NCBI GenBank assembly: GCA_904063045.1
Contig: CAJFCJ010000006.1
Location: forward strand, 1,121,771-1,185,770
Length of the DNA: 64,000 nucleotides
From: Dimorphilus gyrociliatus
Taxonomy: Eukaryota; Animalia; Annelida
Reading direction: 5' to 3'
Part shown: piece by piece, positions 1 to 64,000 of the stretch
How the letters are laid out: each line of letters begins with the position of its first letter
Numbering within the stretch: the first letter of the stretch is position 1
Program-made: the position numbers and the translations under genes
Notes under the pieces: generated by a model
What the model was told of the DNA's origin: nothing
What the model saw: the letters and a program-made list of their open reading frames with translations, nothing else
Database searches by the model: none

Positions 1-2297
1 TTTGACGAATTTCAGAGTATCTTTATCTCTGTAGACTAGAGCGAGCGAGTTATTAACAGGATTTACCATTAATAGCTGTAAATAAGAAGTAGTATTATAA
101 TTTTTTTCGTTAATTGTATTCAAAATTGATAATATCACCTCTTCATTTTCATCCTTAGCGATGTAGCTTGTGTAACCTCCACATTCGCTATCCCAATCGC
201 GGCAAGAACTATAAAAAATAGCATCAAGAGCATAATACGATTGCTCTGTGTCATTGTCATGAACTAAAGTATAACTTCCATGCTCCCATTTTCTTACTTC
301 AACAGAACACGTTGCTTCTGAAATGGACTTGATGATTAGATCTTTAGTATTTAATTTTAGGATCAACAAACCGCTTTCAGATTCCTCTTCTTGACCATCA
401 GTTCGTTGAATCTTCTTCGGCTGCAGGGAGCCACTAGTATTTCTTGGTCTCTTTGATTCATTTGACTTTATTGGTGGCAAATGAGAGGCAAATTCAACTG
501 CCTCTTCTTTGTCATCCATTCCTAAATCTGGAACAGCTTCATCAAATTCATCATCATCGTCTTCGTCGTCCTCCATGTCTTCATCACTAGAATCGTCAAA
601 CTCAGCCAAATGATGATATTTTAAACCCGTAAAATTTGACACAGTCAAAAAGAACGCCTCTGATTTAAGAATATTGATAAATTCTTGTATTATTTCTGGC
701 GATTCTTTAGGATCTCCTGAGTAATAGTTTCTTTTATTAGCTGGTCCTCTCTTAACCCATTTCATCTGCTCAGATTTGAGAGCTTCTTCAAGTGCGCTAT
801 ATTTTTCATCCTATAATTTTAAATGATGTAGGAAAACAAGTATAAATATAATAAAGAAAAAAAACTTAGCTACCTGCAGAAAATCTTTTAATTCAATTTC
901 CGAATCTACTTCGAATTTTCCTTTTATTTCTATTTGTACTTTACTTTGCAGATAGATAGGATTAATCCAACTCCTGAAGACATCCTCCTATGAAAAAAAA
1001 TTTAGTTAAAAACGATCAATGATTAACTAGATCGTCATACCGAAATCTGAGCTTGAGATAGTCTGGTTAATGTAGGTTCTAAATAGGGGGTTGGCCGTGG
1101 AAAGGGTGCTCCATAAAACCAACCATTGATAGATAGTCTTGTCTTATCCTTGGACAAAACTTCGGCAACCTAAATACGGATATAAAGTTACAAAGAAAAA
1201 GTAAAATAAATATTAATAAATTTAAATAACCTGATGAAAAGATATAGGAGAGACTTCAAAGAAAGATAACTGATTTTCAGAAGGTAATAATGATTCAATG
1301 ACATCTTTAGGTTGGTTATTATCTGACAAATGTTTAGTAAATTATAGAAGATCTGTTAATTATTCAAAGTGATTTAACACGAACCATCGGTGTCAAATAA
1401 GTCTAATGCTCCACCATCCTCTTTTCTCCAATGAGGAACTAAGTATAAAATAAATGCGATTCTTCGGCCTTCTAATTCATCATCATGACAGAGTAAGGAA
1501 TCTGTATATTCATATTTAGACCCAGTCATATCAACTTTGTCCAACAGCTGTATACCAGTTAAATTTGAGATCCAGTTTCTTACTTCGAGCTTGAATAGTT
1601 TTCTAAAATTTATGGAATATCGTAAAAATATAACTTTCCTTATGAAATAATAGCCTAGTTTCTACCTCAAAACTTTACCATAACCTGTGGACAGTTTTTT
1701 GAAATCAGAAGTCTGTTGAAATTTATATAAATCATTATTCTTTTCATAAAATATTTGTTCCTCAAGTTCTTTCTTAAGTTCTTTCACAAATTGTTGATTA
1801 TCCAAAAAGTTTGGGAGGCAGCAAGTTTGAAATGGCTTACTAACAATTTTCGCTTCTGTACTTTCTGCAATTTTTGTAAGTAATTTTTAAAAAGAAGCTA
1901 ACTTTAACAAAAACTAGATACTGGAGTCAGATTCTATTGTAGATCTTTATTAGTAACAATGTATTTCCTATTAGTTTTAATACAATTTAAAGAAAAGGAA
2001 CACTGAGTGACTTAATATTATTACCTAGGCTAACTCTGAAATAGAATATGTAAAAAAAATTGAGTACTTCCATTTATTGCAAAGGAAATTTGTAAAATTT
2101 TCAACAGAGTAATTAGGTTGAACATGATAAAGAAAACGTTACTAACCATTTTCGTAATCAAGTTTCTTAGAATAAATATCAGAGAATTCTTTCGTAAAGT
2201 CCTCAGCTAAATAGGCCGGATTTATTGCGGGGTAGCACTTTAGTCTACTTTTTCCCTGAACTCCGCTAACGCCAACACGTTTTTTCGATGAAATCAT
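1..2297 (-). CDS. OGFOD1: Prolyl 3-hydroxylase OGFOD1/TPA1 (2OG-Fe(II) oxygenase), multi-exon, 3' end outside window
   Basis: Hand translation of minus-strand exons gives FYEKNNDLYKFQQ, SLLCHDDELEGRRIAFILYL (HxD iron ligands) and LLMVNPVNNSLALVYRDKDTLKFVK, all matching OGFOD1. ATG at 2297 (MISSKKRV...). Missed by the ORF track because the exons are short. Confidence 0.93.
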
Positions 2298-2395
2298 ATT
2301 GGTCGTTGAAGAAGTCTATTATCTAAGGGGAAAAATTGATAAGAAAATTCCCATAAAAAGAGTAATCTAGAAATATTAAATATTTTTACTTCATA

Positions 2396-2403
2396 CCGGA
2401 AGT
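2396..2403 (+). promoter_or_regulatory. ETS/GABP-type motif CCGGAAGT in the divergent promoter
   Basis: Exact consensus ~100 bp upstream of the OGFOD1 ATG in a 565 bp head-to-head interval; motif match only. Confidence 0.3.
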
Positions 2404-2862
2404 ATGGGCAAGCGATATTAGAGGAATTTTATTAATCGATACAAGGATATACAAGCCAAGATATAGAATGGCACATGTTGGTGATGTTAGTTGGTTGACG
2501 GTGGCGTTCGTAGCGGAATAATTAAAGTTTTTTTTAAAATAGTATAGACCAAATGCTTTGAAAGTAATATAACAGACTTTTTTAAGCATTCAAAGTGATA
2601 AAGATTTTAAAGATCAATTTTGATTTCAATTGAGTATCGTTAAAAGAATAAAGTAACTAATAATAATACATGCTTTATACCGGTATATATGAAAAAAATA
2701 TATAGCATTGATTAATTAACATTATTACACTCTCTTCTAAGAATGAATCAATCCTCTTTAACCTTTTCTTTTATGTTTAAAAAACATATATTAACATAAT
2801 GATTTTTTTTTAAAAAAAAGTGAAGAAATGACAAGATATTTTAATATTAAAAACAAAGGATT

Positions 2863-4389
2863 ATGACAATGATAAATATTATAGAAATTATTATTTTTAT
2901 TCAAATTTCTTCTATATATTCTTTAAAAATATTTTGGAATAACAATAATGTCGATGAAAAAGTCGTTGAGCAAGGTTGCTCGTTCAATAATATAAGCAAT
3001 TTAACTGCCAAAGTTAATCTTATTCGGGATAATGAAACAATAACTCTTGAAACTATAAGACTTTACGCTTATTATGAAACGGAAGTTGACATTTTTTATG
3101 ATAAATTTGCAGAACGTCTAAAAAGTTCTAAAAGTGGAATTGATTTTTGTGTTCTTTGCTTGAACGATAATAAACATATAATAGAGAAGAAATGCCTATC
3201 ATCAAGACAACAACTTAATGACACATTATTCTTTGTGTATCGAGTGTTTAAAGCAATTCCAACAAAATTTAACTCTTTTAAATCTATGGAAAACTTACGC
3301 TCTGGTTTTGTCAATAGTAAAAAATCTAATAAATTAACAGCTATTGGCATAGCGGGTCTAGTTTTGACTGTTGTTATGATATTATTCGTTATGCTTTGTG
3401 GGAAATTCTTTTCGAGGAACATTCGAAATTATGCTAAGGACGACATAGAAAATGTAAAGTATTACATACATGCATACATAAACAACCATATGCATATATA
3501 TAAATGGATATTGAAATAACCTCCATTAAGTTAATGATTCATAGATAAAGTATTTTATCCAATATTTAGGATTCAAAGAACCTTTCTGAAGATAACTGGT
3601 ACCGGAAAGCAATAAAAGCTGCTGGTGGTACACTTCCTCCTAATGCTAGAAGTCTGAGACCAAAGCAGATCATTGGTCGCATTAACTCATAAAATATTTG
3701 TATTATTCTATTCTAAATGTTTTTGTACAGGTATTTATAAATCTTTTAGAAAAAATGATGCAGACGGAAATGGAACAATATCTTCAGAAGAGTTAAAAGC
3801 AGCTATGAAAACTATGAATAGAAATTTTAATACTTCTCAAATTCAAAAAATAATGGCTGACATGGATACTGACAGTTAGAATTCCAGGTTTCTTTTCTCT
3901 TTATTTTTTTTTCCTTTTTCTCTTTAGAAAGCGGAGCTATTGACTTTTTCGAGTATTTAAATGTTGCTGCGGAGATGGTAGCCGATGATATTGCCTACTT
4001 AAAAGCTTTCAATACTATTGATTTGGACGGTAGTGGGTAAATATCTTAGTAATAATTATTAATGAATTAATCAACTATGATTAAATTTTTTAAAATTTGC
4101 TTTCAGAGAGATTTCTGCTGAAGAAATGGCGGTTGCAATGAAGCAAATGAATATAAACGTTTCTCCCCAATATATTCATGAAATAATCAAAGATATGGGT
4201 ACCAAAAAGAAGGATGTAATTAATTTTGAAGGTAGTAGGAGACATTAATATAGATAAATATTTTTTTTACTTTATCTCCTTCCTTCTACAGAATTCAAAA
4301 AAATAATTGCTTGGAAAGCTAATCAATCAAATTCCGTTAATGGCGATTTATCCTCTGTGAGCGGTGAATCAACAATACTTACTAAATGA
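2863..4389 (+). CDS. Predicted type I membrane protein with cytoplasmic calmodulin-like 4-EF-hand domain (~390 aa, 6 exons)
   Basis: Exons 2863-3453, 3570-3675, 3731-3874, 3928-4036, 4107-4231, 4292-4389; all GT-AG and phase-compatible (1173 nt). Signal-like N-terminus, TM helix LTAIGIAGLVLTVVMILFVMLC, EF loops DADGNGTISSEE, DTDKSGAIDFFE, DLDGSGEISAEE and degenerate GTKKKDVINFEE. The EF-hand part is certain; its join to exon 1 is inferred. Confidence 0.72.
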
Positions 4390-4545
4390 ATTTGTTTGAT
4401 TCTTTCAAGAAGACTACAAACACAATTTTAGTTGAATATTCATGATTTCATGATTTTCTATATGAAGAATTTGTGTATTTTTTTCCGTTTGTTTAGTAAA
4501 CATTCTATAGAATCTATATAAAATTATCATTGTCAAAATAACTTA

Positions 4546-7500
4546 TCACTTTCCAAATTGAGTGACCATTAGATTTGGAGCGCCGTAGCATACCATATTA
4601 AAATTTGATCTCTCTCCTGAAATCTGTTCAGAGGTTAGTGTTGCCATACTTAAACCGTGTTTCATTCCGCTGCTTTCGTTTTCTGTTTCTTCTGCTTCCT
4701 CTTCTGCGGTTTCATCGGGCTTCCTCTTATGAGGCATTGATAAAAATCGGGTAGCTTCACCAGTTGTATAGGCTTTAGGTAGGAAATCTTTCATAAAATC
4801 ATGTATGCGCTGTGCATTTTCTTCTAGAGAACAATGCCATTGGTTTGATAGAACGCATCTAACACCAGTCAAACCTAACAAAATGGACGTCTCGACAGGT
4901 TTTTCCAGGTTAAGAACTTCTTGTCTGTAAACGCGGTAAGCAATTACATATTAAATTCTCTTAAACTATATATATATTAGGCATACGTTTTAAGGACGTC
5001 AGTTTTGGCTCTCCTTGAAAAGCTCTTGCCTGTTTGCATCAAGTCGAGAAGCATCACAAACTGGCACTCTGGCAAGTTAAGACTTGCTATATTTGAAGGC
5101 GATAATTGACATGCAAATCTTTCCATTCCGTAATAAATGAAGCCAGAGCCCTCATTCAAATAAATTTCGTACTCTCCTACACTTGGAGAATGTTCACTAC
5201 CTGCAACTCCAAGCCAACGAGGTGTGAATTGTTGAGAATGTTTTTCAACCATTTCGTTGAAAATTTCAATAGGTTTACAAGTATCTGTATCAGGCGCATC
5301 AGAATTCGGATCGACAACAACTGTGGGAAAGAATGTTTTAAACATTAATAACATTTAAGTGTCTACATTAATTATTTCTCTTATATCATTACATCTAACG
5401 GCATGAGTATCCACTGGTAGACAGGTAGATGGTACTGGTCTCTCAAGGGGTACGATTTTACTCTGTTTCTTCGCAGCATCACGCAATCCAGGTATTCGAC
5501 TAGGCGGTTTATTTTTTTCTTTTTCTTTCAAGGCTTTTTCGGCGGCTTCGTCTAGAGGTTCAATGTACATTTTATGATGTAACATTTGAAGACTAACATC
5601 TCTTGAGACTGATGTTATATAATCTGCTTGAAGACATCTCAAAGCCTCCAAAGGCCATTTAAGGAGTTCAATATCCGCTAGTATTGCGATGCACTCATTT
5701 TCAGCTGATTGAGCATCCTTACTCATTGTGCTTCCGCTTGTTGGGCGTCTATTTTTAAAAAGGAAATTTGATTTGAAGGGGTCATTTAACTCTATTCAGA
5801 CTTACTTTTCTTTTAATTTCTTTGAGATATCACTCAAATATGTCTCTGTACACTCTATTAAATTCAAATATTCATGTCTCAATTTCTCTTCATCTTCATC
5901 TTCAAATTTACTTTCATTCTAGATATAAATACACTTTATACATGAAGATCTTAAGATAAAAGGATAGGGTAAATATAATTTCTACAATATCATATATTAC
6001 TAACCGGAATAGGAGATCCTGAATCAAGAGTAGAGAGCATCTTTTCCCTTTGAGCCTGTCTTGTTTTCTTATATTGACACTTTAAAAGGATCTATTAGGA
6101 AAGTAAAAGTATTTTTTTGTGATCTTCGTGTTGAAAAATGTTTAAGTTTTATTGTTTTTACCATCATTGCATCGTGTTTCCACCATTTCCATCTCTCTTG
6201 TAATTCCTCTAATTCTTGCCTTGAAGTTTTTACTCTCAAGACTTGAGCTTTTGATGTAAACTGGCCTGCTCCCCTTCTATTTGCTGCGGCTGCATTTAAA
6301 TTTTTCGATTTGTCCATTATGGAACAATACAGATAATTCTTATCGGGAGAGAATTGAAGAACGACACAAGTAATATTCGGAGGTAAATCTTTTATTAGAT
6401 CCATATGGTGAGTTGATACGCGTAATCTTTTCCAAGCCTTTAAATGAAAAAGAAGAGGAGTAAACTATAGAATACATTAAAATTTCTAATATTAATAATT
6501 TTACAATGAACTTTTCGTCCAATTGTTGCATAATTGATCTATAGCTCGGACCCATTTTCGAATTGAATATCAAGTCTTTTTCTAACATATCATCTCTTTG
6601 TTTTAGAAGAGCTGCCAGCTGAGATTGAGTTGGATCGACAAGTGCCCTTTTTAATAAATTTTCGCAGTAGAGTGACGCTTCACAACTCTGACGTAAAGAT
6701 AGATATTGACTGCAAAGGCCAGGATCAAATTGACCTAGGCATTCAACTAATTCAATTGATGCTTCGCTAGTCGTTCTCTATTAATACATTAGAAAAATAT
6801 TAAATATAGAAAGTACTAAAGAATTATATTATTATTTACAAGTAAACCATGTTTCAAGGATAATACTATTGATTGTTGAAGAATTTCAGTTGCTTGAGCG
6901 AGTAATTTTTGAGAACTATGCTTTTCACTCTATACATTATAAAAGTATTTAGAATTTCAAATGTCTGTTTAGAAATATCTCTATACCTTTAATTTTTTCA
7001 ATCTTGCAGAGAATTTAATAAATTCATCTGTATCTTCATTGACGTATTCATTTTCAGCGCTTTCATCAATATGTAAACCTAGTTTCTCCCTCTCTATCCA
7101 ATCAGCATTCCAAAGTTGTTTAGGATCGGGAGAAGCATGTTCTGACATAAGTCTGACGCATCTTCCCACTAAAAATAAACATTTAGCTCTCCATTCTATT
7201 AAATTTGGTGACTCTTGCTGCGATATGGTGAGAGAATGAGCAAAACTTAGGCTAGTTAGTGCCTGATCGCAAGCAGTCTTTATAAGAGATTCCCATTGTT
7301 GCTCTCTACCTTCATAGTGTGGAGTGTCTCTTGTTAAATTCTCAACTTCTCTCTCAACAGATAATTTTCTTTCCCATTGAATTCTTTGATTTCTGGCTCG
7401 TTCGACATATATTTCGAATATTTTAATTAATACCCTAGAATATTTAACATTGCATTTTATCGTAATTCTCTGGTAAGGTAAATTAATATGTTGCAGCTGC

Positions 7501-7880
7501 AAAAGTTCATAATTCGATAAAATAGAGTTAATATCTTAAAAAGTAAATATGCAATATAAAAGTCTTACATCAGAAACTGGAGATGTCAATGTAATAGCGT
7601 CCTGGAATAGATCTCTAGCAATTCTCACAGAATATTCTAATATTTCTATAATCTATATTATAATGAAAATCGAAGAAATTATAATCAATGGGTAAAAAAA
7701 AAGGAAAAATTTTACTTCAATATAGTAGAAATCTCCATCTTTCGAACCATTAAAAGCTATGGCAATCTTTTCTAATAATTCTGCTTGATCTAGCATAAAT
7801 TTTAACGCTTCTTGAACATAACCCAATGCTAATAGTTCGGCCCAGCAATGCTTTAATTTCTATTGGGATAATGATATAAT

Positions 7881-7921
<41 letters not shown>

Positions 7922-10900
7922 CTATTATTTAAATTATCGTACGTTGCAGGATGATAATATTGCTGTAATTACACTTGGTTTAGTCAGATTATCTTGGGCT
8001 TGTAATATAATATCTATTTGGATTTGGACTAATTTTGCTTTAAAATTATTCAAAATAAATCCAGTTATATCCTGCTTATTAGGCCTTGTCTGCTCAATTT
8101 CAGAAAATATTTCCACAGCATGTAAAACTAACGTTCTTGCCTGTAACAGTCCCTTTATTAGTATATCATATTTGATAATATAATAAAAATATTAATAACT
8201 CATATTTACTTTACGAAGGTTATTCTTCAAAGAGTAATCTTTTCTTGTAGACTCAATTATAATCATAGTCGTTTCATACCAAAACATTTCGTCACCCTTA
8301 AACCTTTTTTGAGCTTCGAGACATAACGCTACCGCCTGTCCATATTGAGCTTCAATCATCGATAAATGTCCGAGTAAATGTAAAACTTTCCCCTCAATAT
8401 AGGCATCTTCATAAGCTCTAGCTGTTACTAAGACTTCGTTTAGAATATCTCTTGCAGGTTGATAGATACCCTGAGTTATGAGAATTTCTGCAGTTTCTAA
8501 CCAAACATTCCTAATTTTAACTTCACCAAGCTCCCTTCCAATATGCTCCGCAGTATTTGTTTTTTCGGCTCCTTCAACAGAGTCGTCTCTATTCCCCTGT
8601 TTCTTTTTTAGAACATTTGCATCCAGCAATCTCTTTTCTTCTCTTCTTACTTGGGCCTGTTTTTCTCTCCAAACTGCCATAGCCTCTCTGGAATTCGCTA
8701 CTTCATCTTCGTTTAATTTAAAATCAGAATACTGTTCATGAAATTTAATTCCATTTATATACCCAATTTGCATGCAAGATTTCCAGGATTTTAAATGTAT
8801 CAAAGAAGTAAGAGAGCGATTCTCTAGCATTCCTCTTGCTATAGTATCTTGTAGGGCTAATGCTGGAAAAACCATATGATGGAATCCCAACCTATTTAGA
8901 TGCTTTACAAGGGTATCCAAATAGTAAATGGTTAACATCTATATAAAATAGTTTTAAACCTTATCAATAGTAAATAGGTTAAAGTAAATCACTTACGGGT
9001 TTTAAGATTGTATGTTGGTTTATTCCGGTCAGTTTCATTGATTCCTGTTTAAAGGCTTCAAGAACTTCTTCAGGAGCATCATATTCAGCCCAGGCTTCAA
9101 TACTACTAGGAAGATGATCAAGAGGACCTTTACGCTTTGGTCTCTCCTTTACAGGTTCTTCTTCTTTAGCCTTTTTACCACTTTTCTTTCCTTTACCACC
9201 TTTATCACTTTCACCTTCTGTTTGTGGTCTCTTAGCCAACTCTTTCATAACTGGCCCACTAGCGGATAAGGAAACTTGCCATATCCTCATCAAATAACCA
9301 TATGCTAACAGAACGTTATTAACGTGCTCATTTGATTGACTGCCAACAACTTCGGCCAGCAGAACGGTACATTGTAGAAGATAGTCTAGTTGCTTAATAC
9401 TTATTAGATCAGATATCTTTTGTTCTGGTTTCATTGGAATAACACCAATTATAGCGTCTTTTTTAATGGGTATTATAGCTTGTGAATCCACTTGACTTTG
9501 ATCACTAGTGGTTCTGGCTGTATCTGGAGCTTTTTCTTCTTTCGATATTTTTTTAATAGAAGTCGATTTTCTCTTTTCCCTCTCAGCTGGTTTCTTTGTT
9601 TTTGGTTTCATCGATTTGCTTCCTATTGAAGTATAGTTCAATTATATCGTTCGCTATATTCATATAATGAACGAAGTAAGTATGAAAAATCATTTCGAAT
9701 TGTAAATTTGCAAACAAGCAAACCAACAAAAGAACTAAAAACAACTAATAGACAAGAAAACTTTGATTAAGAATGTTTACTTAATAAAGATAATACAACG
9801 GAATTTCTTTTTAGAACAAACCTTTAGTGTTAGCTTCTTTTTCAGTTAAATCGGCTTTATACACACAATGATGTTTTTTTTAATTAGTTATTCATCAATA
9901 GAACTTATAATTTTAATTAAAAACTAATGAAAACTAATGAGATGATTGACATTATTACAACATTTTTTATCATTGACTTACCGGTTTCTTTACGACCCTT
10001 CTTGGAAAGAGGTGAATGAGATCGATCTTGTTCAAATTCCATGTTCAAGAGTATGTCTATTGCCCATTCAATTTGATCTGTAGCATCACATCTTGGAAAT
10101 TCATGACAATAGAGCCATTGTCCTAATTCCAAAAGATAATCAACTTTTTGCCATTCAGAACTTTTCTTCTATAAGAAGATTTTAAAAGAATAAAAAATCT
10201 ATATAGTTTTGTAAATAAAAGAAATTTTACCGTCAATGCTTCTATAGCATTCTGATAAGCTTCTAGTTGGAATTCTATATCCTTTGAACAGAGTGCTACT
10301 CTCCTCCACATATGGGCAAGATAATCTTCGCTATCATCCTTAAACTTTTGTATATTAAGGAGAACTGACAAGCCTAATTTAGCTTTAACCATAACGACGT
10401 GTTTGTGCAACAAACTAAAAATGTGTGATAATATACGATTAAGATTAATGAAGGAGAAGTATACAAATATGCAAATACAAACAGGCGGTGGTTTGTTCTC
10501 GGCATGTCATTGATAGCTTTATCCATAACTTCAAGAGCACTTTTCCAATCGTGCTTTTATAAAAGAATAATATGGATAATCTCTTTGGGTAATAAATGTT
10601 AATTCACATATTTCCTTACCTTATCAGCATAACTTTGGAAAAGAACACAATAGAAAAATGCCCGAAGAGTCAAGTCGTCCTCAGGTCCTCCTATTATACC
10701 AATCTTCTTCTTCTCTGTAGAATCGATTGGGGCTAATTCGTTTGAAGTTTCATCTTCATCTTCAGCTGTTTCCTATCGATGAGAAGTGATTTACGTTAAG
10801 ATAGTGGAATTAATTGAAATGCGGAAAATTTAATTTACCAAAGATTTATAAGCATTTTTATCTGTCGTTTTATTGATAGCATCAAGAAGTAGTGTAAGTG

Positions 10901-13900
10901 GCGATTTAAGAACCTCCCTCTCAATTGGTTGCTGAATAAGAGGCAGAGCTGCATTCCAATAACGCCTTGCGGCTTGCATTACTAGTTCATAATTTTGAGC
11001 ATCGGCAGCAAACAGAGCAGCTTTCAAAAAGAACTGGAGAGCCAATCTCCTAGGTGCATTCTTACCCGCTGCAGTATCAACCAAGCTCCTACCTCTTAAA
11101 GTAGCCGAATAGAAGAGCATCTCTCGCTCCACAATATATTCATTTCCTTGACGTTTTTTGCCTTTAGGCAATGTTCCTCCATGAAATTCCAAAGCTGCGT
11201 CAGAACATTTCAAAACGAGCTGATGCTTTTGAGCTTTAAAGGAATGATAGGTTAAAGTTGTCCATAGCTTTAGTTCTACAAGATGATCTTCCCAAGTTGC
11301 CATTTGTATCATTTCAGCCACCTTTTCGAGCGGTGGTATTTCTTTGAATTCCATAATTCCATTATTATTTAAACTATGCATTTCAACGACAACAATGGAT
11401 CTAGTCATAGGCTTTTGACCGTTCATATCCTCTGATGAATTAGTACCCAGCTCTTTTCCAATCTGCGATTGGCTTAATTGTTTTGCCCTAACCCAAGTGT
11501 GTAGCAAATCCACTCTTACACTAATGGGAACGATATTAATCGCTTCCTTTCCATCTGTGACATCCATACAGAACTCGCAAACTTCTATCGCCTGCTTAAT
11601 AAACGGAATTCCATCCGGATTGATTTGCAGAGTCTGTTTCGATTTTGAATCGGCAAGCCCACCCTGCTTTTTACCGGGGGATGGTGCTCTAGGTGGGACT
11701 GATCCAGGAGACTGCAATAGTGGATCCCATGGTTGTAAAAGACCTTTTGCCAGAGCATTACATAAGCTAACAAGCATAATTGTTTCCCTGTTGTTTTGTT
11801 ATATAATTGTATTAAACTTATCATGATTCTATCATAAGCGTGTTACCCGGCATGTCCTACAGATTTTAGGGCGTTTAGAAGAACTTCAAAAACTTTAACC
11901 AATTCGGAGTGCTTATTTGAAGATAGACGATGCTGATTATAATTCCACAAGTAAGCGGATGAACTGGAAATTATATGAAAGTTTTTTGTAATAAAAAAGA
12001 CACATGAAATATATGAATATATGAAAAGAAGTGGTGCAACTGACCTACAAACGACCCACGGTTCGTTCAAATTTACTCCAATTTCACTTGCTCTTAGGAA
12101 ACTTTTAGTAGCATCCTCCGAGATTCGATCTAACCAATCACTGACGAATAAAAATTAAGTTAGAATAAGTTTATATTTGAATCTAAAGAAAGTGTTCGTT
12201 ACCAATAGGTCTGCCAGTGAGGATCATCCTCAGCTTTGACGGTCACATAACCTTTAGGCCTTATGCTTCTGTCCTCAGGGGGTATTGGTTTTTGATAGAG
12301 CTCTACTCCTTCTGATCTTAGAAGGTGAATAAGGGCTTCACCTTGCACAAAGTACACTTCTACCAATGTTCTTAAGAGGTGCTTCTCGAAAAGCATACTT
12401 ATTGTTGGTGGAGGCGTGGCTGGTTTCTCGAAAGAAACTTCTGATCCTTTTTTTGATAAAGACGTAGGAGGTCTCTGCTCTTCTTTCAACAAGTCGTCTC
12501 TTACAAATCTACCATCGTCATATAGTAAACAGAAACGACAAGCTACTCTGCAAACATCCCATACTTCTTGTTTACGTGCCGTTTTTGCTAAATCAGCCCA
12601 TAATTTAGCTCGTTCGTGTTCTTTCTCACTGCCCAGCCTCTTCAAATGTCCAGGGGCCTTTTTAATACAATTCCAGAATTGCTCCGCCTTATGACCATAC
12701 TTAACGAATCGAGAAGAATCGGCTTTTCCCCCACCGACTTCTTTAGGTGGACTCTCAGACTCCAGAACCAAGAGGAAAGCATCAGGGGCTAAGGCTTGTC
12801 CTGCCTTTACTAAAATACTTCTTTTCATTAATACTGTTCCGGTTTCAGCGCTTCTCGCTTGTTCTATTATCATAGCTGCTGCATCCTCATCAACATCGGG
12901 CTGTTGATATAATTCCTTTTTCAGTTCTATCCTATGTAAAGCAGATTCTAAGAGTTCTTTATACGTTTTGGCATCATCCAATGCTATTGCTTTCCGAATA
13001 TGCGCAATGGCAACTTCTAATTGTTCAACGTCTTCCTCAATCTTTGCCAATTCCGTATGAACTTGGCATCTATTGAAAGAAAAAGAATTACCCAGTTACA
13101 ACGATTATTTTGATTAGTACCTAAATTGAAAGAGTAGAGAATCGATTTCTTCCAGAGCTTCCACTATGTTTGTCAGAGGTCTTCTGACTTTTATTCTTAG
13201 ATTTGTTTGTAAAACTGGAAGGCATAAATTCCATAGTGTCGCGCAGGCTGATTGTATTAAACCAGCATTTTGTTGCCTAGCCGAATTTGTCAATGCCTCA
13301 TCACATCTTTTAATTGCGATTAGTCTTACTTCTAAGAGGTTTTTTTGATAATTTTCTCTATTTTCACCCAATTTTTTTACCATTAGGTCGCATTCCATCA
13401 ATTCTAATTGAAGAGGAAAATTTGGATCATTCGGAAAATTAGCTATCTTGATTCCAGTAAGGCATTGCTGCATAATTTGAGGAAGATTATACTCAGAGGC
13501 TAATCTACTCATTTCCAATAGTAAATAAGGTCTTTCGGGATTATCAATATCCATTTTACGAGTAGCGGCTGAGGGTGACGGAGTGCGACGATCCTTGGCT
13601 CTAGACCTAGAATAGCAAAGTCCATGCTTTATACATAGTATAGTTGGCAAATAGAAATCAGTCATACACAACATGAACAGGTTTAATAAGCACCAAAAAC
13701 AAAAAATATGGAACAATATGTTAAGTGAAGGTTAAGCTGAATCCACGGCAATACATATAAATATCATGCTATATTTATATATCATTCATTTAATATACCT
13801 TAAATATAACCCCAAATCACCAAAACAGAAAAAAAAACCATTATAAGAGGTCATATTCAAGGTCATTACTAATATATTTCATGCAAAACAAAACAAAAAA

Positions 13901-15493
13901 ACAATATAGTTTCAAAAATAGAAGCATTATGAACGTTTTAAATATCAAACTTTATACAGTTTTTTCGTATAGGAAAAACTGTTAAAAGTTTAAGCGATGT
14001 TATTGTTCAATTCATTTTCTATGTGATATTATTGGTTGTTTAAAAAAACAGAACAAAAAAAGGCAGTATAAGGTGGAGTTTATTCGTTTTTACCTAGCCA
14101 ATTTTTTCGTTTTAGCTGTACTGTATATATATTTATATATGTATATATATATATATTTATAATTTTACATGGATAGCGTCTTTATCATATTAACAAAGGC
14201 TTTGTTAATGCATTTTTACTAAAGAACTTACATTTCTATGTCTTTATCATCCAGAACACCCATCTGATTGAGTATCTTTTTAGCTTCGTCATCAACTTCC
14301 TTATCCCATGTTTTCTTTTGATCGATTAAACTATAAAAAAAGAAAAGGAAGAGAGACATATATATATATATATATTATTCTAGATAGTCCGTTATATTTT
14401 TGATAGACAAACCTCTTTAATTTGCATATTTTAAAGAAAACGTTAATTTCCGATGAACTTCTTATATCTTTTTGATATTTGGCGCTACTAAAGTCAACTA
14501 ACTGATGTCGTACCTAATAAAATAGAGTTCTTATTAGTTATTGAAAAAAAATTATGCATTTGCATATAAAAAACATACTAATAAAGCAAACAATTGCTTA
14601 TACATTGATGGAACGTTTTGTTTTACAAATGTTGACGCCACAGATGCCACAGCCGAAGCTTCTTGTTTGCTTCCGGCATCGAGATGGCATTCTATTAGAG
14701 TTCTTATCAAGGGAAAAAAATAACAACATAATAATGAGTGCTGTTTAAGTTGTCTTTGATAGATACTAACATCATTAGAGTTGCTTTCCACTCCTTATCA
14801 GGATCGTTGATTTCGTCCAATGCTTTTACTATTTGATGAAGAGATTTTGATAGGTATTTCTTCCAGACTGGCTTCAAAAATGGTCTACAAAATGACCAAT
14901 AAACCAAAGATGCGTTATAAATTAGAAAATGATATTTTTCTTTATCTCTAGCCATGTTAATTGCTTTTAAAATAAATCCTATTGCCTCTTCCAATTCGGC
15001 CTATAAAAAAGAAATGTAATAGCGGATATTGTAGTATCGGACAGATCAAAAATAGTTAACTTACCAATTGATTGGCGTTTGTTGGAGCAACGAGTTGAGC
15101 TTCAACCAGATAAGCTCTGCCTAGAAATTGATTTGATGGTGGGCTCTTACTTTTAAATAACTTTATGCATTCTTTGGCAATGTCTGGTCTATTATGCTGT
15201 TATTTTACAAAAAGATATAATAGCTATGATACATTTGATGATTTTTTTCTTTACATACACTAATAGCTTCTTCTGCGCAAACAACAAATAAATCAATGCC
15301 AAATGGTTGAGTTCCTTCTGTTACCGGTTTATTACCCGCGGTAATTAGTATATCAAATGCTTCTCTTAAAAATCCTTCTCCCTTTAGGCCTATTTACGAA
15401 AACTATTAACAAATCAGTAACAATTAAGACTAAAATATCTAAACCTGAAGCATTTTTTGAAGCGGTTAAAAGTGTCCTTATTCTGACATCCAT
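4546..15493 (-). CDS. CFAP46: Cilia- and flagella-associated protein 46 (TTC40), large multi-exon gene
   Basis: ATG at 15493 (MDVRIRTLL...). [85 protein letters not shown] and a C-terminal segment ending CYGAPNL match CFAP46. Accounts for most minus-strand ORFs from 4546 to 14994. Confidence 0.9.
7884..7917. repeat. (TA)n microsatellite in a CFAP46 intron
   Basis: Perfect TA run of about 17 units. Confidence 0.95.
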
Positions 15494-15576
15494 TTTGTTA
15501 AATTATTTAATTAATGACCATTAATTTATTTAAAGATTGAACAAATTATTTTCTACTATCACATGTAATCCCGCCA

Positions 15577-15583
15577 TGTTTAC
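15577..15583. promoter_or_regulatory. Forkhead-type site TGTTTAC upstream of CFAP46
   Basis: Exact FOX core 84 bp upstream of the CFAP46 ATG; motif match only. Confidence 0.3.
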
Positions 15584-15786
15584 GTTTTAGCCGTATCCTT
15601 GATAAAATATACTCTTAATAATATAGTCCTTGTCATTTCATATCATAATTCACTTTTTATCGACTTTATTCTTTAAAAAATGTAACCAACTCGTGAAAAA
15701 TTTACAATTAAATTAAATTCAAGTTCCATTCATAACTTTAGTGTAACTTTCGAGAAAATTACAACTGTATAATAAAGCGTATTACA

Positions 15787-15800
15787 GTTGCTATGGTTGT
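15787..15800. promoter_or_regulatory. RFX X-box-like element GTTGCTATGGTTGT upstream of CFAP46
   Basis: Contains the GTTGCTATGG (CCATAGCAAC) X-box core ~295 bp upstream of a ciliary gene. Confidence 0.5.
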
Positions 15801-16501
15801 TTTAGAACTATTTTTATAAACACCGTATACGACGACACCTAGTGTCTATTTTAATTACGAAACGAATATTAATTTGTATGAAAACAATATCACGTATAAA
15901 TTCTATTTAAGTAAGAATAAACAATTCTTAAGTGAAGAATTGTTTATCTTCTAAATGCTAGAATCATCTAATTCCAAAATTCTCTTCAAACGAAATACGA
16001 TAAACTATAAAAAGGTTGAATTTATTTTAGTTTGTTACTTATTTTTAAAATATCTACTTTTTCATCGTAAAAAAATAGATAAGCTTGTTACAAAACAACG
16101 TAAAGAATTTTGTTACAGAAAGGAAAAAAAACTAAGTCTATTAGTCAGAATGGAAGTTGAGTTATTCTCTACATTCCTCTGTTTATACTTATAAATTGTA
16201 TACAAACAATGTTAACTATCAGTCATTTAGATATCATCAGTAAAGGTATTGTTTAGAAAAGGGAGGAGAGGGAAAGGGGACGATGAGGAAACAGGCCAAT
16301 ATAATAATAAAAACATATATTCATAAAGTATAAAGTACATAGACAAAATTTGATGGAATTGGGGAAAAAATAGGGAAGAAGATTTTTTTATTTAATTATC
16401 CTTTGGCATATGAAAATCCTTATGATAAAATTTTACTATTAAATTTCTCTAAACAATTTTCTAGTACGTTCTTTTTTATCTTGGAATTTTTCTCCTTCTT
16501 G

Positions 16502-16529
16502 CTCTCTCTCTCTCTCTCTCTCTCTCTCT
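16502..16529. repeat. (CT)n microsatellite
   Basis: Perfect CT run of about 14 units in the CFAP46-sarcoglycan intergenic region. Confidence 0.95.
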
Positions 16530-17041
16530 TTATATAAATTTTATAAGGTCAAAGTTGCCTTCTCTTCTTTTCTTTTCTCTTTCGTTCTGTCAGTAAAGTT
16601 TATTTAGAAAAATTGTAGTAAATCTCATCTATTGAATGACATAAACAATCTTTTTTTATACAATTTATCATATAAATTAGCCAAATAGCAATATCTATTT
16701 ATTTATTTTAGTTTTATAAATGATGTAAAAAGCCTCTTTTCTCATTCATCAGCGTATTAATTACGTATTTAACGTGATTAACTATGATCTATATTATTTT
16801 TCTATTTTTTTAGAAGGCCTATTTAAAATAAGGTTTGTTTATTCTTCTCCTGTTAACCTAAATAAATATTTACGTGACTGACATCAACAGAGATTGGTTT
16901 GACTTAGGTCTGATAGGTTGTAGTTATTTATAGTTTATAGAACAGTTTGCAGAATTGCAGTGCGCTGTATAGAAGTGCGGCTGGGCCACACGCTGTTGGA
17001 TTAAGTAGTTATTGTAAAAGACAGAAATTCCTTTTAAAACA

Positions 17042-18146
17042 ATGGATAGTAGCGAGGAAAGTTTTCCATCTGTAAGTTCTCTTTTCAATAGATTTCAAAA
17101 GTACGCTGAAATTTAACACTCTGCACCACAGTGCCTCGATGAAAGCAGCCGAAGGGAAAGTGAATGGGAGAAGTCGTTAATGGTACCACCGAAAATTATT
17201 TATAGAATAGGAGTGTATGGATGGAGAAAGAGATGCCTATACTTCTCTATAGTCTTTCTATTGTGTCTTAGTTTGCTTAATTTTACCTTATTAATGTGGA
17301 TTGTTAGAGTTATGGAACTAACACCAGTTAGTAATGATACCTTATTTATCTCTCTTTATAACATTCCTTTTCTTTACAAACATCAGAGTGGAATCAGCAA
17401 TTTAAAGATATTTAATTGGGGTATAAAACTCGAAGGAGATTGCCTATTTGAAAAGAAACTGCAAACATCAAGAATAAAACCTTCAGATCCAAAGAAACCA
17501 TTAAAAATTGATTCTGCTAAGCAAGTTGTAATTATTTCAAGGAATGAGGATGGAGAAATACAAAATAAGCTTACAATCGGAGATGATTCCATTAGAGTAC
17601 AAGCAAAGAATTTCATTGTTGAAAATTTAAATAATAAAACTTTATACCAAGCTAATTCATCTGATGTTGTATTCGGTGCGGAATCTCTAGAAGTTACTGG
17701 TAAGTTAAGTGTATACTGTATATATATATATACAGCATACATAACTTATAAATGAATCACTGTTTAAAAGCCTCAATTTATTATATGTAGGAGATTTAGG
17801 GGCTGTTTTTAGAAAGGCTTTAAGAACGAGTAAGCTAACATCCGATGAAAACTTATCAATTAAATCCGATGGATTTACTCATTTAAATGCAAAAGAAAAT
17901 ATTAGAATACAGTCATCTGGCAAAATTCAAATTCGGGCCCAAGGAGATATCTCAATGATCTCAGGAAATCAAATTAATCTTCAAGCTAAAGAAGTGATAT
18001 TTAAAAATTTAACAATTAGTCCATTCTATCCATCCGGTAGGCCTAATGCTAAAGTCTTACAACTTTGTATGTGTGGTAATAATGGAAAATTGTTTCTGGC
18101 CCACGGTTCCGCAAAATGTCAGGCTTTCGAATCAACATGCTCATGA
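17042..18146 (+). CDS. Gamma/delta/zeta-type sarcoglycan
   Basis: ATG 17042, intron 17072-17131, then IYRIGVYGWRKRCLYF plus a TM helix (family hallmark) and a C-terminal Cys cluster LCMCGNNGKLFLAHGSAKCQAFESTCS*. Paralogue (SGCG/D/Z) cannot be assigned. Confidence 0.9.
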
Positions 18147-19262
18147 TCTTTCTTTCATTTTTTTCCCCTTTTCAACAATATATTTTATCATCTAATGTGA
18201 TTTTCTTTGATATTTTGAATATTATTTCGTGTCACATGACTTGTATTGTAATTTTCCTTCATTAAAATGTTTAAGTAAACTTTTAAAAAGGAATTTCCAA
18301 GCGGCTCAAAAATATATTATCCTTATTTTTCATTTCAATGAAAAAGTTTGTCAAAATAAAGTTTGTCTGGTATATATAAATGTATTTATTTATAGGGTAA
18401 CAGTTAGTTTTTTCTAGATACATCATTTTTCCAGATTTTTATGGTTTATAGACGTCTAATCTATATAGAATGCTATAAGATAAAATGCCTAAATACCGAA
18501 CAAATCTAGAAAATGATCTCTAGAAAACAATTTAGATATATTGCATATATAAATAATATATATCGTCTGTGTATGATACATAAACGTCTTTTCCTCTTTT
18601 GTCATATTTTTCTCTTATCTTTTCTTCTCTTTTTCTACCTTTATAGCTTCGTTTTCTCTTTTTCATTCATTTTCAAATTATTTCCTTAACGAAGAAAGAA
18701 AGAATTGAAATTAAAAGAAATGGCAAAATTCCATTTGAATTTATAACAAAAACGGAAAACTACTATAGGCATACAAGTTTGTTTATAAAGCATTAATTAG
18801 AATGGAACAAGCTGCATACACTTTTTTCAACTGTTTTTCTGTACTTTATGCAATAACATGAGAAAATCTTAATTATCTGCAGGAAACGTTGTTTAAAAGG
18901 TGAGGGAAGGATAAAAAAAGAGATAGAGAAATAGATTAAATATATAACGCTAGAGAGAGAGGAAGAGCATACGATGACAAGTTGATATATAAAAATAAGT
19001 GAGGAATTAGGGAGAAGAGAAGGAGAATTGAATGGAAACATTACAGTTTTATTTTCAACCTTTTTCTCTAACGATTATTATTAGTACTTGGTTAATATTT
19101 ATAACTAGTATAAAATTGAAATCAACGAGTAGAGGGCGACACTGTAGAAAGTATTGAAAATAGGCGTTTTTATAGAAAAATAATGTCAAAGTATTATTAA
19201 GGGCCTGAGTCAGGAATTAAGAGGAAGCAAATCTCTATACTATTTATAAACCATTTCTGAAA

Positions 19263-19778
19263 ATGAGGGAAGCGTATAATTATTCTGATAATTCGCGCTA
19301 TTTTGGGGAATGGAATGATGGTAAATACGATACAAAGATTTGTTGAATTCTTATTAATATAATAAAATTTTCTCTTTAAAAAACACCAACAAAAGAGGGT
19401 CAGAGACACGGAAAAGGAAGATTAGAGTTTTCAGATGGTTCCACTTACGATGGAGAATTTGAAAATGGTTTATTCTGCGGCTACGGTATATTAGAGATGA
19501 AAGATGAGTCTAGATATGAGGGTCAATTTTACAATGGTAAATTTCATGGTACGGGTATATTTCGACGAGCCGATGGGACTCAGTTTGAAGGACAGTTCAA
19601 AGAAGGAAAAGTATGGGGGTCCGGATTGATGACATTTGCAGACGGAAGTCATGGACTACCTCGAAATGAGGGCTACTTTGAAGGAACAATGCTGGTTAGG
19701 AGAGAAAAGTGTCTAGAAGTGTTGAAAAGAGCAAATGATAGCGCTGAAAAAGCTCTAAATATAGTAAACGACTTTTAA
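19263..19778 (+). CDS. MORN4: MORN repeat-containing protein 4 (retinophilin-like)
   Basis: Exon 1 MREAYNYSDNSRYFGEWND, exon 2 MORN repeats and GLMTFADGSHGLPRNEGYFEG..RREKC, the MORN4 signature. The true start could lie further upstream. Confidence 0.9.
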
Positions 19779-19885
19779 GATACAGAATATAAAGATCTAT
19801 CTTGTTGCCGTATAAAATTATGTATATAAACTGCGCATACATTTTTAATACAAAAGATTCAATGATGCTTCAAACAGCATCCTTT

Positions 19886-20176
19886 TTACATACTTGAAAA
19901 TCTTCTCTTTAGTATATCGTCTCTTTGCACAACTTTTCCTCGAAATGTACATATTTCAATGCACCCATAGCAATTAGTAAAAGGTGATATGCAAAGCTCA
20001 CAAAGCAGTAGGACATGATCCAAACTTAACTCCGACCAATCATACTTTTTTGTGGGCAGACCAGGTAAGTCCAAATAAATATAACTTTGTGAATTCAAAC
20101 TACACGATGAGGCTGAGCTCGCAACGTTGGTCTTAAAAAAGATGACAGCAAATATAATTAGGTAGATTTGTTTCAT
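19886..20176 (-). CDS. Intronless predicted secreted six-cysteine peptide (96 aa), unknown family
   Basis: ATG at 20176 (the ORF track starts at an upstream TTG). Signal-like MKQIYLIIFAVIFFKTNVAS, Cys pattern C-x33-C-x2-C-x6-C-x2-C-x3-C, KRR near the C-terminus. No homology recognised. Confidence 0.55.
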   Translation of the reverse strand: MKQIYLIIFAVIFFKTNVASSASSCSLNSQSYIYLDLPGLPTKKYDWSELSLDHVLLLCELCISPFTNCYGCIEICTFRGKVVQRDDILKRRFSSM

Positions 20177-20403
20177 ACTTTCCAACTTGAAATATATTTT
20201 TTATTTGCTTATTAACGTTGCTCGCAGAGATGCTAAAAGGTTACTATCAGAAATGTATCTGCCAACTGCTTATATGTAAAAACTAGCGCATTTGTCACGT
20301 GGCGAAAAGACATGCGTATATGAAGGGCGTTACTTTTATTTCAGTTGTATTATAAACTCGTGTATGCAAATTACACAACGGCGCAGCTTATCGAAATTTA
20401 ATA

Positions 20404-31296
<10,893 letters not shown>

Positions 31297-31411
31297 TTCG
31301 ACGTAAAAGAGACTACCACATTTTGCAGTTTTCTACAGAGATGCTCTGCCACCTTAGCCAGTCTATAATTTTTAATGCAGCGCGGGAAATCCCCACTGGT
31401 AACCAGACTAG

Positions 31412-31419
31412 TGACGTCA
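31412..31419. promoter_or_regulatory. Palindromic CRE (TGACGTCA) upstream of NALCN
   Basis: Exact CREB/ATF site ~115 bp upstream of the NALCN ATG; motif match only. Confidence 0.4.
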
Positions 31420-32342
31420 TTTCTCATTATGGATTTCCCCTTAATAGCCTGCAAACACTTACAGCGGCTATCGTGTTTGCCCTTGTATTTATGAAATGAC
31501 CATAACAAAGTAAAGTAAAGAAACCTGAGAGTGTTCAATATATTTCCTTTTATTCAGGGCAATTTTAATGAAAGCACTAATTGTCAAATAAAGAAATCAT
31601 AAATAAGCTATTTTCGTTATATTTTTAATAAATTAGAGTATGTTTAATAAATAATTTTGCCTAATGACTTTTTTGTTTAATCAAATAACATGCAAGACAT
31701 CCAAGACATGGAAACTTCCAATATCAATCTTTTTTCGTCCTTGATAAATTTCATCTCAATCCATATTCCTAGACTCAACAATTAACTTCCAACAATAAAA
31801 TTAAGGCCTATGAATGTTTCTTGCAAATGTAGTCCGGATACAATTACACATTCCCTTCCCTTTCCTTAATGATATATTCTTATTGCGACAACTCACTGAT
31901 TTTAATTATGTAGAATGCAAAGGCACGAATCTCAAAGTCATAAATAAAGAAAAACGTGATTCCTCCCTATCAGTCCTTCTACGTCGTCAATAGATTTCAT
32001 AAGGTCATTTATCAGAAGAGGAGCCTTCTTCCGCCTGTGAATTTTTATTAATATACTCTGAAAATCTCTTCAGTACGCTACAATATCTATGACCGAGTTT
32101 CTCAGGAGATGTCATGATCCGTAATTTAGATCAAATTCAAATTCCTGTATCGGTTCATATCGGCAGCGTTTCATCTTATATTATTTCAAATGACACAAAT
32201 TAAATAGATTATATTTTTACTTAAGTATCATCTCATTTTCTATTATGAACCGAATTGAAAGTAATTGGAAGAAAACAGATATTTGTATGCTCGCTACAGA
32301 AAAATCGTATATTTAAATATGCGAGAAAATAAAATACATAAA

Positions 32343-34180
32343 TTATTTTTCATTTTTCTGTCCACCCTTTTGTTGCTTCTTCGTTTTCTTTGTTTCTTCT
32401 TGATCAATGGGTGCCTCCTGAACAAAAGGAATTTTTGTCCTATACTTCTCAGGCATGAAAGGTTGTAATGGTTCTAAGATGGGAAGAAAAAAACAATTTA
32501 ACGTTTTATAACTACTTAATAGTCAATTTTACTCATTCGCAAACTAACCTGGAATATTAATGCCCTCTTCGTCTTGATGAGTTTCCAACACAGCACATAT
32601 TACTCTAGTGCAAGCACACAACGTAGCATTTAACATATGCACATATTCGGCGGCTTCATTCATTTTTTTAACTTGTCCATATCGAATTTTTAATCGTCTG
32701 GATTGATAATCAGTGCAATTAGAGCATGATACTAATTCACGATAAGCTGCAGATCCGGGGAACCAAGCTTCAACATCTAATTTCTTTGCAGCAGCATTAT
32801 TCAATGCTCCAGAGACGATATTAACGACACGGTAAGCAATTCCTAAGTAAGATGACATTAATTATAAGACAAGTGAATGTAACATTGTAACAAATAAAAG
32901 GTTACTTACCAAGAGACTGGCAGAATTCCTCGGCATTGGCGATCATTTCGTCAAACATTTCCCAAGATTTGTTAGGTGCAGTTATGCAAAATTGCTCAAT
33001 TTTTTCAAATTGATGAACTCTAAAAATTCCTCGAGTATCACGTCCTCTGGCACCAACCTCTTGTCTAAAGCAAGTAGAACTGCCTGCGTATTTTTTCGGC
33101 AATTCATTGATAGCCAACCATTCATCTCGATGATAAGCAGCTATGGGCTGCTCAGAGGTTGCAATCAAGTATTTGTCATCATCGTCTTCTGCATTGTCAG
33201 AAGCACCCCTTTTACCAGTAACTTTATATAACTCTTCGTCGAATTGAGAAAGTTGAGCTACTTGGGACATAACTTGTTTTTTCATAAAAAATGGAACATA
33301 AAGAGGTTCGAATCCCTTTCGCAAAAGTAATTGCATTCCATAAGAAGTGAGAGCCTGTTGAAGGAGAACTAACGGACCTTTCAAGTAAAAGCCTCTTCCT
33401 CCTGCAACAGCCGATCCCCTAAGGCCTTCGTACCTGAAAATAGAAATAAGCATTGCTCATGAAAACTGTTGCAAGCTAACTTATCGATTCAGTCGACAAA
33501 TGTTCAATGAAAATAGAAAACCTACCCTCCAACCATGGTTACAAGATCCATATGAGAGTATTTTTTCTTAGCTTCGCAATCTCCAAATGTACGCTCAACC
33601 TTATTGTTGTCTTCATCATTATCAATAGGGACAGATTCATGACGAAAGTTGCCGAGTTCTCTCAAAGAATTCGTTCTTTCTTTTTCGATTTCAGTAATTT
33701 CAGAACCTAATTTTGTTTGCCTGTCATCAATTGCCGCCTTTACTGCCTTTAGTTGAACAACTGTTAACTCTTTAGCCTTTTCCGCTGTTAAATTGCATAA
33801 ATCGTCCAAGATTTCTTTGCCTACCGTCGGGTCGTCTCCAACCGGCTCCTTTTTCTGATGAAACATCGGGAAATATTGCTTTAGCTGTTGACATTAGTGA
33901 AAAATCAAAACTTCTTACCTTCATTTTTTCACCAACAGCTTTGCTAACAGTATTCTTTGTTCTATTTAGGTTATCCTTTTCGAACATAACTTAAAAGGAA
34001 TAATATTAAATATTTTAAGAACGATAATATGAATTGTTGCTCACGTTTTCTCCATCTTTCATCAATATATATAATTTTGTCAACTAGTCCTTCATCTTTA
34101 AAACGCTCTCTTTGATTTTTACGAACCCTCTCAGGATCTCCACCTTTTTCCTTTCGAAGTAGTTCAATGTCCAATACCAT
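32343..34180 (-). CDS. SARS1: Cytosolic seryl-tRNA synthetase
   Basis: [17 protein letters not shown] start, [10 protein letters not shown], motif 2 [60 protein letters not shown]; final exon [15 protein letters not shown] ends at 32343. Confidence 0.97.
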
Positions 34181-34596
34181 TTTTATGTAACAATACTCCC
34201 AAAACAAAGAGAACCAAGTGAAGTTTTTAGGATTTAGTATCCACGAGTCAAACGGAAATAGAACATGGACTATGTGTTTTCGGAGTGCGATTCGAAAGTT
34301 GAGCGGCCGTAAAAATTTTGACTAATGCCCATATTTTAGGACATATAATATTTTCGGGCAATCGAAAGTGGGTCACGCAATATTCTATTCGTTTATTCGT
34401 TCTCTCACAAAGCAGGAAATCAAATAACTGTATTCGTTAATAATTAATTAGCTAGTACTTTTAAAACCGATCGTGTAATATTAAAAGTATTGGAATTAGA
34501 AAATATAACATTACTCATGTTATACATTGCTCAAATGTAAATTATTGTAATTTATTTAATATATAGTACGAATAAGGCATATAAAACTAGGGAATA

Positions 34597-35229
34597 ATGT
34601 CGTTTGTGACAGCTGATAGGTCTTCTTTGGAGACAAATCTGGTTAAATTAATCGAAGATCAGCTCGACACTTATTTGCTCTCTTTCGAGCGAATTGATGG
34701 ATTATTTATCCTCGCCGACAGAAGCAAACGACTGCGAACAATAACGTTCCACGTTGAAAAAGATTACAGCGAGCGATCAACCTCAAAACAAGCCGATAAT
34801 TTTATGAAATTACCAAAACAGTATTTAACTCATGTCAAAGATGCCTTAGTCGATAGAATCGACACGTTTTTTGCGTGTCTATTGAATGATCCCAGCTCAA
34901 GGATATATTTGACTTCATACATGTATATTCGCTTAAACAACTGTTCATCGGAATCCAGTAGTAGCGAAAACTGGATGGATCTTTTAATAAGAGAAGATAA
35001 CAGAAATATTGAGAAAATAAGCCTGCCTAAACCGGATAACTACGAGAACAAACTTGAAAATTCAAGCACTACTCAAGTTGAAGATGAAAATGTCACGAAA
35101 GAAGACGATAGTTACGATGATATAATAGTTTTAGAGGGGCCACCTAAAAAAACTGAAATGATTTATATCTGCGATGAAGAGAATCATCATACGAATGTTT
35201 ATAATTCATCAATTGAAAATGAATTTTAA
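34597..35229 (+). CDS. Intronless orphan protein (210 aa) with acidic C-terminus and two SIM-like motifs
   Basis: A long ORF in ~70% AT DNA, head-to-head with SARS1 (416 bp apart). C-terminal DDIIVLEGPPKKTEMIYICDEE. Confidence 0.65.
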   Translation: MSFVTADRSSLETNLVKLIEDQLDTYLLSFERIDGLFILADRSKRLRTITFHVEKDYSERSTSKQADNFMKLPKQYLTHVKDALVDRIDTFFACLLNDPSSRIYLTSYMYIRLNNCSSESSSSENWMDLLIREDNRNIEKISLPKPDNYENKLENSSTTQVEDENVTKEDDSYDDIIVLEGPPKKTEMIYICDEENHHTNVYNSSIENEF

Positions 35230-35727
35230 CACACAAGAAATCTTAATTTAAAAAAAATATATGAAAAAAAAAGAATGGGATGAGGAGAAGAAGAATAATA
35301 GGGAGAAGAAAAAGATGACGATGATGATGAAGATGAAGAAGGGAGGGACAAAAGGAAAAAGGAAAGTAAGGGATGGGGGGGCGGGTGGGGAATAAAAAAA
35401 TCTATTAAACCTTACTTTCAAAATCTTCTTAATAAAAGAGACAAAAATAGAAAAAAAATAAGAAGATTATTTCGTTTTTAAGTATCAAATACAATCTGGT
35501 TTTATTGAGAAATCGAGAGGATTTACTTTTAATATTATTAGTTTCTTTTATATATATATATATACATATGAGTGTGTGTGTGTTTATATTCATTGATTGG
35601 ATTTTTAGTTGATAATAAGAACAATATAAAGTTTAAAGAGATTTTAATTTCAATCTATGTCTATTATCTATTCACAATTTCTTTCTTTCTCTCTAATTTA
35701 ACCCTGGCACCATACTATAAGTTAGAA

Positions 35728-35735
35728 TGACGTCA
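35728..35735. promoter_or_regulatory. Palindromic CRE (TGACGTCA)
   Basis: Exact site ~70 bp upstream of the ATG at 35806; motif match only. Confidence 0.4.
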
Positions 35736-35805
35736 CGATTTTGTAGCGGATTATCCTTGGTAGCGTATAAACAAGTATAAGCATGATCATTTGGATAGCT
35801 TAAAA

Positions 35806-38800
35806 ATGATCATTTACATTGAAAGTAAAGCGTTTCCAGTAAGTTTTTATTTGACATTAAGGGGGAGAAAGAGCTCTCTATAAATTCTTTGTGACAGCAT
35901 CGAACGTTCGTCGTTCGTGTGGAAGAATTCGAAACTGTGGCGAGAATTCGTGCACAAATGCTACATTATTTGTATGAACTTCGCAGAGAAGACCACCAAT
36001 TTCGTTTGAGGTACAAGGGTGAATACCTAAGGGATTCGTACACTATCAAAGACTATGATATCCCATCGGCCTCGATTATTCGAATGATACCTTTGACAAA
36101 GAGAAATGAGGTTGTTCCATTAAAATTCAATAGAAATACATTTTTACAAACGATATAATAGTCTGTAAATGAAACTTTTTATTCTTAATAAATATAGAGT
36201 TACGGCGATCTAAGATCCTTAAGCACCTTAGATTCACCCGAAAGTGGTCACATACAAGATATACGAGATACTTTGGCTAAGGAAGTACAAGTATTCGATC
36301 AACGAGAGAATATAATAAAACACTTTCTGGTACCTATCTATTTGTCTTGCGTATTAAGAACGAATCGATAGGCTCAAAATATAATTCATTTGTTTGCAGA
36401 GTCTACAATATGTACTCTTTCTATCGGCATGCTTAGGTTTTCTAACAACCTATTGGTATTCGGGTATATGGGGTTTATTTTTGGTCTACGTTGGAGCTGT
36501 ATGGTCGCCAAGATTTACGAGATTTGGTGGATTTGTGGGAAAGAATAGTGTCCAGTAAGACAAATTATTTTTTTGTTAAAAAGTTCTATTTATCTGAAAA
36601 ACCCATATTGGATTATAGGCTTAAGTAAGGTTAATTAAAACTAGAGTGGAAAGGTTGTTTTTTGATTGAGAGCACATATGAAACACAAATGAAATTGTAT
36701 TCAACAATTTCAATATTGTTTTAAAGCAAAAAAAACAGGTACAATAGGAATTTTAGCCACGGCAAAGAAAAAAAAATGATTGTTTTTATGATCTTATTGT
36801 CAATTTTTCCATTTAATTTTGGTTTAAATGAAGAATATAATTGTACGAATTTTAATTATTTTTGCTGCAAGAATTTTAATACTTCATCGTCTCAACTGCA
36901 AAACGAAAAATTGAATTGTATTAATACAAATTGCAGTTTTCCATTAAATTGTTCTAGTAATGAAATTTGGTACGAGATAACTTGTTGCCAAAATGAATCG
37001 AAATGCAATATCTTGTCGTTTGAAGATCAATGCAAATTATTTAGATCTACTCGAAATATAATAACCCAAAATTATTCAAATATAACTACCCAAACTTCAA
37101 TGGATACAACAACTGAAACTGTAATAAATGTAACTACTACAAAAACTGGAATAAATGCAACAGACCAGACTTCAATGGACACAATAACCCAAACTGCAAT
37201 AGAAGCGTCTACCATAAAAAATGAAACAAATGCAACTGTTAGAATTGTCTCAAGTACGACAACTGCATTTAATCATTCGACAAGGGAAAGATGGGGTGAA
37301 GATAACTTATCTGAGAAATCAATAGTGACGACCGATTATTCCGTTCAAAAGACCACTTCGGTACAATTTCTTAGTTCGACCGATATACTATCGAAAGAAA
37401 TCACTTCATTTTCACTGAAAAGAGAGAAAATGAAAAATTCTGATGATGAAGTTAAATTAACGATAGTAATTGCAGTTCCTGTCGCTTCAGTAATACTCAT
37501 TCTTCTTATTGGCATAGTTATTTTCTTATTGTGCCGAGATAGATTTATGAATAAAAGACGAGGAAAAGCCAACGGATCAATGGTTTACTTTAATCAAGAG
37601 ACCTGTCATAGAATTTCAACCATCTACGATAGTATACAAATAAGCGATAGTGAAAATGATAATGCGAAATATGATGAAGTTGATACTAGTTGTAATGGAA
37701 ATCATCACCAATATCCATTTTCATTTCTAGATGGGAAAGCAGAAAATATTGAAAAAGACGATTTTACGCCTAAGAATAGTGAGAACAACGGAAGTCCCTC
37801 CTACGTAGAACGATTCTGAATCAATTAAACAAAGCAGAATTTTATCAATTTTTAACCCAGAAAACAATCATTTTTATTTCTATCTATATATCTTTATTTA
37901 ATTGTATTTTATATTTAAATTTTATACATAACTCTATATCTTAAAGAGAACTAGACTTTTTATACTTTTTAAATAAAAGATATTATATTTTTATATATAA
38001 ATACAAAACAGTAAGAATATCTTCTGCATCATCTATGGAACGCTTGCCTTATTAGTTATGGCAGTCGACGTTTATTTTGCGTCGGCAGAAATCGTTAAGC
38101 TAGTTGTGAGTTATAATTTACAATATATACCTATATACTTTTATGAGTAATATATTTATTTTAAAATGCTTTTTCATGTTACAGAAGGATGGATGCGACG
38201 ACGCCAAGTTTGATGGGGATTGTACTCATAAAATCATTTACTCTGCAGTGTACTTTCCGGTTAATGCCATTTGTTTATTTGTCGCTTCGGTTTTTATCTG
38301 GATTCTATTCTGGAACATGAAAATTGAGGTATTTTAGACCTATTAATAGTATAATAAATATAATAAGAGTTTTATTATTGTTTACAGTACGGAGATTTTA
38401 TTGAAAAGCTACTAGTGCAAAGTCGAGATATTGAAGAACTTGTGCAACAGGCTAGAAACGGAAGGTTGATTTTATTAATATTGTGACATTGTTACAATTA
38501 AGGGGCTTTAATCTTAAAATAGTCTAATAAATTTAACAGTAATAAAGAAAAAAGGATAGCTGCCTTCGAATTAGCCACATTAGCAGCTACGAGCGACGAC
38601 AATAAATTCAAAATTGTTGCCAACGATGGCTTAGATATTCTTACTCAATTAGCTTTATCAAGAGATGAATCTACAAGAGAGCAAGCGGTCGAAGCTATTA
38701 ACGAAATGATAATGATTCCTTCTATCCAAGTAAACCAGCCTATTTTTACTCGTTTTTCACCCTGTTTTGATATTAATAGCATCTGTCATTTTGCCTGAAA

Positions 38801-39843
38801 TTAGGAATCATTTATCGAAAAAGGAGGTATAACCACTATGAGCGCCCTTCTAAGAACAAATAACTCCCGATTGGTAGCGAATGCTTCGTCAGCTATACAG
38901 ATAATTGTGTCGGAAACAGACGAAAATAAGGTTGCTTTCGCCGACAGACAAGGACTTCAAGATTTGGCATACGCCGCTAAGAGAGCTACAATTTCAACTC
39001 AACGTCTGATAGCTGCAATATTCCTGGAATTGAGTATTCACCGTGTTGTTAGAAATAAGATGACCACGACAAATCAATTATGTAAGCAAACAGTTGAAAA
39101 ATGACATTTTGCCATGAAAATGATTATATAAATGTAATAAATTATATTTCTGACAGTCGAAGCGCTAGAGGAACTCGCTCAATCGAACGATCCACAGATT
39201 CAGCGTAATGCTCTACAAACCCTCGAAATATTAGCCATGGAGAATAGCGATAGAATATGTGAAAGAGAGCAACTTCTTTTCATGTTACTTGATATTCCAT
39301 CACTAACTGTAGACGAAATCGTCTATCAGTTAACAAGTAGAATCTTGCTATATTACGCACAAAATCCTTTAACGTGTGAATCAATGCTGAATCACCCTCG
39401 TTTCAAGGAAACAATGACGGTATTCGCAAAAACTAAGGAGGTCGGCTTACAAAGATCTACTATTCGAATAATCAACTTTACCTTTGAATTGCCACATTTG
39501 AAGTGTGTACTTTTATTTTATTTACTGATTAAATATTTATCAGTGTTTATGTTTAAAAAGGGAAAAGGCTCAGAGCATCAGGATTGAAGATACATTAAAT
39601 GTTCTTAAAAAGCATTTTGCCGAGCGAGAAATCTGGGATCTGGCTGATGAGAGTAAGTAGATAAAGAGAAAACAAGACACAAAAAACATAACTCTTTATT
39701 ATCATTTAGGCTTGCGATACTTGAATGAGGAAACTACGTTGTCGCGCATTCCTAACATGACATCAAAGGAAAAAATTGCCAGGATGGATTTTAACGAGTT
39801 CGGATCAAAAGCCTCGCTAAGAAGTGGTCCAAGCTCCTCTTAA
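35806..39843 (+). CDS. Uncharacterised protein: ubiquitin-like domain, four TM helices, armadillo-type repeats (~12 exons, ~625 aa)
   Basis: Hand-spliced, phase-consistent GT-AG model. UBL segment MIIYIESK..TFVVRVEEFETVARIRAQ..FRLRYKGEYLRDSYTIKDYDIPSASIIRMI; four hydrophobic helices; ARM-like segments (KFKIVANDGLDILTQLA, FIEKGGITTMSALL, LEELAQSNDPQIQRNALQTLEILA); TAA at 39841-39843. Confidence 0.75.
36776..37819 (+). CDS. Mucin-like type I membrane protein ORF (347 aa) inside intron 36555-38011; nested gene or alternative terminal exon
   Basis: Hydrophobic N-terminus, 10-Cys domain, Thr-rich stalk, TM LTIVIAVPVASVILILLIGIVIFLLC, Tyr-containing tail; AATAAA at ~37972 inside the host intron. 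Confidence 0.8.
   Translation: MIVFMILLSIFPFNFGLNEEYNCTNFNYFCCKNFNTSSSQLQNEKLNCINTNCSFPLNCSSNEIWYEITCCQNESKCNILSFEDQCKLFRSTRNIITQNYSNITTQTSMDTTTETVINVTTTKTGINATDQTSMDTITQTAIEASTIKNETNATVRIVSSTTTAFNHSTRERWGEDNLSEKSIVTTDYSVQKTTSVQFLSSTDILSKEITSFSLKREKMKNSDDEVKLTIVIAVPVASVILILLIGIVIFLLCRDRFMNKRRGKANGSMVYFNQETCHRISTIYDSIQISDSENDNAKYDEVDTSCNGNHHQYPFSFLDGKAENIEKDDFTPKNSENNGSPSYVERF
37091..37240 (+). repeat. Two diverged 75-bp coding tandem repeats (QTSMDT..NAT)
   Basis: Units start at 37091 and 37166: QTSMDTTTETVINVTTTKTGINATD / QTSMDTITQTAIEASTIKNETNATV. Confidence 0.85.
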
Positions 39844-40187
39844 AATTATACAGTATCTTGAAATCTTGTCTTCCATTTTCCCACCTTCAAATTATTTTAG
39901 ACACTTGAACTACTGTCTTCCAATTTCTTACTCCCCTCTATCTTATAGCTCTGCTATTTTCTATATCTTCCTGTTCTTGTCCAATACCTCTTGGTCACGA
40001 ATACAGTATAATGGCATATTATAATATTTTATTTCATAATAATATCAAGCACCGAATGAAAAATCTCGAGCTTTACAGACTTTAAACATTTAAAATCACT
40101 CAAACAAAAATTTATGATTGCAAGCCAACCTCATTTTAATTATTGTCTTTGTAACCCTGTGACTAGACGAAGATAAAGGCGACTTTT

Positions 40188-43100
40188 CTATTGAGATTCG
40201 CTGTACTGGAGGCTTAAAGAACCTGTTAAAACTCGAAAATTAACTTGGTAAGATGTTGTAACGAAGAAATACTTACGAAGTTTCGCTAAACCGTGTCCAG
40301 GTATGATCGGATTACGAAGATTTGACCGTGTAGAGGGAACTTCTGGTTTATAAAAATCGGCCAATGGAGCTTTATATTCATTTTTTCTCTCTTCGCTATT
40401 TGTCTCAAAGCTTTCAAACCTCTTTCTTTCTCTGTCACGTCGCCATTTCTCCATTCTATTGCTAACAAAATCAGGCTCGTCAATTCTTGGGTTAAAAGGT
40501 GGCAGTTTGGGTTCAATTTTGGGCGACTCAATAGGAGAAACTTGAGAACCAGGCCTGCTATTTAGTTCGTCTTCTGATAAATCTTCGATTTCAGCTGACG
40601 GAGCGGACTTAGATGTTGGTACCGGAGTTGGTTTGAATGTTGACAGTGAAGGCTGGGGTATCGTTGATTTTTCTGTAAATGATGTTGGAGAAGAGCTTTG
40701 GTCGGAAACAGTTGTATCGGAATGATTTGATATCTAAGAAGCATAACATATAATTAATAATCTGTAAGAAGCCCATATTTTTATGATTAAAGAAAAATCT
40801 TACCCTTTTATAATTCTTTCCATAATATCCGGAATCGTTGAAATTAGAATTAGTACTGATGGGATTCATAGTATAGGTCTCATATATGTCATCTTTTTTC
40901 TCAATGTCGATCGGTCTAGCTAATATGTGAGCCGCCGTATTCTTTACTGAATTACTTGATTGAACAGGTGAAGGTGGAGGACGAGAAATCTCAGATCGTC
41001 TTCTCTCCTGTCCATCATTCCAGGAAAATGCTTGATCGGCTAATCTACAATTTTCGTAATCTCGCTCTTTTTCTTTGTTAGGCTGGGTTTCATAAATAAT
41101 ATCAGTTGGTTTAGGAGCGAATTTGTCAAATATTTCCGAAACATCAGGGGGAGTTTCGGAAATCTCATCGGTATCATTTGTGGTCTCGAAATTTAAATTT
41201 GTATTGCTTATAGACTCTTCAATTGTATAACTAGGAGTACTGAGCTCATATTCGCTTTCTTCTCTTTCACTGTCAATTTTTATAGTATTATATTCTTCCT
41301 CGTTGTAAATGGTATCCTGCTGCTCCTCTGACTGATCCGAGTTGACTTTTTCTGTTGAGATAGAGGGAGATTGCAATAGGTCGATTGTCTTCATAACGTC
41401 ATCAAATAAGGAATCACCAAAGTCCAACTAAAGAGGGAAAATGAAAATTTTTTTCAATTAATAATTTATTAGTCTATAAGAAAAAGCTTACGGTTAAGTC
41501 TGGTTCTCCCGGCTCTAATTTGATACCATGTTTTCTTTGTGCTTCCTCCAAGGGCATAGTTTCTAAAACAGTCTGCGCAGGTGGATCAGCTGAATAGAAA
41601 TTGTATAAATGTATCAAATTGCAAGATATATTTTAAAAAGTATCAAATTACAACCATAATTTTTTTCCTCCAACAAATTATTGTCATAATCTTCTACGTT
41701 TCCAAATTTACTTCCGTCGTAACCAACGTGAGCTTTATGTTGCATATCTGTGGGCGAGTTAATCATGTCCTTAGTAATTGGCTTCCGGGCGGATTTTTTG
41801 TCGTTGTTTTTCTTGACATCTTGGTTACTTTTTCGACCCATTTTTGTGACTTGTGAGAGAAAAGACGAGGATCTCTGAGCAACGTTGGTTCTGCCAGAAG
41901 CTTCGCGAGTAATCGAGTCAATTGGAATAGTCTCCTTATGATTGAAAAGCCCGCAGACACCAGAATTGGATACTCCCCTCCACAATCCCTCTTCAGCACC
42001 GATATTAGGGCTACAGGTACAGAAAAGTTACATTTTTAACCGCGTAAAAACACATTAAAGCTGGTCTTACCGCTTTTCGATGACTGTTATTATATCTCTC
42101 TTTCTGTAAGGTAAGTATCCTTTCGGTACTATCGTATTTGAAAAGTCACTGATGGCCTGAACTTGTTCCGGTTTTAGCTATTGTTAATAGTACTTCATTC
42201 AGAGAATTATATATTTAGAAGAGAGAAATGAACTTGTATATATACATATAATATACAACATGAAGAAGTATACGCTCAGAGATGCAGTGTACTGCACACA
42301 TTAATAGTTAATCGAAAACTGTTACGCTTTTCATTCTAGGCATACAAAACTCATTAAATACGATTCCATTTATCAAATACGTACGCAAATAGATACTAGC
42401 TGATATGCCAGCGTCCAAATAGCTATATTCTATTTATGCGCAAATACGTGAATTTTAAATAAGTTTACTCTATTGAATTACCTAATTTATTACTAATTTC
42501 AGTAAAATAAACTTACATTTTTGTTGCTCTTTTGAGTGATCTTAACAAACCTACATTTATAGTAATCAAAAAGGCTATGAGCAGGCAACGATGCGGGAAC
42601 ACGTTTAAAATGCTTTTTAAGCAACCTTTATCATTGTGCTTTCAACATTGGCTCGCTAAATTTTTAAGCCTATTTCACCTAGTTGGTGACTAATCTAATT
42701 TGAAGACTCCTAACCTGAGGCAACCACTGAAAGAGGTTGGAAAAAGTTGAACGCTTAAACGTATCTTCTTCCCAACATTGAAGAATTAGGGCATAATACT
42801 CTTTCGTGCATAATTCGGAACACGGAAGTCGCTTTCCTCCATCCAATTCGTCTATTACCTGTAAATTGAAAATCCAATTAATTCATTATGTTTTCCGTTT
42901 GGCCAAACGTTAATTATGATATAGTTTTTGGTTATTTACATAAATTATGTGCTGGAAAAAAGCTAATATAATTGTCATTAGTGGAAAAGCTAAGATGAAA
43001 GAAATTTTATTTCAGACGGCGACACCGCGGACTAAGAGAAAAGCATATTCGTTTGCAGCGCCGCTAGTAAAATTTACCCAGCAGTTCCACCACCCAGGCG

Positions 43101-45473
43101 TCTGAGGCTAAGCTTTTTTCCTATTTGTGCGTCAGCAAGAGTCTTTGCTTAAAGATACAAAACACACTAAGTAAGTAATATCATTTTGCAATACTAAATA
43201 AGGAACAGCGTAGAAAGCGTATCTTACGTAAGGATATTTCAGCTGTTTACATAAACAAAATAACTGAAATAGTTTCGAGTACTGTCTACTTTTACTGAAT
43301 GAAATTTTTTTACGTTGAAAAATAGACACTATACTACCCTAACCAAATCTAACACTCCGAATCGCTTCATTTTAATACTGTTAATCAGATCTTAAAGCTT
43401 TCCCATCTCACTATCAATCTTTTCAGATATACAATTAGAATGACACAGCTAAACGCCTACTATGAAGCCGTTCGTGAAATCGTTTCATCCGAATCAATAG
43501 CTGGATTACCATCACACCCAACGCAACTTCTTCCCCATTTGTATATTGGGGCGCTTCGCCATGCAGAATCTTTGGCCACATTAAAGCGGTATAAAATTTC
43601 CCACGTTCTTAACGTGGCCGCTCCAATTCGACATCACGCCGTCAAATCCCCGTATGAAGGTTACCAAGATGATCTCATCTATTCCGAAATACCGATAGAA
43701 GATAAAGAAAGCTATGACATCTCAAAGCATTTTCGAGAAGCATTTTCGTTTATAGATAAGACAAAGCGGAGCAATGGTATAGCTTTGGTTCATTGTCAAT
43801 TGGGCATTAACCGGTCGGCTACAATTTGCATTGCGTACTTGATGCAATATAATAGTTGGAACATTTTGAGGACAATACAATATGTTAAGGACAAAAGACA
43901 CATATTGCTAAGTAATAAAGGTTTTAGAAAACAGCTTATTAATTGGGCACGTTCTTATAATAGATTGGATTCAATTGAATCTCATCCTACCCTGAGAAAA
44001 TTATTACAGTCTAATCATCAGGAAAAGGATGAGAAAATGGATACATATAGAGGATTTTTAGCCAAGTATAAATATTAACCTGTTGCCGTGTAAAGCCAGG
44101 CCAAGGTTGATCGCCATACGAAAACATCTCCCATAGAGTCACACCAAACGCCCAAACATCGGAAGCGCTTGTAAATTTCATACTCCGTAAACACTCCGGG
44201 GCTTGCCTATGAAACGTGCGAATGGATAGAATTTCTTAACATTTGAGTGAAAAGAGAGAACAGTAATAGTTACCAGCCGATAGGAAGTCTAAGAGAAACA
44301 TCCGTATCTTCCTTGCTAATTTCTTTGTGACCAAGAGCTCTGGATCCGAAATCACAAACTTTAATTTTGTCTGGCGAGAACACAACGATGTTGTGGGTAT
44401 TTAGATTCTTGTGTACGATTTGTTTGTTTTCTAAATAAACCATAGCGTCACATATTTGAACAGCTATATCGCATAGGCGCAAGAGATGAAAGGTAAAACG
44501 TAATTCCTTATTTACTAGGCAAGAATTTAATGATCCCATAGTAGCCAGTTCAGAGACAGTCATAACGCCATCTGGTGAATTAAGAACTACTCCGTACATC
44601 TTGATGATACGTTTATGGTCGATTTGATGCATGAATGCAACTTCTTTCATCGCATCTTCTGGGGAAACTTTACCCCGAAGAGTTTTTAGAGCAACCGGTA
44701 TTTTTCCGCCTCCCTCAATGGACCACACACCTTCTTGTACCCAACCAGTCGAGCCTGATCCCAATCTACCTCCCAAAGTTAAGGACGAGTAGGGTATTAA
44801 GTGCTGTGTAACACTTGCACGAGGGAGTGGAGGACTTTTAATATCGCTGGCATTCGATCTTGTCTTCATCTGTAAGTTCATTCAATGGTCAATCAATACA
44901 TCCTTATTAGCCTCCCCCACTTTACTGCGCATGCCCAACTCTTTAACCCTGATAAATTATCCGAACAAAATACAGTATAATAAAGGAAGAAATATATGTA
45001 TATATATAAGCGTATGCGTGTGTGTATGTATGTATGAGAGCGTGTGTGTATATGGAAACAAGGCTGCGAAAAGGCGGTAGTGACTCATATCGTAAACGCA
45101 TAACAGATGCCCTTTATTCCGATTTGTGCGAGCGTCGTGCTCTCATCAGGGAATTACAAACGTCAAAATAACGATCATAGGATAACACTTACAATCCTCT
45201 TAACTTTACCAATCTTTGAGAATTCTTGCCTGTAAAATTTTCGTAGTTTCTTAATATCCACTTGAGTCATACCCATGTTAAGTAGCTCCTCATCAGTAAT
45301 CCGCTGTTATATAATTTGTCAGCGCTCTATCAGTTATAGCTTTTTGTAATTTTAAAAATTAACTTCACCTTAAGGTCATGCACGTCCTGCGTCTCAAAGG
45401 AGCCATAATAGCGGACAAGACCTAAATGACTGAGAAAAGTGTATAGATCTTTGGATATGTCCGGCGAGGTCAT
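40188..45473 (-). CDS. Ack-family (Ack-like/PR2-type) non-receptor tyrosine kinase, SAM-kinase-SH3-CRIB; predicted pseudokinase
   Basis: SAM-like exons from ATG 45473; kinase with [37 protein letters not shown]; SH3 exons ([19 protein letters not shown]); [21 protein letters not shown]; Pro/Ser-rich tail with stop at 40188. Confidence 0.85.
43440..44078 (+). CDS. Atypical dual-specificity protein phosphatase nested antisense in the kinase gene
   Basis: [18 protein letters not shown], general-acid IED, intact [13 protein letters not shown]-loop, [16 protein letters not shown]. Single coding exon; a possible 5' UTR intron spans 43171-43426. Confidence 0.93.
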
Positions 45474-46088
45474 TCTGAAAAAGGAATCGTTTCATTGTAT
45501 TAGATTACTTCTCACAGCTGCATATTTAGCGAAAAAATAAACAGGATACTTTTAAGTTTGTCACTTCAAATCTGTTATCAGCAAATCTATCATAAAATAT
45601 GGGCTGTTAAAAAGCCTTGAGTACAAAAACAGTAATCAGGTATGCTGAAATCGGTTTGAAATCAAAAAATAAACTAGAATAGTTCTGCTGGTGGTCCTAT
45701 CAAACGTAATACGATGAAAAATGTCAATTTGATTGGACAGGCGCCAAAAATTTAAAATCTTGTAACGCTACGATTAGCATTTTAGTATCAGGTCATATTT
45801 CATTTATCGTCTGTAATTATACCGAACCAAAACAAGTTTAACATTCTAATTTATTCTACAGAGCCGAATCTTACCTCAAACACTGCCTTTCTTATTTCAT
45901 TCCTGAATATATTGACAATCAGAGACGAACACAAATTTCTGTCGATAAAAACGTAGATATCTGCCAATCAACAATTGCCTCCTTCAGATAAGTAGAGTAT
46001 TTTAGTCTTGTAGCACTGCCTGTTGTGAGTTAAAAATTTTATTTGATTTCAATCACATCACAATTAGCTCCTGGTAAAATACTTTCGA

Positions 46089-46134
46089 TGAGTCATGCAA
46101 ATACGCTTGATTGATTTGCATCACTGAACACGTG
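46089..46134. promoter_or_regulatory. Dense motif cluster: AP-1, two inverted octamers, E-box
   Basis: TGAGTCA 46089-95, ATGCAAAT 46095-102, ATTTGCAT 46114-121, CACGTG 46129-134; upstream of a candidate 5' UTR exon of the kinase gene (donor at ~45873). Confidence 0.45.
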
Positions 46135-46818
46135 TGTTAAAGATTTTATTAACATTAATATATCGGTCAAAGAATAAATATTCAACAATAATATTTTGTT
46201 TTATTCACAAACGTCTACTTGCGTGAATTTTGGGAGAATTTTAAGAAAAGAACAAGAAAATGGAAAGCGTTCCCTAACTAAGCCTAATCGAGAAGCAAAA
46301 TCGATACGCCGACTGTCTATTTATGTGCAAATGCTGCACCCAGAATCAGCATTTGTTAATTTCTTTCACACGAAAGTTTAGTAAATAAAGTAATTAACCA
46401 ACCTGTATTATAAAAATAGTCCTTTTCCCAATAGTTACCTTATTAAACAATTGAAAATGTAATAAAATCCAACGTATTACTAAACCGGATATCTATTACG
46501 CTCATGCGCAAAGCGCGCAATTGTAAATCTTCTTCACGAAAGATCTGAAAATTTTTGGCGCTATCTATTCAAAAACTATCAAATTTAATTTTCTATTTAT
46601 ATTTGATTAAAAATTCTTTCAAAGTCTAAACAAATTTCCGAATAGTAAAAATGAAACAGATTTTGTATTTAAGCATTGTTGAACGAGATTCCTAACGAGC
46701 AAATTAAAATTTTTCAGGAATTGTTTTGGTTTAAAAAAGTTGAAACATTTCGCATTGTATAAATTAAGTAAAACGAAAAAAGGCCACTGCAACAAAAAGT
46801 AGATCAATTAAAACAGAT

Positions 46819-48449
46819 TTATAATTCAGTAGTCAAATTTGAAGTTAGACGTTGAATCCGAGTAGCATTACAAGCTTTACAAAGAATGAGATCATCTAAC
46901 GGGTAGCACCCTCTTCCATCAGCTTCGGAAGACAAAGCCAATTGACAATCATGACACTTATAGCAGTCTAGGTGGAAGCTCTTGTCCATAGCAACAATTC
47001 GAATAGTTTGAGAAGAACCGGACGAAGGCACGATTGGTTTCGAGCAGGCATAGCAGCGTGGAGCAAATTTTCTGTTTTTTAAAAAAAAAAGAGGAAATAT
47101 AAATATTACCATATGGTAAAAAAATTTGAATATTACTTATGAAAATCTTCTAGACAGTAGACTTTATTCGACGCGTCGACAGTAAACGGAACGCCATCTA
47201 ATGACTTGCTGCATACGACGCAGGAGAAGCAATTTGGATGGTATGGTTTACCAGTCGCTCTAACAATCTAATTGAACATACCAAAAAAGTTAAATTTAAG
47301 AATGAGAACAGTAACATATTATTAACTTACTCTATCCGATATAGGTTTCTTACATTGGCAACATTTCTCCAAGGTATTCTGAAAGAAAATATTAAAGTCC
47401 TTTCAAGTTTGTTCAAAATAAACATACCATGTAGCAACTTTCGCAATAAGCGTGCTTGTCCAAACAATAGAACGGTAAACCTTGCAATTCTATGACTGTT
47501 GTTCGATATTGTAATGCATGCGATTAGAAAAGTACAATTGTTGGATTTTATAATTTAGCTACAAACCACAAATCTGGCACTTGAAGCAGGCATTGTGATA
47601 GATTTGATCGATGGCTGAACATCCATTTTCCGCTCCTATTATTGCTTTAGAGCATTTGTTGCATATTCCATAAAAATCGGGTAGTTCCCTAACTGCTTTA
47701 AGATATTCTTTTGAAGCTTCTTCAGGCGTTTTATCTTGTTTCGGAGTAAGGACTCTTGGTGGACTTGGATGTCGGAATCCAGCAGCACTTGGGACGTTAA
47801 TATAATCGGGAGTAGAAATCGGCGGAGTCTTTCTTTCAGTATGTTCCGGGGATGAGGATGACGAAGTAGTTGCCGATGGTGACACAGAAGAAAGATTTTC
47901 ATTTCTCACAATTACTTTGCGTGTCGTGTAGGTAGGCCTTTGAATCGGAATTTCTCTTTCACGTTGAACTTTGGGCCTAGAAGAAGCGACCCTTCTCACT
48001 CCAATCGGAACAGTACAAAGAAGCTGGCTTGGTGCACCTTCTGGGTAGTAATTACCCCTACCTTCGAGTGGGGAACGGTTTTTTACGGGTGTAATAATCT
48101 CTTCCCTAAAAATCGTTTGTTTAGAGACAGTAGGACTTGCTGGAGAAGGGGACCTAGCGGGTGGTAACCCAGGAGAAGGAGGTCGCGAACGGTTGCCAAC
48201 TTTAACTGTGATTGTTGGTTTACCCTCTTGCGTGTCGACGGTAATCGCATCCTGACCAGAATAACGAATGTGTAATTTACCCCTGCTAGTAGGTGTTGAA
48301 GGTCTCGGAGGTGACATGTTGACTCGAACTTGCCCTTCGCCTAATCTTTGCACAGTGGCATAAAGAGGTTCCTCTATGGGCCTCGCCCTCTCGTCGCGCA
48401 TATGAAGCGCCCGCAAATCCCTCTCTATATAAAAAGGTTGATTCATCAT
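46819..48449 (-). CDS. LPP/zyxin/TRIP6-subfamily LIM protein (Pro-rich N-terminus, three LIM domains)
   Basis: LIM1 [30 protein letters not shown]2 [33 protein letters not shown]3 [35 protein letters not shown]; ends TTEL. First ATG at 48449 (the ORF track starts at a GTG). Confidence 0.9.
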
Positions 48450-50015
48450 CGTCTTCCTTAATGTGACTCTGTTGTAATAAGAATGATTCACATATAGTAA
48501 GGCAGAAAAAGCGGGAGAAAAACAACATAGGTATCTGTCCGTACAGTTCGAAATAGGCCTACATGTGATAGATGCAAATTAGAGTTCTAGTGTAAAACTT
48601 ACCAGAAAACATGTCAATCAGCCATAATTACGCCTGAACAGGATAAAAACAATAATATTCTAAACGTTCCTTCTAAAATTATTCAATGGTATAACTGTTC
48701 TCCTTGTTAAAATATTAAATAAATCTCGACTGGAAAAATATGAAACCGCTTTACGAACTCTGTAATACAGGATCTTACTACGATTTGTATTACTACTCTA
48801 AACTAATAACAGTGAGTTAAAAGTTTATTTAAGTTAATTAATCAAACAATTAATTAACACAAACGATTAGAAACATTGTTTTCTATATTTATAGTGTCAA
48901 TTTTAGGTTAATTACTCTATATTAACGAGGGACTAGTTGTTTATAAAAAACGTGCGTTTGCTGTAGTAGATAGATGGCGTACGAAAATATGTCAGATGGA
49001 GCCACATGTACACCCAGGAAAATTTAATGCACGAATGGGAAAACCAAAAAGTTTTTCAACTGCAAAACGAAAGAAAAATACAGTTGATGTTTAGAATTAT
49101 GAAAAGAATGATTAAACAAATGTTCGACATATATTGATAGTGCATTAATCATATTGAGAATAAATTGCTCCTACATGTTAAAAGCTTCGAAATCCTGGAA
49201 GGTCAAGTTTAGAAGAGAAATTATGAACAAGTGAGAAAAGGGAGGTAAGCCTGTTCTAGAGTTGATGATAATTAATAAATCTCTAGGAATTTATCACCTG
49301 TTGCTATCAATGCTATATTTTGCAGTAAGGTTGTTCGAACGGTGCGGAAAAATGTTTATTTATATCTCCTGGTATCGTACCAAACAAGTCGTTTGTCTCG
49401 TGTGTTGTAGAATAGACTGCTTGTGAACATTACTCCCAGGTTGTATAATGTTCGAATTTTCTGATAAGAGGCTTCCAATATCACTCTAGCCTTATCTAAC
49501 ACATTTTGGAAAAGAAATCATAATTGAAAAATATTTATGGAGTTATATAAGATTTCGGTCTCGCAAAGCCTTACTTTTTATATTCTCGTTTCTAATTCGT
49601 AAGAAAACAAACTTAACGAATAACAAACTACCTGGAAATTGACAATATTTTGGCAAACGGGAACGAAGGTTGAGAGCGCGAAAATGCAGCTGTTCCCAAC
49701 CGACCAAATGCACCACTTTGCAAATGGCATGATTCCGTCTGGATATCTGTTCTTTTTAGCGCTTCGTTTGCGCTTCGCGCTAAGAACCGTTTCGGTTTGC
49801 CGACGGAAAGGTCGAACTATTTTCCGGTTAGCCGGCACTACTTATGTCAAGACAAACTCAGCGACCCTTCATAGTTTGGTTCGTTTATCGTAACTAGACG
49901 CCATAACAATAACAGGAGACAGAGAGAACCTTATTATATCAAGATAAGACCGGAAATAAGAGGCATACCACAATGATTATCGACAGGGACAAACAAGGCG
50001 GAGCTTAAAAAATTA

Positions 50016-50080
50016 GCCAATCAGACTCTCGGCCAATCAGCAAAGAGTCTTGGGAGAAAAGGAAAATCGTTGTATATAAG
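50016..50080 (+). promoter_or_regulatory. FoxL2 core promoter: two CCAAT boxes and a TATA-like box
   Basis: GCCAATCAG at 50016-24 and 50032-40, TATATAAG at 50073-80, ATG at 50171. Confidence 0.6.
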
Positions 50081-50170
50081 TTAGTAAAAACACGTAAAAG
50101 TTTATAAACTTTGTGAGCGGCTCATCACACGGTGATTTATAGACATTCAACTCTTGTTTAGACAAACATA

Positions 50171-50920
50171 ATGGATACTCTGCTACTTCCCTCTTACAAA
50201 GGCGAATCGCAATCGGAATTTAGGTCCTCAGACCCCAAGGCCGATGGAAATGAAGAGGAAACTTGTCGGTCAAAAGCACCAGAAAAAGACTACTCGGATC
50301 CTAACTGCAAGCCTCCCTACTCATATGTTGCACTAATCGCTATGGCAATTAAGGAAAGTGTTGAAAAGCGTTTAACTCTATCCGGTATTTATAAGTATAT
50401 TGTGGAAAAGTTTCCATATTATGAAAAAAACAAGAAGGGCTGGCAAAACAGTATAAGGCATAATCTTAGTTTAAACGAATGCTTTATTAAAGTACCCCGA
50501 GAAGGAGGCGGGGAAAGAAAAGGCAACTTCTGGACTTTAGATCCCGCTTTTGATGATATGTTCGAAAAAGGTAACTATAGAAGGCGTCGAAGAATGAAAC
50601 GGCCTTATAGACCAACTGTTGGGGGCTTTACAACCAAGTCATCTTTTGGTTTCGACCAATTCTCACCGCTCCTCCATAAACCTCCTCCAACAGCTAACTA
50701 TTCACCATATTGTAGTCCGACAACTCCTACTTATCCTCCGTGGGGCTATTGCGCATCAACGTTCGGCCATCAAGCATACAGTTGTCAACGTATGGCTCCG
50801 CCTACCTCCTATTATTCTCCGGCGTCGACACCGCCCACATTCGGTTGCCGTCAAATGACAGACGTCTCGTCCTATTCGACGCCGTATGCCAGTTGGACTA
50901 ACGATAGGCAAACGTTGTAA
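50171..50920 (+). CDS. FOXL2: Forkhead box L2, intronless
   Basis: [74 protein letters not shown] is diagnostic of FoxL2. Confidence 0.96.
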
Positions 50921-51284
50921 ATGAGATAAGGTAATATATGTAGTTTTTATTCAAAACAACCGTGCGAGAATGTTGTGACAGAATTCATCAAGGCAAAAAC
51001 CCAAAAACAACAAGACGCGCGCCTCTTTCCTTATAACATCCGAATGGAGGTAAAAAAATATTTAAAAACAAAACGCCGAATTCGATACGATCGCTAACGG
51101 GGTCGGCGTTGGAGTTAAGTTTAAATAAACGCCGCAAGCGTCACTACTTACGATTCGCTATTGCTAGCCTTTTTTCCTCATATCTACATTATTTGATACG
51201 ATTAGCAACACGCCTTCGCTTTTCATCTTTTTCCAGCATTATTTTTTATTTTTTCTTTCTTTCTCCTAACAGGATTCCTCCATT

Positions 51285-51378
51285 CTCTCTCTCTCTCTTT
51301 TTTTCTCACACACACAAACTCTCTCTCTCTCTCTATCTATCTATCTATTTCTCTCTTTCTCTATATCTATCTTTAGCT
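51285..51378. repeat. Compound (CT)n/(CA)n/(CTAT)n simple repeat
   Basis: Visible dinucleotide and tetranucleotide runs downstream of FoxL2. Confidence 0.85.
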
Positions 51379-52407
51379 AACCATCTATCTCTTCACAACG
51401 CGTATTCCATGGAACGAGCTTCGAGAATCCCCGTTTGGTCGGCGTTCATACTAGTAAAAACAAGAAGAGGAAAGAAGAAAGAAAGAACCTGCCATTTTTA
51501 ACTTTCTTTTTATTTCTTCTTTTGACAAAATTATGATATGTTTTTTTTTAATAAAGAAATTTAAAACACTTAGAAACTTGGTATTAATTAAACGAAATTT
51601 ATACAACTTTTATTCGCAGAATGTTAAAAGTTTCAGCAGCTGCCCTTAGCGGCAGAGATTTTTGCGCGCCAGCTGCCAAGCGAGAACTTTTCCCCAACTT
51701 TCGACGCCTTTAGAAAGAACGCATCCGTCGAAGATCTTATCCAACTTTACCTCCTCTTTTTTCACCTATTCTTTTTGTTTTTAAACCAAGAAAGTGAGAC
51801 ACTTATTTAGTAATTCTGTACTCTGTTTTACGTAATTGTAAAACGTTACGAGTCTCGCCTTACATGCCCTTATTCAGTATATAATTACAATGTATGTATT
51901 ATACTGGAGAACAGACACATAAGTTATTATATTTACATTAACATCTCTCGTGTGTTCATAAACGCTGTAATTCTAGACTTTTATGGCATAAATAGGCCAT
52001 GTACAATTTTTCACTTAAATCGAGCTGTTTTTTCCTATTATGTAACAAAATATTAACTTAAAAACTATATCTGTCTCAGTTTACATTGTTTGTAAATGAA
52101 GGAAATCTTTAAAAAAATATCTTTCTTCTTTCTATTTAACATAAAAGTCATGATTATTACGGAGAAGGGCTGCTGCGAATAGAATGTTTATACGAGTAGC
52201 CTGCTATCTGATGAATAAACAGCATTTGCTGACTGACACTCGCTGTTTGCTTTCGACTGCTTTTTTCGCCGATTCGTTTATATATGCATTATTTGTGCAA
52301 GATGCACGACCGTGGTTGGAAACCCTTTTAGTAATGGTTGTCGCGTGTTTTGACATTAAAAGGATAGAGAATAAAACGTCTGTAACTCATCACGATAGGA
52401 ACTGTAT

Positions 52408-53839
52408 TTAACCTTGACGTCCGATGTCCTGTCTCTCCTTGAGAAATTTTAAAACTCTGTCATTTTGGCAAAAAAACCTTCTAGCCTCTGTGCAAGATGC
52501 ATTAGTGCATTGTGGACATCTTAGATGATATTGAGTGGAGCACGAGTCTTCTGAATTAAGATGCTCAACCACTATTTCACTAATAGCCTTAATAAACGTC
52601 GGAGAGTCGTTAAGCGACGCCGCTCTTCTTATATTTTCTATTTTTGTTTTTGATGCGAATTCCTTCGCATATTCCAAATCCAATTCAAATAGAGTCTCAA
52701 TATGATCACTTGTAAATGCTATAGGAACAAGTAGTTGATTTACAAATCCATTGGCTGCAAGTCCTTTCATTGCCTGGTCAGTAGCAGGGCCAAGCCAAGG
52801 CAAAGGACCCACTTTAGATTGCCAAACTAGTCTATAACTATGTGAAAAATTCAGAGCCTCCATCACCTTCCAAACAGTCGCAGCAACTTCCGCTGGATAA
52901 GGATCACCTCTATCAACAACTTTCATGGGTAGAGAATGAGCGGAAAAGAGAATAACTACGTCTTTTTGTACCGATTTGGGAAACTTTTCTATTTCTTGCT
53001 TAACATTTTCGGCTACAGCTTTTACAAAAGTTGGATGAGTAGGCCATCGGTCAATTGCCGTCCAAAGCATCTTCGAAACATCATTTCGCTTCTTATAGTG
53101 CCGGGAGATGGCGTTTAAACTCGATCCGGTGGTGGAACAGCTAGGATTTCGAAAGTTGATTGTTTTCAACAAAACCTTCAACAGTATTATGCGTACCTAT
53201 ATTGCGGATATTGAGAAAATGCTATCGCTCTTTGACATCCATCCTTTTCCATCTGATCTATAGCATCCTCAGTTAGTGGATTGACATAACGGAAGCCAAT
53301 GTAAAATTTGTGTGGAGCTATATAGAACGAATGCAAAAGTCAATAATGACATTAGTCTCATTTTCCGTAAATATGCAATTTCTTACCAGTTTCTGGACTT
53401 AACTTATCAAGTAGTTCTACCATTCCCTCTCCTTGGAGACTAGTCCATTTGTGAATTGGAGATCCCCCGCCAATTTCTGCATACTGTTCCTTAATTCTAG
53501 GCGTACGACGTCTGGCGATAAACTTAGACGTTTGGGATTGTGCTGGAAGACGCATGAGATCCCGATCAGAGAATAGACGAAGGAGGAAATCGTGAACGTC
53601 GTCTAACTTTTCAGGTCCTCCCATATTAAGCATTAAGATTCCTGTTTTTGGTCGAACACTCTCGCTGGAAAAGATAGATTTTGCTTAAGAACGTTACTGT
53701 TGCAAGTGAATGACCGATTTTCTGTCCTACTTATTACTGAATAATATAAATTTAATATTTACCTTAGCTGGCGTGATGCTATACCACATCTAAAATTATT
53801 TAATATTGCTGAGCTCTTGAACAAGTTTCGAGTCAACAT
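52408..53839 (-). CDS. FECH: Mitochondrial ferrochelatase
   Basis: Presequence-like exon from ATG 53839, [61 protein letters not shown]; C-terminal CPQCTNASC retains the [2Fe-2S] cysteine pattern. Confidence 0.97.
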
Positions 53840-54325
53840 CGCTAATTATCTGTTTTAATTGTTGAATAATAAGAGAATTTGTTTATACAAAGTAAAAGTT
53901 ATATAAGTTGTCGTAAAATACATTACAAATTTTCTCTAACACATGTAAAGTTTAAATATATTAGCAACATATTGAAATATAATACAAGATCATTACTTAA
54001 TCACTTACTTATACCACAGCACTCACCAACTTATGAACATGAGCGATAATATGAATTTAAATAGAGCTTATTGTGAAGGCAGCTTTCGGAGAAAATTATA
54101 ATTAATGGTAATTCTATTTGAAGTTTAACTATCAATAATAAGACTTTTTTTTAACAGGAAACATAAAATTTTATACTTAATTTTCAAAGTAATATTTTAT
54201 ACGAAAATGTAGAATACTGTCAAGGACCAATTTTAGTCAGCCTACGAAAGTATCAGAAATCAGCCGACCTTTAGTTCATTAGCTGATCTTGTAATCTACA
54301 CATTTCTAAATTTGTCAGACAAGCG

Positions 54326-55329
54326 ATGGAGTCTCCACATCCTTATTTTCCAAAAGACGTCGTCATTCCAAACTACGTTCCTAATGAGGGATCAACTTTA
54401 GAGATACTTGCAAAGTTTGGTGCAATTACAGTTGTAGTTGTAGGTGGTACATATGCCTTAGCAGCCAAATCAAAACTTGGTTTTAGTTCTATAGAAAAAG
54501 CTAAAATATGTTGGCTGTCTGCTTGTTTCTTCATTCATTTCTTTCTGGAAGGCTATTTCAGTTTAAACTATGACACTTTTCCAGAGAAACAAAATTTTCT
54601 AGCTCGTTGTTGTAAGTATTTAATATTTTTGTTTCCACTAAAAAATAACCCTACATTTATATTAAGGGAAAGAATATAGTAAAGGTGATAGTCGATATAT
54701 TCTGTAAGTATTAATAAATAGTATTTTTGTTTTTTTTATTAAAAAAAACAAGATATTTATAAATAATCTAGTTTATTTTTCAACAAAAAGAAAAGATACG
54801 TTTACTGTTTGTATGGAAACAATAACTGCCTTTATTGATGGGCCACTTTGTCTTATAGCAGTTTATGCATTTCTAACAAATAAACCTTACAGGTATAAAT
54901 TAAAATAATGGTTATGCAATAGAAATAAGATATCTGATCAAGCTGTGAAGACTTATCTAAATGTCTCCAATAGATATATAGTTCAACTAATCGTATCTCT
55001 CTGTCAACTATATGGAGATATCTTATATTTGTCGTAAGTCAGAAGTATAATTTGTTCTGATCGTGTTATATTTCTTATACATTATCAATACAGAACTGAA
55101 GCATTCGAAGGTTTTCAACACGGTGAAATTTTCCATCCAATATACTTTTGGTTCTATTTCTTCTTCATGAATATTCTCTGGATAATTATTCCATTTGGCT
55201 GTATTGTTGAAAGCTTTCATAAAGTAAGTAGTATTCATAATTAAAGGATAATGTTAATCATTACCTCGTTATTTTTAGTTATCAAAGGCACAGTCGACCG
55301 ATGACAGCATGCAAAAGAAAAAGGCATAA
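54326..55329 (+). CDS. EBP: 3-beta-hydroxysteroid delta(8),delta(7)-isomerase (emopamil-binding protein)
   Basis: HPYFP start, [55 protein letters not shown]; five introns; ends KKKA* (dilysine ER-retrieval-like signal). Confidence 0.94.
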
Positions 55330-55701
55330 GAATCATTTTCTTTGAAATTAGGTTTTTGATTTATTAAATGAACAGTAATAATACATTATGTATTATTTTT
55401 TATTTTGATCAAAGTTGATTGTTTGTTTTTTAAATATAATTATTCAATGAATGATATTTATTTGGTTAAAGGCTAGAGTGCAGAAAAATTTGTATAAAAC
55501 ATGCATCTTCAAAAACATCTTATAACTAAAAATAGAGAAGGATATTTATCGTTATTGTACTGACATAATTCAGTTATTCAAAAAGAGTTGCATTAAACAA
55601 AAGTGTTATTTCTTTATTTCTATACTTCTTGTAGAGAGTATTTCTTGTAAAGAAATGAAATGTTAATAATAAATTCGTAAGTGTTTGGTTTTCTTTTTAA
55701 A

Positions 55702-58700
55702 TTATAAACGTTGGAATCCCACAATACGTTCCTCTTCTCTTTCGTCGTCGGAGTCGCTAACAGCCAAATCGTGCTGTACGTTAGTTGAACCTGGTATTGA
55801 TTGAAAGAAGGCGGTAGGATCAAAACTGTCAGCTTGATCTCCTGTCTCAAAGGATTCTGAGGCATCCTGAGCATTTTCATCAATATTTAAGGGAGGTTTT
55901 CGACAATCGTCGGAGTCGGAATCTATATTAATCAGCAATTAGTTTGTTTATGCTATTGAAGAAGATATAATACAAATATAATCACCATCAGAGCTTAAAC
56001 GGCTTCCTTTTGATAATTGATGAGGATGAGGGGTTTTTCCACCGTCATCTTCGTCACTTAATTGCAAATCTTGAGCAAGAGCATCATTATCTCCATCGTA
56101 ATCATCCTTATCGTCAAGATATTCATTTTCAACATCAACGAAAGATTCGTATTGTACTTGTTGTCCTCCACTCATCATATCATTACCTTCACCACCGTAC
56201 TCAGGAATCGTTAAATTAGTTTCATCAAAATCTAAAGAAACGAAATAAATATTTTGTAAAGAACATTAATTAAACTAGAAATAAGTTTATCTTTAATTAA
56301 AAAAAAACATACCTCCAGGCTCTTCGGTACCAGTAATGCTAGTTCCCGTAACAACTGAATCTGTGTCGACAAAATCGAGCATAGCTTCTCGTCGTTTTCT
56401 TATATTTTCTTCTAGGCCACTTATGGTTTCTTCTTGCTCTTGTAAAGCTTTAACAGCAGTATCATATATTAGTTGGGCGGTTTCACTTATTTTAGACTCG
56501 GGTCCATTATATTTTTTGCAGTTGGCAACAATTAGCTGAACATCGTTGAGGAAATCTTCAGAACTATGATAACAATGTTGATTGACGTTCTATAGCAAAG
56601 AAAAAGAAGATCGTAACAGGATTACAATGATATTCAATTCTGACATAATATTAATAACATTTCTTTAAAATGATGTAAATAAAAAAAGCAACGTAATTCT
56701 GTGTTATGTTTGGAGATAGTTAACTGTTAATGCGTAACATACCTGCAATAGTTTGCTGAAATCCATAGGTTGTTTAATAACATCGTAGTAGTCTTTGAAA
56801 AACTTCTTTTTAACGGGATAATGAAAGGGATATGACTGTTGTTATCAAAACATGTTTTTTTTATAAATAAACAATCAAAAGAAAATAGAAATGTCGTAAC
56901 TTACTCCCTCTATTGGTATCAAACGCTCATTAATGACTGCCTTAAGAATATATTCGAAGGCATTTTGATCATTATCATCCAACAATGGATTAATGCATTT
57001 TTCCAATTTCATTAGTTTATCTTCTTTCTATATTGATTTTTTTGAATAGAAAATAAATCAAATGAAATTATACTGAATAAAACATTCTAATGAATAGAAA
57101 TTTTAGATAAAGAACAAACCTCTGCAATTCTTTGTAAACATTTATCTATCATTCTCTGAGCTGTAACGGTTAGCATAGATTTTGGACCGTTGTATAATTG
57201 GGAATTTTTTACAATGAGATTAACGTCCAAAATAAATGTTTCTCTACACAAATATTTTTTATTCCTCAAATTCTAAAAATTTTTTAATTATCATTTTAGA
57301 AATACATAAAGGTACAAAAAAAAATCTCTCGATTGGTAAACTTACTTCTCTGATGGTTTGTAAATCCATTGGATTTTTAACAATTTGGTAATAATCAGGA
57401 ACTGTTTTACCGTTAACCGCAAACAAGAAAGGTTGAGTCTAAAAAAGTTTGAAAAGATTTAATCAAGTTTAAGACAGTTGATTAAATTTTGTTATTACAT
57501 CTGGCAGATCTCTCATTTCATTAAGAATATTCTCAAATATTGTGGTCATGCTTACAACCGGATCTGCTCTTCTACGATTCGAAACAACTTTACTTCGTTT
57601 CTAAAACGTAAATAAAAAAAATCAATTACGCAATTTATCCAAGTTAATATTTTAAATAAATTGACTTACGTCCAAATAATCGCAATGAACATCTGTTCCT
57701 GCACGTTTTCTCTTCCTATCAAGCCCACTTGCATTATTAAATTTCATTAATAGCGACTTTTGCTTCACTTCTTCGGCTCTTTAAAATGTATTTCTTAATT
57801 ATATATAGGTAGTTAATATATATAATGTAGTAACCTTCTAACAAGTTGTTTTGATATAACTAATTTTGTGCCCTCAACATTTATTAAGTCTTCGTCCACA
57901 AGACTCTTACTTTCCACATCATCATGTTGTTTCCCAGACATTTTCGGTGTACTAGATGTATTAGTTATAGTAGGTGTCGCTGAGGATGTTCCACTTGCAG
58001 TTCCACCACCTTTGTATAGAGGGCATACTTTGTTAGTTCTCATGTGCCCGACAGCGCCACAAGCTCCACATTTTAACTAAAATGTATAATATTAATATTA
58101 ATAAAAGAATAGTCCATTTAGACGCCTATGATAAAAATTATAATATTTCATTTACCTTAAGCATCTGTTCCTTTCTTTTCTTGTTATGTTTTCTTGGAGA
58201 AGTATCCCCTGAAATCCCAAAGTCTGATCCCTTATTAGATCTTTTGCTTATATCATTGAATTTCTTTTTATCTCTTTTGTCATCCATTTGTAGGGGATCA
58301 TTAGGATTAAAGGATCGTCTGCGAAATGAAAAATAATTCTAGCTGATTAGCCTTATTCATGAGGAGCAAAAAATTTCTTACGTTTGATTGCCATCACTAT
58401 TTTGTCTTACTCGTACATAAACGTCGATAACTGCTTGCTTTTTAACGATTTCAGTTCTTGTAAATATTGAACCATCTTCATTTCTAAACGTTCTTGTTAT
58501 TCTTAACGTTCTTTTGCCGTCCTCATCATCTTTCTTCTTTTTCGGTGATGAATCGTCAAAATGACCAGATTCAATGGCTTTATTTAACTGCTTTCGTTCT
58601 GCTTCTTCTCGTTCATGACTTATCTAGAATATTTTTCAATATGAGACATACGATTTTGCTCGTCATTAATAGACATAATTTCAGAAAGCAAACAAATTTT

Positions 58701-61700
58701 AATGCTAACTTGAGCACTTGTCTTTTTATTAGACAGCATATTTTCAATATTTTTTCCCATTTCCTCAATTTCTGATTCTTCACCAGGCTCTGACTCTTCG
58801 TCTGTTGATAGTATATCTTTCGATTGTAATAACCTAAGTAACGATATTTCTATTTTATATTTCCAATAGTTAAAATTAGAAATCTTACTTATTTTGCAAA
58901 TTAAAAAGTCTCTGGCATTCATCTTTATATCTTTCTTGATGTTCGGCTATTGAAAATCTGTTTCCTCTCGCAAATTTGGAAACTTCTAAAATACCAGAAT
59001 ATATTTTTTAGATGATTTAAAAACGACTATTTAATTTTATATATATTACCTTCCCCTTCTTGACCAGTTTTTACCTGATGAGTTGAGACAGTACGAACAA
59101 GATCAATAACATCCCATCTTGAAAGTTGTTTGATCTATTTACGAAAAAGTGATTCCACGAATAACTCTCGAATTATGAAATATTCTTCATCAGTATATAC
59201 CTCGTTTTCAGGAATTCCGTGATTTCTTAAAATTTGTTTAGCATCTTTTAAATAGAGCCTTCTAAGATCAGCATCAGTTCCTGTAACAGTTTTCTTTGTT
59301 TGGACGTTGGGATCATCCTAAATGAACAGATAATAACAATTAAAAATGGTATACTGATCATCCTAAACTTCCAAGAGCTTAAACTATTTTAATACCAGGA
59401 CAGTTACAAATCGACGGCTGAACTATTTATCAATACGAGATAATAGAGTTAAGAAAATGATTGATTTAGAATATTATTCTGAAAAATAATAATAACCGTT
59501 TTAGGCTGTGTCGGTTTATTTGGCATTTTTATGTAAGAGAATCCTTCTCCACAACCTGTGGGGTCAGCAACGCCGCTTAAATCTAACAAGCACTTTCCCT
59601 TCATAGCAGCGATATATGCTCTTGTAGTGTTCCATGGGGCTGTTCTAACTTCATCTTCAATTTTCGATTGTTCATCATCATTTTCTTCTTCCGGTGCAAA
59701 CAAACTTTTCTCTCCATAACCAGCATCAGTCAATCTAAAGGTATGTGTTTTAAGCATTTCAATAAAAAACGCCAGAAATACAAATCTTTACCTTTGTTCT
59801 GCTGCTAATAAACTGTAATAAGCACAACACTGCTCTGGTGAGACCATAGCACGCATTTCTTCTTCACTTGGCAGTCGAAAGTTTTGTTTAAGAACCCACC
59901 AGTTAGAATCTGTACCAGTTCGCTTGAAATCAGCGCACAGCTTCAAACGTTTCCTGATACTGCTTTCAGAATGAGAAGGAAAACTTTTCTTTATTTCTTC
60001 CATCTTAATCCTACGAGGATTGTCGGGTGATTTCCAAAATAATCGATAAATAAAAACTTGTAAGAATTCTTTTATAAAATTATTGGCTCTTTTAGAATTA
60101 GGCCCAGGAACCTCCATAAGAGGGCATGCTTGGCCACTCGTAAATATCGTTTCGATTTCTCTAATAAAATAACTAGAAAAGAATTTTTTTGTAGATTACC
60201 TTGTTTCGTAAATAGATAAATTGTCTTACTTATTACGGTTTCTAATAATTAAAAAGTCGGTGACATTGACCTCGTGCTCATAGATCGGGCTTCTATACAT
60301 GTTATTTTCTACAGCTTGCAAACACTGGCCAGGAGCTAATTGACCCAAGAATGGTGACTGATGAACATAGGATATATCACCAAATTTAAAGACTGGTTCC
60401 TTTACATCCTTTCCTGGTTTCTAATAAAGTTTTAAAGTTGTAGTATTGTACATGAGATATGAATGAAAGAGTTACGTACCCTTTTATAATAATTTTTAAT
60501 TTTGCTCGCCATTCCAACCTGACTGAGGAGGGGTGGATATTCTTCACAATATTCCACCAAAACAATAGTTCCATCTCGTGCAGATAGGTCATCTGCTGTA
60601 CGCATGAAAAACATTTCCCCACCACCGGAAGCTAATCTTTCCAGTTCTCGTTGCTAAAAGTTTTTATTATCATTAGAAATTTGATAATATCAATAATTTT
60701 ATATGCAGGTGGCTAACCTTTTCTTTCCTTCTGATATTTTTTAATAAAGGTAACACTTGATGAGGACCATCTGCTGTCATAGCACCATGAGAATATCGTT
60801 TCAGTGGAGGACGATGCCACTGTCTTAGTCTCATTCCGCCATTATGAGTGGGAAAGAAAGGCTGTCGCAATTCTACAGCTGGTGTTGAATGTTGCAGAAT
60901 AGCTCCAACATTGGATTTTAATGAAGCTTCAGACACTAATTTTGGGTTATAGTATTCATCATTTGACAGGTTAAATGGATCTTTGTTGTCATCTGTTTGC
61001 TCTTCCGTAGGCTATTAAAAAGAAGATTGTGTAACGTACAATGATAAAAACGAAAACATTTACCTTTTCCTCCTCTTCTTCTTCAACATTGATAATACCA
61101 GCTTTACCTAAAATTAATTTTGATTTTTTTACTTCTTTTTTCTGTTCTTTCTGTTTTTGAGTATTCCTTGCTCGATCATTGGGATCTTCGTCGTCAGGAA
61201 TTTTTAATATAATATTTTCGTCATTTGCATCTAATGTTAGCACTGCTGGTTCAGGGATATTTTCCATATTCTGAAATTTCAATTGAAAATACGAAGGCTT
61301 AAGCAAGAAACAACTTAAGACATACTTCAACATCCCAAATTATATCATCCTCCCATCTACCATAAACTAACCCCGGATTTTCAACAGGAAAGATAGATTG
61401 GGTCGTTTTATCAAAAGCGTTTGTTTCTGTATTAATTATAAATTAATAAATAAATTATAATATACAGATCAGTGATATTTAAATTATTGACAGTTACCGG
61501 ATGCCTGTAAAACTCCCGCTACATAAGATTTTTCTTTCCTATGTGACTGAGAGGAAGCTGCAAAGTATAAATTTTTAACTGTGTTTCATGATTGGGAACA
61601 AATTGTCTAACCTCCAAACTGACTTACGAACTGAGAGTAGGTTCTTGCAGTATTATTTGGTATCCAACCAGCTAGTGGTGCCTTCATTTTTTGTTGGCTC

Positions 61701-63458
61701 AATATCCTATGTCGCACGTCATCCGGATTCCAAATAACTTCATCTTCCCAGTGAGTCTGGAGTAAAAAATAAGTCTGTCAATTTCGTAATATTTTAAACA
61801 TGAGAGAATTTTGTTACCTGTGTCACCATGTGATAAGCTTCGTCAGGAAAGATTCTTGAATTTACATCTATATTGTTTGCAGATTCTAAGCTAGAATATT
61901 CTCTTTTCTTGAAATGATGAAAACGACTATCATTGAAAAATAGTTTAACAAAAAATGATAAATTTTACCTTGAAGCCGTAATCGAAATTTCTTCCGCTCT
62001 CATCTACTCCTAATAGATCATACCAATATTGCGAAGGACCATATCGCCAAGGTGCAATATCTGAATTATCTTTTTCTTGAGCAGATTTTTTATCGTTTGA
62101 TAGAGACTTCTTTTCTATTGGTTTTAACATAAGTTCCTGAAATATACAAATAAACGTCTTTTAAATAAGATTTTTTTTAATTCATATTGTACCATATCAT
62201 CTTCTGCAAGTTCCTCGGGTTTTGGAATTTTTCCAACTAAACTATCACTACTCCATTCCCAAGTGAAAAGAGGATCTTCAGTCTCCTCTTTTTCTCCAAT
62301 GGATTTTTTATCTTTATTGGGGTTTTTGTATAATTTTGGCATGTATTGCGGCTTGAAGAGACGTGTAAATCGCAATACTTTGCCATCCTCAAACTCTGGA
62401 AAGAGTTGTCGCACATCGATGTCCTTGTATTCATCAGGCAAGAGATCAGATAGAGGTTTTTTATCAGGACTAGTTTGTCTCATTGGAGACTCTTTTCGAG
62501 GTCTCCAATTGGGAGGGGGCATCAAATCACTATCGCCTTTATTCTCAATATGTTCATCTACTTCTACTATATCCTTCTCTTCTCTTACTTCTACAGCCTC
62601 ATCAATATTTGAATAATCTTCAGCATCGTCTTCAGCTTTCACTTCACCTAAAGTAAAAAAGATATTAAACAAAGTTGAAAAGTAATTATCTTACGAAGGA
62701 AAAAGAAAATGTAGAAGTGAAATTTTTTGTCATTATGAGAATGAACTAAAATGAATAAATTGAAATACAATATAAGTTGAATAAATTGTACCTTCATTCT
62801 GTTTTGTTTGCCAGTCTGTATTGTAACCATCATCATCTTCTTCTTGAGTGATCTCTCTTAAAGGGGAGGAAAATCCGAGTACATTTAAACCATCTAAGTG
62901 TTTTCTGCTATCCTGCAAATAATAATACAATCTATCGATAATTCTTATATACGTGTATTTCCTATTGATAAAATTGTTACACATAAATTCAACCTATTTG
63001 CATAATCATATGAAATATCCAATTGAGTGTTCAGGTTGTTAGGAATTTTTATTTAAGAAAAAGCAAATAGGAATTGAATAATTCAGACAAAATAACCAGA
63101 GGAGAAATTGAGATGTAAAAGATGTATAAGAGATAAATATATTGATGTTTGAATCACTTCATTATCAATATTTCATTACGAGAAATATACTCTTCCTCTA
63201 TAAACATTGATAAAAGATTTCAGTGTTTGAAATTATTTGGTATCTCTTGAAATTTGAAAAAATTAAATGAAAATTTCTAGCAATAAGTTTTATAGCGTTC
63301 TAAAAATCCATGCATCTTATATTTATGCATAATTCTATAACAAACATAAAAATAAATAAAAAATTTACGTCGTCGAAAACATCGTTCTCTAATTCTCCTT
63401 TCTCATCAATACTCCCAAAGAGAAAACCAGTCAGATTTAATTTTTGAAAATTTGACAT
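55702..63458 (-). CDS. TAF1: Transcription initiation factor TFIID subunit 1
   Basis: TAND N-terminus [15 protein letters not shown] from ATG 63458, [56 protein letters not shown], Zn-knuckle [19 protein letters not shown], two bromodomains, acidic tail with stop at 55702. Confidence 0.97.
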
Positions 63459-63768
63459 TTTTCAATTATTAGAAAACTTCATAATTTCCCCGTTAGGATC
63501 GAGTTTTTAAAGGATACCATCCCCTCCAAGCACACATGAGCGATAATATAGTGTACTGATACATGGAGTTTATAGTACAAGCGAAAGGGACGCGTTCCTC
63601 GTTTTCGAAAATTCTCTAAAATAATAATTATTATAAAAATATTAAACGTTTCTGGAACGAGATGTATAAATTTTATACGAAAACTGATCTCTCCGTGTCT
63701 TTGTTCACTTATTATCACTCATTTTATATTTCGGTATTTTTGCTTTTATGTAACTTAAAGAAAAACAG

Positions 63769-64000
63769 ATGTCAAATATATCTCCCTCAGTTCCCTCTCT
63801 ATTGTCAAATTCTATTGAGTCAGAGGTCGATCGAACTTTATATGTTGGAAATATTGATGAAAAAGTCACTGAAGATTTGTTATATGAATTGTTTGTTCAG
63901 GTGGTATATCTAACAAAGTTACTTAATTAAATACAGAATTCTATAATTAAAATAACAGGCTGGTCCGCTTGAATCAGTCTGCATACCACCCTCGAAAGAA
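63769..64000 (+). CDS. RBM7: RRM protein of the RBM7/RBM11 type, 5' part only
   Basis: ATG 63769: MSNISPS..EVDRTLYVGNIDEKVTEDLLYELFVQ|AGPLESVCIPP; DRTL..VGN..KVTE.LL.ELF.QAGP fits RBM7/11 better than SF3B4. Head-to-head with TAF1 (~310 bp). Confidence 0.8.

Follow-up and report, generated by a model that had tools for sequence, protein, structure and literature searches.

The locus described here raises the question of whether a calmodulin-like domain is built into a membrane protein by a single gene, which would then encode a signal peptide, an ectodomain, a transmembrane (TM) helix and four EF hands, or whether two adjacent genes are involved. Calmodulin-type sensors are usually soluble, and their specificity comes from their targets. 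The sequence belongs to Dimorphilus gyrociliatus (GCA_904063045.1, contig CAJFCJ010000006.1, positions 1,121,771-1,185,770 of the forward strand). The whole 64,000-nt stretch that was analysed is called the window, and positions are counted from its first letter. Its base composition is that of AT-rich eukaryotic DNA (28-39% G+C). On the + strand, the ORF 2863-3519 would encode 218 aa if it were left unspliced, with a hydrophobic N-terminus and a hydrophobic run of 23 residues at 158-180. The original prediction held that a phase-0 donor at 3453 joins this ORF in frame to the calmodulin-like exons downstream, giving a protein of 390 aa. We found a chain of six exons on the + strand (2863-3453, 3570-3675, 3731-3874, 3928-4036, 4107-4231 and 4292-4389) that sums to 391 codons (390 aa and a TGA), with introns that are all GT..AG and have phases 0, 1, 1, 2 and 1. 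The coordinates, frames, cysteines, sequons and EF loops of that prediction were all reproduced from the sequence. The features are listed below with their evidence in brackets, where "relative" denotes the locus of a related species and "transcript contig 3" a spliced contig of the public run X1, both described further on.

2863..2922, + strand: start codon and N-terminal hydrophobic segment (residues 1-20), likely a cleaved signal peptide (Kyte-Doolittle; relative)
2923..3333, + strand: ectodomain, residues 21-157, with four conserved Cys and four N-x-S/T sequons, predicted beta-rich (open frame; relative; AF2)
3286..3288, + strand: ATG of Met142, the start in the public annotation DgyrCDS4438, 249 aa (match to P0001, 100% identity)
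3334..3402, + strand: transmembrane helix, residues 158-180, LTAIGIAGLVLTVVMILFVMLCG (Kyte-Doolittle; transcript contig 3)
3403..3453, + strand: basic juxtamembrane segment KFFSRNIRNYAKDDIEN, end of exon 1 and phase-0 donor AAT|GTAAAG (donor and phase kept in relative)
3454..3569, + strand: intron 1, 116 nt, GT..AG, containing the stop TAA (3517-3519) of the unspliced ORF (absent from transcript contig 3)
3570..3675, + strand: exon 2, predicted cytoplasmic linker DSKNLSEDNWYRKAIKAAGGTLPPNARSLRPKQII(G), continuing into EF1 helix A (both adjacent introns removed in transcript contig 3; 75% identity to relative; end aligns with calmodulin 4-10)
3731..3874, + strand: exon 3, EF-hand 1 (DADGNGTISSEE) and the beginning of the EF-hand 2 loop (Pfam EF-hand_1 5.3e-9 with the exon alone; transcript contig; 85% identity to relative)
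3928..4036, + strand: exon 4, remainder of EF-hand 2 (DTDKSGAIDFFE), central helix and the beginning of the EF-hand 3 loop (transcript contig; 94% identity to relative)
4107..4231, + strand: exon 5, remainder of EF-hand 3 (DLDGSGEISAEE) and degenerate EF-hand 4, loop GTKKKDVINFEE (transcript contig; 80% identity to relative, with the same degenerate loop)
4292..4389, + strand: exon 6, exiting helix of EF4, Ser/Asn-rich C-terminal tail of 26 residues and TGA at 4387-4389 (transcript contig; 65% identity to relative)

The donor AAT|GTAAAG lies at 3453/3454 in phase 0 and the acceptor ...TTTAG|GAT at 3569/3570. Exon 2 had been said to follow an in-frame TAG and to contain no ATG. The TAG is indeed present just before it (3567-3569) and no ATG occurs in its frame, but the exon is not free of ATG altogether, since a single one is found at 3643 in frame +1. 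Only one public run contains this stretch, X1, whose kind is not on record; we compared its contigs, and as these are spliced, X1 is RNA-derived. Contig record 3 matches, free of mismatches, 3338-3453, 3570-3674, 3730-3874, 3928-4035, 4106-4229, and 4290-4600 and beyond. It splices 3453 to 3570 (GT..AG) and removes the other four predicted introns with no extra letters, with at least 105 letters on each side of every joint (105 on the shorter side of the intron 1 joint). Four introns have a listed GT..AG joint; that of the fifth (3874/3928), near a T-run at 3888-3926, is taken from the adjacent record coordinates 366/367. The join of 3453 to 3570 and the six-exon gene are thus confirmed by observation, and the codon count agrees with the 390 aa originally predicted. 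A separate X1 contig of 217 nt (depth 7.3) lies on 3141-3357, colinear with exon 1. No X1 contig lies on 2522-3140, which leaves the first 278 nt of the CDS (2863-3140) without RNA cover, holes between contigs being no proof of absence, and none of the X1 contigs holds the full-length mRNA in one piece, the main one beginning at 3338. The upstream neighbour, on the minus strand, has X1 contig exons at 2147-2322 and from 2397 to about 2521. Since its transcript ends near 2521, the only room for the promoter of this gene is 2522-2862.

An exhaustive HMMER search with exon 1 against 1.84 billion representative proteins gave one relative, P0003 (204 aa, 41% identity over residues 10-196), and no other detectable one. 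A match to P0004 (920 aa), a bacterial-type tandem-repeat protein, had an E-value of 2.6e-7 spread over seven repeats at 25% identity and was treated as spurious. P0003 originates from unspliced genomic contigs in five runs of a related species, and the linker and EF-hand exons are found just downstream of it in these loci. DNA alignment with a check of the boundaries revealed the same six exons in the relative, all with GT..AG introns in phases 0, 1, 1, 2 and 1 and adding up to 391 codons; the donor of exon 1 reads AGT|GTAAGA there, with its phase kept. The flanking genes are the same on both sides (55-91% identity), and therefore the two loci are orthologous. Identity between the species is 37-42% in the ectodomain, 68% in the TM helix and juxtamembrane segment and 80-94% in the EF-hand exons. 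Synonymous sites are saturated, with pS of 0.6-0.8. Ectodomain residues 21-141 have a pN of 0.38 against a pS of 0.77, the TM helix and juxtamembrane segment a pN of 0.18, and the EF exons a pN of 0.09 against a pS of 0.64. These comparisons indicate that purifying selection acts on both halves of the protein and that the ectodomain is fast-evolving yet constrained. A search of the organism's own genome found no paralogue of exon 1. The closest paralogues that the genome encodes share only about 30% identity with this protein, which is therefore not the product of a recent copy of another gene.

Taken with the splice seen in the transcript contig, the conserved exon structure, phases and open frame of the syntenic locus and the purifying selection on both halves support one spliced gene, in which signal peptide, ectodomain and TM helix are in frame with a four-EF-hand calmodulin-like domain. 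That the region holds two genes instead, one for a small TM protein ending at the 3519 stop and a second, calmodulin-like one that has a separate first exon, is very improbable, and we rejected this model on the spliced X1 contig. This is the outcome that the original prediction had named as its refutation, and when checked it did not hold. The ORF 2863-3519 does possess its own stop when unspliced, but the contig links 3453 straight to 3570, exon 2 offers no in-frame ATG and follows an in-frame TAG, and donor, acceptor and phase are kept in the relative. Trans-splicing and operons are reported to be absent in D. gyrociliatus (PMC7854359), and on this ground we also rejected a trans-spliced exon 2. 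A more serious alternative, though still unlikely in our view, concerns the start of the protein. A word-index protein search with exon 1 returned as its sole match the organism's own DgyrCDS4438 (P0001, 249 aa), which matches residues 142-197 of exon 1 at 100% identity. This annotation has the same exon chain, but it starts at Met142 (nt 3286) and so leaves out the signal peptide and almost the entire ectodomain. If transcription began inside exon 1 and translation at Met142, the upstream 141 codons being rarely or never used, the main product would be a calmodulin-like protein carrying nothing more than a signal-anchor helix at its N-terminus, the layout of plant CML4/5. Apart from the annotation itself, this possibility is favoured by the X1 contigs, which are missing on 2522-3140, have low depth from 3141 and form the main contig from 3338, and by AtCML4/5, which show that such a layout is workable (PMC4915527). 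However, gaps in contig cover prove nothing, and an mRNA beginning near 3141 would carry two out-of-frame ATGs (3192 and 3218) before 3286. The 141 codons 5' of Met142 are open, with a chance of about 2e-6 given the local composition, and constrained against the relative; the other five frames of exon 1 contain 6-27 stops. Moreover, Met142 has no counterpart in the relative, so the short form cannot be the conserved product. Because of the 141 open codons, the orthologous 391-codon locus, the constraint and the missing Met in the relative, we consider the 390-aa reading better than the public 249-aa model. DgyrCDS4438 is probably cut short at its N-terminus by 141 residues, and the open frame, the relative's locus and the constraint indicate that the conserved product is the full protein, although D. 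gyrociliatus may also make a shorter isoform.

For the EF-hand half of the 390-aa protein, searches were run exon by exon, and P0001 (the joined exons from Met142) was used for the spliced part. The Pfam scan of P0001 and of single exons recognised two EF-hand pairs, with EF-hand_7 at 2.6e-24 (two stretches) and EF-hand_1 at 4.6e-22 (three stretches) in P0001. EF-hand_STIM1 reached 17.9 bits against a cut-off of 32.2, which is below threshold, and there was no SAM match. Against solved structures, the domain is colinear with calmodulin residues 4-146 (E of about 1e-18). The linker had been proposed to align with helix A and EF1 of calmodulin, and the alignment of LRPKQIIGIYKSF to calmodulin LTEEQIAEFKEAF, in helix A, bears this out. 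The loops of EF1, EF2 and EF3 are canonical, with acidic or polar residues at positions 1, 3 and 5 and Glu at 12, while the EF4 loop fails at positions 1, 3 and 5; the relative shows this pattern as well, with an equally degenerate EF4. In this sense, the loop residues agree with the earlier count of three Ca-competent-looking hands and a degenerate fourth: EF1-3 are predicted to be able to bind Ca2+, and EF4 would be dead but conserved. The domain contains nine Met and no Cys, and the C-terminal tail WKANQSNSVNGDLSSVSGESTILTK is polar. With its two EF-hand pairs and canonical EF1-3 loops, the protein belongs to the EF-hand, calmodulin-like group. It is not a bona fide calmodulin, which would be soluble, almost invariant at 148-149 aa and active in all four EF hands: the PDB calmodulins score at best 66-71 bits across some 140 residues, EF4 is dead, and the protein carries both a TM helix and an ectodomain.

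At the N-terminus, residues 1-20 are hydrophobic, Kyte-Doolittle values over residues 1-25 are 1.7-1.9, and positions -3 and -1 of the predicted cleavage site are small (I, S), as judged from sequence features alone. The relative begins with MKFFSFFLNVLLVKLPFIYS, which has the classic n, h and c regions of a signal peptide, and around the predicted cleavage site the two species share an invariant IYS|LK.FW motif. In D. gyrociliatus, the N-terminus lacks a basic n-region and contains a Glu within its hydrophobic core, which makes it a weaker signal peptide than that of the relative. The ectodomain had been described as having four Cys and several N-x-S/T sites; we counted Cys 39, 96, 99 and 111, all four invariant in the relative, and sequons at N43, N46, N57 and N119, while a further cysteine, C179, lies within the TM helix. 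No family could be assigned to the ectodomain, Pfam giving only sub-threshold noise on exon 1. AF2 on a two-sequence alignment of exon 1 produced a low-confidence, beta-rich model (pLDDT 54, 8-9 strands). Three structure searches did not rise over background: Foldseek against the PDB returned zero matches at E <= 0.001, an Atlas shape search reached TM <= 0.37, and a wide VIA-align search gave Z <= 5.1, with generic beta-sandwiches and single helices only. In an ESM Atlas feature search with exon 1, type I membrane glycoproteins of viruses and vertebrates scored best, at 0.81, which is below the counting level and a lead only. The TM helix is an uncharged run of 23 residues (158-180; Kyte-Doolittle up to 2.89) and is followed by a basic C-flank in both species (KFFSRNIRNYAK in D. 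gyrociliatus and KCFSRNVRKYVK in the relative). Both features expected of a type I protein, the internal hydrophobic helix and the basic flank after it, are thus conserved.

A type I topology with cytosolic EF hands is predicted because the putative signal peptide, the conserved Cys and the sequons lie only N-terminal to the helix, the basic flank follows it, and the EF domain has no Cys. The opposite orientation of the full-length protein, with the EF domain in the lumen or outside, would follow if the N-terminal segment failed to work as a signal peptide and a type II signal anchor were formed by the TM helix; the product would then be a membrane-bound luminal Ca2+ buffer or sensor, STIM- or CREC-like. 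The 15 residues before the D. gyrociliatus TM helix have a net charge of +3 and the 15 after it +2, so the orientation cannot be set by the positive-inside rule alone. This slight excess on the N-flank, the N-terminal segment without a basic n-region and the weak EF-hand_STIM1 match (17.9 bits) all point towards a luminal domain. That match, however, falls under the family threshold of 32.2, and the EF domain is calmodulin-type throughout; in the relative, the signal peptide is canonical and it is the C-flank that is the more positive (+3 vs +1), and the conserved cysteines and the sequons on the N-terminal side, together with an EF domain devoid of Cys, argue in the same direction. We therefore regard a luminal EF domain as improbable.

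The model that we favour, and judge to be probable as a whole, is a six-exon gene for a type I membrane protein of 390 aa whose cytosolic calmodulin-like domain serves as a fixed Ca2+ sensor. From the N-terminus, it would consist of a signal peptide, a glycosylated, disulfide-bonded, beta-rich ectodomain of about 137 aa, the TM helix, the basic juxtamembrane segment, a linker of about 30 residues, the calmodulin-like domain and the tail. The calmodulin-like domain would be held on the cytosolic face about 45 residues from the membrane. Binding of Ca2+ to EF1-3 would open the hydrophobic pockets, and a partner at the same membrane would then be bound, while the ectodomain, or luminal domain, may serve in sorting, retention or the binding of an outside partner. 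In this scheme, cleavage of the signal peptide, the topology, Ca2+ binding and partner binding are predictions from the sequence. The linker, which is 75% identical between the species, and the juxtamembrane segment are conserved beyond the need of a passive tether, and therefore they may themselves be candidate binding sites.

The protein had also been called receptor-like, a label that no recognisable ligand-binding domain supports. In its strongest form, which we consider doubtful, this idea would make the protein a type I receptor specific to the dinophilid annelid lineage with calmodulin as its own cytoplasmic tail, a self-contained membrane switch that reads ectodomain events and local Ca2+ jointly. 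Ligand binding or clustering at the fast-evolving ectodomain would be read together with local Ca2+, and a possible route is the Ca2+-dependent binding of the tethered lobes to the protein's own juxtamembrane segment and linker (KFFSRNIRNYAK, WYRKAIKAAGG) or to the same segments in an adjacent copy of the protein. As far as our searches reached, no animal receptor class with its own calmodulin tail has been described.

Whether read as a receptor or as a tethered sensor, the protein would depart from the soluble state that had been stated as normal for calmodulin-like proteins. That statement holds for the usual case, with exceptions in AtCML4/5 (PMC4915527) and in CaBP7/8 (PMC3062558). AtCML4/5 have an N-terminal signal anchor, and the CaM domain of AtCML5 was shown to face the cytosol (PMC4915527). 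As in these plant proteins, a four-EF-hand calmodulin-like domain follows a single membrane helix in the worm protein (PMC4915527). Unlike it, AtCML4/5 have only a short signal anchor, with neither a cleaved signal peptide nor an ectodomain. With its predicted signal peptide and 137-aa ectodomain, the conserved worm protein does not have the CML4/5-type layout, which only the short form P0001 resembles. AtCML4/5 are specific to flowering plants, and their relation to the worm protein is detectable only as a shared EF-hand superfamily. Membrane anchoring was probably acquired independently in the worm and plant proteins.

Among animal proteins, the calneurons CaBP7/8 are C-terminally tail-anchored integral membrane proteins with cytosolic EF hands that act locally, via PI4KIIIbeta at the Golgi (PMC3062558, PMC2706317, PMC3488092), and their family has a late origin, in vertebrates (PMC6372560). 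Like them, the worm protein would be an animal calmodulin-related membrane sensor in which not every EF hand is functional. The calneuron anchor, however, is a C-terminal tail helix, whereas the worm protein has a predicted N-terminal signal peptide, an ectodomain and a single TM helix, all ahead of the EF domain. Both EF3 and EF4 are inactive in calneurons, in contrast to the worm protein, where only EF4 is dead. STIM1 and STIM2 are like the worm protein in their single membrane pass and EF hands, and in the signal peptide that is predicted for the latter, but their EF hands and SAM domain are luminal and N-terminal to the TM helix; in the worm protein, the EF domain comes after the helix, EF-hand_STIM1 stays sub-threshold and SAM gives no match. 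Calmodulin itself is matched by the colinearity over residues 4-146, the two EF-hand pairs, the nine Met and the absence of Cys. The worm protein differs from calmodulin in its moderate identity (66-71 bits), a 3-residue deletion in the central helix, the dead EF4, the 26-residue C-terminal tail and some 225 extra N-terminal residues that include the TM helix; it is calmodulin-like and not a calmodulin.

The principle of a membrane-tethered calmodulin-like sensor is therefore already known, while the layout of signal peptide, ectodomain and TM helix was not found elsewhere. Word searches for this architecture with P0001, whole and with residues 57-249, gave soluble EF-hand proteins only, although a shared-word method provides weak evidence; the matches of P0001 were centrins, plant CMLs and CDPK fragments. 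The two longer matches, P0015 and P0019, have no TM helix. By sequence, the layout has been seen so far only in D. gyrociliatus and one close relative; it is unusual for animals and restricted to one small lineage. Its reach is moderate, as a curiosity of that lineage and not the answer to an open question. An anchor made of signal peptide, ectodomain and TM helix constitutes a different way to localise Ca2+ decoding, apart from the CML4/5 and calneuron solutions. Moreover, the gene illustrates how, even where the genome is very compact, a membrane module that is young and evolves fast can become fused to a signalling domain that is old and conserved. Finally, as DgyrCDS4438 probably lacks 141 N-terminal residues, this architecture is hidden from database searches.

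Exon 3 of the calmodulin-like gene (3731-3874) is 144 nt long, and its phase-1 boundaries align with calmodulin E11 and G59. Both the length and the boundaries presumably agree with those of exon 3 in vertebrate calmodulin genes, which, if true, would suggest descent from a true calmodulin gene. The D. gyrociliatus genome (G000) also contains several calmodulin-like ORFs of 147-162 aa, apparently intronless, that share about 30% identity with the EF domain studied here:

G000:C6:1868584-1869015, apparently intronless calmodulin-like ORF
G000:C30:51229-51660, apparently intronless calmodulin-like ORF
G000:C7:2120433-2120840, apparently intronless calmodulin-like ORF
G000:C19:869577-869954, apparently intronless calmodulin-like ORF

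In the public model of the gene, DgyrCDS4438 (249 aa), translation begins with Met142, whose ATG lies at 3286 (region 2863-3288). This model leaves out 141 N-terminal codons that are conserved and constrained, and the signal peptide and ectodomain are therefore hidden in the database record.

The related species is represented solely by Logan assemblies (SRR23372216, SRR23372228, SRR23372229, SRR23372231 and SRR31984834), the orthologous locus lying on two genomic contigs:

L002:6001-7579, related-species locus
L003:57-1635, related-species locus

Compared with D. gyrociliatus, neighbouring genes are 80-90% identical, while the ectodomain reaches only about 40%. Among the EF exons, protein identity is lowest in exon 6, which encodes the C-terminal tail (65%; 4292-4386 vs L002:7482-7576). 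Over the same 31 codons only, the synonymous difference is likewise smallest in exon 6, with a pS of 0.38 compared with values of about 0.7 for the other exons. The transcript contig carrying the gene is 8167 nt long and extends about 7.2 kb beyond 4600 (region 4290-4600 and beyond), where it enters the neighbouring gene, which is convergent and on the minus strand (with ORFs at 4546-5726 and beyond). Two readings fit this: overlapping 3' UTRs, or a merger of the two genes during assembly. One possible cause of the low pS in exon 6 is constraint at the nucleotide level close to the 3' end, at the overlap with this neighbour; alternatively, with 31 codons only, the low value could be noise.

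On the other side of the gene, region 2147-2862 contains an upstream neighbour with a CT..AC joint:

2147-2322, minus strand, exon of the upstream neighbour
2397 to ~2521, minus strand, exon of the upstream neighbour

Its L002 orthologue has Pfam matches to 2OG-Fe(II) oxygenase and Ofd1-type domains. Since this minus-strand neighbour ends about 340 nt from the ATG of the calmodulin-like gene, a short divergent promoter probably serves both genes.

Follow-up and report, generated by a model that had tools for sequence, protein, structure and literature searches.

In the 64,000-nucleotide stretch of DNA that we analysed (the window), a gene for a dual-specificity phosphatase (DUSP) lies antisense within a kinase-domain intron of a minus-strand kinase gene and shares bases with the 5' splice site of its host, and our analysis confirmed this layout as a real, conserved, tightly packed nested gene pair with a 3' overlap. 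Our overall reading, which we consider likely, is that the locus is an ordinary, very tightly packed antisense nested pair in a compact annelid genome (78 Mb, ~350 scaffolds, median intron 66 bp; cf. PMC7854359). The preliminary description of this DNA had placed the DUSP open reading frame antisense in the intron with its stop codon overlapping the host donor. The first point was borne out by agreement of the sequence, the Pfam matches and an RNA junction (44080/42858), and the second could be read directly from the bases. The features are collected in Table 1.

Table 1. Features of the nested DUSP gene and its host, in window coordinates.
Feature	Position	Strand	Evidence
Host intron holding the DUSP gene	42859..44079	-	Sequence; X9 RNA junction 42858/44080; X2/X4 loose end
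Conserved non-coding block, probable DUSP promoter	42940..43070	+	Identity profile against the relative
DUSP exon 1, 5'UTR without upstream ATG	43071..43170	+	X9, X2 and X4 contigs; 5' end approximate
DUSP 5'UTR intron, 256 bp	43171..43426	+	RNA junction; no contig coverage inside
DUSP coding sequence including stop, 212 aa	43440..44078	+	Pfam DSPc 1e-33; dN/dS 0.10
Putative DUSP 3'UTR	44079..44460	+	Contigs to 44109; remainder predicted
AATAAA, candidate polyadenylation signal	44434..44439	+	First canonical one past the DUSP stop
Host exon B (APE...SDVWAFG...FTRQQ)	44080..44206	-	Pfam positions 180-211; junctions; 92% identity to the relative
Host exon A, kinase N-lobe to activation segment	44274..44869	-	Pfam 3.9e-33; RNA junctions
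Host exon C, end of kinase domain	42715..42858	-	Pfam positions 214-256; RNA junctions

The host is an Ack/TNK-type kinase gene with SAM_TNK, tyrosine kinase, SH3-like segment and CRIB/PBD in that order. Domain searches were conducted with each exon singly, the joined spliced model being used only for reading frames and substitution rates; the kinase exons matched PK_Tyr_Ser-Thr with 115, 46 and 29 bits and PBD scored 25.6 bits against a cut-off of 21.3, while SAM_TNK, weakly supported, reached 21 bits on a half-domain exon, under its cut-off of 25. Although the domain order is that of Ack/TNK kinases, the catalytic loop reads HKNLNTHN in place of HRDLAARN and is without the catalytic Asp in both the window and a related species, and the host kinase is predicted to be a pseudokinase. 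A second Ack paralogue on another contig kept HRDLAARN and had no intron at the DUSP-bearing position.

We read the host intron as 1221 bp long, phase 0 and bounded by GT..AG, with ...FTRQQ encoded on one side of the junction and VIDELDGG... on the other, and the flanking exons matched consecutive positions of the PK_Tyr_Ser-Thr profile. The acceptor reads TTTACAG/GTAATAGAC, with the intron ending at 42859. At the DUSP end the plus strand reads ...TATAAATATTAAC/CTGTTGCC, in which the DUSP stop TAA is 44076-44078 and C is 44079; the minus strand there reads CAACAG/GTTAAT, with the donor GT at 44079-44078. This overlap sequence (TATAAATATTAACCTGTTG) was identical in the relative. All of the DUSP coding sequence lies inside the RNA-confirmed host intron, while its transcription unit exceeds it, RNA contigs reaching 44107-44109. 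Since the DUSP stop abuts the host donor, termination and the 3'UTR must use host sequence; the earlier statement that the intron has no room for a 3'UTR agrees with both the position of the stop and the extension of the contigs 30 nt beyond the donor.

The DUSP open reading frame matched DSPc (PF00782) with 116.4 bits against a cut-off of 33.5, over profile positions 1-132 of 133. Its catalytic motif, HCQLGINRS, had been described as intact, and we found the nucleophile Cys (C119), the Arg (R125) and the general-acid Asp (D88) all in place: the P-loop aligned with the active-site loops of DUSP2 and DUSP5 (those entries being Cys-to-Ser mutants), IPIED88 aligned with IPVED of the same two proteins, and the P-loop was identical in the related species. 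Comparison with this one species gave a dN/dS of 0.10 over 211 codons (dS ~1.0), a sign of purifying selection on the gene; this ratio and the intact residues lead us to predict that the phosphatase is active. The best solved-structure relatives were the catalytic domains of DUSP2/5/1/4 (1m3g, 2g6z, 6apx and 3ezz; E-values 4e-25 to 1.6e-22), and like these MAP-kinase phosphatases (MKPs) the protein has an HCxxGxxRS loop, an Asp in IPxED and an AYLM motif. Unlike the classical MKPs, it is without an N-terminal rhodanese/CH2 MAPK-binding domain; Pfam gave no Rhodanese match, and 25 residues precede the catalytic domain, which starts at residue 26-34 of 212. It also differs from DUSP2/5/1/4 by 8 extra residues inserted after strand 2 and by a C-terminal tail of 40 residues. 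Judged from its sequence, the protein is an atypical DUSP by architecture, with only its catalytic domain MKP-like. We found no counterpart in annotated protein sets at an identity of at least 90%, and a lookup of the exact protein in public contigs returned no record.

RNA evidence came from three runs, X9 from the same organism (0 differences) and X2 and X4 from the relative (~8% differences), in the form of assembled contigs from bulk whole-animal libraries that carry neither strand nor true ends nor reliable levels. The preliminary description had the DUSP open reading frame and its upstream region fill the intron; the nesting stood, whereas the bare reading frame gave way to a two-exon gene, contigs from all three runs showing a 5'UTR exon (~43071-43170) spliced GT..AG to 43427, 13 nt upstream of the ATG. 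The X2 contig started at ~43070, and identity to the relative, at dS ~1, was 80-90% in the block 42940-43070 immediately upstream of the exon but ~50-60% in the intron on either side; this block is probably the DUSP promoter. Within the 5'UTR intron a further block (~43225-43325) was 90-97% conserved. Considered as ncRNA genes, the conserved intronic blocks had no Rfam match and folded no better than shuffles (z of -0.97, -1.98, 0.02 and -0.43), and we prefer a cis-regulatory role for them. A loose end next to an AG at 44010 resembled the splicing of a foreign 5' exon to the DUSP but was a chance partial alignment; its 30-mer mapped to another contig (C14) with ~15 nt in common with the window.

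The proposal that the overlap links the two genes had been made to depend on transcription of the DUSP and on use of this host donor, and both were seen: spliced DUSP contigs were present in both species, with depths similar in magnitude to those of the host, and the host junction 44080/42858 was abundant in the X9 contigs (1221 skipped, CT..AC), with a loose end leading from exon C into exon B sequence in X2 and X4. DUSP and host RNAs both occurred in each of the three libraries, the host donor being used at high depth. We also weighed whether a minus-strand junction at 43078/42858 marks an alternative first exon or a poison exon of the host. It brought in-frame stops and added little depth, it was seen in X9 only, with a 25-nt side, and the relative has AT in place of its donor GT; the junction is probably a cryptic or minor one.

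The DUSP mRNA had also been said to run antisense across the host donor and the exon encoding APE/SDVWAFG. Contigs spliced in the plus-strand sense spanned 44074-44109, complementary to the host 5' splice site, and DUSP-containing contigs ended at 44107-44109, a k-mer branch point with exon B, without a poly(A) loose end. Since contig coverage was zero over 42859-43073 and 43171-43426, and by depth arithmetic, the donor-crossing reads do not represent host pre-mRNA. The claim is thereby upheld for the first 30 nt past the donor, and for the rest of the exon the course of the mRNA is a prediction.

That prediction draws on the host codons. Over 44080-44460 the host synonymous divergence (pS) was 0.33, against 0.59 elsewhere (permutation p 0.00045), and the lowest value in 104-codon blocks clear of this region was 0.496. 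The trough is the longest and deepest across ~900 host codons, and among codons for identical amino acids pS was 0.33 within it and 0.49 in the remaining kinase domain. This halving of host synonymous divergence is an observation new to this analysis. The low stretch ends near the AATAAA at 44434, which is conserved in the relative, a boundary compared post hoc; as the AATAAA is in host coding sequence, its conservation alone is not diagnostic. Together these observations suggest a DUSP 3'UTR of ~380 nt over the host exons, ending at this signal, and suggest that the overlap is long and constrained.

An alternative, to which we give a minority chance, is that cleavage of the DUSP mRNA takes place inside exon B, ~30-130 nt past the stop codon; a non-canonical signal such as the conserved TATAAA at 44067-44072, 6 nt ahead of the stop, or a TGTAAA within exon B could serve, and the low distal synonymous divergence would reflect codon conservation in the kinase core plus exonic splicing signals. 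Consistent with this, the trough falls on the best-conserved motifs of the kinase and on exon ends, the places of action of splicing enhancers, and has a low pN as well; low pS accompanies low pN at another kinase segment (44695-44608), and no X9 contig covers the 67-bp host intron. Against it, the contigs extend to the branch point and show no poly(A) loose end there, the trough persists in identical-amino-acid codons, and in X4 contig 14 the 67-bp intron is still present although the following intron has been removed, in the only run with DUSP depth greater than host depth.

The arrangement was also present in the relative (locus L011), as had been proposed for checking: nesting, spacing, overlap and splicing were all kept, with 82% amino acid identity of the DUSP at dS ~1. 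For a more distant DUSP relative (P0002, 44% identity), the gene list alone contained no nearby kinase open reading frame. Antisense nesting is frequent among animal genes, as are 3' overlaps, and the DUSP resembles known cases in being conserved in a relative. In Drosophila, intronic genes make up ~6% of genes, and, as for 2mit in timeless2 (PMC3786989), the DUSP coding sequence and promoter sit in one intron of an opposite-strand host that splices across them. Unlike known nested genes, the DUSP unit overflows its intron, its stop shares bases with the donor, and its 3'UTR would be antisense to host coding exons.

A stronger claim would be that the obligatory overlap of ~380 nt is a selected regulatory device. 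The 5' splice site and exons of the host would be covered by DUSP mRNA or by its transcription, or dsRNA would form with the host mRNA, and within one cell the phosphatase gene would in this way adjust how the pseudokinase mRNA is spliced, how stable it is or how it is translated, or the influence would run in the other direction. Cells with the phosphatase switched on would have less of the Ack-like pseudokinase or would splice it wrongly, or vice versa, and the synonymous conservation would be a footprint of RNA-RNA pairing. We judge this improbable. To our knowledge there is no functional or biochemical link between the DUSP and the host protein, which also counts against it. The DUSP RNA does cross the host donor, the overlap is conserved at dS ~1, the overlapped host synonymous sites are unusually conserved, and there are precedents: ZEB2-AS1 pairs with the ZEB2 5' splice site and leads to intron retention (PMC5838512), and nested genes can trigger host intron retention and premature polyadenylation (PMC3192792). 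Like ZEB2-AS1, the DUSP RNA is an opposite-strand transcript complementary to a host donor and the adjoining exon; unlike it, the antisense part belongs to the 3'UTR of a protein-coding mRNA, and the contigs gave no sign of a splicing effect. Both RNAs and the used host junction were found in three libraries, and among these bulk contigs, which are blind to cell-specific effects, none kept the nested intron outside the DUSP exons, yet a retained copy of the neighbouring 537-bp host intron was assembled. The X9 contigs showed no editing-type differences, and a plain 3'UTR or splicing enhancers would predict the synonymous constraint just as well. With the RNAs co-occurring in bulk, the donor used and no retention assembled, the kinase/phosphatase switch of the preliminary description, with expression of the two genes coupled or mutually exclusive, remains speculation. 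The kinase-phosphatase pairing may be coincidence, a view favoured by the apparent catalytic inactivity of the host.

That the reading frame is a decaying or untranslated relic (a retrocopy or chance open reading frame) under noise transcription is extremely improbable: the intronless coding sequence and the absence from annotated proteins would fit, but other DUSP paralogues in the genome have single-exon catalytic domains, which makes the former uninformative on retrocopy origin, and the gene combines strong codon constraint and intact catalytic residues with its own spliced 5'UTR exon, a conserved promoter block and RNA contigs in two species.

Under our preferred reading of an ordinary nested pair, a two-exon DUSP gene occupies, antisense, the phase-0 intron of a divergent Ack/TNK paralogue, with its 5'UTR exon and its probable promoter inside that intron. 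Its mRNA crosses the donor, as seen to +30 nt, and probably continues ~380 nt to the AATAAA at 44434, in which case it would lie opposite exon B, the 67-bp intron and the 3' portion of exon A. A second constraint would then act on the overlapped host codons and would account for the halving of their synonymous divergence. Both genes are expressed together at the whole-animal level with normal host splicing, and a sense-antisense effect between their RNAs is possible.

The locus alone reveals no new mechanism. It is a clean, conserved case of genome compaction forcing genes to share bases, with a stop codon in a splice donor and a 3'UTR over coding exons, and it carries a measurable footprint in the host codons. 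It also points to an unannotated phosphatase gene, and it offers a convenient natural setting in which to ask whether two coding genes that overlap convergently, sense against antisense, are affected in their regulation.

Pfam searches placed three minus-strand exons (A, B and C) of an Ack/TNK-type kinase gene, the host, over successive parts of one tyrosine-kinase domain. On that strand we read a donor, CAACAG/GTTAAT, at 44080/44079 and an acceptor, TTTACAG/GTAATAGAC, at 42859/42858, which therefore delimit a host intron of phase 0 that splits ...FTRQQ from VIDELDGG... and holds a dual-specificity phosphatase gene (DUSP) on the opposite strand. Donor positions +2 to +4 are the reverse complement of the DUSP stop TAA (44076-44078), and the coordinates of intron, stop and donor in the preliminary description proved exact on the splice-site and ORF sequence. 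A LIM-domain gene lies directly upstream of the host (46819-48491, minus strand).

Features of the nested locus and its host (identities are to the related species)
Feature	Position	Strand	Basis or remark
Host kinase exon A	44274-44869	-	PK_Tyr_Ser-Thr profile positions 2-170
Host kinase exon B	44080-44206	-	PK_Tyr_Ser-Thr profile positions 180-211
Host kinase exon C	42715-42858	-	PK_Tyr_Ser-Thr profile positions 214-256
Host intron with nested DUSP	42859-44079 (1221 bp)	-	splice-site sequence
DUSP exon 1, non-coding	about 43071-43170	+	RNA contigs; no upstream ATG
DUSP ORF, ATG to TAA (212 aa)	43440-44078	+	ORF read from sequence
Conserved non-coding block 1	42940-43114		around DUSP 5' exon start; 80-90% identity
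Conserved non-coding block 2	43225-43325		inside DUSP's own 5'UTR intron; 90-97% identity

The DUSP ORF matched Pfam DSPc along the full length of the domain (1e-33; 116 bits, cut-off 33.5), and its catalytic domain was closest to DUSP2/5/1/4 (E 4e-25 to 1.6e-22). Its catalytic motif had been described as intact, and HC119QLGINR125S indeed aligned with those phosphatases, as did IPIED88 and AYLM. Classical MKPs have a rhodanese domain, whereas this protein has none and only 25 residues ahead of the catalytic domain; it is predicted to work like an MKP catalytic domain, yet is not a classical MKP. Paralogues in the same genome were only 28-46% identical over matching stretches.

The closest database protein (82% identity) was P0001, the DUSP of a related species (the relative), whose contigs show the same arrangement, with a 203-residue kinase ORF on the other strand 192 bp after the DUSP, and CRIB and LIM/Forkhead neighbours matching those in the window. 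The Forkhead gene lies beyond the LIM-domain gene in the relative's contig, and gene order is kept across both species. Between the aligned loci TATAAATATTAACCTGTTG is identical, and DUSP dN/dS was 0.10 with a dS of about 1.0, values that show purifying selection on the protein across real evolutionary distance. Two non-coding blocks (see table) are conserved where the intron around them is 50-60% identical; Rfam gave no match to either, and neither folded convincingly better than shuffled sequence. We infer that block 1 is the DUSP promoter and block 2 an intronic regulatory element; no RNA contig covers block 2, which could act as an enhancer or encode a small RNA that poly(A) libraries miss. 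The 323-bp host intron 44870-45192, which separates the SAM and kinase exons, shares 80% identity with the relative, well above the short introns (57-75%); its TG/CA-rich simple repeats produced a sub-threshold mir-297 match at 44992-45060 (34 bits; gathering score 90).

Assembled RNA contigs from four runs over 40000-45900 give presence and junctions; strand, true ends and levels are not readable from them. Contigs of run X9 showed no differences from the window, so X9 is from the same organism, and those of X2 and X4 (about 8% differences) are from a relative. Minus-strand (CT..AC) junctions defined eleven host exons; the introns measure 54-70 bp, apart from three larger ones. The published Dimorphilus gyrociliatus genome, about 78 Mb in about 350 scaffolds, has a median intron of 66 bp (PMC7854359). 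X9 contains the host junction 42858/44080, which skips 1221 bases. Host contigs of X2 and X4 stop 4 nt inside the intron, at a loose end made up of exon B sequence from the relative, and the relative therefore uses the same host splice. In X9, X2 and X4 alike, 43170 is spliced to 43427 by a plus-strand GT..AG junction, so the DUSP has a non-coding first exon and its own 256-bp intron, its ATG lying 13 nt after the start of the second exon. DUSP contigs end at 44107 (X9) or 44109 (X2, X4), 30 nt beyond the host donor and exactly where the 31-mer graph must branch into exon B, and no poly(A) loose end was reported at these ends. By depth arithmetic X9 contigs cover neither 42859-43073 nor 43171-43426; the assembly therefore contains no host pre-mRNA, and reads across 44079 are thus spliced plus-strand DUSP RNA. 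The DUSP mRNA had been said to run antisense across the host donor, and the spliced contigs carry that claim as far as +30 nt.

Another X9 contig joins 43078 to the exon C acceptor at 42858 (CT..AC ends, 25-nt side, minus strand), implying a minus-strand exon that overlaps the DUSP 5'UTR exon; this exon has in-frame stops, the relative has AT in place of its donor GT and shows no such junction, and the exon probably represents a minor cryptic or divergent-promoter transcript. A further X9 contig (depth 15; 42150-42735) is unspliced across the 537-bp host intron 42178-42714, reflecting either retention of that intron at a low level or a different transcript from the region. K-mer depth over the host 3' part (40000-42177) was ~2.5x that over the kinase part (44080-44869) in each of the three transcriptome runs; contig depth is unreliable, and the excess could stem from 3' bias or from an internal start.

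The first canonical AATAAA past the DUSP stop, at 44434, is conserved, though within host coding sequence, and two indirect observations favour a DUSP 3'UTR about 380 nt long. One is that contig 14 of X4 retains the 67-bp host intron 44207-44273 with the next intron (44869/45193) spliced; X4 alone among the runs has more depth over the DUSP than over the host. The other is a single long trough of synonymous divergence, about 44485 to 44090, seen when the entire host CDS was compared codon by codon between the two species. Over host codons 44080-44460 (104 codons) pS was 0.33, against 0.59 for the remaining CDS (804 codons) and 0.496 for the lowest 104-codon block not touching this segment, which also contains the most strongly conserved kinase motifs; as a further caution, splice enhancers act close to exon ends. 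With identical-amino-acid codons only, the values were 0.33, 0.59 for the remaining CDS and 0.49 for the remaining kinase domain (permutation p = 0.00045). The agreement of trough and AATAAA was spotted only after the scan, and a shorter 3'UTR ending within exon B is possible.

The host has an Ack/TNK layout, with a partial SAM_TNK match, kinase domain, SH3-like stretch and a PBD/CRIB motif scoring above cut-off, and its catalytic loop is HKNLNTHN in window and relative. A second Ack-like gene on another contig (L018 751-2151; G000:C13, about 1286284-1287684), one 466-aa ORF lacking an intron at the nested-intron position, has canonical HRDLAARN, DFG and APE together with an SH3-like segment and CRIB. 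Of the two genes, the host of the nested DUSP is therefore the divergent paralogue, and probably, as predicted from its motifs, a catalytically dead one.

The antisense overlap had been proposed to couple kinase and phosphatase expression, or to make it mutually exclusive, as a compact switch. Precedents exist, since the antisense RNA ZEB2-AS1 blocks splicing at the 5' splice site that it overlaps (PMC5838512) and nested genes can disturb their hosts (PMC3192792). However, DUSP and host RNAs co-occur in the same whole-animal libraries, where the host junction is well represented, and the assemblies include a retained copy of the adjoining 537-bp intron but none of the nested intron; at the scale of whole animals rather than single cells, this speaks against exclusion being obligatory. 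The phosphatase is not known to act on or with the host protein. Several per cent of animal genes are antisense genes within introns (PMC3786989), and the particulars of this locus are the stop codon common to the host donor, the 3'UTR forced over coding exons and the synonymous-site footprint.
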